Virus genome (UHGV): UHGV-1359874
DNA: 64,000 bases
Reading direction: 5' to 3' (one strand)
Source: a virus
In this document: piece after piece, positions 1 to 64,000 of the stretch
How positions within the stretch are numbered: position 1 is the stretch's first letter
Layout: each line of letters starts with the position of its first letter
Program-made: the position numbers and the translations under genes
The notes under the pieces: model-generated
What the model saw: only the letters and a program-made list of their open reading frames with translations
Database searches by the model: none
Told to the model about the DNA's origin: nothing

Positions 1-300
1 ACCAGTCGTACTGAGGAATCTGCTTTTGGTGAGGCGGCTGTGACTACTTATGAGCGTAAGACTCGTGATTGGGTTGTTGATGGTGCAGCAAAGGTTCCCT
101 ATGAGTATGGTGAGGAAGATGTTTTGACTGCGGATGAGCTGATTAAGGCTACTCAGGACCGCGAGATTTATTGGGCCACGGTTCAAAAGAATCATGATGA
201 TTATATTGCTAGTAAGAATGCCCCCAAGACGACAGACAATACAGTAAACAATATGGCTAGCCCAACTGCTAAGGTGCAGGCTGGCGCATTTAAATTCTAA
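1..300 (+). CDS. hypothetical protein, C-terminal fragment (reading frame open to window edge)
   Basis: Frame 1 is open from nt 1 through the stop at 298-300, so the ORF-track Met at 40 is probably internal. No recognisable motifs. Confidence 0.35.
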   Translation, partial: TSRTEESAFGEAAVTTYERKTRDWVVDGAAKVPYEYGEEDVLTADELIKATQDREIYWATVQKNHDDYIASKNAPKTTDNTVNNMASPTAKVQAGAFKF

Positions 301-375
301 TATAAAAGGAGGGGCAATGCCCCTCCTACCTTCTATCAAAATAACACAAAATTTTAATAAAGGATGATATAAATT

Positions 376-639
376 ATGGCAGAAATTAATCTACTCGGTA
401 TTCAGCCGCATAAGGTTAGTCGTACACTGCGAGGATATTCGGTATTTCTGTATGGTGATCCGAAATCTGGCAAGACTACAATCGCAACCAAGTTTCCTAA
501 ACATCTTCTTATTGCATTCGAGAAAGGTTATAATGCGATTCCTGGTGCAATGGCTCAGCCTGTTAATAGCTGGGCTGAGTTTAGGAAAGTTCTCCGCCAG
601 TTAAAAGACCCCAAGGTTCACGAAGTTTATGAAACGGTT
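376..639 (+). CDS. Sak4-like / RecA-superfamily recombination ATPase, exon 1
   Basis: Walker A GDPKSGKTT near the N-terminus. The ORF stops (TAA 640-642) 88 codons in, before any Walker B. The rest of the protein is found downstream at 1737-1850 and 2938-3588. Confidence 0.65.
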
Positions 640-1736
640 TAACAATTAAATACGAAAGGCGCTTTTGATTAATGGAAGCATTAGATAAAGCTATTTATGA
701 TTATCACAATACTGATAAAACAATTACTACAATTCTAAAAGAAACTGGAATTAGTAAAGCTACTTTTTATAGACATTTAGACTATAAAGAAGAATTTAGA
801 GCAAAGAAGAAAGCTCGTACTTATACTTTTAATTTTGATAAATTTAAAATTGATTCTCACGAAAAGTATTATTGGTTAGGTTTCATTGGAGCTGATGGAG
901 CTGTTGTAAAAAATACATTAAGTATTGAGCTGAAAGAAACTGATAAAGCTCATCTTGAGAAATTTAATTTATTTTTTGAAAATACAAAGACTATTGAAGA
1001 AAGGATTAATAATAATGGATGTAAATGTGTAAAAACAAATATTAACTCTTTTCAATTAGTTGAGTATTTAAAACAATATAACATTTATCAAAATAAAAGT
1101 TTAACTTATACTATTCCAATAGATAAAATTCCTGAAATATATTTAATGGACTTTATTAGAGGGTTAATTGATGGAGATGGTTGTATTAGGATCAACAATC
1201 ATCAACAGATTTCTTTAGGATTTTGTAGTGGAAATGGATATTGTGTAGAACAGTTTAAAGAAATTTTAGGAATAACAAATAAAACCACTAAAGATAAATA
1301 TACTTATCATACCCAGGTAACAGGTAATATTAAAGCAAAAGCTATTCTTGACAAAATTTATTTAAACAGTTCTGATTCAACGAGATTAGATAGAAAATAT
1401 CGTATTTATAAGACCCTTAATTGAGTAATTAATTAAGCAAATCCAGAGAATTGCTGGAAACCCCTTAGAGCTTTCTAAACTACAACGTAAGTTAAAAGCT
1501 AAACGTGAATGTTCTAAAAATTAGAAAGATTGGGCAATCAGCAGCCGAGCTTCATTATTATAATGAAGAAGGTTCAACGACTATCCATTTTGCAGATGAA
1601 ATTTCTGCTTTAGGAGTAGGGCTTTATAAAAATAAAGTGGGTGAGAATCCCTTAAATCGAAGTACTGGACTCCACGAAAGTGGATGATGATATAGTCTAC
1701 TCCCTTTAAAATATCTCGAAAGAGAGGGTATTAAGG
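640..1736 (+). mobile_element. group I intron (family A) interrupting ATPase gene, with LAGLIDADG ORF
   Basis: It starts with TAA right after an exon-terminal U. The 3' terminal block gatagtctactccctttaaaatatctcgaaagagagggtattaagg is near-identical to the 3' end of the nrdD intron (19467-19511). The block aacgactatc is also shared. It ends in G before the exon 2 start attcttgat. Confidence 0.6.
672..1424 (+). CDS. LAGLIDADG homing endonuclease (double-motif), intron-encoded
   Basis: Two LAGLIDADG motifs: YWLGFIGADGAV and FIRGLIDGDGCI. 250 aa, lying entirely inside the ATPase interruption. Confidence 0.75.
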   Translation: MEALDKAIYDYHNTDKTITTILKETGISKATFYRHLDYKEEFRAKKKARTYTFNFDKFKIDSHEKYYWLGFIGADGAVVKNTLSIELKETDKAHLEKFNLFFENTKTIEERINNNGCKCVKTNINSFQLVEYLKQYNIYQNKSLTYTIPIDKIPEIYLMDFIRGLIDGDGCIRINNHQQISLGFCSGNGYCVEQFKEILGITNKTTKDKYTYHTQVTGNIKAKAILDKIYLNSSDSTRLDRKYRIYKTLN

Positions 1737-1850
1737 ATTCTTGATACGGCTGATATTGCGTACTCATACTGTGAGAAGTACGTCTGTGCAAATGTTAAGC
1801 GCGCTGATGGCGGTGTTGGCGTTGACTCTGTTGCGGACATCCCCTACGGT
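1737..1850 (+). CDS. recombination ATPase, exon 2 (38 codons, no own start codon)
   Basis: The open frame encodes ILDTADIAYSYCEKYVCANVKRADGGVGVDSVADIPYG, a Walker-B-like hhhhD segment typical of Sak4/RecA-like ATPases. The 3' splice position comes from homology with the nrdD intron end. The 5' end of the next intron follows ggt|aaat, as in the dut intron. Confidence 0.5.
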
Positions 1851-2937
1851 AAATCTCTTGCCGCATAAAAATAGTGATATTTTATGAAAATTGTAGTAAA
1901 AACTGGAACCCTGTGATGGGAATCAGAGCGGAAGTTATGTTTTAAAAGATATAACACGCGCAACGCATAGGAAAAATAAACATTAAAGGGAGGATTGTCC
2001 TAGTATGGGAAAATCAATTATTCTAACGAAAGAGCAAGAAGAAAAAATAATTTACAATTATACCATTTTAAAATATGGTCAAAAAAGAGCTGGTGCTTTT
2101 ATTCCAGTAAGTGATTGTGTTGTAAAAAAAGTTTTAATGAAATATAATATACCTATTAAAACAATTCAAGAAACAAATGTAAACAAATATTTTATAAATC
2201 ACAATTATTTTAAAACACAGTCAGCAGATATGGCTTACTGGATAGGCATTTTAGGTTCAGATGGTTCAGTAAATAAAAATGAAAATGAAATTTATATTGA
2301 ACTTCAAAGACAGGATAGAGAACTTCTAGAAAAGCTTAATAAAAGTATTGAAAACCAAAGACCAGTAAAAGACTATGAAACAGCAAGAGGTTATGAAAAT
2401 AGTAAGATCTATTTTTATTCAAAAGAAATTAAAAAAGATTTAAAAGAGTTTAAAATAATACCGAACAAAACCTATGATAAGAATTATGGCTTTCCTTTTA
2501 AATTAAAAAAAGAATATTATCAAGATTATTTAAGAGGACTGTTTGATGGAGATGGAAGTATAAAAAAAGGAAGCTCTTTAACTTGGCAAGTTGATTCTGG
2601 GTCATTGGAAATTGTCTTAGAATTGCAAAAATTTCTTAAAGAAAAAGGTATTGAAATTGAATATACTATTTGTCCTAAAAAAAATGTTGATATTTATAGA
2701 CTTTATTGTTACGGAAAAGAAAAAATAAGCAAAATTTATAATTTATTATATACAACAGATTCTACTTTGTTTTTGGAAAGAAAGAAAAATAAATTTATAG
2801 AATATTTAAACCTTTAATGATATAGTTTCCCAAGAGACTACAATATCTCAAGTATTGAGATAAAAAGATATGCTGAACTTACATGAAAAAAGAAGTGTAA
2901 GAACTAAAGGATAAAAAACTTTTAGGATAACAAATTG
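1851..2937 (+). mobile_element. group I intron (family B) interrupting ATPase gene, with LAGLIDADG ORF
   Basis: It starts aaat after exon-terminal ggt, exactly as the dut intron does. The 3' block aaaagatatgctgaactta...aagaagtgtaagaactaaaggataaaaa...ggataacaaattg is shared with the dut intron 3' end (23001-23076). It ends in G. Confidence 0.6.
2005..2817 (+). CDS. LAGLIDADG homing endonuclease (double-motif), intron-encoded
   Basis: Motifs AYWIGILGSDGSV and YLRGLFDGDGSI. There is a GGAGG RBS (aaagggagg) upstream. 270 aa. Confidence 0.75.
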   Translation: MGKSIILTKEQEEKIIYNYTILKYGQKRAGAFIPVSDCVVKKVLMKYNIPIKTIQETNVNKYFINHNYFKTQSADMAYWIGILGSDGSVNKNENEIYIELQRQDRELLEKLNKSIENQRPVKDYETARGYENSKIYFYSKEIKKDLKEFKIIPNKTYDKNYGFPFKLKKEYYQDYLRGLFDGDGSIKKGSSLTWQVDSGSLEIVLELQKFLKEKGIEIEYTICPKKNVDIYRLYCYGKEKISKIYNLLYTTDSTLFLERKKNKFIEYLNL

Positions 2938-3588
2938 AAGGGGTACGCAATGGTTGAGCAGGAGTTTGATGAAGCCCTTCGTTCTATTGTTCAGATGGAT
3001 TATGGTCTGGTTATTATTTCTCATGCCACGGATAAAACTTTTAAGGATGAAAATGGTCAAGAGTATCAGCAGATTGTACCAACTCTTGATAAGCGTGCTC
3101 GTAAAGTTGTTAGTCGCATGACTGATATTATTGGTTATTCTCGTGCAGTAACTGATGCTGATGGTCAGCTTGTTACCAAGTTGTTCATGCGCGGTACTCC
3201 TAGATATATGGCTGGGTCCCGATTCAAGTACACGCCTGACTATATTGATTTCAATTATGAAGCCCTAACACAGGCAATCAATGAGGCCATTGATAAGCAG
3301 GCGGCTGAGGATGGAAATGAGAACTTTACCAATGAAGCTTCTAATCTATATAAACAGACTAATAATGAATTGAATTTTGATGATTTGATTCTTCAGTTTA
3401 ATGAAATGGTAAATCATTTGATCGAGTCTAATGAGGAAGATAAGTTCCTAGACTATTATCAGCCTCGGATTACAGAAATCACAGATCGGTATCTGGGTAA
3501 AGGAAATAAGGTATCTCAGTGTTCTCGTGAACAGGTTGAAGCTCTATCTCTGATTGTGGATGACCTTAAAGAGTTATGTAAGGACTAA
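2938..3588 (+). CDS. recombination ATPase, exon 3 (C-terminal 216 aa)
   Basis: Joining gives ...DIPYG|KGYAMVEQEFDEALRSIVQMDYGLVIISHATDK..., a continuous RecA-like core. The ORF track could only start it at a TTG at 2935. There is no RBS, which is consistent with an internal exon. Confidence 0.6.
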   Translation, partial: KGYAMVEQEFDEALRSIVQMDYGLVIISHATDKTFKDENGQEYQQIVPTLDKRARKVVSRMTDIIGYSRAVTDADGQLVTKLFMRGTPRYMAGSRFKYTPDYIDFNYEALTQAINEAIDKQAAEDGNENFTNEASNLYKQTNNELNFDDLILQFNEMVNHLIESNEEDKFLDYYQPRITEITDRYLGKGNKVSQCSREQVEALSLIVDDLKELCKD

Positions 3589-3600
3589 TTTAATAGATTA

Positions 3601-3641
3601 AAAGCAACTAATGTGATAAAAAGCATTAGTTGCTTTTTTTG
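3601..3641 (+). terminator. rho-independent terminator
   Basis: Hairpin aagcaactaatg / cattagttgctt followed by TTTTT. Confidence 0.6.
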
Positions 3642-3658
3642 CTTATTTATGATATAAT
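3630..3658 (+). promoter_or_regulatory. sigma-A-type promoter with extended -10 (TTGCTT-17-TGaTATAAT)
   Basis: The motif TTATGATATAATAT recurs at 20449-20463. The -35 box lies within the terminator's 3' stem. Confidence 0.5.
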
Positions 3659-3690
3659 ATATTAGAAATATAATAAAAGGATGTATATTT

Positions 3691-4206
3691 ATGGTTGCTC
3701 ATATGGTAACTTGCAGATATTGCAAAACTAAATTTGACATAAATAAAGAAGAATTTGTTCAGCCAGTTCCCAGATACTATTATCATAAACTTTGCTATGA
3801 GAAGAAAATGAGTGGAGAAGAGCAAAAATTAGTTAATGAAGAAGATACTTTTTTTCAAATTTTAAAAAAGTATATTCCTGACTATAACTATATTCAATCT
3901 AAAAAACTTGCTGACAGTTATATTAAAAAATATAATTTTAGTTGGATAGGTATGGCTTTTACTTTGGAATATTATTATGGTATTTGTGGCAATAGTACAA
4001 AAGGGGCTAAAGATACTATCGGTATTATTCCTTATGTTTACGAGCAAGCAAAAAAATATAATGATAAAGTAATTAAATACAGCAAAGAACCAGTTGAACA
4101 AAATATTAAATTTAATGAAACTGTTAAAGAATATACAATAGAATCTCCAACAGTGATAAATCCATTGCCGCATTTATTCTTTGAAGATGACGAGGGGGAT
4201 AATTAA
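3691..4206 (+). CDS. hypothetical Cys-containing (possible Zn-ribbon) protein
   Basis: N-terminal CRYC...HKLC. RBS aaagga. 171 aa. Confidence 0.45.
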   Translation: MVAHMVTCRYCKTKFDINKEEFVQPVPRYYYHKLCYEKKMSGEEQKLVNEEDTFFQILKKYIPDYNYIQSKKLADSYIKKYNFSWIGMAFTLEYYYGICGNSTKGAKDTIGIIPYVYEQAKKYNDKVIKYSKEPVEQNIKFNETVKEYTIESPTVINPLPHLFFEDDEGDN

Positions 4207-5748
4207 TTGGGTAAGTATTATGATATTCCAAGTGTTATGCAAGTAATTGGTGGAGTTTATCTAAATCCTCGTTTCATGGATATGACTGAAAAATATACCT
4301 TTAATGAAGAAGATTTTAGCGGTGAGGAATTTCATCGAGTACTTTTTGGCGCGATATATAATCTTCATCAACTCGGTGCAGTAGAAATTACTCCAACTAC
4401 AATCGAAACTTATCTAGAACAGCGCCCTAAAAAGCTTGCTGTGTATCAAACTAATAAGGGTACTGAATATCTTCAAAAGCTAATTGAAAATACGCAAGTT
4501 GCTGCATTTGATTATTATTATAACCGCGTCAAAAAGATGACTTTACTGAGAATGTATTCTTCTATTGGTATGGATGTTTCTTGGTTGTATGATACAGATA
4601 ATATTCTAGATGTTAAAAAGAAGCAAGCTCAAGAGGAATGGCTAGATAATCACACTCCTGATGAAATTGCAGATACTATTGATAATAAAATTACCAATAT
4701 TCGTCTAAAATATGTAGATAATACAGATGATGAATTTATTCAGGCTGGTAAAGGTATTAATGAACTTCTTGAACGATTGGAGCAACATCCAGAATTAGGC
4801 TACCCCCTTTTCGATCCTTATATGAATACTGTTACACGAGGAGCTAGACTGAAAAAGTTTTATTTAAGGTCCGCCGCAACGGGTGTAGGCAAGAGTCGTT
4901 CTATGATTGCAGATACTTGTTTTATTGGGTGTGATCAGATTTGGGATGAGTACGAGAATAAATGGGTAAACAATGGAACTTGCGAGCCTGTTCTTTTTAT
5001 CACTACTGAGCAAGAGGAAGATGAGATTCAGACTATGATGCTAGCTTTTCTTTCTGCAGTTGATGAAGAACATATTCTTACTGGTAGCTATGATGAAGGT
5101 GAAAAAGAACGTGTATTAAAAGCGGCGCGGCTGCTGGAACGTAGTGAAATTCATATCAAAAAATTGCCAGACTTTTCTCTACAAGATGTAGAAAACTGCA
5201 TCAAGTATGGAATCCGTGAATGGGGTGCAAGATATGCGTTTTTTGACTATATGCACTCATCCATGAAAATTTTAAGTGAAGTTGGTAGTCGATCAGGCGT
5301 CAAGGGTTTGCGTGAAGATAACGTACTTTTTCTTATGAGTGTTAAACTCAAAGATATTTGCAATGAGTATGGAGTCTTTATCATGTCTGCTACTCAGTTA
5401 AATGCAGGATACACTGATGCGGAGGTTTACGACCAGAACCTCCTTAGAGGTGCAAAATCGATCGCGGACAAAATTGATGCAGGTTTCATTATGTTGCAGG
5501 TAAATGACGTTGACCGAGCTGCATTAAAAGAGACTTGTGAAAAGAACGGTTTTGAAATGCCTGATGTAAAAATTTCTGTATATAAGAATCGTAGAGGTAG
5601 ATATAAAGATATTTTGATGTGGGCAAAAGCAAAACGCGGAATCTGTCGAATTGAAACAATGTTTGTAACTGATTATCATTATCAGTTAATTGATATTGAA
5701 AAGACTAAAATTAATGTAACTTCTCGTATTACAGCTAGTGCATTTTAA
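4207..5748 (+). CDS. DnaB-like replicative DNA helicase
   Basis: DnaB-type N-terminal domain and a RecA-fold C-terminal domain with Walker A AATGVGKS. TTG start behind a gagggggat RBS. Confidence 0.75.
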   Translation: MGKYYDIPSVMQVIGGVYLNPRFMDMTEKYTFNEEDFSGEEFHRVLFGAIYNLHQLGAVEITPTTIETYLEQRPKKLAVYQTNKGTEYLQKLIENTQVAAFDYYYNRVKKMTLLRMYSSIGMDVSWLYDTDNILDVKKKQAQEEWLDNHTPDEIADTIDNKITNIRLKYVDNTDDEFIQAGKGINELLERLEQHPELGYPLFDPYMNTVTRGARLKKFYLRSAATGVGKSRSMIADTCFIGCDQIWDEYENKWVNNGTCEPVLFITTEQEEDEIQTMMLAFLSAVDEEHILTGSYDEGEKERVLKAARLLERSEIHIKKLPDFSLQDVENCIKYGIREWGARYAFFDYMHSSMKILSEVGSRSGVKGLREDNVLFLMSVKLKDICNEYGVFIMSATQLNAGYTDAEVYDQNLLRGAKSIADKIDAGFIMLQVNDVDRAALKETCEKNGFEMPDVKISVYKNRRGRYKDILMWAKAKRGICRIETMFVTDYHYQLIDIEKTKINVTSRITASAF

Positions 5749-5750
5749 TT

Positions 5751-6845
5751 ATGAAAATTAATAAAGATGATTTAAAATTCAGTTTAACTCTTGAACAAGT
5801 TCTTGATTATGTAAATGAATTAGGCGGCGAAGGCAAGATTATTAATGATAATATTGCTATTTTTAGAACTATCTGTCATGGCGGTGATAGTCATAAACTC
5901 TATTATTACCTTAATACTCATTTATTTAAATGTTATACTGGATGTGAAAATGATACCTTTGATATTTATGAGCTTACAATGAAGGTAAAATCCCATGAAG
6001 CCGCGACTGAATGGGAATTACCTAGAGCTATATTTTATGTAGCTAGTTATTTTGGATATTCAACAGCAACTTTTGATTTTGATGAAGAAGTTGAAGCTTT
6101 ACCTGATTGGCAAATCTTTAAAACTTATGAACAATCAAATCAAAAGAAAGACAAACAAATTGTTGAGCTTAATTATTTTGATGCGGCGGTGCTCGATAAT
6201 CTTCCTTTTATCCGAATCCCTGAGTGGGAAAGAGAGGGGATCTCTCCAGATATAATGCTAGCCCGCGGCATTAAATATGACCCAATTAATCAAGGAATTG
6301 TAATCCCGCATTATGATGAAAATAATAGATTAGTAGGAATTAGAGAACGAACTTTAATAAAAGAAAATGAGAAATATGGAAAGTATGTTCCCGCAATTAT
6401 TGCAGGTAAACAATATAATCATCCACTTTCTTTTGTCTTATATAATTTAAATAATAGCCGCAATAATATTAAACTTATTAAGAAAGCTATTGTATTTGAA
6501 TCGGAAAAAGCAACCCTCCAATACGCTTCGATGTTTGGAGCTGAAAATGATATTAGTGTTGCAGTTTGCGGCAGTTCTTTAATTAATTATCAAGTTCAGT
6601 TACTTTTGAATCTTGGTGTTGAAGAAATTATTGTTGGTTTTGATAAACAGTTTAAAGAACCAAATGATGATGAATTTAAACGCTGGGTTAAGAAACTTAC
6701 TAATATTCACAAGAAATATTCACAATATGTAACTATAAGTTTTCTATTTGATAAAAATGGAGATTTACTTGATTATAAAGATTCTCCAACTGATAAAGGT
6801 AAGGATATATTTTTAAAACTGTTTGAAAGGAGAATTTACTTATGA
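5751..6845 (+). CDS. DNA primase (DnaG-like: CHC2 zinc finger + Toprim)
   Basis: CHGGDSHKLYYYLNTHLFKCYTGC zinc-binding motif. A downstream acidic Toprim-like segment (IVFESEKAT...EEIIVGFDKQ). Its start overlaps the helicase stop. Confidence 0.65.
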   Translation: MKINKDDLKFSLTLEQVLDYVNELGGEGKIINDNIAIFRTICHGGDSHKLYYYLNTHLFKCYTGCENDTFDIYELTMKVKSHEAATEWELPRAIFYVASYFGYSTATFDFDEEVEALPDWQIFKTYEQSNQKKDKQIVELNYFDAAVLDNLPFIRIPEWEREGISPDIMLARGIKYDPINQGIVIPHYDENNRLVGIRERTLIKENEKYGKYVPAIIAGKQYNHPLSFVLYNLNNSRNNIKLIKKAIVFESEKATLQYASMFGAENDISVAVCGSSLINYQVQLLLNLGVEEIIVGFDKQFKEPNDDEFKRWVKKLTNIHKKYSQYVTISFLFDKNGDLLDYKDSPTDKGKDIFLKLFERRIYL

Positions 6846-7081
6846 CAATTACTCGTATAGATAAAAAGAATCTTCCACTAGATGAAATTAGATTTAATAT
6901 ACCAAAATATCTGTCTAAAGAAATGATGTGCGGTTCATATCTCCTAAATGACACATATCATGACTGGAATACTTACAATACTATGGAGATATACTTTACA
7001 GATTGTGATGAATTCGCAGGATTTGTAGATCATATAAATAGACTTTATAAATCTTTGCTTAGACAATTAGATAAAGAATGA
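6842..7081 (+). CDS. hypothetical protein
   Basis: ATGA start/stop overlap with the primase gene. 79 aa. Confidence 0.4.
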   Translation: MTITRIDKKNLPLDEIRFNIPKYLSKEMMCGSYLLNDTYHDWNTYNTMEIYFTDCDEFAGFVDHINRLYKSLLRQLDKE

Positions 7082-8856
7082 GACTACAATTAATAAATAA
7101 ACCAGATCCTTCTTTTACAACAGTTGAACAAATCTTATACAACAGAGGAATTTCACAAGGTTTAATGAAACATTATTTAAATCTTAGTGAAGATGACATA
7201 TGTGATTTTCTAAGTTTAGGAATTAATCCTTTGCGGGAAGCAGCAACAGCACTTGTTACCGCAGTAAAGAATTTAGAAGACTGCGTTATCATTGTAGATT
7301 CGGATTGCGATGGAATGACTTCAGGAGCTCTCCTTATCAATTATTTATACGAGCTATTTCCATCTTGGACCACCGCACATATTCACTGGTTAATGCACAA
7401 TGGAAAACAGCATGGATTGAACGATCATATGACCACTCTCCGCAATAGTAATTATAAACTAGTCATATGCCCAGATTCTGCAAGTAATGATTATGATTGT
7501 CATTCAGAATTAAAACAGTTAGGTATTACCACTCTTGTTTTAGATCATCACTTAGCTGATAAAATTAGCGAAGATGCAATTATTATAAATAATCAATTAA
7601 GTAATTATCCTAATAAAGAAGCAAGTGGTGTTTGTGTAACTTGGCAATTTTGTCGATATTTAGATAGTTTACTTTCTACTGATTATGCAGATAATTATCG
7701 AGATTTAGTTGCTCTTGGTCTAGATGCAGATATGATGAGTCTTCGATCTTTTGAAACACGATACCTGATTTTTGACGGTTTTAAACGAAGCCGCATCAAA
7801 AATCCATTTATTGATTATATGCTTGACAAAAATGATTTTCCTTTATCTAAATCAGATTATGTAAGTTCAAAAGAAGGTCAAGCTTGCACAAGTATTGGAG
7901 CCGCTTTCTTTATAGTTCCTTTTGTTAATGCAGTTACTCGTATTGGAACTGCTGAAGAAAAAGAATTAATTTTTGAATCAATGCTTAGTCATTTGGCGTT
8001 TCAAAAAATACCTGAAATTAAGCGAAATAAGCTTACAGGTAAAGAAGAATATTTAGTTTTACAAGCTGTCAGAGTTATCGGAAATGTTAAAAATCGACAA
8101 ACCCGAGAAGAAACAAAGGGTTTAGAAAATTTAGAATCTAAAATTCAAGAGTATAATATGCTTGAACATGGTGCATTAGTTTTCTTACTTGAACCAGGTG
8201 AAGTTGATGCTGGTGTTCGCGGTTTAATTGCAAATAAGCTAATGGCTAAATATCAAAAGCCCTGTATCATTATGACAGATGGCGGCGATACATATGATGG
8301 TTCAATGCGTGGTTATACCAAAAATGGATTAGATGATTTCAAGGCTTTACTTGAGAAATGTCCTGGTGTGAGGTACGTCCAAGGACATAGCAATGCCGCG
8401 GGTATTTCTGTATATAAGGCTCAGCTAGATGATTTTTTAACGGCCCTTGATAATAAAACCGCTGAATATCCTTCAAATCCACTTTATCGAATTGATTATT
8501 ACTTTAAAGAAGGAATTAATCTTAATTCTGCACCAAATAAAATTCTCAACATTGCCGCAATGAATGATTTCTGGGGTCAGGATATAGACCGTGCATATGT
8601 GGGAATTAGATGTAAGATTACTTCAAATAATTTAACAGTTATGAAATCTAACACTTTAAAAATTTCATTAAATAATAATCTTTCTTTAATTAAGTTTAAT
8701 GCAACAGATGATGAAATTGAGCAACTATCTACTCAAGGATGGATTGAGATTGATGCCTATTGTAAATGTAATTGTAATGAATGGAATGGAAATAGTTACC
8801 CGCAATTAATTATCAAGGATTATGAAATTATAGATAGTTGCAAATATATGTTTTGA
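7078..8856 (+). CDS. DHH-family phosphoesterase (RecJ-like ssDNA exonuclease)
   Basis: DHH motifs IVDSDCDGMTSGA and VLDHHL. A DHHA1-like GHSNAAG motif near the C-terminus. Confidence 0.65.
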   Translation: MRLQLINKPDPSFTTVEQILYNRGISQGLMKHYLNLSEDDICDFLSLGINPLREAATALVTAVKNLEDCVIIVDSDCDGMTSGALLINYLYELFPSWTTAHIHWLMHNGKQHGLNDHMTTLRNSNYKLVICPDSASNDYDCHSELKQLGITTLVLDHHLADKISEDAIIINNQLSNYPNKEASGVCVTWQFCRYLDSLLSTDYADNYRDLVALGLDADMMSLRSFETRYLIFDGFKRSRIKNPFIDYMLDKNDFPLSKSDYVSSKEGQACTSIGAAFFIVPFVNAVTRIGTAEEKELIFESMLSHLAFQKIPEIKRNKLTGKEEYLVLQAVRVIGNVKNRQTREETKGLENLESKIQEYNMLEHGALVFLLEPGEVDAGVRGLIANKLMAKYQKPCIIMTDGGDTYDGSMRGYTKNGLDDFKALLEKCPGVRYVQGHSNAAGISVYKAQLDDFLTALDNKTAEYPSNPLYRIDYYFKEGINLNSAPNKILNIAAMNDFWGQDIDRAYVGIRCKITSNNLTVMKSNTLKISLNNNLSLIKFNATDDEIEQLSTQGWIEIDAYCKCNCNEWNGNSYPQLIIKDYEIIDSCKYMF

Positions 8857-8898
8857 TAGCTAACTCCTTGGGCGGCTAACCATAGAGATTTTAAATTG

Positions 8899-8950
8899 AA
8901 AGTCAATTTAGTAATTTTTCGAGTAAAAATGCTAAATTGACTTCTTTTTT
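8899..8950 (+). terminator. rho-independent terminator
   Basis: Stem aagtcaatttag / ctaaattgactt, then TTTTTT. Confidence 0.6.
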
Positions 8951-8965
8951 AAAAAATGGTATAAT
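8937..8965 (+). promoter_or_regulatory. promoter TTGACT-17-TGgTATAAT
   Basis: Near-consensus -35 inside the terminator stem, with an extended -10. Confidence 0.55.
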
Positions 8966-8990
8966 AAAATAGAATAGAAAAGGAGGATAT

Positions 8991-9293
8991 ATGTATATGA
9001 CAGATAAAATTAAAGAAATGTATAATCAGCTAAATACTGTTGTATTAAATAAAGATGATTTAAATAATTTGATTAGTGAAAGAAACGATTGGGGTTATGA
9101 TGCACTTTGTCTTCGTTACCAAGAATTAATTAATGAAATTGTTTATTTGAAAACATTTAGCAAAGAAGCAAAAGAAAAAGGTCACTATGGAGATTATGAA
9201 TATTATAAGCAGTCCTATAGTATGCGAGCAGTTCGTTTTTATCAAGAACTAGATCGTTTTGTTGGTGGATTACATAATGATAAGATGTTATAA
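8991..9293 (+). CDS. hypothetical protein
   Basis: aaaggagg RBS. 100 aa. Confidence 0.45.
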   Translation: MYMTDKIKEMYNQLNTVVLNKDDLNNLISERNDWGYDALCLRYQELINEIVYLKTFSKEAKEKGHYGDYEYYKQSYSMRAVRFYQELDRFVGGLHNDKML

Positions 9294-9456
9294 ACTTAAT
9301 CCTCACGATGTTTTTACAATTTGGTGGACAGATGAAAAATACCTTATTGGATACTAATCGTAATTCATAAAACATTTTATAAAAGAATTTGGTATAAACC
9401 TAAAACTTGGTTTCAAAAATGTTATAAAGTAGAGTATATTGGAGAGAAAAAATACA

Positions 9457-10644
9457 ATGCAATTAACAACTAAACAAGAGTTAGGATTAAAGCTCGCGGT
9501 GTCTCGATATAAACATGGAGAAAAATTCACTGTTATCAGTGGATATGCTGGTTCTGGCAAGAGCACTCTAGTTAAGTTTATCATTGATGCTATTGGACTT
9601 CCACATGATGATATTTGTTACGCCGCATATACTGGTAAAGCAAGTGAAGTACTCCGAAAAAAGGGTAATCCAAATGCAATGACACTTCATAAATTATTGT
9701 ATGATAGTAGACCTTTACCTAATGGCGGTTTTATTAGAACAAAGAAAATTAAAATTGAATATAAACTTGTTGTGGTTGATGAATGTTCAATGGTTCCTCA
9801 AGAGATGGTTGAACAGCTCGCAGGCTACTATGGAGTCTATGTAATTTACCTTGGAGATCCTGGGCAAATTCCGCCTATCGACCCAAGTACCGCGAATCAT
9901 CTTCTGGCTAATCCACACGTTTTCTTGGATGAAATTATGCGGCAGGCGCAAGAAAGTGAAATTATTAGACTTTCTATGAAAATTCGTAATGGTGAAGATT
10001 TTAGTTTATTTGATGGTAAAGATGCAAAAGTAATCACTTATGATGATTTGAATACTGGTATGCTCACTTGGGCGGATATTATTCTTAGTGCGACCAATAG
10101 AACAAGACACGAGATTAATATGCAGATGCGGGAACTCACTGGACATCTTGAAGGTAAACCAGTCGATGGTGATAAAGTAATCTGTACCCGTAACTATTGG
10201 GAAGAGCTTGGCTCAGATGAAAATCCGCTTATTAATGGTAGTATTGGATATTTGAAGGATACTTATGCAAGTTATATTAAGTATCCTAGACGTGTTAAGC
10301 GGACTTGGTTGAATATCAATAAAAATCCTGTTGAAACACTTTGCGGCAGCTTCATCAGTGAAACTGGTGAGATCTATGAGAATAAGCAGCTCGATCTTGA
10401 AATGTTTTCAACTGGCAAACCGCAGCTAGATTCAAAGTCAGAATTTATTCTGCATAGGACTAAGTTTAGTACACCTCTTCAGTTTGAGTATGGCTACTGC
10501 GTGACTGGTCACAAGGCGCAGGGTAGTGAGTGGGATAAGGTACTGATACTGGAAGAAAGATTTCCATTTGACAAGGAAGAACATCAACGTTGGCTCTATA
10601 CAGCTTGTACTCGTGCTTCTTCTCGACTCGTTCTAGTTCGATAA
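9457..10644 (+). CDS. SF1 DNA helicase (Dda/RecD-like)
   Basis: Walker A GYAGSGKST, Walker B VVVDECSMV, and C-terminal motif GYCVTGHKAQGSEWDKVLIL. I moved the start from the TTG at 9439 to the ATG at 9457, which has the better spacing after the ggagag RBS. Confidence 0.7.
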   Translation: MQLTTKQELGLKLAVSRYKHGEKFTVISGYAGSGKSTLVKFIIDAIGLPHDDICYAAYTGKASEVLRKKGNPNAMTLHKLLYDSRPLPNGGFIRTKKIKIEYKLVVVDECSMVPQEMVEQLAGYYGVYVIYLGDPGQIPPIDPSTANHLLANPHVFLDEIMRQAQESEIIRLSMKIRNGEDFSLFDGKDAKVITYDDLNTGMLTWADIILSATNRTRHEINMQMRELTGHLEGKPVDGDKVICTRNYWEELGSDENPLINGSIGYLKDTYASYIKYPRRVKRTWLNINKNPVETLCGSFISETGEIYENKQLDLEMFSTGKPQLDSKSEFILHRTKFSTPLQFEYGYCVTGHKAQGSEWDKVLILEERFPFDKEEHQRWLYTACTRASSRLVLVR

Positions 10645-10718
10645 TAATTGGACATTTTTATTTAATGCTCTTGTTATTATTTTTAAATACTATAACAAGA
10701 GCAAAGGAGAAGATACGT

Positions 10719-11687
10719 ATGTCAGAAATAGATAACTATAAACAAATTCCAGTAGGAAGAGGAAAAGATTATTCTAATCAAAGAATAGGAGATTTTTTGA
10801 TCTTTTTCCGAACTGAACCACCAAAAGATAAAAACCCGAATAATGCTTATTGGCTTTGTCAATGTCAAAAATGTAAAAAATATGAAATCATTCAAGCTCC
10901 AAGAATAAGTAAAGGTATTATGAAATGTTCTTGTAGAAATGATTTAACTGGAAAAACTTTTGGAAGATGGACAGTACAATATTTATGTGAACAAAAAACA
11001 AAAAAGAGAGGGAATCTTTGGCATTGTAAATGTTTATGCGGAAATGAAAAAGACGTTCCTGCTGAAACCCTTGCACGAGGAGAGAGCCAGAGTTGTGGCT
11101 GTCTTCATAGAGAATCTGTTATAAAAATGTGCCATTCAAATAGAATTAATTTAACAGGGCAACGTTTTGGGAAACTAATTGCTTTATATCCGATTTATAG
11201 TAAAGAAAAAAATACTCATACTAAATGGCATTGCAAATGTGACTGTGGGAATGAGTGTGATATAGATATGGGCAATCTTCGTAGTGGAAAAAGTCAGTCT
11301 TGTGGATGCACTAATTCTAAGCAAGAAGAAAAAATAATTAAATTACTTATTGAAAACAATATTTCTTTTAATTATCAAGATAATAATTTTTTAGATAAAA
11401 GTAAAAAATTTGATTTTTATATAAAAGAAAATTTAAATGAATATATTATTGAATTTGATGGTCAACAACATTTCTTTTATACTGGAACTGGATGGGACAC
11501 AAAAGAACACTATGAAAGAACTCATAAAAACGATTTGATTAAAAATAAATATTGCTTTGATAATAGTATCCCATTAATTCGTATTCCATATGATGCAGAA
11601 TATACAATAGATGATTTAAGACTTGAAACAACAAGGTTTCTTTTAACACCTGAGAATGAAGAAGAATATTATTCCAAGAGGATGTAA
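10719..11687 (+). CDS. free-standing homing-endonuclease-like protein: Cys-rich tandem repeats + C-terminal Vsr/DUF559-like PD-(D/E)XK nuclease domain
   Basis: Three repeats of the type LTGxxFGxxxV...WHCKCxCGNE...SQSCGC. The C-terminus YIIEFDGQQHF...KNDLIKNKYCFDNSIPLIRIPY matches the Vsr-like E-x-D-x3-H ... D-x2-R/K ... hhRh pattern. It is a paralog of 21885-22886. I trimmed the start to the ATG with the aaaggagaag RBS. Confidence 0.55.
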   Translation: MSEIDNYKQIPVGRGKDYSNQRIGDFLIFFRTEPPKDKNPNNAYWLCQCQKCKKYEIIQAPRISKGIMKCSCRNDLTGKTFGRWTVQYLCEQKTKKRGNLWHCKCLCGNEKDVPAETLARGESQSCGCLHRESVIKMCHSNRINLTGQRFGKLIALYPIYSKEKNTHTKWHCKCDCGNECDIDMGNLRSGKSQSCGCTNSKQEEKIIKLLIENNISFNYQDNNFLDKSKKFDFYIKENLNEYIIEFDGQQHFFYTGTGWDTKEHYERTHKNDLIKNKYCFDNSIPLIRIPYDAEYTIDDLRLETTRFLLTPENEEEYYSKRM

Positions 11688-11689
11688 AT

Positions 11690-12187
11690 ATGAAACTAGC
11701 TCTAAGCTATTTCTACCAAATCCGCAACTTTAAGCCGTACATGATTCCAGTCTCTACGGCGTTCGGAGATCCAGCCTGGTTCCATGCAGGTCTAGGTAAA
11801 ACTTACAATTACTTAGATAAAAGAGGAGTAGTAAATGGACTCCGTTGTGAAGAATTACATGGAGATAATTCATGTAATAGTGAAGTTGAAGTTACTTGTC
11901 CATGTGAATATCATAAAGTTGGGTATCCAGGCGGGTGCCCAGCTATGGCAGAGTATCGCCAACACCTTGAAGAATTAGACCTAGATTCTTTTATAAATCG
12001 AGCTAATACTGCCGCAAATGATATTAAAACCCACCTAAGATTTAAAGAAGAACCAATAATTGTATTGATGGTTCATGAAGCACCAGATAATCCATGTAGT
12101 GAACGTCAATCATTATTAGATTATTTTAATTCTCATAACATACCTCTTGAAGAATTAAAATATCCAATAAGTGAAAATTATATCTAA
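11690..12187 (+). CDS. hypothetical Cys-rich protein
   Basis: CPCEYHKVGYPGGCP cluster. 165 aa. Confidence 0.4.
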   Translation: MKLALSYFYQIRNFKPYMIPVSTAFGDPAWFHAGLGKTYNYLDKRGVVNGLRCEELHGDNSCNSEVEVTCPCEYHKVGYPGGCPAMAEYRQHLEELDLDSFINRANTAANDIKTHLRFKEEPIIVLMVHEAPDNPCSERQSLLDYFNSHNIPLEELKYPISENYI

Positions 12188-12203
12188 ATATAGTATTTTC
12201 TAT

Positions 12204-12231
12204 TGATTTGTAGCAATATATATGGTATAAT
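12204..12231 (+). promoter_or_regulatory. promoter TTGATT-16-TGgTATAAT
   Basis: Lies upstream of the polymerase gene. Confidence 0.45.
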
Positions 12232-12264
12232 ATAATAAGAAAAGATAAAGGGAGGTTTAGGTAA

Positions 12265-15200
12265 ATGCAGCAGTATAAGCGAAGTGATATTCATAATCAC
12301 TCTCGTTATTCAAATCTAAGATTGCGTGATGCGCTACCGAAGCCTAAAGATTTGATTGATAGAGCTATTGAATTAGGTCTCTCTGGCATTGCTCTGACCG
12401 ATCATGAAGCATTGAGTGGTCATGTCAAAGCAAATCAATACGCTCAAGAGATTAGAGAAAAATATCCAGATTTCAAAGTTATGCTTGGTAATGAAATTTA
12501 TTTGGTTGATAAACGTCCTAGTGATACTCATTACCATTTTATCCTTGTTGCAAAAGATATTGTTGGTCATAGACAGTTGAGAATTCTTTCAACTCTTGCT
12601 TGGCTGAATGGATATTCTGCAAAAGGTCTATATAGAGTTGACACTTTAAAATCTGAGCTTGAAGAAGTAATTCGCAGCAACCCAGGTCATATTATTGCAT
12701 CAACTGCGTGTATTGGTAGCGAATTGGGTCAGTGTATTCTTGCTTTGACTGAAGCTGAAAAAGCACAAAATGAACAGGATAAAGAATATTGGCATAACCG
12801 CATTGTTAGTTATATTCTTTGGCTAAAAGATTTATTCGGTGAAGATTTTTATATTGAAGCTCAACCAGGTGTATCAAAAGAGCAGTTGATTGTTAATCGC
12901 CGTATGGTTTCTATTGCACATTGCTTCAATGTAAAAATGATTCCTACTTCTGATACACATTATTTGAAAAAGGAAGATAGATTAGTTCATAAAGCGTATC
13001 TCAATAGTGAAAATAAAGAACGCGAAGTTGATGCTTTTTATCAGGATACTTTTCTTCATTCAAATGAAGAAATGATTGAGAAATTTGCTTTATCTGGTTA
13101 TGATGAATTATTTGTACAAGAAATGTTTAAAAATTCAATGGAGATTTACAATAAAGTTGAATTTTATTCACTTGCACATTCTCAGCAGGTTCCAACAGTT
13201 GAAGTACCTTTTGTCGATAAAAAGTTGCCCCCTGCTTTTTTGAAAGATTATGAAAAACTTCAAGAGATGTATCAGTCTGACGATAAAGTTAATCGCTATT
13301 GGATTAATACTTGTATTGATAAGCTTCAAGAGCTAAATAAGCTTAATGCAGATTATCTTAATGAGCTAGAAGAAGAAGCAGAAGTTAAATATATTGTTGG
13401 TGAGCGGTTGCACACTAATATGTTTAGTTATCCTATTACTCTTGCGCATTATATCAATAAAATTTGGGAATGCGGTTCCACCGTTGGTGCGGGCCGTGGT
13501 TCAGCTTGTGCAGCATTAAATCATTACCTTCTTGGCATCACTCAGCTAGACCCTATTGTGTGGGGTTTTCCTTTTTTCCGTTATATGAACCAGGACACGA
13601 CTGAACTGGGCGACATAGATATAGATGTGGCTCCGTCCAAAGTCCAGACAATAGTGAGCCAAATCCGCAAAGAGCGCGGTGAGAACTTTGATAAATCTAT
13701 TACTAACCAGCTTATCCGCGATTCTTTAGGCGCAGTTTATGTTTGTACTTTTGGCACAGAATCAACCAAGTCCGCAATTCAAACCGCTTGTCGCGGTTAT
13801 CGTAGTGAAGAATATCCAGATGGAATTGATGTTGATACTTCTCAGTATCTATCTTCTCTTATCCCATCTGAGCGTGGATTCGTATGGAGTATAAATGACG
13901 TTATTTATGGTAATAAAACAAAAGGAAGAAAACCAGTTCAGACTTTTATTAATGAAGTAAATCGTTATCCTGGTTTACTTGAAATTATTAAAGGTATTGA
14001 TGGTTGTATTTCGCGGCGAGGTCGGCACGCATCTGGCGTAATTTTCGCAAATTCTGATCCATTTGAGTTTACCGCCTACATGAAAACACCTTCTGGCGAG
14101 ATCATTACCCAGTACGACCTTCATGATCTGGAATATTGTGGCGGAGTGAAATTTGACATTCTAGTGACATCTGTTCAAGATAAACTTATCCAAACGATTG
14201 AATTGATGCAAGATAATGGTGTTATTGAACCAGAGCTGAGTCTGCGTGAAGCATATAATAAGTATCTTCATCCAGATGTACTCCCAATTAATTCTGATAA
14301 GTGTACTTGGAATACTATTCAGAACGCCGCAAGTTTGGATCTATTTCAGTTTGATTCTGATATTGGTAGACAAGGTGCAAAACGAGTAAAACCGCAAAAT
14401 ATGCAAGAGCTAAGTGCAACCAATGGTTTGATTCGTCTGATGACTACTGAACAAGGCGCAGAAACTTGGCTAGATAAATTCTGTCGATATAAGGCAGATC
14501 ATAAAGAATTTGAGCGAGACACTGCAAAATATCATTTAACTGAACAGGATAAAATTGCTCTTGGTGAATATCTTAATAGTACTTATGGTATTGGTATTTC
14601 TCAGGAACAAATGATGCGGGTTCTTATGGATACTAGAATTTGCGGTTTCAGCTTGAAAGAAGCAAACGCTGCAAGACGTGTTATTTCAAAGAAAAAAATG
14701 GATAAAATTCCCGCTTTGAAAGAACAAATTTTCGCAACCGCAAAGCATGAGGGCCTAGCTCAATACATTTGGGATTTCGTTGTTGGTCCAGGTACTGGTT
14801 ATGCTTTTTCAGACATTCACTCAACCTCTTACAGTTTCATTGGGTTTCAGACTGCATATCTTGCAACTCATTGGAATCCTATTTTTTGGAATACAGCTTG
14901 TCTGATTGTAAATAGTGGTTCACTTGAATCTAATTTAGCAGCAAATGAAAAAGAAAATGGAACAGATTATATTAAACTTGCTAAAGCTATTGGAGCAATT
15001 CGTTCTAGTGGTATTGCAGTTTCTCTTGTTGATATTAATCATTCTGATTATGGCTTTAAGCCAGATGTAAAGAATAATATCATTCGTTTTGGTCTTAAAG
15101 GATTGAACAGTGTAAATATGGATGTAATTGATGAAATTATTCATCATCGTCCATATACGGGAATTGTTGATTTTATGAATCGCTGTCCAATGAAAAAAAC

Positions 15201-16197
15201 TGTTATGATTTCTCTTATTAAGTCTGGCGCATTTGATGAACTTGATGAGCATTGGGCAAAAGTAGTTAATCCTGAACCTCGTTACGCAATTATGGGTTAT
15301 TACATTTCAAAAATTTCTGAGCCTAAAAAAAGACTTACAATGCAGAATTTCAATGGATTAATTCAGAAGAATCTGTTGCCGCAAGATTTAAACTTTGAAA
15401 TTAGAGTATTTAACTTTAATAAATATCTTAAAGCATATTGTAAAAAAGGTTCTTATTTTATCTTTGATGACTCTTGCATGAAGTTTTATTCTGAATTTTT
15501 TGATATGGATAAGATAAATGTGATTAATGGTATTAATTGTATTAATCAAAATACTTGGAAAAAGATTTATGACTCAGCGATGGCTAAAGCAAAAGAATGG
15601 TTGAAGGAGCATCAAGAGGAAACATTAGCAGCTATGAATGAGGCATTATTTGTGGAATGCTGGAATAAATATGCTACTGGTAATATTTCTTCTTGGGAAA
15701 TGGATAGTTTATGTTTCTATTATCATCCACATGAATTAATTAATGTAGATAAAAATAAATATGGAATTGTTGATTTTGATAATCTGTCGCCGCAATCTGA
15801 TGTTGATTATTATTTCAAACGTAACGGTAGAGAAATTCCTGTTTATAAGATTTATCGCATTATTGGTACAGTAATTGGTAAGAATGATACTCGTTCTTCT
15901 ATTTCACTTTTAACAACAAGCGGCGTTGTTAATGTAAAGTTTACTAAAGAATATTATGCAATGGCAAATCGCCAAATTTCTCAGGTAAATCCTGATGGAA
16001 CGAAGTCTATTATTGAAAAGAGCTGGTTCAGACGCGGTTCTCGCATTCTTGTAGCTGGTTATCGGCGGGATGATACATTTACCGCAAAAACATATAGCAA
16101 AACTATTGGGCATCAGTTATATTTGATTACTAATGTTAAAGGAAAGGATATTGAATTAAAGTATGGCAGAGCAGGTCAAGAAGAAGATGAAGGGTGA
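12265..16197 (+). CDS. DNA polymerase III alpha subunit (PHP domain + polymerase core)
   Basis: N-terminal PHP motif DIHNHSRYSNL...GIALTDHEAL. 1310 aa. aaagggagg RBS. Confidence 0.75.
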   Translation: MQQYKRSDIHNHSRYSNLRLRDALPKPKDLIDRAIELGLSGIALTDHEALSGHVKANQYAQEIREKYPDFKVMLGNEIYLVDKRPSDTHYHFILVAKDIVGHRQLRILSTLAWLNGYSAKGLYRVDTLKSELEEVIRSNPGHIIASTACIGSELGQCILALTEAEKAQNEQDKEYWHNRIVSYILWLKDLFGEDFYIEAQPGVSKEQLIVNRRMVSIAHCFNVKMIPTSDTHYLKKEDRLVHKAYLNSENKEREVDAFYQDTFLHSNEEMIEKFALSGYDELFVQEMFKNSMEIYNKVEFYSLAHSQQVPTVEVPFVDKKLPPAFLKDYEKLQEMYQSDDKVNRYWINTCIDKLQELNKLNADYLNELEEEAEVKYIVGERLHTNMFSYPITLAHYINKIWECGSTVGAGRGSACAALNHYLLGITQLDPIVWGFPFFRYMNQDTTELGDIDIDVAPSKVQTIVSQIRKERGENFDKSITNQLIRDSLGAVYVCTFGTESTKSAIQTACRGYRSEEYPDGIDVDTSQYLSSLIPSERGFVWSINDVIYGNKTKGRKPVQTFINEVNRYPGLLEIIKGIDGCISRRGRHASGVIFANSDPFEFTAYMKTPSGEIITQYDLHDLEYCGGVKFDILVTSVQDKLIQTIELMQDNGVIEPELSLREAYNKYLHPDVLPINSDKCTWNTIQNAASLDLFQFDSDIGRQGAKRVKPQNMQELSATNGLIRLMTTEQGAETWLDKFCRYKADHKEFERDTAKYHLTEQDKIALGEYLNSTYGIGISQEQMMRVLMDTRICGFSLKEANAARRVISKKKMDKIPALKEQIFATAKHEGLAQYIWDFVVGPGTGYAFSDIHSTSYSFIGFQTAYLATHWNPIFWNTACLIVNSGSLESNLAANEKENGTDYIKLAKAIGAIRSSGIAVSLVDINHSDYGFKPDVKNNIIRFGLKGLNSVNMDVIDEIIHHRPYTGIVDFMNRCPMKKTVMISLIKSGAFDELDEHWAKVVNPEPRYAIMGYYISKISEPKKRLTMQNFNGLIQKNLLPQDLNFEIRVFNFNKYLKAYCKKGSYFIFDDSCMKFYSEFFDMDKINVINGINCINQNTWKKIYDSAMAKAKEWLKEHQEETLAAMNEALFVECWNKYATGNISSWEMDSLCFYYHPHELINVDKNKYGIVDFDNLSPQSDVDYYFKRNGREIPVYKIYRIIGTVIGKNDTRSSISLLTTSGVVNVKFTKEYYAMANRQISQVNPDGTKSIIEKSWFRRGSRILVAGYRRDDTFTAKTYSKTIGHQLYLITNVKGKDIELKYGRAGQEEDEG

Positions 16198-16528
16198 TCC
16201 TGTAAATCACCCTGCTCATTATGAACGCGAAGGTGCAATGGAGTGCATTGATGAGATGCTTTTGATATTTGGTAAAGAAGCAGTTATGAATTTTTGCTTA
16301 TGTAATGCTTGGAAGTATCGGTATCGAGCTTCAGCTAAGAATGGAGACGAGGATTATTCCAAGAGTGACTGGTACTTACGAAAATATCGTGAGTTAAAAG
16401 AAGGAGTAAATAAGTCAGAAGCTCCTTCTCAAGAGGATCATGGTAAACTTAATGGTTTTTATGGTTATCCATCTTTTCCTAATGCAGGTTTGTCAACCAC
16501 AAGTTTATCAAATTATAATCCTAATTGA
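16163..16528 (+). CDS. DUF3310-family phage protein
   Basis: VNHPAHYEREGAMECIDEM...NAWKYRYRASAKNG...WYLRKY fits the DUF3310 signature. It overlaps the polymerase 3' end by 35 nt. Confidence 0.55.
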   Translation: MAEQVKKKMKGDPVNHPAHYEREGAMECIDEMLLIFGKEAVMNFCLCNAWKYRYRASAKNGDEDYSKSDWYLRKYRELKEGVNKSEAPSQEDHGKLNGFYGYPSFPNAGLSTTSLSNYNPN

Positions 16529-16620
16529 ATAACAGAAAGTCATAATTGATTAATCTTATTAAAATAAAAATCATATATATTTAGTTCCTTAAACTAATTT
16601 ATATATTTTAGGAGGTAAAT

Positions 16621-18429
16621 ATGCAGAATATTATTAAGAGAGATGGCACAACTCAGCCATTTAATAAATTTAAAATTGTAGATGCGGTATTAGCCGCATT
16701 CAAGGCTGTAGATGGAGACATTTCAGAATATGCTGAAGTTAAGGCGGGTAATATCGCTGATTTCATTGAAGAAAAGGCCGAAAAGAAACAGCTTACTATT
16801 GAAGAAATTCAGGATTATGTCGAACGTGGTCTTTCCAGCACTAAACGGAAGGATGTAGCTAAAGCATTCATTCTTTATAGAGAAAAGCGTAATCAAGCAA
16901 GAGGAAATGTAATTGATGATGCAGTTATGGAATTGCTTGATGGTACGAATGAATATTGGAAAACTGAAAATTCTAATAAAGATGCGGATGTTGTAACTGT
17001 CCAACGTGATTATCTAGCTGGTATTATTAGTACAGATATTAGCCGTCGCAAGATTCTTACATCCGACATTTGTGAAGCACATGATGCTGGTATTATTCAT
17101 GAACATGACATGGACTATCTCGCACAAAATGCTCTTTCAAACTGTTGTCTTATTAATGCAGAAGATATGTTGCAGAATGGCACTGTTATTAATGGTATCC
17201 GCATTGACCCTCAACATCGTTTATCTACAGCTACTACTGTATTGACCCAGATTATCACTGCAGTAGCCAGCTCACAGTACGGTGGTTGTACCATTTCTCT
17301 GACTCATCTAGCTCCCTATGTGCGAATGAGTTATAAAGATTATATTAGAAAATATATTGATTGGGGATTCGATACTGAGAAGGCAAAAGAATTCGCTAAG
17401 AAGGATTTAGCCAAGGAAATTCGTGATTCGGTTCAAACTTTTAATTATCAGATTAATTCTATGAGCACAACTAACGGTCAGGCCCCTTTCCTCTCCGTTT
17501 GTATGTATCTAGGTGAAACGGATGAATATAAACCAGAACTAGCTATGCTTATCGAAGAATTCCTTCGTCAACGTATTCTTGGTATGAAGAATGAAAAGGG
17601 AGTATATATTACACCCGCTTTTCCGAAATTACTTTATGTACTTGAAGAAGACAATATTCATGCGGATAGCAAGTATTTTTACTTAACAGAACTTGCCGCA
17701 GAATGTACAGCAAAACGTCTTGTTCCTGATTATATTTCAGAAAAAGTTATGAAGCAAAACAAGATTAATCCTACTACTGGCAAAGGTGAAGCTTATCCAT
17801 GTATGGGATGTAGATCTTTCTTAACTCCAGACCGCACCACTAAGAATTATGCCCGCGCATTAAATTATAAAGAGGGTCAGGGGAAATATTATGGTCGCTT
17901 TAATATGGGTGTTACTACAATTAATCTTCCTGATATTGCATTTTCTTCAAAAGGTGATTTTGAACTGTTTTGGAAACTTTTTGATGAGCGTACTGAACTT
18001 TGTCATAAAGGTTTAAAAGTTCGTATCAAGAGACTTGAAAATGTAACTTCTGATGTCGCACCTATTCTTTGGCAGGATGGAGCATTTGCTAGACTTAATA
18101 AACATGAATCTATTAAAGAACTGCTTCATCATGGATATGCAACTGCTTCTCTTGGTTATGCTGGACTTTATGAATGCGTAAAGTATATGACTGGTCATTC
18201 TCATTCAGATGGCGGCGTAGGCGAACTCTTTGGCTTAGAGGTAATGCAAGCACTTAATGATAAATGTAATGAATGGAAACGGCAAGAAGATATTGATTAT
18301 TCTCTTTACGGCTCTCCTATCGAGTCAACTACTTACAAATTTGCTAAATGTTTAAAGAAGCGATTTGGTGATGATATTTTTATTAAACTTGACGGTTTTG
18401 ATAGAAATTATATAACTAATAGCTACCAT
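16621..18429 (+). CDS. nrdD: anaerobic ribonucleoside-triphosphate reductase NrdD, exon 1
   Basis: The class III RNR body ends ...YITNSYH and is followed directly by TAA. It lacks the C-terminal Zn-ribbon and the glycyl-radical motif. Those are found at 19512-19898. Confidence 0.75.
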
Positions 18430-19511
18430 TAATTGGATAGTGGCTTAATATAGTGATATATTAAGAAAACCTTGTGAACTCTTTTAGAGGTGTCAGATTA
18501 AAAATCTGGCTAACGGTTCAGAAGTAAGAAATTACAATATGAGTAAGGGAACCTAAGTCTTTAATAAAATAAAGATATGGTAATACCGTGCTAAGTTTGT
18601 TTTGTTCAATAATAAAAAAATAAAGAAAGGAGGAAAAAAATGGGTAGACCGCCTAAATATATCATTAATATTGGAAATATTTATGATGATTATAAATGTA
18701 TAGACATCATTCAAGAAACAACTGGTCAAAAAAGAAAAAAATATATTATGAAATGTCAAAAATGCGAAAAAGTAAAATCTATGTTAGGTTCAACAGTTGG
18801 ATTGCATAAAGGAACAAAACATAAAAGCTGTGGAAAAGGATTAGGAATTACTTATGATGAATATTTTTATAAACGTTGGAAATCAATGAGAGCTAGAACT
18901 TCTCCAAATTTTTGGAATAGAGAAAATTATTATGATAGAGGTATTAACAGTGATGCTTTTGAAAGTTTCATAGATTTCTATAACGCAATGTATGAATCAT
19001 GGAAAGCTCATGTAGCCATCTATGGAGAGCATGATACTTCTTTAGAACGTATAGATGTTGACAAGCCTTATACACCAGAAAATTGTTGTTGGATATGTCT
19101 TGATGAACAAAGAGGAAATTTACAAAAGACAAATTATTTTACAGTTGAAAATATTGAAACTGGAGAAATAGAGTATTGTAAAAATGCTTTACAATATACT
19201 TATGACCATCCAGAAATTCCTCATAGATACATATATGATTTATTGAAGTATAACAGAACTTATAAAGGTAAAAAATTTACTAAAATAACTAAGCAAGATT
19301 TTGAAAAATATAAAAAATCTCTAATTATTGAACAAACTTAAAAGTGTAACGACTATCGAAAGCCCATTATAGAAGAAAAATCTATAACTGGAAGTGAGTA
19401 GAGTAGTTCATTATTGAACGAAGTGCAAGGATTCTATAATTCGGTAACAGAATAATAGAATATGAGATAGTCTATTCCCTCTTAAATATCAAGAAATTGA
19501 GGGTATAAAAG
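18430..19511 (+). mobile_element. group I intron (family A) in nrdD, with endonuclease-like ORF
   Basis: It starts with TAA after an exon-terminal U. The 3' end gagatagtctattccctcttaaatatcaagaaattgagggtataaaag is homologous to the ATPase intron-1 3' end. It shares aacgactatc. It ends in G before attcctgtt. Confidence 0.6.
18640..19341 (+). CDS. intron-encoded putative homing endonuclease (Cys-rich N-terminus + HNH_3-like C-terminal motif)
   Basis: N-terminal YKCIDII...KCQKCEK resembles the Cys-rich module of the Vsr-like HE paralogs. The C-terminus has LERIDVDKPYTPENCCWICLDEQRGN, resembling the degenerate HNH_3 (hIDhDxxYxPxNCRW) motif. Strong RBS aaaggagg. Confidence 0.45.
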   Translation: MGRPPKYIINIGNIYDDYKCIDIIQETTGQKRKKYIMKCQKCEKVKSMLGSTVGLHKGTKHKSCGKGLGITYDEYFYKRWKSMRARTSPNFWNRENYYDRGINSDAFESFIDFYNAMYESWKAHVAIYGEHDTSLERIDVDKPYTPENCCWICLDEQRGNLQKTNYFTVENIETGEIEYCKNALQYTYDHPEIPHRYIYDLLKYNRTYKGKKFTKITKQDFEKYKKSLIIEQT

Positions 19512-19898
19512 ATTCCTGTTTTTGAGAAAATTGATGCGTTCTCTAAGTTGGCTATTGAAGCTAAATTCCAGACCCTTTCTCCAGGGGGCGCAATTAGTTA
19601 CATTGAGACGCCAAATATGCAGGGAAATATTCCAGCAGTATTATCTGTAATTCAGTTCATTTACGACAATATTATGTATGCTGAATTAAATACCAAGAGT
19701 GATTATTGCCAAGAGTGCGGTTATGATGGAGAAATCCTCATTGATGAGAATATGGAATGGTATTGTCCTAATTGTGGCAATCGTGACCATTCAACTCTTA
19801 ATGTTGCACGACGCACCTGCGGCTACATAGGGTCTAACTTCTGGAATTATGGCCGCACCCAAGAGATAAAAGATAGAGTGGTACATCTTGATGACTAA
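19512..19898 (+). CDS. nrdD: NrdD exon 2 (Zn-ribbon + glycyl radical domain)
   Basis: The open frame has no start codon. It encodes IPVFEK...CQECGYDGEI...CPNCGN (a Cx2C...Cx2C ribbon) and RRTCGYIG (the glycyl radical motif). Joined product ...TNSYH|IPVFEK... Confidence 0.65.
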   Translation: MPVFEKIDAFSKLAIEAKFQTLSPGGAISYIETPNMQGNIPAVLSVIQFIYDNIMYAELNTKSDYCQECGYDGEILIDENMEWYCPNCGNRDHSTLNVARRTCGYIGSNFWNYGRTQEIKDRVVHLDD

Positions 19899-27250: not shown

Positions 27251-28951
27251 TCATTTAATAATGAACCAAATACCGCCATTATGCAATTTTTTAGCTTGCG
27301 CTTGACCTTCAGAATCATCTTTAGCAACTACTACAACATCTGCTGGTAATAAATCAGAAGAACCGCCACTACTCTCTGCGGAAATATTTCCTAAATAATA
27401 CCATCCATCAAATCCCGCGGAAGTAGTTTTGTTCGCTGTGCCATAGCTAAAAGCATAAACACTTTTTGGTCTAGAAGGACTTCCTACTGTAACAACTTTT
27501 CCTTCTAAATATTGTCCTGTTAAGCCTCTTGGATAATTACTATTTAAATAACTGATTGCTTTATCTCTATCTGTTAAAGTTGAATATTCAGATTTATCAG
27601 TATCTAAATTCAAGCCAATTAAAAGACCACTGTCACTTTTAATAGCTCCCATATCATACCAGTCAGAACGATTCTCCCAAGTAGCTTTCTCTTGGCTATT
27701 CAAAGCTGCTCGTTTCGCAGGGTCGCTATAAAGAGCTAATAAATGAAATCTGTCATCTAAAGCCATCTTCATAATATAATTAAGTGGCTGACCTATTTCT
27801 GAATTAGTCCCATCATTATATGTTACTTTAACTTTTTGATTGCCTTCTCCTTCGGTAGAACCCGTATTAATGACTACATCTTTTATAAATTTTATTTTTT
27901 GAGAAAAAGTACTCGTTGTTCCATTATTATATTTTACTGTAACTGTTCCATCTGTTCCAGAATCTATAGAAGTAACCCATTTGATTTTTTTACTAAAAGA
28001 AGTAGAATCATTGTGGGTAAAACTAAAAGTTAAAGTTCCATCATCAGTCATGGAAACATTAGAAATTTCATTATAGTCTCCTGCATAATAAAGCTTTTTA
28101 GAACCTGACTCTGAACCATCATAATTCCACTGTTCATATACTAACACTTGACGCTTTTTAGCTATATCATCATCTTGTCCAGTATATGTTTCAATAGTAT
28201 TATCCGCAGTCATTATTTTAAGGTTCTTAAAGCAATCTCCTTTAACACCTTTTGGAATCCCCACATTCCATTTATTATAAAATGGATGATTTGTAGTTGA
28301 ACTATTTTGACTAATAGTCGGTTGCTTATATGCGCTAATACTAGTTGCTGCAAATTCATTTACTAAATAAGGAACTTTGAAACCCATATAAACAGTTGTT
28401 TCAGCCCCATTTTCAGTAATGACATTGCAGGAATTATAGATTATTTTATCAGTAATTTTTCCAGAAGAATCTTTTCCTGGAATTAAATCTATATTAGCAG
28501 TTAATTCACCCGTAGAATACTTTGCGTTATCTCCGCCATTTTGACCAAGATTAGCCACATTCGCATAAGAATCCAGTTTCATTTGCGGAGCGCCGCCTTT
28601 CGGACCAGCAATTTGGCCTATATATTGCGCACCACCTAGTTCATCTGTAATATTATATCCACGTCTGAAAATTTTACCATTATTATCATCATTTTTATTA
28701 AATGAATCTATGATAACATATTCATCATAACTTACATCAGTATAGCTACCACCCTGAGAAAAAGCATCTTTCATGCAAAATTGTTTTATCCAGCTATCAA
28801 TAGTAATTCCTTTATCATTGGCGTCTGGCTTAACGAATTTTTCTTTTTCTTCTTTACTTAAATAAGTTTCTTCAGAACTAATATAACGAAAGCGGTTTAC
28901 AATAATAAAGGGCGTACCTTGACGACCGCCATAAAAGCTATTATTATTCAT
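27251..28951 (-). CDS. putative virion (tail-tip/baseplate-like) structural protein
   Basis: 566 aa, Ser/Thr/Gly-rich beta-type composition. The assignment comes from its position in the operon. Confidence 0.4.
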   Translation of the reverse strand: MNNNSFYGGRQGTPFIIVNRFRYISSEETYLSKEEKEKFVKPDANDKGITIDSWIKQFCMKDAFSQGGSYTDVSYDEYVIIDSFNKNDDNNGKIFRRGYNITDELGGAQYIGQIAGPKGGAPQMKLDSYANVANLGQNGGDNAKYSTGELTANIDLIPGKDSSGKITDKIIYNSCNVITENGAETTVYMGFKVPYLVNEFAATSISAYKQPTISQNSSTTNHPFYNKWNVGIPKGVKGDCFKNLKIMTADNTIETYTGQDDDIAKKRQVLVYEQWNYDGSESGSKKLYYAGDYNEISNVSMTDDGTLTFSFTHNDSTSFSKKIKWVTSIDSGTDGTVTVKYNNGTTSTFSQKIKFIKDVVINTGSTEGEGNQKVKVTYNDGTNSEIGQPLNYIMKMALDDRFHLLALYSDPAKRAALNSQEKATWENRSDWYDMGAIKSDSGLLIGLNLDTDKSEYSTLTDRDKAISYLNSNYPRGLTGQYLEGKVVTVGSPSRPKSVYAFSYGTANKTTSAGFDGWYYLGNISAESSGGSSDLLPADVVVVAKDDSEGQAQAKKLHNGGIWFIIK

Positions 28952-28968
28952 TAACTAACCCCCTTTTG

Positions 28969-29649
28969 TTAATATTGATAATCTATAATAAAACTATTTC
29001 CTTCTTGTAAAGCAAGAGCTATTGAAGTAATAGCTACATCATCAAAAATTAATTCATATATTCCAGTACGTCCAATATGAATTTCTTCACCATTAATACA
29101 CATAATTAGACCAGGAACACTCTGTATTGCAAATTTAGTTAATTTAAATACTCCTATTGAATTTAATACCTCTTTTAATTCCTGGAATGTATTCACCTTT
29201 ACATTCAGAATTCTTCCACCAGTAGAGCTACTATAATCAATAGTAATTCGTTTTAAAGTAAAAACTAACATATTATAAGAAGAATCTGGTGAAATCAATA
29301 AATCAAAATAATAAGTTTTACCAGTATTTGCAGGTACAGTAAATTCTTGTAATTTTTGTCTATTATCTAAATCTTTATCACTAGCATTTTGTAAATAAGC
29401 AGTAAAAGTTTGTTCATAATTATTAGAATCAATAGAAAACCGCAAATAAAAATGTTTAGAAAATTCATAAGTTTCTTCATTTGGCAAGGTAATTGCAATA
29501 TCCGTAAAATTACCCACAGATGTGTTTTCTATTGAATCAATTTGTTTAGTCTGATAACCAACAATATTTTTATAATATTTTGGTTCAGATTGTCCATTAG
29601 AATCAGTTATGTCAGAGAAACTCCCTCTAAACTGTCCAAGATTAAACAT
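28969..29649 (-). CDS. putative structural protein with shared NG..h.hG..G.YEh motif
   Basis: Its C-terminus has INGEEIHIGRTGIYELI. Confidence 0.4.
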   Translation of the reverse strand: MFNLGQFRGSFSDITDSNGQSEPKYYKNIVGYQTKQIDSIENTSVGNFTDIAITLPNEETYEFSKHFYLRFSIDSNNYEQTFTAYLQNASDKDLDNRQKLQEFTVPANTGKTYYFDLLISPDSSYNMLVFTLKRITIDYSSSTGGRILNVKVNTFQELKEVLNSIGVFKLTKFAIQSVPGLIMCINGEEIHIGRTGIYELIFDDVAITSIALALQEGNSFIIDYQY

Positions 29650-29671
29650 TAACTCCTTGTACCTCCTTTTA

Positions 29672-31870
29672 TTAGAACTTCTCTAATGCTTTTGTTGCAG
29701 AAATTGTCATTGTACTACCTATATCAAGAGGAATAGAAATAGTTCTAATCATATAATCTCCTGAAATATTACTTTTAAGATCTTTTACTCCAATTCGAGT
29801 ATTTACATCTAAATAATATATAGGAATACATTGTAATGAAATGCTTTCATTATAACTAGTATATTGATACAATAAATCTCTTACAGCATCATATGCGGCG
29901 TACTTATTCCCGCCACCAGCGAGCATTGTATAAATATTAGGATCAACTTGAGTAAAATTTTGACCTCTATCTTGAGCTTCCTGAACACGTTCATGGGTAT
30001 CATCTTGACTAGATTCAATAATAATCCAGTTAGGAATGTCAGGCGCAAATAGACAATTAACGGAATCATCATTCAATACTTTAGTGCGGCGACCAATATT
30101 ATTAATACTAAATTCACTTATTGCCGCACTAGTGTCAATAAAATCTAAAAAGAAATCGCAGTCACTTGGAGTATTTCTTACTTCATCATAAAAATCTTCT
30201 GTATAATAAGTCTCCATAGTATTATCTATAGGATTCCGTCGATGCTTTTCAGTCTCGCCCCAAATATCATACAACTTTGGCCATTCATTTTGAAGTTCAG
30301 TGTAATAATAATTACTATCAATACCCCAAGGTTCAGTGTCCACGCCTTGGAGATAAAGCTCAGTACGCCAGTCTTTAGAAGTAATAGTCTCAAGTGTTCC
30401 GCCTAAAATCTCAACATATTTCTTTTCTGACGCATCCCAACGATACACCGTACCACCACTTTGTACTTTGACATCTTCTTTTCTATCATCATAGACCTGA
30501 TGAGAATCTGTATCAGAACTAGTATATACATCAGCAAGCTTCTTCACAGAATAAAAAACACCTACCTGACCTTCTGCGGGTAAGTCCTCGAAAGATTCAA
30601 AATTCATTGTAGCTTTAGCTTTTGTTAATCCAGTTTCTGGCTCAAGATACTTAAACACTAAATGCTTTTTATTAATCTCAGGTTTTTCATCAATAGCCAG
30701 ATGATAACGGATAGGCCAGGTATGGTCATTTGCATCTTTCCGCTGACCCCATACAATAAAATCATTCTTTATCATATTGAATTGCGGATTATTGCTATAA
30801 GCAGTAATTAAAGTGCTATCATCAAAATTATAAACAGTTTTACCATACTGTTGGTCAACAAGATAATCACTATTATTTAATTTATCTATTTCTACGGTGC
30901 TTTGACTAGTATTTAAATAATTTTTAATTTCCTGAAAAACAAAATTGCCTTCAAGATCATAAAAATATTCATAATTACCAAGTGCATTTTTTATTGCCTC
31001 AAGAACGTCACAAACAGTTCCGCCAGCATTAACTACTAGGTCGCCACCAGTATAGTAAAAGTCTGAGTAAATATATCCTATATCTCTACCATTTTCATAT
31101 TTAATATATCCAGTTCCGCCATTTGCAACTATCTCGGAATTATTTGTCTCATAATAACCTGCGGCAATCAATTTTTCTACTTTGTTTTCATCAGTAGTAA
31201 ATTCAATACCATTATTTTCATTATAGCAATAGAGTGGAACATTCCCAATCCACTTCATTACTTTCTTAACTCTTGTATCTAAATCACTAATAATAATTTT
31301 ACCTAATTGCTCGCCGCCCCAATGATTAACTGCTTCTTGAATGATTTGATACATTGTCGGATAAGTAATAATAGTATTTCCATTTCCATCAATAGTTTCA
31401 ATTTCATTAAAAGTAACAGATGCTGGTAATGTACCTCCACACTCACCATTTAATAAGCACATTTTATCTTTTAGTTGTAAAGAAATTGTGATTCCACCTG
31501 ATGTGTGAGAAATACTTGGCTGTATAATTACATAAACACCCATTGGAAACCATAGCTGTTCATACTCTAGATATTTATCTGTTATATTATCAATACCAAT
31601 AGCAACTGAAACTTTTTTATTGATAGACAATAAATGATTTGGATTAGTTACATTATTCTCAGTGTCTGGAAGAAATAGTGAAAGATTTGCAGTGCGGCGT
31701 ATGGCGGATGATCCGTCTATATTGATTGAACCACCTGTTGCCTTACCAGTAATATCCTGGAGAGGATTCTCATTCCAATCCAGGACTGTAATCTTTATAT
31801 ACTGGGTTTTGAGAGTTGTAAGGTCTAACTCTTTAAGAAATTCTCTATCATTTAGATATTCTTGTTTCAT
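29672..31870 (-). CDS. putative tail-tip protein (Tal-like N-terminal region?)
   Basis: The N-terminal segment YIKITVLDWNENPL...GSSAIRRTANLSLFL loosely resembles the conserved N-terminal fold of siphovirus Tal proteins. ATGA overlap with the upstream gene. Confidence 0.4.
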   Translation of the reverse strand: MKQEYLNDREFLKELDLTTLKTQYIKITVLDWNENPLQDITGKATGGSINIDGSSAIRRTANLSLFLPDTENNVTNPNHLLSINKKVSVAIGIDNITDKYLEYEQLWFPMGVYVIIQPSISHTSGGITISLQLKDKMCLLNGECGGTLPASVTFNEIETIDGNGNTIITYPTMYQIIQEAVNHWGGEQLGKIIISDLDTRVKKVMKWIGNVPLYCYNENNGIEFTTDENKVEKLIAAGYYETNNSEIVANGGTGYIKYENGRDIGYIYSDFYYTGGDLVVNAGGTVCDVLEAIKNALGNYEYFYDLEGNFVFQEIKNYLNTSQSTVEIDKLNNSDYLVDQQYGKTVYNFDDSTLITAYSNNPQFNMIKNDFIVWGQRKDANDHTWPIRYHLAIDEKPEINKKHLVFKYLEPETGLTKAKATMNFESFEDLPAEGQVGVFYSVKKLADVYTSSDTDSHQVYDDRKEDVKVQSGGTVYRWDASEKKYVEILGGTLETITSKDWRTELYLQGVDTEPWGIDSNYYYTELQNEWPKLYDIWGETEKHRRNPIDNTMETYYTEDFYDEVRNTPSDCDFFLDFIDTSAAISEFSINNIGRRTKVLNDDSVNCLFAPDIPNWIIIESSQDDTHERVQEAQDRGQNFTQVDPNIYTMLAGGGNKYAAYDAVRDLLYQYTSYNESISLQCIPIYYLDVNTRIGVKDLKSNISGDYMIRTISIPLDIGSTMTISATKALEKF

Positions 31871-34605
31871 GAAGCAGACACTCCTTCAACTACCTCAATT
31901 AAATAATCAATAATTACGTCAACAGAGCATATTACTGAACCGTTGTCATATGGACACCAAAAACCTTGATAATAAATATATTCATTTGCCGCGGTTGTCT
32001 CAGTATCTTGTATAGTGTAAATACCATTAACCACAAGATTTTGTGCCGATGCTGCTTCTTTTAAATTAGCAAAACTTTTACCAGTTCTAATTGCGGTGTT
32101 AGCTTTTGCAGCCTCACGATTCGTCCCATTCACTTCATAAAGCTGGACCCCGCAAAAATATAAATCAGTAATGATCTCATCTTCTTCATAGAGAGTTAAA
32201 GTTTCACTTGCATCTACTACGAATTTTCTTAACTCATTTGAGCCGGTCATCTTCGCATAAAATACCGTTCCTGGATTAGCTTCAATTCGCATTCCATTAA
32301 TTGAAATTAGTTTTTGATATGAAGTTGACTTTTGCTTATAATACTTATTCCAAATTTTATCAAAAATAGATTCTTTATAGTTAAAATTACTAACAATTTG
32401 ACCAATTTTGTTAGAATAAAAAATCATATCAGATTTATATTCCATATTTTGTAATAGATCAATCGTATAATCAATTATTCCTTCCTGTTCAACAGGAAAA
32501 TATATAGAAGTAATTTCTGTATCGTCTTCTAGTAAATCATAAACTCCCCGTTTATTGATATAAATAGGAGTTCCATTTAAATAGACAATATAACCAACTA
32601 AAATATTGGTTTCATTATCAGGGTTGCCGTCTACATAAATTAAATCATTACCTTGAATTTTAATTAAATAAGGATTTCCATATAATTCAATATGCAGTTT
32701 AGTAATTTTATTTACGGTCATTGAAATATTATCTTGTGTAATATAATTATGCTTTTCTGCTAAAGTTTCAGAAAAAATATCCACATTTTTTTTGAATGGA
32801 CCTCTAACTTGACCTAATAAATGAGAACTTTGTTGTTGAGATGGAGAATCTTCTTCTAAACCAATTAGTCCACCAGCAATATTATATTTAATTAAATTAA
32901 TATTTGTATAATCAGCAACTTCATAAGCTGTCGCGCTAAATGAATAAATCATTCTACCTAGAGTTTCTTCTGGTGTAAAATTAATATCCATTAACCGCAC
33001 TAATATATTTCCTTCAGTAGTTGTCCGCAATAATTTAACAGAATCTTCATATAAGAAATTTGCAACAACTTCTCTGAATTCACGTTCATAGATATAATCA
33101 TTATATTCATTAATATTATTTTCTTGATTATATTTTTCATAAAGTGCAGCAATAGAACTACTACCATATAATTCTTCAATTTTAGCAAAAGAAGTTTTTT
33201 CTTTTTGATTATCTTCTTTACTGATGGAATCTTCTACTGAATCTCCACCTGTATAAAATAAATCATTGTGAATTGTTATCATTCCAGAAATTGAAAATTG
33301 ACGATATTCCATAGCTCCATTTCTTTTAATAAAAGGGTATTTAGAACCAATAGTATCAATTTTAGCTTCAGATAAATTTTTCTTATATGAAGTAATTTTT
33401 GGATTATAACGAATTCGTAATTGCTTTTGATTAGCACAAAGATACATATCATCAAATATAAGCATAATAGGTTGAGCATCAGCTTTATCATTTTTTCTGT
33501 CCATTGCCATGACAACTGGTGATCGCATATATTCTCCGACTAATCTTTGTACACAATATTTATACCAAATACCTGATTCTATTGTATAATCTTCTATTTT
33601 CATTTCTTTAACTTTTGTCTCAGGAATTTTAAAAATATCTTCCCAAATAACAAAATTCGTTTTACTAGAAGCTCTCCTAAATACAATATAAGAATCATCT
33701 AAATTAGATCCACTTAATTCTGGGAAAAAATCAAGAGTAATAGTTCCCATTTCAGAATTTTTATCAACATAAAATTTGCACCCTAATTGAGGAGCAGTTT
33801 TCTGTTGAACACGAAAACTATACTCTTCATGTCCATTATATAAATTATTTGTTATATAATCAACTGTTAATTTATAAGAATATCCATCTATCAACAAATA
33901 TTCAAAAGTATAATTAATTTCATTTATACCATGATAAGTGTCACAATATAAATCTCCACTATCAGCTACTTTATTATTTTTTGTATCATATAATTGAACT
34001 TGATATTTTTTGATAACTTCTTTTTCTTGCGGGTCTGCAAAAGAAAGATTTCCAATTACAGTTAAAACATCTTGTTCAAGAGTTAATTCCCCTTCGCTAC
34101 TTTGACTTGCAGAAAAACCTTTTAAAGTGATAGTAGGTTGACTAATTCCATGAAGGAGTGTAACAGTAGACCATTCAGAAAAATGACTTATATTTACTGC
34201 TAACCATGAATCAATTTTTTGACTAATTTTTCCTTCTGAATCTCTTGGCGGTGCAATAGAACTAAATCTTATTTGCACTTTATAATATTGATTGACAGCA
34301 AAACCGCCTTCAATATCTGTATTTGCAATTTCAATATAATATTTATCATCAGAAGTTCTAGAACTATCCGTTAATATTCCACTATTTGCATATACTTTAA
34401 AACCAGTAGGATAAAGAGACTTCTTTAAAACAGTAGCATTAGTTCGTTGATTTGTTATTGAAATCTGAACCGCCATAATGTTTTCTTTAGAGTTAAAAGC
34501 AGATATTGAAAAATATACTTTAGCTTTATAACTAGAAGTCATAGCAAAAGTGGGCTGATAGGTAGACACTATTGGTGGGTACAATGTACTTAATATATCT
34601 GCCAT
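31867..34605 (-). CDS. large putative structural protein with shared NG..h.hG..G.YEh motif
   Basis: 912 aa. Near the C-terminus LNGTPIYINKRGVYDLL. It is the first gene after the 34655-34699 terminator. Confidence 0.4.
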   Translation of the reverse strand: MADILSTLYPPIVSTYQPTFAMTSSYKAKVYFSISAFNSKENIMAVQISITNQRTNATVLKKSLYPTGFKVYANSGILTDSSRTSDDKYYIEIANTDIEGGFAVNQYYKVQIRFSSIAPPRDSEGKISQKIDSWLAVNISHFSEWSTVTLLHGISQPTITLKGFSASQSSEGELTLEQDVLTVIGNLSFADPQEKEVIKKYQVQLYDTKNNKVADSGDLYCDTYHGINEINYTFEYLLIDGYSYKLTVDYITNNLYNGHEEYSFRVQQKTAPQLGCKFYVDKNSEMGTITLDFFPELSGSNLDDSYIVFRRASSKTNFVIWEDIFKIPETKVKEMKIEDYTIESGIWYKYCVQRLVGEYMRSPVVMAMDRKNDKADAQPIMLIFDDMYLCANQKQLRIRYNPKITSYKKNLSEAKIDTIGSKYPFIKRNGAMEYRQFSISGMITIHNDLFYTGGDSVEDSISKEDNQKEKTSFAKIEELYGSSSIAALYEKYNQENNINEYNDYIYEREFREVVANFLYEDSVKLLRTTTEGNILVRLMDINFTPEETLGRMIYSFSATAYEVADYTNINLIKYNIAGGLIGLEEDSPSQQQSSHLLGQVRGPFKKNVDIFSETLAEKHNYITQDNISMTVNKITKLHIELYGNPYLIKIQGNDLIYVDGNPDNETNILVGYIVYLNGTPIYINKRGVYDLLEDDTEITSIYFPVEQEGIIDYTIDLLQNMEYKSDMIFYSNKIGQIVSNFNYKESIFDKIWNKYYKQKSTSYQKLISINGMRIEANPGTVFYAKMTGSNELRKFVVDASETLTLYEEDEIITDLYFCGVQLYEVNGTNREAAKANTAIRTGKSFANLKEAASAQNLVVNGIYTIQDTETTAANEYIYYQGFWCPYDNGSVICSVDVIIDYLIEVVEGVSAS

Positions 34606-34654
34606 ATCTAAACTCCTTTTCTCTCTTATTTACTACTTTTATATAAAAAACCTT

Positions 34655-34699
34655 AAAAAAAAATGGTCTTACTTAGACCAGAGAATCTAAGTAAGACCA
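34655..34699 (-). terminator. rho-independent terminator after lysin gene
   Basis: 13-bp stem tggtcttacttag / ctaagtaagacca, then a T9 run on the minus strand. Confidence 0.65.
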
Positions 34700-34718
34700 A
34701 ATAAATTTTATTTATTAA

Positions 34719-35483
34719 TTACACGCGAGTAGTGTAAGCAAGGGAAATCCAACCTGCACCGGATTTAAGCTTACCCCAAAGGGTTGAACCATTTCTATAT
34801 TCACCAACAATGGTATATACATCGCCTTTTTTAACAGTAGTACTAATTGCACTAGAAGCACTATGATCTCTGCGAACATTTAAGGTTGAAGCCTTAATCC
34901 GAACCAAATAATGAACTGGGGTAATACCATCATTAGAACCTGCTGAAGGAGCTGAATAAGATGGAGTTTCCGCAACAGTTTGACCAGTAATACCTTTAAC
35001 AATAGCATTAGCCATCTTTTCAGCATTATAACGATTAGCATCCTGCTGACTATCTACGAAGCAGCATTCAACGAGCATCGCAGGTGAATTAGTATGTTTC
35101 AGCACATATAAACCCTTACTATATTTAACACCGCGATTTCTGAAGCCAAGTTCTGCAATCGCGGCTACAGTTCTCTGAGCATAAGACTTTGCGGATGATC
35201 CAGCCGAATATATCCAGACCTCAGTACCAGTACCGCCACCCGCATTAAAGTGAATTGACACATCGAGGTCAACTTTATGGGCATTACACTTAGCCACAAT
35301 ATTACGGAGATTCCGAGACTGATTAGCACCGACGTCATCAGTGCAATCATATACTGTATGACCCAAAGCCTCCAATTTAGAAATAACCAGGTTCTTTACC
35401 TTTCGATCTTCAGTTAATTCTGACAAATAGCCAGAAGCTCCACTTGAATGAGAACAGTGACCACCATGCACATTAATTTTCAT
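34719..35483 (-). CDS. N-acetylmuramoyl-L-alanine amidase (Amidase_3) with C-terminal SH3b-like domain; probable endolysin
   Basis: INVHGGH...GASGYLSE...HFNAGGGTG...GFRNRGVK...AMLVECCFVDS matches the Amidase_3 pattern. The C-terminal ~70 aa (YTIVGEY...WGKLKSGAGWISLAY) is SH3b-like. Confidence 0.8.
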   Translation of the reverse strand: MKINVHGGHCSHSSGASGYLSELTEDRKVKNLVISKLEALGHTVYDCTDDVGANQSRNLRNIVAKCNAHKVDLDVSIHFNAGGGTGTEVWIYSAGSSAKSYAQRTVAAIAELGFRNRGVKYSKGLYVLKHTNSPAMLVECCFVDSQQDANRYNAEKMANAIVKGITGQTVAETPSYSAPSAGSNDGITPVHYLVRIKASTLNVRRDHSASSAISTTVKKGDVYTIVGEYRNGSTLWGKLKSGAGWISLAYTTRV

Positions 35484-35553
35484 ATAAAGTACCTCTTTCC
35501 TTTTATATCAAAAAATATAAAATTAAATAATATAAATATTATTAAATTTATAT

Positions 35554-35919
35554 TTAACTTAAAGCAGCAACTTTTTCTTGCAATTCATTAATTTGTTGCC
35601 GCCATTCAACTCTTTCTTTTAAAATATCTGAATATTCTTCTTTTGTAGCTACTCCTTCAGAAATTTTAATAACAGCATAATCTGTATCAGACAATTTCTG
35701 CTTTAATTCTTCAATTTGCTGGTGAATTTTTCCTTCTTCTGGTATGGGAATATAATAATAAACTTCTTCGTAATCATCATCATCCCACATAAACTTAGTA
35801 ACGTTATCTATTGGTGTAGCATTTTCTTTTATTGCTGTGCCTTCTGTAAGAAATCCTTTATTTAAATCAGGATTTTCTATACTTTGCATATTTAAATCTA
35901 CTATTCTTTTAGTGCTCAT
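35554..35919 (-). CDS. hypothetical coiled-coil protein (fiber assembly/accessory?)
   Basis: 121 aa, acidic, no transmembrane segment. Confidence 0.35.
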   Translation of the reverse strand: MSTKRIVDLNMQSIENPDLNKGFLTEGTAIKENATPIDNVTKFMWDDDDYEEVYYYIPIPEEGKIHQQIEELKQKLSDTDYAVIKISEGVATKEEYSDILKERVEWRQQINELQEKVAALS

Positions 35920-36905
35920 GATAATACTCCCATCACAATCATATTAATTTTTGAAGGACACCAAGTAGAAGACGGAGTTACTAAATCATAGGTGCCAGTT
36001 TGTTTAGTAGTTGGTTTCGCAGAACCTGGAACAACCCAATAATTAATAGGAGAATCACTAGCCGTAGGACTTCCTACAACAATTTCTATTGGAACTGAAG
36101 CAAAAGTAAAAGGATATGCAAAAGGACCTATTGAATCAGAACTCGCTGTTTTATACATATGACCAAAAGAAGTATTCGTATGTTTGCCTCCATAAGTATC
36201 TGATCTAAATAGAATAACTCTCTTATCATCAGTAAATTTATAAACATACCAGTTATTAGAAAATAACCACTGTCCTAAAGAAACCTCTTGAGTATTTAAT
36301 ATGAATTTTCCATTAAAATAGCCTATAAGATGACCGGTTAATTGAGAATCCCAAATACCCCTATTACCATTTGTACGATTACCATAAAGATAAATATTGT
36401 GGGTTTTACTATTGTAGTCATAACGAACACCAACGTCTGCTTCTCCATCGGTTGTTTTTTTATTCTTATCATAAGCCCAAAATCCAGTGTCTGCAAAAGC
36501 TAAACCTGCAACATCTAAATTAGTTGTTTTACTTGTTCCGCCAGTAATATTTAAGGCTCCTGTTAAAGTTCCACCGCTTAAATTGAGTTTTTTATCCAAT
36601 TCACCTTTAATAATCTTGTTTTGCACAGGATTTGTGCTAGAAGTACTTAAACTAGAATCAACAGTAGTAACAGTATCAGTAAACTTAGCGTTAGCAGGAA
36701 CATCTGAATTAACAGTATGATTATTAACTTTTGTTGCATTTCCAACGGTTTGTGTTCCACTGATAATATTTTTTATAACTGTATCAACATTAGAAGCCGT
36801 TCCATTAACTGTTATATCAACATTAGAAGCATCAGCTCCTATTGGACACTCATTACCAAAATCGGCACCCTGCATAACTTTAAGACCCATAATTTTGTCT
36901 GCCAC
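35916..36905 (-). CDS. putative tail fiber / receptor-binding protein
   Basis: Thr/Ser/Asn/Gly-rich beta composition and its position after the repeat-containing fiber protein. Confidence 0.45.
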   Translation of the reverse strand: MADKIMGLKVMQGADFGNECPIGADASNVDITVNGTASNVDTVIKNIISGTQTVGNATKVNNHTVNSDVPANAKFTDTVTTVDSSLSTSSTNPVQNKIIKGELDKKLNLSGGTLTGALNITGGTSKTTNLDVAGLAFADTGFWAYDKNKKTTDGEADVGVRYDYNSKTHNIYLYGNRTNGNRGIWDSQLTGHLIGYFNGKFILNTQEVSLGQWLFSNNWYVYKFTDDKRVILFRSDTYGGKHTNTSFGHMYKTASSDSIGPFAYPFTFASVPIEIVVGSPTASDSPINYWVVPGSAKPTTKQTGTYDLVTPSSTWCPSKINMIVMGVLS

Positions 36906-36980
36906 TAAAAACTCACCTTCCTTATTATTAACTATATTTTTAACAATAATAGTTCATATTTTAACTATAAATATTTTATA

Positions 36981-38345
36981 TTAAACTTCAATCCATTCGA
37001 GTTCTGTCGAAGTCCCTCCAGGTCCAGGTGTTGTTGGAGGATTCCAATCTCCATCAGGATTCGTAATAAAATCATAATTTTGATTTTCTTCATCATAGAC
37101 AGGAGTTATTTCACACTTAATAATAGAATGAAGTTTATTTAATAAATTAACAAGAGAAGAACTATCAAAAACAGATGTTCTATCAACAAATTTTTCAAAA
37201 GTTAAAGAACCATCTGCTAACTTCTCATATGTTACTGCGGCGACCCCAATTTTTTCAGAAATCACCGAACCATATGCCAATTTTGAACTGGAAACCGCAT
37301 TATCAGCTATCTTGGCCCCAATCACAGCTCCATCAGCTATTTTCTGGTCACTAATCGCACCATTCGCAATTTTTTCACCAGAAACTGCCTGATTAGCAAT
37401 TTTATTATCAGTAACCGCATAATTTTGTAATTTTACTGTTGAGATAGAATTATCAGGAATTTCAGTATTTTGAATCTTCTGTTCTAAATTTTGAATAGAA
37501 GAATTAATATCTGTAAACTTTTGAATTACATCTGAACCGAGTTTAGTTTCACTAACAGATTCATCAGCTAATGCACTGCCAGTAACTGCACCATTAGCAA
37601 TCTTAGAGCCAGTTACAGCGTCATCCGCAAGTTTAGCTGAAGTAATAGCGCCATCCGCAACTGAACCTCTATCTTTTTCAAGAGATGCAACTTTTCCTTC
37701 AAGAGTATCTAACTCATTAGAAAATTCAGCATCTAAATTACTTTTACCAACAGCTCCATCAGCTAATTTATCTTTAGTAACACTGCCATCTTGCAATTTT
37801 GCGGTTGCAACTGAACTATCAGCTAATTTATCTTGCGTAATTGCGGCGGTCCCGATATTTCCAGATTTAACCTCGCCTCTACCAATCTTTGAACTGGTTA
37901 CTGCATCTGTTGCCAACTTAGGCGTAGTAACAGCTCCATCAGCTAGTTTAGCGCTATTAACACTACCCTCACCTAAAATAGCGTTTGAAATAGCGCCTTC
38001 CGCAAATTTATCAGCGGTAATTGAGCCATTCTTAATTTGACTCGTTCCGACTGAACTGTTTGCAAGTTTATCAGAAGTAATCGCTCCATTTTCAATTTTA
38101 TTAGTTGAAACCGCATTGTCTTCAAGTTTAGAATTAGAAACTGCACTATTTGCAAGTTCAGTGCTCGTTATACTACCTTTACTAGGCTTAGCTGAAGTCT
38201 TAACTTCTTCCAGGTCCGCCATATATTGTTCAGAAAAAGGTGTATCATCAGTAGAACTTTTAACTAACTGTTCAAATGTAACAATAGGAGAAACCTTATT
38301 CTCATTTTTATCATATAACCATGATTTAATGACTTCTTTCGCCAT
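36981..38345 (-). CDS. tail fiber protein with tandem decapeptide repeats
   Basis: At least 15 consecutive 10-residue units of the type KLADGAVTxx or KIANGAISxx across two blocks. Confidence 0.55.
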   Translation of the reverse strand: MAKEVIKSWLYDKNENKVSPIVTFEQLVKSSTDDTPFSEQYMADLEEVKTSAKPSKGSITSTELANSAVSNSKLEDNAVSTNKIENGAITSDKLANSSVGTSQIKNGSITADKFAEGAISNAILGEGSVNSAKLADGAVTTPKLATDAVTSSKIGRGEVKSGNIGTAAITQDKLADSSVATAKLQDGSVTKDKLADGAVGKSNLDAEFSNELDTLEGKVASLEKDRGSVADGAITSAKLADDAVTGSKIANGAVTGSALADESVSETKLGSDVIQKFTDINSSIQNLEQKIQNTEIPDNSISTVKLQNYAVTDNKIANQAVSGEKIANGAISDQKIADGAVIGAKIADNAVSSSKLAYGSVISEKIGVAAVTYEKLADGSLTFEKFVDRTSVFDSSSLVNLLNKLHSIIKCEITPVYDEENQNYDFITNPDGDWNPPTTPGPGGTSTELEWIEV

Positions 38346-38395
38346 TACAGAATATTATTCCTCCTTTCTTTTTTAATTAAAAAGTCAGTGGAGAT

Positions 38396-38662
38396 TTAAT
38401 CCTCCACTGACTCATCATCATTAATAATTTCAGCCTGTCCAGTAAAGGTTCTAGTCTGTTTAAATTGACCAGTCTGCTCAAGATATTCACGCTCTTGCTT
38501 TAAACAGTTCTCGTCCTTAACCTGTCCAACCTGAGCTAACGTATCTTTCATAATTAAAAAGATAGCTGTAATAGGAATAGTCTGTTCATTAATAAGATCA
38601 ACTAAATCTTTAGCAAACTTATTACAGGCCATATCAAATGGCATCTGAATTTTATCTTCCAT
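38396..38662 (-). CDS. hypothetical protein
   Basis: 88 aa. Confidence 0.35.
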   Translation of the reverse strand: MEDKIQMPFDMACNKFAKDLVDLINEQTIPITAIFLIMKDTLAQVGQVKDENCLKQEREYLEQTGQFKQTRTFTGQAEIINDDESVED

Positions 38663-38695
38663 TATAAACTCCTTTTATTTCCTTATATATAAAAA

Positions 38696-41600
38696 TTAAG
38701 ATAAACTAGCCGTACCGGATGGGGAGGCTTCTATGTTAGACGTATAACCCAATACCATTCTTGTTGTGTATTTAAATTTATAATGTCCAGTAGTAAGATT
38801 AAAAGATACTAATTCAAAACTACTAATTGGAATTACCCAATGTACTTCATTATCGCCTAGTGTAAAAGTAGAATTATTAAAAGTAGCATTCTTAACAACA
38901 AGATCTGTTGCTTCAATTTTATTGGCAACTATATTACCAACATAACTTGGTAAACTCGTCCCACCAACTCTTGAATTACTAGATAAATTTGTTCCATTAC
39001 TGCTAAAAGTAGAACCTCCAACATCAATACTACCACCAGTAATATTTACATTATTAAATGTAGCATACCCGCCAGCTGTAATACTCCATCCAGGTCCACT
39101 CATTGAGCCATCTGAATACAAACTTAAAGAACCTGCAGATAAACTACTTGTTCCAATAGTCCATCCGCCAATGGCTCCAGATGTACTAGTTAAATAACCA
39201 TTTGAATTAACACTAAAAGTGCTACCAAGAGTAATTCCGCTAGTTGGATTTAATGACATTCCATTAGAAAATAAACTCTCACTACTAATTGTCCAGCCAC
39301 CAATATGACCATATTTAGCGGTTAATTCACCAACACTAGAAACATAAAAATTATCTCCTAATCCAATACCTTCTGTTCCTAGATATATACCGGAACCATT
39401 ACCTGGTCCATATCCAGTTTTACCGCTATTTAAATTATTAGTTTTAATCGTCCATCCAGCTATTGTACCAGATTTTGCGGTTAATTCACCTAAACTAGTA
39501 ACACTGAAATTACTTCCAATTGACAAACCGTCAGTACCTAAATAAAATCCAGTATCACTAGATTCTAATCTGTCGTGAGAACCAGAATAAAGTGCAGAAT
39601 GAGTGTCCGTCTCACCAGATTTTCCTATAACAATTTTATTCGTACCAGAACCAATAGTAGCAGTAGTAGCAGTTAAATGACCACCATAATTTACTACAAA
39701 ATTCCCATTACCTGACCATATAGCCCAAGTACTATCTGTATCATTCTCGCTATCCCAACTATGAAGGCCAATTTTCCTATCCCTTGAAGATAGTTCATTG
39801 TCTCCAACACTCCATCCGCCAATGGTTCCACCATGTTCAATAGTAACGTAACCATTTGAACCATCAAGAGTAAAACCGCCTGAACCAGATTCCATGCGGG
39901 CACTAGATAAATCAATTAAGAATCCACTACCAGATTTATTGCTTTCTGTATAATTTTGCGGCAATCCTTTTTCAGTATAATTTTTCCAATAATCACCACT
40001 ATAAAGTAAAGCCTTACCTTCACTTGGATCAATAGCTAATGAACCTTGACCCTGACCGAAAATAGCGTGTCCATCTTCCGCATCTAGAGTAAAACTTCTT
40101 TTACCATCATAGAACCCAAACAATCCAGTCTCAGACTGAGTTTTATTTGACTCTTGAACTTCACCCATGAGCACACCGGTAAACTGATTCTTATTGTTCT
40201 TTTTACCAGCACCCATCTGTGGCGATAGGATAAAACCGCCATCTTCATCTATTGATATTGAATTTCCATCCCAATCATTTAATTGAGATAGACCATACCT
40301 GTTTAAATAAAAATGTATAGGAATATAAATTGTACCATAGTTACCGCATTTACAAATAACTGTATTATTAACGCATATTCCATGATAATTAGCTATTGGT
40401 TTAAAATTCCTTTGATTAGCATTTAACTTATCAGTATAAATGCTTGAATTTAAATGAATTAAATCATTTGAATCTAAATAAGCACTATCTGCAAAACTAA
40501 AATATCTTCCACCTTTATTCCATTCACAAGTATCACTTTTAACCAAGGCAGAATTATTATAGATTTCTATTTCAAAAGGATTAGTGTTATCATATTTAGG
40601 TGTGGTTCCATCGCTAGTATATTGAACATAACTAAAACCACTATAATCTTTCAAATAAATACGATAATTACTATCCTCAACATAACTAATAATAATAGGA
40701 AGTGTAGTTATTAATATCTGATTATCATTATCTTTTTGATAATGAACAGTACATTTAATAATATTTGCACCGCAAACTTGTTCATCATGCGCCTGACCCG
40801 TATAATTTATTGTACCATTATTTTCATTAATAGTCAAATCAGAAGCATCTTCAACGTTATTCTTATACTTATTTTTTAAGATTTCCCAAGTAACATTTAC
40901 TACTGGTTCATTAGATTCTAATAAATTTTCAGAACCCTCAAATACTAATTCTCCTTCTCGATAAACTTGTACTTTAAATGGTGCGCGAGTAGATGGAGAA
41001 GTTGTTATTAAAAACTGTTCTGCTCCAAAATTAAAATATCCAGATATATATTTCCCATCATCTGATTTTTGAATCATATTAAGAATAGGATATTGTGGAG
41101 TTACACTATTTGTATTTGGCACTATTCGACAAACAAAAGAAGTGCCATTAGTACCAGTTTCACCTTGTTTAGTAAACATTAAATTAGTTTTTGCAACTAA
41201 ATTTATTTCTTTATACTGAATTTTTAACTCAATGTCATTATTTTTATAATTATAATAATATTTATTTTGAATATTATAAGAAAGTTCTAGTGCTTGATTA
41301 AAATACTCATAATCAAGAGAAGCATTAACTTCATGGGTACCTCTATCTGCAGAAACTTCAGTTAGCATCGTACTTTTAGTGGGAACTTTCCATTGAATAG
41401 ATCCACCTTTAATGACATCAGAGCTAATTTCACGACCTTGATTATCATAAACAGAAAAACTTAATGTTTCGATTGCTATTGGATTTGCTTGAGCTTTACT
41501 TGCCGGACTGACACCATTTTCATCATAATTAAATACTTGATTACCATTATTAATAATTAAACTGTAGCCATTTTTAGCTTCTAATAAATTTACAATTTTT

Positions 41601-43117
41601 ATAGAAGCGGTTCCTTTATTACTTCCTGTAGAATCAATTACTGTACATTTATAAATTACAAAATCAACAATAGTTTGAACTTGAATATTTTTTGAAACTG
41701 GTCCTTCAACTTCTAATTGAGTTAAATTCCCATATTCATCTTCAACAGCCCAACTATAATTAAAGCTAGTATCAACTACACCATTAACTTTACAAGTTAA
41801 TGTAGGACTTCCAACTCCATAATAAAATTCGGTTCCACTATCTGATTCAATAGAAATAGTAACAGTTCCTTTTTTATTTTTAATAGTAACTGTTTTAGTA
41901 TAACTATTATTATTATAAATAATTACACATTTAATCTTATTTTCTTTTGCGGCGGCTTGCAAAATACTTAAATCAAGTCTAGCACCTTGGTCAATCCATT
42001 CAACTTGATTAGTTTCTTCATCTATTACATTATATTTATTTAAACAACGCCATCCTTTTCCGCCATACTTATTATAAAATTTACTTTTATTGCCAATCGT
42101 TAAATCTTCAATAAACCAATAGAAAGGAATCTTTTGAATAGTTGGATCAGCTACTCTACCTTTAATTCTTACCTGCGCAGTAATTGGTAGTGTTGCGGAG
42201 TCTGCGTCATTTTCTGTAAAGATCGCGCCACTGGGTGTTAATAGACTTAATGCACAACCGTTAAGCTCGGCCTCACTAAGCTCGGCACTCGCCGCAAATT
42301 CAATGTTGCTAACTTCAATATCGTATAATTTGTTATTAGCAATTTCATCATCATTTTTCTGTTGTGGAAAGTTCTCTACAAAGAGAGAAATTTTGACAAT
42401 ACGATTAAAATTTGTTCCCGAGGCTTTATAAATTCCGAACTGTCTCTTGCCCAAAATTAATTGGTAGGGATTACCTACCATATTATCAACATCAACTACA
42501 TAATTTTTAGTATAAGTAGCGGTTTCATCTACGTCATTAGTATATTCAACAGTAAACATAATTCCATAATTACCTTTTAGCTGTTGCTCTGCGGCTAGTG
42601 AAGTTTTAAAGGTAGCACCGCAAATTAATGAAGTAGCTTGTTCCATATATTCTTTTAACGCATCATTATCAACGCTTAGAATATTATGTTCATCATCATA
42701 AAGAATAAACTCTCGATAAGTTTTTCCTTTATCTGGTTTATAATATGAGCTTAATGAATATGGAGAATTTTGTGATACACCATTAACGCCAATAATTTCA
42801 TAGCCACTATCTTTATCACTTGGATTAATATAATCAACGCCTAGCTTATCAACAGTACCAAGAATAGTTTTATCCTTAGTCATATCATTCTGCGGAATCA
42901 AAATATAAACTAGTGTATTATCTCCATATACCACATCTGGACTACTTGCATAAGCATAAAAAGAGCTATCTTGATATTTAATCTTATACTTGCCAATAGA
43001 TTCATCAACACATGATTTCACTGTTGCTTGTATAGTCTTGTCAAAACCAGCCTCTTTTACAGACTTGTCAACTATTAGTTCAATAGCTTCACAAATATTG
43101 TCCTCTATATAACTCAT
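38696..43117 (-). CDS. large tail structural protein (distal-tail/fiber-like) with C-terminal tandem repeats
   Basis: 1473 aa, immediately downstream of the TMP. The C-terminal ~350 aa carry 4 or more repeats of the type GxLTAKxGxIGGWTI. Confidence 0.5.
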   Translation of the reverse strand: MSYIEDNICEAIELIVDKSVKEAGFDKTIQATVKSCVDESIGKYKIKYQDSSFYAYASSPDVVYGDNTLVYILIPQNDMTKDKTILGTVDKLGVDYINPSDKDSGYEIIGVNGVSQNSPYSLSSYYKPDKGKTYREFILYDDEHNILSVDNDALKEYMEQATSLICGATFKTSLAAEQQLKGNYGIMFTVEYTNDVDETATYTKNYVVDVDNMVGNPYQLILGKRQFGIYKASGTNFNRIVKISLFVENFPQQKNDDEIANNKLYDIEVSNIEFAASAELSEAELNGCALSLLTPSGAIFTENDADSATLPITAQVRIKGRVADPTIQKIPFYWFIEDLTIGNKSKFYNKYGGKGWRCLNKYNVIDEETNQVEWIDQGARLDLSILQAAAKENKIKCVIIYNNNSYTKTVTIKNKKGTVTISIESDSGTEFYYGVGSPTLTCKVNGVVDTSFNYSWAVEDEYGNLTQLEVEGPVSKNIQVQTIVDFVIYKCTVIDSTGSNKGTASIKIVNLLEAKNGYSLIINNGNQVFNYDENGVSPASKAQANPIAIETLSFSVYDNQGREISSDVIKGGSIQWKVPTKSTMLTEVSADRGTHEVNASLDYEYFNQALELSYNIQNKYYYNYKNNDIELKIQYKEINLVAKTNLMFTKQGETGTNGTSFVCRIVPNTNSVTPQYPILNMIQKSDDGKYISGYFNFGAEQFLITTSPSTRAPFKVQVYREGELVFEGSENLLESNEPVVNVTWEILKNKYKNNVEDASDLTINENNGTINYTGQAHDEQVCGANIIKCTVHYQKDNDNQILITTLPIIISYVEDSNYRIYLKDYSGFSYVQYTSDGTTPKYDNTNPFEIEIYNNSALVKSDTCEWNKGGRYFSFADSAYLDSNDLIHLNSSIYTDKLNANQRNFKPIANYHGICVNNTVICKCGNYGTIYIPIHFYLNRYGLSQLNDWDGNSISIDEDGGFILSPQMGAGKKNNKNQFTGVLMGEVQESNKTQSETGLFGFYDGKRSFTLDAEDGHAIFGQGQGSLAIDPSEGKALLYSGDYWKNYTEKGLPQNYTESNKSGSGFLIDLSSARMESGSGGFTLDGSNGYVTIEHGGTIGGWSVGDNELSSRDRKIGLHSWDSENDTDSTWAIWSGNGNFVVNYGGHLTATTATIGSGTNKIVIGKSGETDTHSALYSGSHDRLESSDTGFYLGTDGLSIGSNFSVTSLGELTAKSGTIAGWTIKTNNLNSGKTGYGPGNGSGIYLGTEGIGLGDNFYVSSVGELTAKYGHIGGWTISSESLFSNGMSLNPTSGITLGSTFSVNSNGYLTSTSGAIGGWTIGTSSLSAGSLSLYSDGSMSGPGWSITAGGYATFNNVNITGGSIDVGGSTFSSNGTNLSSNSRVGGTSLPSYVGNIVANKIEATDLVVKNATFNNSTFTLGDNEVHWVIPISSFELVSFNLTTGHYKFKYTTRMVLGYTSNIEASPSGTASLS

Positions 43118-43199
43118 TGCTCACACTCCTTTTATCTCTTATTTCTAATATATAAAAATGTTTAATGCCTTTTTAATAAGTTTTGTCCACAATAGATAA

Positions 43200-43226
43200 A
43201 AAGAAAAAGGGGCATTTCTGCCCCTT
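43200..43226 (-). terminator. terminator after tape measure gene
   Basis: Stem aaggggca / tgcccctt, with a T-run on the minus strand. Confidence 0.5.
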
Positions 43227-43230
43227 AATC

Positions 43231-46200
43231 TTATTTATTATTTCTATAAGCTCGTTGAGACGCAGTGTTCACTAAATTCTTGAGCGCAGTCTCGATCTGA
43301 GAAGCTTCGGTCTGACCCTCAAATTTAGCAGTAATATAAACTGTTTGTTCAAGAGTAGAAGAATCTTTAGGTGCGGTAACAGTACTTCCAATGGTTGAAA
43401 GTATGGCCGCAGTATTATTAAACACGTTATCTCCAATCCTACTAACTATTTCACGGAGAACATTCATCGCAGATAGCATATTCGCGGTATCATCTTTATT
43501 CAGAACTAATTCCTTTTGATGTAACAATGCTAGTCTGCCATCTTCACCCCAGGTACCAGTATAACCGCCAGTGTCATAGCCAAACAGCTGTGACTTTTTT
43601 ATCCAGCCCAGATCGCCATACTCGCCATCTGCAGAGTGAATATGAACGCCATAAGCGTTATCATTCATCTTGTCGATAACAACACCATCAGCTACACCGG
43701 AATATTTGCTTCCTGCTGGAGCTTTACCGTAAGAATCGTAATAATATCTACCATTATAACCAACAACATCACCAACAGATGCAGTACCATCTTTATCAGA
43801 ACCAGAACCAGCTCCGCTATCAGAGCTAGAACTATTAGAAGAATTTGCAGCAGACATAGCCTTTGCCGCCTCTTCAGCACGTCTCCGTTCTTCCGCGGCT
43901 TGAGCTGCATCCTTCGCGTTTTTAGCTTGAATAAAGTCATATGCCGCCTTTGTAGCTCCAATGGCCTCACTCTTTGCTTGCCGGTACGCCGCAATTAATT
44001 CTTTAACCTGATTAACAACATCACCGATAGCTTGATATTCTTGCTTAGCAGAATCAATTAACTGATTGCTTTCTTGAAGTAGCTTTTGACCTTCTTCATA
44101 AGCTTCATTGCTGACTCGCTGATTAGTTTGACTAATATTATCAATATTCTGGACATAATCTTGAGCAGCTTCTTTGAGCTTGTCGAATGTGTCCTGACAG
44201 GTCTGCTCAAATCCGCCTTCGCCTGAGAATTTATCAATCATTTCCTGAACGCCGCTTGTCCATTCAGGAACAAGATTATTCATAATCAAATCTTTTTCTT
44301 CATCTGTCATATTCTGAAAGTTAGAAACATCCACGTTATACAAATTAGCTAAATCATTAAATGCTGAATCAGTAAGATTTGTACGAATATTTAAGTTCTG
44401 TTCAGTTAAATAATTAATCTTTTCACCATACTGCTCTTGTAATAGTGCAATATGTTCTTGCAAAGCATCTTGGTCATCTGCATAATCCTTATAAGCTTGA
44501 GCCACTTTATCTTGGAACTCACTCCATACGGAGTACATATCATTTAAATTATTTTTATAAGCATCTTTATCAAAGTTATATAGAGAATTTTGAGCATCAG
44601 CTAAATCTTGCTGCGCTTGACGAATTGAATCTTCATCAGATACAAACTGATAAGAATAGTTACCATTTGCATCACGCTTTAAACGCATCTTAGATTGATT
44701 CTGTTGAGCTTCTTGCAGGGCAATTTGCTTTAACGCAATCTCATATTCTTTTTCAGCGCGATCAATATCGTACTGAGTAAGTTCACCTTTTTCCTCAAGC
44801 ATTTTCATTTGAGTCTGCATAAGTTCATTGAGTTTCTGCTGAGTAGTTACACTATCAGTATCATTAATAGCATCTTGCCACTTATTTTGTAACTGTTGCT
44901 TAGCATATGCAGCATTAATAGTATCTAAGTAATTATCAGCATTGTCATTTAGCAGATTTAACTGTTCCTCTAAGTAATCCAAACCTTTACCATTTGATAC
45001 TTTATCATTAAGAGATTTAACAAGAGCATCAATAGTATTTTCATATTTGGTAGTTAATGCTTCTGCCCAGTTTTCAACTAGACCATTTACATCAGATACC
45101 GCACTCTTCCAATTTTCTTCATATTTTTCAAGCGCTTCTTTATTACCATTACCTTGCTCGATTGCAGCACGTTCCGCATCCATTAATTGTTTCCAATAAG
45201 TCGCGGCATTCTGGCGGGCAGCTAGCTCAGCCTGGATATTAGTGAGTTGCTTTTCATAATAAGTGTCCATTAAATCATAGGCATCATCGCCATATAACTT
45301 CTGAATTAAATTAATATCATGGTTAATTTGATCGCCTAAGAATTCGTATGCTTCTTTATTTTTATCAAGAGCATCATTAACCGCATCAATAGAATCTAAG
45401 AAAGCATCCGTAACATTTTGCTCTAAATCTTCAAGATTTTCAAGCTCAGTCATTAATTCTTTATAAGACTCTTTTAAATCATCAACTGCGGATGCCATAT
45501 CATCTACCCAAGTTCCTGTTGCAGCATCATATGCAGAATAAATAGAAGAATGTCCGCCGTTCTGCATTTTCTGCAATTCACCTAATATTGAACCTGGAGT
45601 TGCAGTATTGCCAATTTTAGATGTAAGTGATTGAATAGAACCAACACCGCTATTTGCTGTGTTATAGTAAGAGAGTATATCTGCCCGATTTTGTAATGCT
45701 TTACCTAGTAAATCATCATCATCGAGGTCATCAATTACTTTACGTTTAAATTCATTCCAATCCCGCATTGCCTCGCCCATGTCTAGACGAAGTTTGACCT
45801 CCATATCAAACTTTTGAACTTGAAGTTCAATGGCAGAAGAAAGTGCTTCGGTAATATCATCTTCAAGATCAGGAATAGTTTCGTTTATGAGTTTGTCGTA
45901 ATTGGTAACCATTTCTTTAATCTTATCATATTCCTTTTGAGCTTTAGTAACTTTCTTATCTGCTGCTTCATCTTGAGCATCCGCTGATAAAGAATTATAC
46001 CAACCAATTACACTATTAAGATTTTGTTGAGCTTTAGTAAGCAAAACTGCATAATTAGAAATTTCACCATTTGCATCAAAAGTAGCACCATACTGAGCTA
46101 AAGAGTTTTTAATTTCATTAGCTTCTTGTTTAGCTAATTCAATTTTAGCTTTATAAGCATCTCTTTGTTTTTCGAGAATTACTAACTGTTTATTGAGATT

Positions 46201-49200
46201 ATTAATTAAATCTTTACCAGTTAATTTATCTTGAACCTTTTGTAATCTATCATAACTATCTGTTAGATTATTAATCTTGATATTTATATCATGGTATCTA
46301 TCAATGGTGTCAGTATTTAGATCTTTTGTCTTAGGTGTTTTAGGCTGAGAAGCTTTTCCACTTCCGCCACCGCCACCTCTTTTACCACTTCCACCACTCT
46401 TCTTAGAGGTTCTACCACTACCTCCGCCATGTCTAGGTGTACTATTAGTAAATTTAACATTGCCGCCAGTAGACTTTTTAGCAGAAGTAACTTGAACACC
46501 AGTACCTATTTGAGAAACTTTATTCTGAACAGTTACTTCTTTTGGTCTATAACTAATAGAAGGAATGTCATAAGGCTGTTTCTCATTTCCCAAGAAACCG
46601 ACCATTGGGTAAATAGCATTACCTTTATTATGAGTAACAATAGCTTCAACGCCAGCGTAAGTACTTTCTGAAGTCTGATCTTGCTGGGCAGATGTTACTT
46701 CTGCATCAATACCCATTCCAGAAAGAATATCTTGAGCTTCATCAACAGTAACGCCTAAATCGTTGAGCATAGTAGTCAATCCAGCTAAGAAATCTGCATT
46801 ATCAATACTAGCGCCAACTTGGATGTCATCTAAATTAATATTATATTGATCTAAAAGTCCATTAAATTCATCAAAAACAGCATTTATCTGTTCATCATCT
46901 AATCCAATTCCTAATAAAATATCTTGAACAGCAGCTTGTTGTAATTGCTCATAGGCTTCTTCACTACCATTTAAAGCATCCTGCATTAATTGAAGATTTT
47001 CTGTACTCTCTAAGAAAGAACTCGAAAGACGACTTCCATCAATATCAAGTAAATCGCCATAAGTTTCAGCTAATTCATCTGCAGTATCAGATGTTAAATG
47101 GCCTGTTTCTGCAGCAACTTCTAAATCATTTATCCAATCTTCTATGTTATCAATACTTGAATTAACAGCTTTATCATAACGAAGTTGGTCTTTTGCCATT
47201 TCCGCTAATTCTGAACTTGCTACTTCTGTATATTCACCAGAATCTTTAAGCTCTTTTGCATAGCGTTCAATATCTTCTGCGGCAAGACCAGTTTGTTCTG
47301 CAAGATAACCAGCCTGAGTAGCTAGCTCTAACGCACTGGTTGCATTATTAATAAGTACGTCATTTCCAGTACCAAGCGCGCTATTAAACCTTTCTAATTC
47401 ATCAGATGTGCTATCATAATTGCCCGCTAATTCAGTAAGCTTATTCGTATAATCATCAAAAGTAACGTTAGCACCAGAATTTAATGCTTTCGCAGTTTCC
47501 GCGGCAAGCTGAGCCGCATTTTCTGCAGAAGCCATATTATTAACTGCTTCAACAGTTGCTTGAGCTTGTTCTAAATTCTCTCTAAAGTCTGTAATATTAG
47601 GATTTAATCTTTCAAGAATTTCATCAAGATATTCTAGGTTATCTGTTGAAATATTTTCAAATATATCTTCATCGGTTGCGGTAGCAGGATTTTCTTCTGT
47701 TCCATTGCGTTTAGCTTCAGCAGCATATTCAGCTAAACGATCTCTTATAGCAGAAATTTTATCTGAATATTGAGTTGTAACACCCTCAAGCGAGCCATCT
47801 TCACCAATTTGGACTTCTTCTACTGTTGGAAAAGTAGATTTTATAACAGTTAAAAAAGCATCGTGATTTGTCTTAGCTAATTCTTCCAAATCTTTATGCT
47901 TACTTAATAAGCCTTGTAGCTGATCCTCTAAACCTAAGACATAATCATTGTAAGTGCCCGCTACAGTACTTGAACTAGCCCATTCTTCTCCCGCTTTTTG
48001 TAGATCAGTGTTTAATGCAGCTCCGTTATCACCTTGGAATAAACTGTAAATAGCATTCATTGCATCTTGAGCACCTTGTATTACGTCATCTTGATTTTCA
48101 ATACCATTAACACCAAGTCTAACCCCTTGAAGATAGTTATTCAACATCGTATCTGCATTATCAAAACCAGCATCTTTTAGTTGATTATAAGCTGCATTTT
48201 TAGAGGGGTCAGATGTTAAAATACCTTGAATATAGTCTACATTAATTTTAGAGGCTGCATCGGCAGCTGCTTGAGCTGCCTGAATTTCTGTTTCGCCTTC
48301 TTCTGTAAAAGAAGTTATACTATTAAGATAACTAGTTAAAGTATCTTTTATTGCATCTGAGCCTGGAATTTCAGATTTAATAATATCTAAAGCTTTATTA
48401 AAATCATCAGTTTGAACTGCATTTATCAAATCTTGTCCAGATTTATGTAAAGCAGTTGAAACTTTAGCAATAGCTTCTTGTACATCAGAAGAAACATTAT
48501 CTAAAGTAGAAACATTACTCTGTATTTGACCAACTGCAGTTTGCGCTCCTTGACGATAGCTGTTTATCCTATCTTGACCAGCAGAAGAATTAATATCATA
48601 TTTAGCTTTTGTATTTTCTAAATTTTTCTTTGCATCTTGATATTGTTTATCATATGCTTGCAAATTTTCTTTTTGATTATCAGTATAAAAATTTTGTTGT
48701 TGCATTTTATACTGCTGTTCAAGCAAATCAATAGTATCTCTAATACCGTCTTGATTTTTAAGAACTGCTTCACCTTGGTCATTATAATAAGCTAATAAAT
48801 CACTATTAAGATTAACTAATTTATCTTTTATCTCGTTATATTGTTTTCGCTCTGATTCAGTTAAATTTTGAATATTCTTATCATAAGCACCAGCTCTTGC
48901 AGCTAACCTGTCATAAGTTTCTTCTAAACCTTCTAATTCTTCTTTATTTGAACGATAAGTGCTAGAAGTATTGCTAAAATTCTGCATTGAATCATTTAAA
49001 TTAGAAATTTGTTCTTCTGCTTCTTTAGCACTCATTGTCAAAGCATCATATGCAGTTGTAACAATAGGGATAGCAGTTGCTAATGCAGTTAAAGCTAATA
49101 GTGCAGGACCTGCTGGTGTTGCCATTATTGCCGCAAAAGTAGATTCCGCGGCACCAGTCAAACCTACTAAAGCTGTCTTTAATCCACCTATACCAGAAAT

Positions 49201-51834
49201 AATAAGCGGGATTGCCATGGTAATACCACTCATTATTTGTAAAGCTTTTTGACCGCCGCTAATACTTTCATCATTAACAATATTATAAATATTTGAAAAT
49301 GTTTGCATTACAGAAACTAATTGTCCAAGAGCACCTGCAAATTGAGTAACTTGAGCAGTAGCTTTAGCAAAATTTAAAGCTTTGTTATTCTGGCCTAAGA
49401 AAGAATCCATAGCTTCTTTTATTGCAGTCTCTTTTTGAGCTTTAGTAAAAGAATCATTAGTTGCTATTTCAGACAATTTTGAAATAAGTTCTGTAATTTT
49501 AGGAGTGGTAGAACCAACAACTGCCTGTAACTTTTGAAAAGCTTCTTCTTGCTTTTCTACTCCAACAGTATCATCCATAATAACATCGAGTTCATTAAAT
49601 ACAGATATTAATTGTTTAACTTCCTGTGAACCCTCTGGGAAAAGAGCTATTAAAGATCTTATTTGATTCTCTAAACTGTCAATATCTCCTTCAACAGTAC
49701 CAGATTGAAAAGTCTGTTTTAAAGTTTCTTGCAGTTTAGTTAATTCCTGTTCGGCTTGTTTAATATTTTCTTTAATTCTATCATCAAAAATTGTAGGATT
49801 ATCAACATCTAATTTACTTTTTAATTCTGCAATTTCTATTTCTTTTTCTTTTATTTTTTCAAGAACACTTGTTACAGGAGAAAAATCTATTGTAGTCATT
49901 TCTTGATACTTACTAATCAATAATTCAGCTTGATTAGTAGCATCTGCCCACTCATCAGAATCTTTTGGTGAAAATAATTTTTCTATACCAGTTGCGTTAG
50001 TTCCAGTAATTTCTCCAATTTTTTGTAATTGAACAATAGCTTCTTCTTGACTATTCTTTAATTTAGTAATTGCTATAGTTGCTGCTTCATATTTCTTTAA
50101 AGCTTCATCATAAGTTTCTCTAACATCTTCTGGCATTATATCGCCATATTGTAATCTTAAAGCTCGTTTAGAAGCAATATCACTAACAACCTCATCTCCT
50201 AAACCTTGAAACTCTTCTGCTGTAGCTAATTGATCTTTAATATTCTTAGTTACAGATTGAACGGTCATTAAACGAGAAACTAAAGTTCCTAAACTAGCAC
50301 CAATCTGCTTATTAAAGACATTCATTGCGGTAGAACCAAGAGCTAAAAGAACTCCCTTACCACCGCCCATTGCATCTGTAACATTAGCCAACAAATCAAG
50401 AATTTCACCTAAACCATCAGCAATAGTATTAATAGATTTAGAATCAAGAAAAGAATCAAATAAATTTTCTGCGGATGCAGTTAATTCATCCAAATGAGCG
50501 CGAGTTGATTCCATATAAATATCTTGCTGTTTCTGCAAGGTACCAGTTGCATTCTCTGCGCCTTCCAGTGTCTTTTTATACGTATCCCAGTTATCGAATA
50601 AAGCCAGTAAGTTATTTGCCTGACGAGTACCAGCCATTGTACGAGCAAGAGCGATTTGCTGCTCACGACTCATATCAGCCCACTTGTCACCGACTTCTTC
50701 AACAACAGAACCCATATCTCGGAGTTTGCCTGTACTATCAAGCACGTTAACTCCCATTTTTGCCATCTCACCAGTATAATTACCAAGTGAGATTTCTGCA
50801 TCTTCAGTACCAGCTTCAATATCAGAAATACGCATCAAAATCGTTTTAAATGCGGTACCTACACTAGAAGCGTCCTGACGCGTAACCTGAATAACAGTAG
50901 CAAGAGATGAAGCTAATTGCTCCTCAGTCATACCCATTGCATTTGCGGTTGATGCTGTTTTAGACATAGCTTCAGACAATTCATCCAAGCTAGATGCGGT
51001 GTCAGCACCGACACGAGCCAGAATATCCATTGCCTTCTCAGCTTCTTCTGAACCTACTTTATAGCCATTTAAAACGGCGGTTACATATTCTGCTGAATCA
51101 TCTGCACTCAAACCAGAAGCATTAGCTACCTTTAAAGTTAAATCAGCTCTAGCTTGCACTTCTTGGTCATTCAAACCTTGTTGATAGAAGGTTAATGCGG
51201 CATTCGTATAATCAGTAGTAGTTGCACCTAAAGCTTTAGCAGCTTTATTAGCTTTCTCCGCAAAAATATCCATATCTTCAGCAGATTTTTCTGTAACAAT
51301 ACGAATATTATTTAATGAAGTATCTAAGCTTTTAACATAACCATATGCTTCTTGAGCTTTACCAGAAATTGCATTGATTGCCGCACTTGCAATATTCCAT
51401 TTAATAGTATGACTTAGCGTCTCACTCATTTTATCCAAAAGTGTCTTAGTCTTTTGAATTTCTTTATTTGCAGATAAAGTTGTTGAAACTAATTTCTGAA
51501 AAGCTATCTGGCCAGTAGAACCAGCTTTTTGGAAAGCTGAATAAATTTCTTCAATAGAAGTATCAGTTTTCTTTAAGACATTATTAAAAGTTTGAATATT
51601 AACAGTATTTAATTTAGGATTAAAGGCTTTTGTTAAAGCATCTTCAACAGTAGCCGCAACAGATTTAACACGAAGCAATTCTTTAGAAACATTTTCAAAT
51701 TGTTTACCAGGATTATTTGCAAGAAAAGCTTCACTAGTCATTTTTTGAATTGATTGTAATGAAGATTTCAAAGAAGATAAACCAGATTTATCAACATTAT
51801 AACCTACATTAATACGGACATTTGTATCCGCCAT
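43231..51834 (-). CDS. tail tape measure protein
   Basis: 2867 aa, with extensive coiled-coil. The N-terminal TP901-type core (ADTASSLDELSEAMSKTAS...VGTAFKTILMRI). An internal Gly-rich linker. The C-terminal GYDTGGYTG...LHQKELVLNKDD motif is common to Gram-positive phage TMPs. Confidence 0.9.
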   Translation of the reverse strand: MADTNVRINVGYNVDKSGLSSLKSSLQSIQKMTSEAFLANNPGKQFENVSKELLRVKSVAATVEDALTKAFNPKLNTVNIQTFNNVLKKTDTSIEEIYSAFQKAGSTGQIAFQKLVSTTLSANKEIQKTKTLLDKMSETLSHTIKWNIASAAINAISGKAQEAYGYVKSLDTSLNNIRIVTEKSAEDMDIFAEKANKAAKALGATTTDYTNAALTFYQQGLNDQEVQARADLTLKVANASGLSADDSAEYVTAVLNGYKVGSEEAEKAMDILARVGADTASSLDELSEAMSKTASTANAMGMTEEQLASSLATVIQVTRQDASSVGTAFKTILMRISDIEAGTEDAEISLGNYTGEMAKMGVNVLDSTGKLRDMGSVVEEVGDKWADMSREQQIALARTMAGTRQANNLLALFDNWDTYKKTLEGAENATGTLQKQQDIYMESTRAHLDELTASAENLFDSFLDSKSINTIADGLGEILDLLANVTDAMGGGKGVLLALGSTAMNVFNKQIGASLGTLVSRLMTVQSVTKNIKDQLATAEEFQGLGDEVVSDIASKRALRLQYGDIMPEDVRETYDEALKKYEAATIAITKLKNSQEEAIVQLQKIGEITGTNATGIEKLFSPKDSDEWADATNQAELLISKYQEMTTIDFSPVTSVLEKIKEKEIEIAELKSKLDVDNPTIFDDRIKENIKQAEQELTKLQETLKQTFQSGTVEGDIDSLENQIRSLIALFPEGSQEVKQLISVFNELDVIMDDTVGVEKQEEAFQKLQAVVGSTTPKITELISKLSEIATNDSFTKAQKETAIKEAMDSFLGQNNKALNFAKATAQVTQFAGALGQLVSVMQTFSNIYNIVNDESISGGQKALQIMSGITMAIPLIISGIGGLKTALVGLTGAAESTFAAIMATPAGPALLALTALATAIPIVTTAYDALTMSAKEAEEQISNLNDSMQNFSNTSSTYRSNKEELEGLEETYDRLAARAGAYDKNIQNLTESERKQYNEIKDKLVNLNSDLLAYYNDQGEAVLKNQDGIRDTIDLLEQQYKMQQQNFYTDNQKENLQAYDKQYQDAKKNLENTKAKYDINSSAGQDRINSYRQGAQTAVGQIQSNVSTLDNVSSDVQEAIAKVSTALHKSGQDLINAVQTDDFNKALDIIKSEIPGSDAIKDTLTSYLNSITSFTEEGETEIQAAQAAADAASKINVDYIQGILTSDPSKNAAYNQLKDAGFDNADTMLNNYLQGVRLGVNGIENQDDVIQGAQDAMNAIYSLFQGDNGAALNTDLQKAGEEWASSSTVAGTYNDYVLGLEDQLQGLLSKHKDLEELAKTNHDAFLTVIKSTFPTVEEVQIGEDGSLEGVTTQYSDKISAIRDRLAEYAAEAKRNGTEENPATATDEDIFENISTDNLEYLDEILERLNPNITDFRENLEQAQATVEAVNNMASAENAAQLAAETAKALNSGANVTFDDYTNKLTELAGNYDSTSDELERFNSALGTGNDVLINNATSALELATQAGYLAEQTGLAAEDIERYAKELKDSGEYTEVASSELAEMAKDQLRYDKAVNSSIDNIEDWINDLEVAAETGHLTSDTADELAETYGDLLDIDGSRLSSSFLESTENLQLMQDALNGSEEAYEQLQQAAVQDILLGIGLDDEQINAVFDEFNGLLDQYNINLDDIQVGASIDNADFLAGLTTMLNDLGVTVDEAQDILSGMGIDAEVTSAQQDQTSESTYAGVEAIVTHNKGNAIYPMVGFLGNEKQPYDIPSISYRPKEVTVQNKVSQIGTGVQVTSAKKSTGGNVKFTNSTPRHGGGSGRTSKKSGGSGKRGGGGGSGKASQPKTPKTKDLNTDTIDRYHDINIKINNLTDSYDRLQKVQDKLTGKDLINNLNKQLVILEKQRDAYKAKIELAKQEANEIKNSLAQYGATFDANGEISNYAVLLTKAQQNLNSVIGWYNSLSADAQDEAADKKVTKAQKEYDKIKEMVTNYDKLINETIPDLEDDITEALSSAIELQVQKFDMEVKLRLDMGEAMRDWNEFKRKVIDDLDDDDLLGKALQNRADILSYYNTANSGVGSIQSLTSKIGNTATPGSILGELQKMQNGGHSSIYSAYDAATGTWVDDMASAVDDLKESYKELMTELENLEDLEQNVTDAFLDSIDAVNDALDKNKEAYEFLGDQINHDINLIQKLYGDDAYDLMDTYYEKQLTNIQAELAARQNAATYWKQLMDAERAAIEQGNGNKEALEKYEENWKSAVSDVNGLVENWAEALTTKYENTIDALVKSLNDKVSNGKGLDYLEEQLNLLNDNADNYLDTINAAYAKQQLQNKWQDAINDTDSVTTQQKLNELMQTQMKMLEEKGELTQYDIDRAEKEYEIALKQIALQEAQQNQSKMRLKRDANGNYSYQFVSDEDSIRQAQQDLADAQNSLYNFDKDAYKNNLNDMYSVWSEFQDKVAQAYKDYADDQDALQEHIALLQEQYGEKINYLTEQNLNIRTNLTDSAFNDLANLYNVDVSNFQNMTDEEKDLIMNNLVPEWTSGVQEMIDKFSGEGGFEQTCQDTFDKLKEAAQDYVQNIDNISQTNQRVSNEAYEEGQKLLQESNQLIDSAKQEYQAIGDVVNQVKELIAAYRQAKSEAIGATKAAYDFIQAKNAKDAAQAAEERRRAEEAAKAMSAANSSNSSSSDSGAGSGSDKDGTASVGDVVGYNGRYYYDSYGKAPAGSKYSGVADGVVIDKMNDNAYGVHIHSADGEYGDLGWIKKSQLFGYDTGGYTGTWGEDGRLALLHQKELVLNKDDTANMLSAMNVLREIVSRIGDNVFNNTAAILSTIGSTVTAPKDSSTLEQTVYITAKFEGQTEASQIETALKNLVNTASQRAYRNNK

Positions 51835-51876
51835 AACTCCTTTTTCCTCCTTTAAATCATTTCACTGATTTTGGGT

Positions 51877-51920
51877 ATAAAAAAATACCCCTACTACCAG
51901 TATATGATAATAGGGGTATT
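51877..51920 (-). terminator. terminator/attenuator immediately upstream of TMP gene
   Basis: Stem aatacccctA / Taggggtatt, then a T7 run on the minus strand. It is followed by the TMP RBS aaaggaggaaaaaggag. Confidence 0.55.
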
Positions 51921-51946
51921 GCTATTAACTTAAATTACCCAATTAA

Positions 51947-52528
51947 TTAAGATTTTGTTGCTTTAACAACAGAAAGCTTAGGATTAGTGGTTACAGATTT
52001 ATTATCTTCAAAACCGCTTGCTTTTGCAAAATTTAATAAACGCTGAAACTGGGCTGGATCAAAACCATCAACGACTGCAGCCGCAGTTTTAGCATTTTCA
52101 GGCAAATCAACAATTAAACTCTTAACGATTGCAGCAGTACTTAGATCATACTTCTCACGAGATGCGCGCACACGCTGTAAATCATTGAATACTGCGGTGT
52201 ATTCGTCTTCATCCATCGCCTGAAGGAACGCCGCCATGAAACCTGAACTAACCATAGCGTCATATAGCTTAGGTTCATTCTCCTTCTGTTTTTCGGTAAA
52301 AGTAATATTACTATAAAGATAAACCATATTCAAATGAAAATACATATCTAACACAGTCTCATTATAAATACCATCTTCTTCTGCTTTTTGTAAAGCAATC
52401 TCTATTAAATCAATCTTATCTTCAACAGGAAGATAATGTAGAACCTCAATCTCTTGGTTATTAAAAGTAAATTTATTGACTTCTGTATTCACTTTTAAAC
52501 CAATTTTACTATATGCAATCTTACCCAT
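51947..52528 (-). CDS. putative tail assembly chaperone (by position upstream of TMP)
   Basis: 193 aa. No frameshift partner ORF is evident. Confidence 0.35.
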   Translation of the reverse strand: MGKIAYSKIGLKVNTEVNKFTFNNQEIEVLHYLPVEDKIDLIEIALQKAEEDGIYNETVLDMYFHLNMVYLYSNITFTEKQKENEPKLYDAMVSSGFMAAFLQAMDEDEYTAVFNDLQRVRASREKYDLSTAAIVKSLIVDLPENAKTAAAVVDGFDPAQFQRLLNFAKASGFEDNKSVTTNPKLSVVKATKS

Positions 52529-52593
52529 AGTTAAATCAAAACTCCTTTTATCTCATGTCCTTTTTTATATTATACAACAAAATTTTCTAGTTG

Positions 52594-53067
52594 TCAAGTT
52601 TGCGGTGGTTGCTTAGGTAAATCACGGATTTCATTCATCATATCTTCAATAAAACTATTGCCGCCCTCTTGTACATAATGTTTATATCGTTTCTCACAAC
52701 AATCTAAGCTATAATCATCAACCCAGCCTCTTTGGTAGCAAAAATAATGATGTTCTTTTACTAAAAATGATTTTATATCATCTTTATCTGAGTCTATTAG
52801 TGCATCAATTTTATTTGAAAGTTTCTCCATAGCTATCATCATTTCAGCTTGATTTTTTTCTAATTTTTGAATAGCCACACTTTCTTGTTGCAACTTTGCA
52901 TCTAAATCTTCTTGAGTCTTTGTTTCAGCGTACTCTTTTTTATAAACGCGGCCTAATCTTTCTTTCGCCCAGTCAAAAAATGAAATAGCCCCTTTAATAG
53001 CTATAGCAAGAAGAACCATAAATATTAAAATGTCTTGCAAAGAGTACGCTTTAAGAAGTGCTTCCAT
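52594..53067 (-). CDS. hypothetical protein with N-terminal TM helix and coiled coil
   Basis: ILIFMVLLAIAIKGAISFF hydrophobic segment. Confidence 0.35.
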   Translation of the reverse strand: MEALLKAYSLQDILIFMVLLAIAIKGAISFFDWAKERLGRVYKKEYAETKTQEDLDAKLQQESVAIQKLEKNQAEMMIAMEKLSNKIDALIDSDKDDIKSFLVKEHHYFCYQRGWVDDYSLDCCEKRYKHYVQEGGNSFIEDMMNEIRDLPKQPPQT

Positions 53068-53084
53068 ATTTCATTTTGCCATCC

Positions 53085-54251
53085 TTAATCTGCATTTAAT
53101 AGTGCAGTCTTTACTCCATTAATAAGTTCTGCTACATTATTTAATATATCTTTGTTATCTTTGCCAAAAGCAGATTTTAAACTAATTAAAGCATTATTTT
53201 GGAAAACGCTAGAAGAAGAAGCTTCTTGTTCCAAGAAATATTGTTCTAATTCTTCCGGAGTTAATTCTTTTAAATCTTTTACCCAATAAGCTGTTTCAAG
53301 TAAAGGATTAAAACTTCCTGAACTTGAGGTACCAGCAGTTTTTACTGCTAATTGAACTTTTCCTAAAATTCCATTAGATAAATCACCTAAAACAGCACCA
53401 GCTCTATTATCAACTACCATAATATATTTTGCATAATAATAAGGAATACCAGGTTCGTTATGTCCAGGAATATCTATTTTAAAATGACCATCATTCTCTT
53501 TTTTATTAAACAAAGCAGAAGCATAAGCCTCATTAAGAATACCTCTATTAGTAAGTTTTAAATACCAACGTCTACTTTTTCCAGCACTGTGATAATATAT
53601 CCATTTATTAGATTCTTTTTTAGCAACAGAATATCTCTCTTGTAAAGTATTATAAACTTTATATAAATTATCATACTTTTTATTTAAAATATCGCCAGTT
53701 ACTTTAACAGAATTAGTTTTATTAAATAATAAAGAGGTATTTTTTGTAAAATTTAGTCTACTTCTTTTAGTAATCTTGCCAGATTTATTATAAATTTCTT
53801 GTACAGAAGCTTCATTGTGTAACCATAAAGAACCGTTAGAATCCATTATAGTAAGAATAACTATTCTTCCTAAAAAATCATTTAAAGCTTGCTCAAAACT
53901 TAATAAAGCATTTATAATATTAGTATTTTTTTCAGCATTTTTTACAATATTTTTTAACTTTTCTAATTGAGCATTTGCTGCCTCTGCATTTTGAAAACTT
54001 TGACCTATTACACTGCTATATTCTAATTGTCCTTTACTATTTATAACAGCAATTAAGGCATTTGCCGCATCTTTTAATTTACTAAATTTTCCTCTTAAAT
54101 CTGGATCTGGAAATTTAAATCCTTGTTCTGTTGCATTTTTTACATCTGTAATAATTTTTGTTATTATTTCTTCATCAAAAACATTCTCTTTTTGCAAATC
54201 TGCAATTTCAGCTTCAATACCTTTAATATATAATATTTGTTCATTAGTCAC
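53085..54251 (-). CDS. hypothetical tail-module protein
   Basis: 388 aa. Confidence 0.35.
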   Translation of the reverse strand: MTNEQILYIKGIEAEIADLQKENVFDEEIITKIITDVKNATEQGFKFPDPDLRGKFSKLKDAANALIAVINSKGQLEYSSVIGQSFQNAEAANAQLEKLKNIVKNAEKNTNIINALLSFEQALNDFLGRIVILTIMDSNGSLWLHNEASVQEIYNKSGKITKRSRLNFTKNTSLLFNKTNSVKVTGDILNKKYDNLYKVYNTLQERYSVAKKESNKWIYYHSAGKSRRWYLKLTNRGILNEAYASALFNKKENDGHFKIDIPGHNEPGIPYYYAKYIMVVDNRAGAVLGDLSNGILGKVQLAVKTAGTSSSGSFNPLLETAYWVKDLKELTPEELEQYFLEQEASSSSVFQNNALISLKSAFGKDNKDILNNVAELINGVKTALLNAD

Positions 54252-54267
54252 AACTAACTCACCTGCT

Positions 54268-54300
54268 TAAAAAAAAGGAGTGAGCACTAAGCCCACTCCT
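54268..54300 (-). terminator. terminator after putative major tail protein gene
   Basis: Stem aaggagtg / cactcctt, with a T8 run on the minus strand. Confidence 0.55.
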
Positions 54301-54321
54301 TTTAAATTCATTGTTACTCTA

Positions 54322-55284
54322 TTAGACCAGTTCGCCAGTCATATCTGTAGAATCATTGCCGGTTTCTTCAATCTTAAATCCAGCAGTATGAGCCATAACA
54401 GAACTCTGAGTATCATTACCCATGCTAGCATCTTCAACGACTTGCATCACGCACAGAACCTTCTTGGTGCAGTTAAACATGGTATAACCAGGGAAGGCAT
54501 CCATTGTAAAGCTGAAGGTAGAAGGATCGCCAGTAGAAGCCATGTTAAAAGTGAAGTTAGACTGAATCTTAACATTAGGCAAAGTCAGTTCAGCAGGCAT
54601 ATCTACACCATCACTCTGACGACGGAATAGAGTGGAAGCTTCAACGTAATAGTTGCCAGCAAAGTGAGAAGCATCAATAGTCAATTCAGAAACATTTGCA
54701 GACTCCTTTAACACATAGAAATCAACAAATACAGTCTTACCAACCATAGTCTCATCTTTACCAGTTTTCTTCAAGATCTTCTTTTTACCAGCATCGTCAA
54801 CGACAACTTCAAGGCCAGTCAATAACTCACCAGTAATAGAGCCATCACTTTCACAAACAGCGACAAACACAGGTGCAGTGTCATCAATTTCTTCTTCTGC
54901 TTCAAGAGCATCAGTCAAATCGATCTGAATACCATCAGCAGTAGCAGTGGCATCAACATAAGCAGAAGCGGTAGTGTGAACGTGAACCTTCTGGCCCTCT
55001 TTCTTAAATAGACCAGCACCAGATAGAATAGCAAAACCGATTGGGCTGAGTAGAGCATCCTCAACAGTAAAGGTAAGAGTACGCTCACCTTCCCAAGTAA
55101 TTAAACGAGTATTGCCAGGTCCGCCCTGAGCATATACACTAGTTGCAGCACCCTCAAGGGTGGAAGTCTTTGCGGAGTCAATGTAGAGAACAGGCTGGCC
55201 GCGCTTAAAAGTACTTGTACCAATTTTAGTAGTAGTTTTGGCCTTAAATACTACATTGCAAATCTCCCGGACGCCGAAACGCAT
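54322..55284 (-). CDS. putative major tail protein
   Basis: 320 aa, beta-rich, with a C-terminal Ig-like-type extension. It is followed by a terminator, and sits between the connector genes and the chaperone/TMP. Confidence 0.5.
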   Translation of the reverse strand: MRFGVREICNVVFKAKTTTKIGTSTFKRGQPVLYIDSAKTSTLEGAATSVYAQGGPGNTRLITWEGERTLTFTVEDALLSPIGFAILSGAGLFKKEGQKVHVHTTASAYVDATATADGIQIDLTDALEAEEEIDDTAPVFVAVCESDGSITGELLTGLEVVVDDAGKKKILKKTGKDETMVGKTVFVDFYVLKESANVSELTIDASHFAGNYYVEASTLFRRQSDGVDMPAELTLPNVKIQSNFTFNMASTGDPSTFSFTMDAFPGYTMFNCTKKVLCVMQVVEDASMGNDTQSSVMAHTAGFKIEETGNDSTDMTGELV

Positions 55285-55383
55285 ATAAAATATCCTCCTC
55301 TATTTTATTGAATGAATTAAATTCTTCATCATTCTTTATTGAATTAGTGTCTATCAATTTATATGAAAGACACACGTTTATTT

Positions 55384-56136
55384 TTATTCTTCGTGAATAT
55401 CTTTCATCCAGTCATCCGCATCTTTAACGTCTTTAGCACCTGCTATTCTTAACTTAAATACAGTATCATGATTAGTTTTAAGGATATATCTCTCATATTC
55501 ATCAAAAAGCTGATATGGAGTATAATCCATAAAACTATTCATATCTTTCTGTTCACCAACAGTAAGAATTGAAATATATCTACTAAAAATAGAAGTTTTC
55601 TGATTTGCCTTTTGCATCTCAGCGCGTTTTTGATTTCCTTGCTTTAATTTATCCGCAATCTTTCTTGCAAGATCACCGCTTGGATTATAACCTTCATTAC
55701 TACTTTTACCAATAGGGACAATCTGTTCAAGAATTTGTTTAAAAGATCCATAATTTGCGTTATTTAAACACGTTTTAAAAACTTCTCGTTCATCTTGTCT
55801 TTTGATAAAAGTAATATCTTTTTTATTTAACTGGATTTCATATTCAGGAAATAAAATTGTCAATAACATTAAAGTGCAAACAGTATTCTTTTGAAATTCA
55901 GGAGTCTGTTTATCATTCATTATTGACATTATTATATCAAAATCTGTTTGATTGCCTAAACGAGCTTTGTCCTCACTTGTTAAGGAGTCTTTTGAAAATT
56001 TTAGTAACTCATATCCTGTAAAGAAATTATTTTCACCTATTAAAGCAATTTCTTTAATTCGCGGTTGATGGATTACTAATGCGGCTTCTTTTAATGGAAT
56101 GTCTATACCAGATAATAAAATTAAATCATTTAACAT
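55384..56136 (-). CDS. hypothetical head-tail joining module protein
   Basis: Called from position alone. Confidence 0.35.
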   Translation of the reverse strand: MLNDLILLSGIDIPLKEAALVIHQPRIKEIALIGENNFFTGYELLKFSKDSLTSEDKARLGNQTDFDIIMSIMNDKQTPEFQKNTVCTLMLLTILFPEYEIQLNKKDITFIKRQDEREVFKTCLNNANYGSFKQILEQIVPIGKSSNEGYNPSGDLARKIADKLKQGNQKRAEMQKANQKTSIFSRYISILTVGEQKDMNSFMDYTPYQLFDEYERYILKTNHDTVFKLRIAGAKDVKDADDWMKDIHEE

Positions 56137-56138
56137 TA

Positions 56139-56723
56139 TTATTCAACTCCTGGGATTCTATCATCACTTCCATGAGTTGCAGTGTAAGTTAAAGTATAAC
56201 CAGATAGAGTTTCATCTAAAACTAATTCAGTACAATTAGCAAATAATAATTCACCAATTCCTGATAACTTACATCTGTTCAAAATTCCATCAATATAACC
56301 CGCAATTTTTAAAGGACGCAATCTAAAATTCCCTAAATCCCAATAATCTGTATGACACAGAATATCAAAAGAAATTGTGCAATCTCTGAATTGCGGATTA
56401 GAAGTTTCAACAAAGTTATCAAAACTGATAATAATATAGCTTTTTACTTCTTCATGCTCAGGAAACTTAACTTTTGGCTCAAGTCGAATATAACCTTCAT
56501 CACGAAGTTCTTTTAATCCCATACTATCAATTTTCTCTTTATAAACTTTACTCGTTGTATTATCTAAACAATCTTTTGTATTTATAACAAGTAATCTCTT
56601 TAGTTCATTGCTATAAGGCTTACTTGTGACAAATAATTTTCTTAAAATAGTTTCACAGTCTTTCTCACAAGAGAGAAAAGAAGATTGAAAACAACTAGCT
56701 GGAAGAATAATATCTCTTTTCAT
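56139..56723 (-). CDS. hypothetical head-tail joining module protein
   Basis: Called from position alone. Confidence 0.35.
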   Translation of the reverse strand: MKRDIILPASCFQSSFLSCEKDCETILRKLFVTSKPYSNELKRLLVINTKDCLDNTTSKVYKEKIDSMGLKELRDEGYIRLEPKVKFPEHEEVKSYIIISFDNFVETSNPQFRDCTISFDILCHTDYWDLGNFRLRPLKIAGYIDGILNRCKLSGIGELLFANCTELVLDETLSGYTLTYTATHGSDDRIPGVE

Positions 56724-56736
56724 TTATCAACCCTCC

Positions 56737-57732
56737 TTATATACTCTCTATGGCAACTGAAATTGTTGCTACCTCAGAAGCCTGATTGAACTCTAAAACA
56801 AATTTTCCGCTTTTCTTAACAATATCAAGAGTGATAGATAATTTTTGTTTCTCAAGCAATTTTCTTTCGCCGTTTTCCAAAATATACCAATCACCTGCGG
56901 ATATAGCATTTATCGCAGAATAAGTTACTGTATCATACTTGTGAACAATAGTAGGTCCAGTAATCTGTAAAGCTGCGGGGTCCAATTCTGGAACGTCAGA
57001 AGTCTCGTCCTCTTTCTCTTTTTTGCCCGCCTCTTCTAATGTATTTTCATAGTATTCATCAAGAAATACCTGAATTACACCATCTCCATAATAAGGATTT
57101 TGTGCAACAACTTGCCAAGTTTTTTTCTTACCTGTTTCAGGTTCAATAATTTTAACTGTGCTAAATCTATGAAAATAATTTATATTTTCTTCATTTTTAG
57201 TAATATACATTACCATAGAATAATTCAAATCATTCCATTCAATGCCACCTTTTTGATTCCACACAATAGAAGTTTCATTAGGTCCACGTAAATAGATCCA
57301 ATATCTTTTACCATTTACTTCAACTTGTTGGTCACACCGCCGAATCTCTGCACGAAAATAAGCGGTTTCTTCTATATACTGTAAATAAACAATCCAATGA
57401 GTATTAGTTTCAACCCATAAGAAAGTATCTCCTGCTTTTAAACCAATAGTCTCAATACCTGGTAAAGTTTTTTGAGGTGGATTTAAGGTTTTATCATTTA
57501 AACAAATATCTTTAAATGGAATGGAAATAATTTTATTATCATAATCTGGACTATTTTTATTAGGATTAATTAAACATTTGAACTTTTTTTCATTATCAAG
57601 CATCGCAGTTTCCGCCTGATAAGAATTAAATAATGCTCTTTTTAAACTATTCAATTTATCTCGTTCCATGCGGACTTCAGTATTTCCGCCTCTATACTTC
57701 AATCGCTCTTGCATATTATTTAGCCCAGACAT
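56737..57732 (-). CDS. hypothetical structural protein
   Basis: The start is moved to the ATG behind an AGGAGTGTG RBS, giving a 13-nt overlap with the upstream gene. Confidence 0.35.
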   Translation of the reverse strand: MSGLNNMQERLKYRGGNTEVRMERDKLNSLKRALFNSYQAETAMLDNEKKFKCLINPNKNSPDYDNKIISIPFKDICLNDKTLNPPQKTLPGIETIGLKAGDTFLWVETNTHWIVYLQYIEETAYFRAEIRRCDQQVEVNGKRYWIYLRGPNETSIVWNQKGGIEWNDLNYSMVMYITKNEENINYFHRFSTVKIIEPETGKKKTWQVVAQNPYYGDGVIQVFLDEYYENTLEEAGKKEKEDETSDVPELDPAALQITGPTIVHKYDTVTYSAINAISAGDWYILENGERKLLEKQKLSITLDIVKKSGKFVLEFNQASEVATISVAIESI

Positions 57733-58052
57733 AACACACACTCCTGAAGCATTTTTACTTTTCCGATACATTCAAAAATAGTACCCCGGAAAATATCAAA
57801 ATCATCTCTAGCAAAATCAGAAGTTAAACCTTCTAATTTACATTCTAGAGAGAATAAAATATTGTGAAAGTCTTTATAATCAATGAATAAAGAATCCATT
57901 CCCGCAAGCTCATTTTGAATAGTAATTAAAGGCTTTTCCCAATCATAGCCTTCTTCACGATAAGGAAGTAGTTTATAAATTTGTCCAATTAATCTGTGTA
58001 AATTATTATTTATAGTAGAGTTGCTAATATCTGCCGCATACTTAGTTATCAT
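57720..58052 (-). CDS. hypothetical small connector-module protein
   Basis: The start is at the ATG behind a GGAGGTG RBS. Confidence 0.35.
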   Translation of the reverse strand: MITKYAADISNSTINNNLHRLIGQIYKLLPYREEGYDWEKPLITIQNELAGMDSLFIDYKDFHNILFSLECKLEGLTSDFARDDFDIFRGTIFECIGKVKMLQECVLCLG

Positions 58053-58608
58053 CCCAAGCACCTCCATTAAGAGGCGCCATAATAATGTCCAGAGTTGAAA
58101 CTATACGGCCTTCCTTATTAGTAGCTCTACGCTTATAGAGTCTTTGTAGGTGGAAACCTTCTCGGTCATAATCTTTCTTTAAAGAAAGTAATTTACTCAT
58201 ATGATTTGCCTGACTAGACATTTTAAAATCTGAACCAGTATATTTCATGCGAGTATTCTCAACACTTGCTAACTGTTGTCCCAGCCACTCTACCACCATA
58301 TAGGTAGCTAAAATATTAGCTTCTTCATGTGTTAAAATACAGTTAAAGTGACCATATGTATAGATACGCGCTACTACATCTTTATGGTCACTTTCAACTC
58401 CATTATAAATTACTTCATCTTCAAATTCCTCAAGCTCATAGTCCAAAAGCTGTCTTGGAAATTCAAACTTCGGAATCGCACTTAATAGTAATTCTTCTAA
58501 TAATCTATATGTATCAAGCTCTGTAAGCTCCATATACATATCATCAGTAGTTTTACTTAAAAACAAATCATATACAACAGAGAAGGGTGTAATTGCATTT
58601 ATCGCCAT
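58042..58608 (-). CDS. hypothetical head-tail connector-like protein
   Basis: Called from position alone. Confidence 0.35.
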   Translation of the reverse strand: MAINAITPFSVVYDLFLSKTTDDMYMELTELDTYRLLEELLLSAIPKFEFPRQLLDYELEEFEDEVIYNGVESDHKDVVARIYTYGHFNCILTHEEANILATYMVVEWLGQQLASVENTRMKYTGSDFKMSSQANHMSKLLSLKKDYDREGFHLQRLYKRRATNKEGRIVSTLDIIMAPLNGGAWDDN

Positions 58609-58629
58609 GTTACACCTCCGTTACTCTTA

Positions 58630-59202
58630 TTACTTAGTAATGGAAGAAACCTTATACTTAGGTAACTCTGTGCGGCGACCAGCTGGTGCTTCGTCCTTAG
58701 AGGTAACACGACGCTGCTTCACCTCTGGCTTCTCTGCTTCATCATCTCCATCAAATTTAGTATTCTGAATTTCAATGGCCTTAGAAACATTAAAGCTCAA
58801 CTTCTCAAGAATTGCTTCTCGCTTAGCAACATCATTTAAAGGCATAGTTACAGATAAATCCTTAATCATATCTAATACACCGTTAGGCGCAAAATCTAGA
58901 CAATCAAGAAATTCATCTAGAGAGCCATACTGCATAATACGTTTTACATCTTCCTCAGAATAATAATATTCTGGTTCAACACCATTTAATAACTGAGAAA
59001 TAGCTTCATCATCATGTATCACCAAATAATCAGAAAGCATCTTATGTCCACCTGGCAAATAAGATAGTGCTACAAGTTCGTTGAAAGGGATTTCCTTAGT
59101 TTCTCTAGAAACAAACTGACGACGAACTCCCAGTTCAGGAATTGAGTAGCCAACATTTCCTGTATCACGATTAGTTACCTTAATTAAAGTATTCTTATCC
59201 AT
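58630..59202 (-). CDS. hypothetical head-module protein
   Basis: It is the first gene after the capsid-gene terminator, with an aggagataaaaggag RBS. Confidence 0.35.
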   Translation of the reverse strand: MDKNTLIKVTNRDTGNVGYSIPELGVRRQFVSRETKEIPFNELVALSYLPGGHKMLSDYLVIHDDEAISQLLNGVEPEYYYSEEDVKRIMQYGSLDEFLDCLDFAPNGVLDMIKDLSVTMPLNDVAKREAILEKLSFNVSKAIEIQNTKFDGDDEAEKPEVKQRRVTSKDEAPAGRRTELPKYKVSSITK

Positions 59203-59223
59203 AATAAACTCCTTTTATCTCCT

Positions 59224-59275
59224 ATAAAAAATGGGGGAGAATAAAATAGAATATTATTCTCTTTTATTCTCCCCC
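59224..59275 (-). terminator. strong terminator after major capsid gene
   Basis: 14-bp stem gggggagaataaaa / ttttattctccccc, with a T-run on the minus strand. Confidence 0.65.
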
Positions 59276-59298
59276 AGTATTTTACTTAATTATATTAA

Positions 59299-60357
59299 TT
59301 ACTGATTATCCATTGTTAAACTGGTGTTCTCATACACGCAAATACCAGGATTCACCAGATAAGTAGCAATACCGACCTTCTGATAGGTCTGAATCTCAGT
59401 AGACCAGTCACGATTCTCAAAAGATCTCACCTGAGCGCCACCTTCAAAAGCGACCTTAACAGGCTTCTCAGCACCAGTGGGGATGATGTAAGCAATAGAA
59501 GGATCAATAACCTTCTTCGCATTGGTCTCATCCTCGAAGGACTGGGGCAGAATCACAACAGTGTGGCCCTTATAAGCAGCAAAAGCTCCGTTGTTCCATA
59601 GCTGATCCTTCATGTTATCAGAGAAAGCATTCCAGTTAGTAGCACCGCCGCTAGACACAGGAAGCATGGTAGCCGCAAATTCAAAAGTGCAATAAATAGT
59701 AGACTTGCCATAAGAATCAGCAGTAGCCAGTAGACGATCCATCTCAGCCTCATCGAAAGAAGTCTGCTTAGTCTTGTTGACAGTCTTAATGTCAGTTACA
59801 GCAGCCTTCAAAGACTTAGCAATCTCACGATAAACAGTCTCGTCCATACCCTCAAGCACAAGATCATAGTAATCATTCAGGGTGAAACGGCCATCCAGCA
59901 TCTCTTCCCACTCAACGCGAGCAGCTCCACCATAAGCACTAGTTGGAACTTCCAGAGTGTAACCATCCAGCTTAAAGGTCTCATAACGACCAGCAATACC
60001 AACCTTAGTCACGAACTGCTTAGCACGCTTACGAGAAGCCTCACTAATACGCACACGGAACATTGGCTTAGTACCCTGTGGATAAGTCTTAACGTCAGCG
60101 AACTGACCATAGTGCTGAAGAACCTTAGCAGGCAGAACCTCAGTCAGACCAACCTCCAACAGAGTATAAATTAACTTCTCATTATCACGGAAAGCCTGGG
60201 GAGTACCACCAAGCTCATTCAACTCATTAATAAAAGTTTTATTCAGAGCTTCAGCAGAGAACTTCTTGTCCTTATAAGAATAAGAGATAGAAGGATTCAA
60301 AGAAGCTTTAGCATTGGCACGAGCCAGCTCAATCAAGTCATTCTTGTTTAAAGCCAT
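59299..60357 (-). CDS. putative major capsid protein
   Basis: 352 aa. It sits after the scaffold-like gene and is followed by a strong terminator. Its composition is consistent with an HK97-fold capsid protein. Confidence 0.55.
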   Translation of the reverse strand: MALNKNDLIELARANAKASLNPSISYSYKDKKFSAEALNKTFINELNELGGTPQAFRDNEKLIYTLLEVGLTEVLPAKVLQHYGQFADVKTYPQGTKPMFRVRISEASRKRAKQFVTKVGIAGRYETFKLDGYTLEVPTSAYGGAARVEWEEMLDGRFTLNDYYDLVLEGMDETVYREIAKSLKAAVTDIKTVNKTKQTSFDEAEMDRLLATADSYGKSTIYCTFEFAATMLPVSSGGATNWNAFSDNMKDQLWNNGAFAAYKGHTVVILPQSFEDETNAKKVIDPSIAYIIPTGAEKPVKVAFEGGAQVRSFENRDWSTEIQTYQKVGIATYLVNPGICVYENTSLTMDNQ

Positions 60358-60377
60358 TATTTTTTCCTCCTTTTCTA

Positions 60378-60905
60378 TTATTCAATACGCATGAGCTTCA
60401 CAGCAGGCTGACCATCAGCCAGAGTGTACTCTTTAACAACCTGGAACACAGGACCGTCAGCCTGAGTAGAATCCAGATAACCATTAGCCGCAACGTATAG
60501 CTTATCGCCAACCGTCAGGGAAGGACCCTCAGTCTTAGCGGTATCAGACGCCGCAGCACCAACAAAAGCATTAGTAGTGAAAATATCACCAAGCAGAATG
60601 CTTACCAGACGAGGAACAATCTCACCCTCGGTGAAATCCTCTGAACGCATAGCGAAGTCCTTGTGACTCTGCTTACGCTCATCATATAACTTTTCCTCGT
60701 TATAAATCATCATCCATTCGCCATCACCGGTTAGATTAACCTTACCAGTCTTGTAATCATACTTGGCAAAACGTCCATTCTCAATGACCTTACCCATCTT
60801 CTCGGTGTCAACAGGCAGCTGAGCTAGAATCTGGCCTGTAACAATACCGGAGATATGATTAGGCTCAACCTGAGAATAGCCGATACGATCAATTTTAGTA
60901 GCCAT
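60378..60905 (-). CDS. hypothetical head protein (decoration/accessory?)
   Basis: 175 aa, between the scaffold-like and capsid genes. Confidence 0.35.
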   Translation of the reverse strand: MATKIDRIGYSQVEPNHISGIVTGQILAQLPVDTEKMGKVIENGRFAKYDYKTGKVNLTGDGEWMMIYNEEKLYDERKQSHKDFAMRSEDFTEGEIVPRLVSILLGDIFTTNAFVGAAASDTAKTEGPSLTVGDKLYVAANGYLDSTQADGPVFQVVKEYTLADGQPAVKLMRIE

Positions 60906-60929
60906 TCTTAAATATCCTCCTATATTTTA

Positions 60930-62327
60930 TTACATATTTTCTTCAGTTTCCTTAACTGCCTTTAACCAAGCAGGAAGGTCATCGGAACTATTATCAATAG
61001 TATAAATCAAAGAAGTATCTGCCTCTTTCTTCTGCTCAGGCTCACTCATCTTCTTACGAGCAAAAGCAATAGAAAGCTTAGCTTCAATCTCTTCATAAGA
61101 ATATTTCATCTTATTAGCAATAACATCAGACTTATCTTCGTCAGATAGCATGGTAAAGCTGTCAATCAGCTCGTCCTTTTTAGCGTTGTCAATCTCATTC
61201 TTGAAAGCAACAAGCTTATCATACTCAATCTGAAGAGCTTCAAACTTAGTATTCAATTCATCGTACTTTTCTTGCAGTGCGGTGAACTCCTTAGAAGATT
61301 CTTCCTTCTGATCCTCACCCTCCAGAGCTTCATCGACAATGGTACCATCATCTAACTCAACTTCTAGAGTGGACTTGGTTGAGGGTTTATCCTTCTTATC
61401 CTTGTCATCTTCCTCGTCCGTATTTTCACCGGACTTGTCGCCGCTATCATCAGAGGACTGTTCATCTTTCTTCTCGTCTTCGGACTGAGTATCATCCTTC
61501 TTCTTCTGTTCGTCCTTATCGACGAACTCAGTCTCAGTTTCCTCAGCGGGAGTCTCTACTACCTGCCCAACAGTTTCTTCAATCTGCTCAGCAATAGTCT
61601 CAACATTATCCATTTTCTGTCCTCCTTCTAATGCAAAATTCTTTAACTCTTGCATCATAGTAAATAGAGTATGTTTAAAATCATCATCTAAGCTATAATT
61701 TAAAGTACCCTCATGTGGAGTGATACTAGCACCTTCAAAACAAGGTTCAACATCTTCACCAAGAATACATAACTTAGAAAAGATCGCGTCATTAATAATG
61801 AAAAAATCCATACCACTATTAGTGTCTGTTGACCAAGAGCCATTTAAACATTTTTCATCAAGTTCCATAGATTGCGGGCGGCCATCGCCTTCCGCAGCCA
61901 GCTTAGCTTCCTCGAACTGACCAGTCCAAAGATAACCTGTAGTCATAAGATATTCTCTAACAATTTTGTTACCAAAATCATCAGTATCTTCAAACTTTTG
62001 GAACCAAACATCTGCATTAGGAGCGACAAAACCATAAGGCTTTGTCATACAGTCAAAATGGATTCCTTCATCATCAATAGTTACTTTTTCTCCATGGTCA
62101 GCATAATCTTCTTTTGAAGGCTTATAATAACCAACAATAGGAGCACCGCGTAAAGTCTTAGACATTTCCGTAGCAACTTCCTTAGTGATATAAGAATGAT
62201 TGCGGTTTTGTCCAATATAAAGAACTTTAATATCACAAATAGACATTAAAGGATTAACATCTAACGGCTGTAAATTGATGAACTCAGGACTGTCAATAGT
62301 TCTAACTGATTGATGCAATCCATTCAT
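60930..62327 (-). CDS. scaffolding-like protein (N-terminal globular domain + acidic linker + C-terminal coiled coil)
   Basis: A long Asp/Glu/Lys/Ser low-complexity tract (EDEKKDEQSSDDSGDKSGENTDEEDDKDKKDK) and a C-terminal heptad-like helix. Confidence 0.4.
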   Translation of the reverse strand: MNGLHQSVRTIDSPEFINLQPLDVNPLMSICDIKVLYIGQNRNHSYITKEVATEMSKTLRGAPIVGYYKPSKEDYADHGEKVTIDDEGIHFDCMTKPYGFVAPNADVWFQKFEDTDDFGNKIVREYLMTTGYLWTGQFEEAKLAAEGDGRPQSMELDEKCLNGSWSTDTNSGMDFFIINDAIFSKLCILGEDVEPCFEGASITPHEGTLNYSLDDDFKHTLFTMMQELKNFALEGGQKMDNVETIAEQIEETVGQVVETPAEETETEFVDKDEQKKKDDTQSEDEKKDEQSSDDSGDKSGENTDEEDDKDKKDKPSTKSTLEVELDDGTIVDEALEGEDQKEESSKEFTALQEKYDELNTKFEALQIEYDKLVAFKNEIDNAKKDELIDSFTMLSDEDKSDVIANKMKYSYEEIEAKLSIAFARKKMSEPEQKKEADTSLIYTIDNSSDDLPAWLKAVKETEENM

Positions 62328-62399
62328 CTCCTAACTTATTTCTTTTCAATAATATCTAAAAATACTTTCATAAGTATTTAAAAAAATTGTCCGTACTTT

Positions 62400-63986
62400 T
62401 TATCCCTGTGCTTCAATATTTTTTATAGTCTTTTCTGACTTCTGATCGTTTTCCTTCTCTGGACGACCGCCTTCAGGATTATCCGATTTAGTTGTCTCCG
62501 CAGATTGTGTCTGATCTGTTTGCTGCTTATTCGCCGCATTGCGATTCGTCAAATAATCAGAATTCATAGTATTACTACTTAGCGGAGGTACCATCAATTC
62601 AACGAGATTTAAAACATTATTCTCGAAATATGCGTCTGCAAGGATTGAACTCTGAGACTGTCCAAGTGCCAGCTGAGGAAGGATTTTTGAACCGCCAATA
62701 GTAGATTGCTCTTTATATAACTTAACTAATTCTTTATAATTATAAATAGTAGTTCCAAGAATTTGAACTTTAAAAGAATATTTTTTAACATTTGTATTAA
62801 AATGTTGAATAACCATATTTAAGAATTGCTCAAACTGTTGAATCAAATTATATAAAGTAGCTTCATCATTTAAAACTGACTTTTCCAATGCAATATTGCC
62901 ATCAGTATTAAATTGCATTTGTGAAATACCAGCTTGGTCATAAACAGCTGATTTAACTCTATCCATACTTTGATCTGCGGCGGTTGTAGCAGAAGTGCTA
63001 GACATATCCGCAACATCAGTATCGGCAAAAGTAGTTAAAACATCAATACCAATAGCTCTACCTAACATACGAACCGCATTATTATGTAAAGCTTGTGCCT
63101 CATCAACATCAAAAACCAAGTCGCCATTTTTATCTATTGGCATCTTTTGAATAATTATTTTTAATAACTCTTGTTCCATCTTTTTGCGATCAAGCCCTTG
63201 CATATCATCTAAATCAATGATAGCAGGTATAACCGCAATCAACATTGGAAAATCTTCACCGTTAATATTAAACTTAATAGTTAAGTCAACATCTAACATA
63301 TACCAGCCACTAGTATCACCAGGAAAATCAGGAATTAATTTATTATTCTTATATAAATTATATCCTTTTCTAAACTCATCAGGAAATACTTTTAGCATTT
63401 TATCACGTTGAATGTTATCTTTAAAATAATCATCAAAATAACGCATATTAAATTCAACAACAGGTCTACCATCTGCAGAAGTAAATCTTGAGCGACAATA
63501 CTTCATTGGTAATTCCTGAACCACAAATCTTTCTTTGCGGTTAATGAGATACCCATAGTAGCAACCATTGCGAATAACTTTTAATGCAGTTTCACCTAAA
63601 AACTGTTTAACTTGACTGTTATCTAAATACTTTAAAATATTATTAAAATCACCAATTATTTTTTCATTTTTAGGTGGATTCTTAGCAGAAGTATCAATAT
63701 AAGTAGTTACTTTCCAATCATAACGATACATATAAGCCATATATCTACATAATCTATTGTAAATACCGCTAACTCGATAAAAGTAATTAGATATATCCCG
63801 CATCTTTAAGATATTTCTATCATTAATTGCACGCAATACTTCTTTCTTATCCCCTAAGTTAGGATTAGTATTTCTTAACTCACTTAGGTTATAAACCGCA
63901 TCACTTAAAGGACGGATGCCAACATTAATCTTGGAAAAGTCAACAGGAGTAAATCCATGTTCAGGTGTTTCATTATAAGGCATCAT
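62400..63986 (-). CDS. putative portal protein
   Basis: 528 aa, the first large gene of the head operon upstream of scaffold and capsid. AAAAAGG RBS. The frame is open to the window edge. Confidence 0.45.
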   Translation of the reverse strand: MMPYNETPEHGFTPVDFSKINVGIRPLSDAVYNLSELRNTNPNLGDKKEVLRAINDRNILKMRDISNYFYRVSGIYNRLCRYMAYMYRYDWKVTTYIDTSAKNPPKNEKIIGDFNNILKYLDNSQVKQFLGETALKVIRNGCYYGYLINRKERFVVQELPMKYCRSRFTSADGRPVVEFNMRYFDDYFKDNIQRDKMLKVFPDEFRKGYNLYKNNKLIPDFPGDTSGWYMLDVDLTIKFNINGEDFPMLIAVIPAIIDLDDMQGLDRKKMEQELLKIIIQKMPIDKNGDLVFDVDEAQALHNNAVRMLGRAIGIDVLTTFADTDVADMSSTSATTAADQSMDRVKSAVYDQAGISQMQFNTDGNIALEKSVLNDEATLYNLIQQFEQFLNMVIQHFNTNVKKYSFKVQILGTTIYNYKELVKLYKEQSTIGGSKILPQLALGQSQSSILADAYFENNVLNLVELMVPPLSSNTMNSDYLTNRNAANKQQTDQTQSAETTKSDNPEGGRPEKENDQKSEKTIKNIEAQG

Positions 63987-64000
63987 ATTGAAACCTTTTT

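Follow-up and report, generated by a model that had tools for sequence, protein, structure and literature searches.

How does a predicted phage recombination gene come to lie in three separate pieces, and are the pieces still one gene? The window analysed here, 64,000 nt of the virus genome UHGV-1359874, presents this question at 376-3588 (plus strand, as for all features below). The initial annotation proposed a recombination ATPase gene of three exons, separated by two unrelated intron-like insertions. Our analysis indicates that the locus is very probably one Sak4-like gene into which two mobile group I introns have inserted, each with its own LAGLIDADG endonuclease gene.

Three exons of one gene

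Exon 1 of the Sak4-like (AAA_24, YorG-like) gene (376-639, 88 codons) contains the Walker A motif GDPKSGKT and is followed directly by an in-frame TAA (640-642). Its 88-aa product (P0121) is called identically on 34 contigs. Exon 2 (1737-1850; 114 nt, 38 codons, ILDTADIAY...DIPYG) carries the Walker B-like segment in an open frame with neither start codon nor ribosome-binding site (RBS). Exon 3 (2938-3588; KGYAMVEQEF...ELCKD) comprises 216 codons (2938-3585) and a stop (3586-3588), and encodes the remainder of the AAA_24 domain along with a C-terminal extension of about 120 residues. It has neither ATG nor Shine-Dalgarno sequence; the sole start offered by the ORF finder is an in-frame TTG at 2935.

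Joined, the three exons form a 1029-nt coding sequence for a 342-aa protein. These are the coordinates of the initial annotation, which had also remarked on the missing start signals, and they hold: the joined frame is continuous and matches PF13479 (AAA_24) at full length, Walker A and Walker B-like motifs included. Residues 20-222 align with profile positions 2-195 of 195 (E 1.8e-38; 132.8 bits, cut-off 27), in one stretch over both junctions that places exon 2 within the ATPase family between exons 1 and 3, as had been proposed. The protein also matches phrog_124, 'Sak4-like ssDNA annealing protein' (E 7e-52). Judged by these profiles, the gene product is a Sak4-like (AAA_24, SPbeta YorG-like) recombination ATPase with a predicted role in ssDNA annealing.

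Uninterrupted homologues (52-94% identity) align to the joined protein without gaps at either junction. Two intronless alleles from closely related phages, L002 and L127, have coding sequences of exactly the same length, with nucleotide identities of 86% and, without gaps, 97.8%; protein P0130 differs at 3 of the 342 residues. This exact fit cannot be chance. Codon differences are mostly synonymous (synonymous to non-synonymous 31:6, 14:5, and 65:9 for exons 1, 2, and 3, with exon 2 counted against L002), and all three exons, including the 114-nt exon 2, are under purifying selection. The joined protein was absent from a collection of 15 billion proteins searched by exact look-up, so that route supplied no record of a spliced transcript or of an identical intronless gene. 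Megablast found no match to 300-3650 in the phage collection.

Two introns and their endonuclease genes

By its sequence and predicted fold, intron 1 (640-1736; 1097 nt) is a classical phage IA-type group I intron, with P7.1/P7.2. It starts with UAA, the stop that closes exon 1, and finishes with G1736; three alleles lack it exactly from boundary to boundary: the intronless L127 and L002, and L128. P1 forms between exon GGUU (636-639) and guide GACC (1412-1415), which sets U639 opposite G1412. An 8-bp P1 extension, UAAAUACG (647-654) paired with 1401-1408, closes a loop of about 745 nt that holds the endonuclease gene. No other part of the intron forms a better duplex with 630-671 than 1401-1408, which pairs likewise in the ORF-deleted minimum free energy (MFE) fold. 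Sequence and fold place three elements within 1401-1437: the 3' strand of the extension; the guide; and the P2 hairpin (1416-1422/1431-1437). A guide within the 32 nt preceding the ORF was considered and rejected in favour of this one at the 3' end of the ORF.

The catalytic core of intron 1 extends from the P2 3' strand to P9 (1425-1724, located by RF00028), and contains elements P, Q, R, and S together with an insert of about 80 nt (P7.1/P7.2) between P7 and P3'. When 1425-1745 is searched alone, RF00028 matches 1425-1724 with 48.1 bits (E 1.9e-11); the match begins at model position 32 of 253 and is thus cut at the 5' end. The score misses the gathering threshold of 50 bits by 1.9 because the ORF parts P1/P2 from the core. 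At gathering threshold, an Rfam scan of the whole window found no match to RF00028 and none to group II introns; an E-value scan of 560-3020 likewise found neither, only chance snoRNA-like matches. Cores similar to that of intron 1 are present in 522 phage records, 245 of them from Staphylococcus phage.

Intron 2 (1851-2937; 1087 nt) is placed by family alignment and covariation in a group I family that Rfam does not detect. It has an in-frame stop five codons in (1866-1868) and ends in G2937; it is missing from L127 and L002, and the same site is occupied in L128, L011, and L093. Its internal guide sequence (1853-1863; sequence and MFE fold) pairs with both flanking exons. P1 joins GCCG (1860-1863) to CGGU of exon 2 (1847-1850), with U1850 opposite G1860, and P10 joins AUCUCUU (1853-1859) to the opening 7 nt of exon 3 (2938-2944). 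In L011, P10 is a compensatory variant (AAAGGUU with AAUCUUU). The 5' half of the core (1864-1974; alignment A2 and pair counts) comprises P2 (1864-1870/1880-1886), the P3 5' strand (1891-1896), P4, P5, P6/P6a, and the 5' strands of P7 (1965-1969) and P7.1 (1970-1974), and is 80-88% identical in nucleotide sequence to many IMG/VR copies. The 3' half (2826-2937; alignment A2, pair counts, and fold) comprises the P7.1 3' strand (2826-2830), P3' (2838-2843), P8 (2844-2851/2855-2862), P7' (2869-2873), P9, P9.1, and the terminal G.

These structures are shared by a family of at least 120 IMG/VR loci plus the dut intron of the window, many members being ORF-less copies of about 215 nt. The helix order is P3-P4-P5-P6/6a-P7-P7.1-P3'-P8-P7'-P9-P9.1, with a P3/P7 pseudoknot. 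Across the 34 sequences of A2 (aligned with MAFFT), 97.1% of cells are paired, against 29-44% with partners slid; 36 of 51 pairs show compensatory changes on both sides; and none of 500 shuffles reached these pairing and covariation values. P7 never varies in A2, in part because the sampling pattern lay in P7', so covariation is uninformative for that helix. With its ORF removed, intron 2 forms every helix of the family fold. P3 (6 bp) was checked by hand, since the MAFFT alignment shifts the intron 2 row by one column there. An earlier placement of the ORF in the P8 loop was rejected; the family alignment puts it in the P7.1 loop.

RF00028 matches neither intron 2 (560-3020) nor the contiguous core of the dut intron (22880-23080), nor the family members in nine IMG/VR loci, nor an ORF-less copy searched alone, even at E up to 10. 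The same nine loci give strong RF00028 matches (up to 100 bits) for other introns that resemble intron 1. The Rfam search that the initial annotation proposed for both inserts detects the intron 1 core only when that is searched alone, just under threshold, and misses intron 2; the test is weaker than assumed. The assignment of intron 2 to group I is supported instead by its covariation-backed fold. If group I introns are reclassified, the family of intron 2 and the dut intron may merit a separate subgroup.

Each intron contains an endonuclease gene. That of intron 1 (672-1424, 250 aa) lies in the P1 loop behind an RBS, GAAAGG (655-660), and its last codons overlap the guide and P2. The product has an N-terminal HTH-like region and the motifs LGFIGADG and IRGLIDGDG, and matches PF14528 (E 4e-10, 40.2 bits) and phrog_4645 (E 9e-42). 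That of intron 2 (2005-2817, 270 aa) lies in the P7.1 loop behind AGGGAGG (about 1987-1993); its product has the motifs IGILGSDG and LRGLFDGDG, and matches PF14528 (E 1e-13, 51.8 bits) and phrog_4645 (E 3e-36). Both exceed the PF14528 cut-off of 22.5 bits. As the initial annotation had recognized, each has two LAGLIDADG motifs; each motif bears an acidic residue, the pattern of the monomeric type. Both are predicted LAGLIDADG homing endonucleases, presumably active in cleavage.

The two insertions had been called unrelated. This is true of the ribozyme parts, which are without nucleotide similarity and belong to different families, but not of the endonucleases, which are homologous (35% identity over 127 aa, E 6e-19). 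The ends of the inserts had also been said to match those of the nrdD and dut interruptions. The 3' ends do: 1687-1734 of intron 1 is 81% identical to 19462-19509 of the nrdD insert, and 2861-2932 of intron 2 is 85% identical to 23000-23070 of the dut insert. At the 5' ends, the likeness covers only 3-4 bases.

Predicted splicing and homing, and alternatives

Both introns are predicted to splice, as their precise removal in silico restores the reading frame. Once transcribed, each intron would fold into a ribozyme whose guide pairs with the end of the upstream exon (P1, with a U-G wobble at the splice site). External guanosine would cleave the 5' splice site, and the freed exon would attack the bond after the terminal G of the intron; for intron 2, the 7-bp P10 would aid this second step. 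The product would be the continuous 1029-nt frame, translated into the 342-aa protein. Stops at or just inside each intron would halt ribosomes there, and the free-standing endonuclease genes would be translated from their own RBS within peripheral loops, L1 in intron 1 and L7.1 in intron 2. Homing would presumably work as follows: during co-infection, the endonucleases cut a relative's intronless allele, which gains the intron on repair.

The junctions fit this scheme. Both 5' exons end in a U that pairs with a guide G, and both introns end in G; it counts against the scheme that P1 has only 4 exon base pairs in each intron. Between the joined coding sequence and an intronless allele, 8 of the 23 nucleotide differences are no more than 10 nt from one of the two junctions (P 1.5e-6), and these differences create the P1 pairings in the intron-bearing gene. 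Exon 1 ends in GGTT only in intron-bearing alleles, the intronless ones having AATA, AATC, or CCTA; exon 2 ends in TACGGT here, versus TATGGC or TATGGT in comparison alleles. Either the exon ends have adapted to the guide sequences, or the flanks were co-converted. Near-identical phages have from zero to at least two introns in this gene, in differing combinations at three sites. (The third-site intron, in L128, gave no match in Rfam.) Diverged Sak4 genes carry intron 2 at the same DIPYG|KGY site. The three-exon, two-insert arrangement recurs in independent samples, so an assembly artefact is rejected.

Might the gene nonetheless be dead or truly split, with free-standing endonuclease cassettes, no splicing, and fragments that are non-functional or make separate polypeptides? 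Phage genes split into separately made, assembling polypeptides are known elsewhere, gene callers here give separate 88-aa and 212-aa products, and Rfam yields no intron at its curated threshold. However, exon 2 lacks both a start codon and an RBS, and exon 3 lacks an RBS; about 300 non-coding nt of each insert fold into a conserved group I core; and the three exons, under purifying selection and exactly in register with intact alleles, have ends fitted to the guide sequences. We consider this reading very improbable. Inteins or group II introns have next to no probability, and are refuted by the sequence. LAGLIDADG endonucleases do occur in inteins, but here exons 1 and 2 both run into stops (640-642 and 1866-1868), non-coding sequence accounts for hundreds of bases in each insert, and the endonuclease genes, each with an RBS of its own, are not in-frame fusions. 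Moreover, the ORFs are LAGLIDADG genes, with no Hint or reverse transcriptase domain, and neither the whole window nor 560-3020 matches an Rfam group II model.

Excision of the two group I introns could also be non-constitutive, with some transcripts skipping the 114-nt exon 2 to join exon 1 to exon 3. Since exon 2 consists of 38 whole codons, the frame would be kept, and the 304-aa product would be without the Walker B-like segment. There are documented precedents for the loss of an exon from between adjacent group I introns, in Twort orf142 and in a phage SIOphi gene that the source refers to both as terminase and as polymerase (PMC11878797). Against this, the introns differ in both family and guide sequence, P10 of intron 2 uses that intron's own guide and not the guide of intron 1, and no sequence feature demands skipping; it seems quite unlikely here. 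There is a slim chance that unlike introns around an in-frame 114-nt exon allow regulated or alternative splicing, or a GTP- or translation-dependent recombination switch, and that the intron 2 and dut introns form a subgroup.

Recognizing a single gene with two group I introns has practical consequences. Automatic annotation converts an essential, Sak4-like recombination gene into unrelated 88-aa and 212-aa fragments plus two endonucleases, here and on dozens of related gut-phage contigs; recognizing the introns restores the complete gene. The alleles, which range from intronless to carrying at least two introns, with three sites in use and flanks co-converted or adapted, form a natural homing series, and offer material on homing, endonuclease specificity, and intron-mediated phage competition. 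Finally, an abundant family of phage introns is invisible to the standard Rfam model.

Comparison with known systems

The T4 td, nrdB, and nrdD (sunY) introns (subgroup IA2) are likewise group I introns in genes of nucleotide metabolism, as is that of the window's nrdD. They share with the present introns a short P1, and P7.1/P7.2 between P7 and P3'. The T4 intron ORFs lie in the P6 or P9.1 loops, those described here in L1 and L7.1. Further likenesses are in-frame stops near the 5' splice site and homing with co-conversion of flanking exons (PMC3984707). The td endonuclease is a GIY-YIG enzyme (PMC11878797), versus LAGLIDADG at this locus.

Similar in organization are the multi-intron genes of the Herelleviridae. 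Staphylococcus phage Twort has three group I introns in orf142 and two in nrdE (Landthaler & Shub 1999 in PMC11878797), and Bastillevirinae DNA polymerase and terminase genes have two or three (PMC11878797). Like the present gene, these have several IA-type introns with short exons between them and endonuclease genes in peripheral loops. There, too, the ORF divides the core, so that many Rfam matches are incomplete (PMC11878797). The same study reports that the Rfam and GISSD models miss phage variants. Relative to RF00028 (Intron_gpI), the intron 1 core aligns over positions 32-253 with canonical P, Q, R, and S, whereas the intron 2 family has P7 GCAUA/UAUGC rather than GACUA/UAGUC, and a single P7.1 hairpin.

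Two features differ from the Herelleviridae examples. Both endonucleases are of the LAGLIDADG type, which is uncommon in phage introns: it is one of six intron-encoded protein families in PMC11878797, and phage introns mostly carry GIY-YIG, HNH, PD-(D/E)xK, or EDxHD enzymes (reviewed in PMC3984707). The host gene differs as well, being a Sak4-like AAA_24 recombination gene. Hosts named in PMC11878797 are genes for DNA polymerase, terminase, ribonucleotide reductase, and thymidylate synthase, and the part of its catalogue of split phage genes covered here has no entry for Sak4, recombin-, ATPase, or dUTP. Relative to that list, a recombination gene is newly added to the hosts of phage group I introns, as is the dUTPase gene of the window. 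The locus clearly adds a new case of a familiar type of element, and its host gene had not previously been listed among those with introns.

Within its own family (PF13479, phrog_124), the protein is 33% identical to SPbeta YorG and 51% identical to the Sak4-like protein of Enterococcus phage VRE9_2, and the gene order YorF, YorG-like, YorH-like, DnaB is common to its relatives. The annotated family members compared here and the best 120 homologues are uninterrupted, whereas this copy is split twice.

A Sak4-like gene in three probable exons

The Sak4-like recombination ATPase gene is very probably interrupted by two group I introns. Its three exons, all on the same strand, lie where the initial annotation placed them: exon 1 (376-639), which begins with ATG and runs for 88 codons, including the Walker A motif GDPKSGKT, directly into TAA at 640-642; exon 2 (1737-1850), 38 codons without a start codon; and exon 3 (2938-3588), 216 codons plus a stop, with neither ATG nor Shine-Dalgarno sequence, for which an in-frame TTG (2935) is the sole candidate. 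The G+C content is 28% and 26% in the two inserts (1097 and 1087 nt), versus 39-50% in the exons.

As had been proposed, joining the exons yields a continuous Sak4-like protein of 342 residues. Its match to Pfam AAA_24 is a single stretch over the full profile (positions 2-195 of 195, E 1.8e-38), in which exon 2 aligns to the ATPase family between exons 1 and 3; the protein also matches phrog_124 ("Sak4-like ssDNA annealing protein"). Among annotated proteins, it comes closest to the Sak4-like protein of Enterococcus phage VRE9_2, at 51% identity, and to SPbeta YorG, at 33%; both are uninterrupted. Homologues number in the thousands in a large protein collection; the best 120 are all uninterrupted, 339-348 residues long and 70-94% identical. 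Alignment to uninterrupted homologues is gap-free at both junctions, and the joined exons (1029 nt) have exactly the length of the intronless alleles L002 (86% nucleotide identity) and L127 (97.8%). P0130, an intronless protein of 342 residues, departs from the joined product at three of them. The gene order (YorF-like, Sak4-like, YorH-like, DnaB) is common to the window and its relatives.

Codon differences from L002 divide into synonymous and non-synonymous at 31:6 for exon 1, 14:5 for exon 2, and 65:9 for exon 3. The exon 2 ratio indicates that this 114-nt segment evolves as coding sequence, though it is untranslatable alone.

The protein continues about 120 residues past AAA_24 (3043-3588; residues about 223-342). 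This extension is conserved in gut-phage relatives and covered by no Pfam family; when SPbeta YorG (33% identity) or the Enterococcus phage protein is aligned locally, the match too extends to about residue 340. Directly 3' of the exon 3 stop, a hairpin at 3600-3641 (AAAGCAACUAAUG...CAUUAGUUGCUUU) followed by a U run looks by eye like an intrinsic terminator. A comparable GC-rich hairpin lies at about 309-326, 5' of the gene.

Two probable introns of different ribozyme families

Both inserts encode intact proteins with their own ribosome-binding sites and above-threshold LAGLIDADG_3 matches: 250 residues in intron 1 (640-1736; ORF 672-1424) and 270 in intron 2 (1851-2937; ORF 2005-2817). Each contains two LAGLIDADG motifs by inspection, as first described. 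The inserts had been called unrelated. That description holds for the ribozymes, which have no nucleotide similarity to each other, but not for the endonucleases, which are homologous (35% identity over 127 residues) and both belong to phrog_4645. The Rfam group I model RF00028, suggested for both inserts, recognizes intron 1 and fails to match intron 2.

Searches of long stretches with RF00028 miss intron 1; with 1425-1745 alone, the model scores 48.1 bits (E 1.9e-11, model positions 32-253 of 253). The alignment spans the classical P, Q, R, and S elements, with about 80 nt inserted between P7 and P3', typical of subgroup IA (P7.1/P7.2). The 5' part is missing from the match because of the position of the ORF. 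For P1, the exon end GGUU (636-639) pairs with a guide, GACC (1412-1415), placing U639 opposite G1412; the guide lies within the last endonuclease codons, immediately 5' of the P2 hairpin (1416-1437). A further helix of 8 bp, formed by 647-654 and 1401-1408, closes the ORF-containing loop. This helix is the best duplex of the intron's 5' end with any part of the intron, and is present in the minimum-energy fold of the ORF-deleted sequence. The guide pairing and the closing helix together place the ORF in the P1 loop. The last intron base is G1736. Cores like this one are present in 522 phage records, for the most part from Staphylococcus Twort-like phages, but also from Vibrio, Bacillus, Enterococcus, and Lactococcus phages.

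Rfam gives no match for intron 2, for the core of the related dut intron, or for ORF-less relatives (the last at E up to 10). Intron 2 was examined through its family, gathered from IMG/VR with a search pattern of 17 nt taken from the 3' part of the intron. At least 120 loci match, and in nearly all of them the resemblance extends over both non-coding halves of intron 2 and also to the dut intron, with identities typically of 70-90%. Many copies are compact, about 215 nt without an ORF (for example, L036:1140-1357). A MAFFT alignment of 32 compact copies, the dut core, and ORF-deleted intron 2 was assigned the helices P3, P4, P5, P6/P6a, P7, P7.1, P3', P8, P7', P9, and P9.1, the group I helix order with its P3/P7 pseudoknot. 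Standard pairs occupy 97.1% of cells, versus 29-44% when the partners are displaced by 1-3 columns. Changes on both sides are found in 36 of 51 pairs, and none of 500 shuffles reached the observed values. P7 (GCAUA/UAUGC) is invariant and hence uninformative, partly since the search pattern lies within it.

Intron 2 forms all of the family helices, among them P3 (1891-1896 with 2838-2843; checked by hand, since the MAFFT row is shifted one column there), P7 (1965-1969 with 2869-2873), P7.1 (1970-1974 with 2826-2830), and P8 (2844-2851 with 2855-2862). P1 pairs CGGU (1847-1850) with GCCG (1860-1863), P2 pairs 1864-1870 with 1880-1886, and a 7-bp P10 joins 2938-2944 to 1853-1859; the terminal G is 2937. 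The endonuclease gene occupies the P7.1 loop. The 3' end of the family (GAUAACAAAUUG, P9 and P9.1) presumably resembles the Twort orf142-I2 ribozyme. In isolate genomes, the family appears in 28 phage records, mostly unannotated, including Listeria LIS04, Clostridioides phiCD211, and a crAss-like phage.

Three group I introns lie within a stretch of about 1.1 kb in some IMG/VR phages (L036:638-1704; also L015 and L085), so very short exons between introns are common in these phages. L036 combines a weak RF00028 match (638-810), an intron 2 family copy (1162-1348), and a strong RF00028 match (1486-1704).

The ends of the inserts had also been matched to those interrupting nrdD and dut in the same window, and the 3' ends are indeed common to intron 1 and nrdD, and to intron 2 and dut. 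The anaerobic ribonucleotide reductase gene nrdD breaks after ...NSYH (exon end CAU at 18429) and resumes in frame at 19512. Its insert (18430-19511, about 1082 nt) starts UAAUUGG, ends at G19511, and encodes an HNH-type protein (18640-19341, phrog_374) followed by R- and S-like elements (GUAACGACUAUCG, GAGAUAGUCUA); its 3' end and that of intron 1 share 81% identity. The dUTPase gene dut (exons 21471-21707 and 23077-23274) is split within its GVID motif by a 1369-nt member of the intron 2 family (21708-23076). A perfect 6-bp P1 (GUCGGU 21702-21707 with GCCGAC 22863-22868) carries in its loop the ORF for a 333-residue endonuclease (21885-22886, phrog_559 and phrog_374).

Predicted splice junctions and polymorphism

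Between the intronless allele L127 and the joined exons, 23 of 1029 positions differ; eight of these fall no more than 10 nt from one or other junction (binomial P 1.5e-6). The junction sequences of L127 are GAAACAATA|ATTCTTGATACGG and CCCTATGGC|AAGGGATATTCA, and the changes at the junctions are precisely the ones that create P1. At site 88/89 (codons; intron 1), intron-bearing alleles read GGTT, and intronless alleles AATA, AATC, or CCTA; at site 126/127 (intron 2), the window, L128, and L011 read TACGGT, and intronless alleles TATGGC or TATGGT. In L011, a changed 3' exon start (AAAGGUU, not AAGGGGU) accompanies a changed guide (AAUCUUU, not AUCUCUU), retaining P10. Such a pattern would be expected from co-conversion in the course of homing or from selection on guide pairing, and it fixes the splice sites independently. 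Junction 2 is movable by one or two bases on sequence alone since AA is repeated; the placement adopted is the only one with U before the intron and G at its end.

The phage is a member of a human-gut lineage, uncultured and about 130-150 kb in size. Its 528-residue product of 62400-63986 ("portal protein" in Enterococcus phage matches) shares 59% identity with a human faecal "Bacteriophage sp." record, 36% with phage Phass-1, and 31% with Enterococcus phage VRE9. Within the cluster formed at 90% identity around the closest Sak4-like homologue are intact proteins (342 residues), exon 3 products (212), products starting at M59 (284), and the 88-residue exon 1 product, found on 34 contigs. A 73-residue product ends DIPYGKSLAA, reading through into intron 2. 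Others, of 49-50 residues, end ...KHLLIA, then SN or SSN, then stop.

The close relatives L128 (3860-4968) and L129 carry a third intron, in phase 1 of codon 48 (exon end GCGU, intron end AAAUG), along with intron 2 but not intron 1. The window lacks it (site 516|517), and L127 has no introns. The third-site intron includes R- and S-like elements (AAUCGACUAUUC, GUGAUAUAGUCAG) and gives no RF00028 match at E up to 1; its ORF encodes 279 residues, with LAGLIDADG evidence limited to a precomputed "faint" Pfam match. More diverged Sak4-like genes (L011, L093) also hold intron-2-like introns at the site of intron 2, DIPYG|KGY.

The interruption is real, and its initial interpretation essentially right. 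From this very strong comparative evidence we infer splicing and endonuclease activity.

Relation to known phage introns

Phage genes are familiar hosts of group I introns with homing endonucleases. Two or three introns can share a single gene, with short exons between them, as in Twort orf142 and nrdE and in Bastillevirinae polymerase and terminase genes; exon skipping is known for some of these (PMC11878797). In-frame stops lie at or near both 5' splice sites studied here (640-642, 0 codons into intron 1; 1866-1868, five codons into intron 2); reviews link such stops to ribosome stalling that aids intron folding (PMC3984707). A survey (PMC11878797) reports that Rfam or GISSD matches to introns with an ORF are no more than partial and that phage variants escape current models, in agreement with the behaviour of Rfam on the window introns.

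Neither the Sak4-like gene nor dut is among the host families named in PMC11878797 or in the searched part of its catalogue, where a dUTP term was not found among host genes. LAGLIDADG enzymes are uncommon in phage introns (PMC3984707), with one family in PMC11878797. The novelty is modest: it lies in the Sak4-like and dut hosts, the use of LAGLIDADG enzymes, the three-site polymorphism, and the size of an intron family undetected by Rfam.
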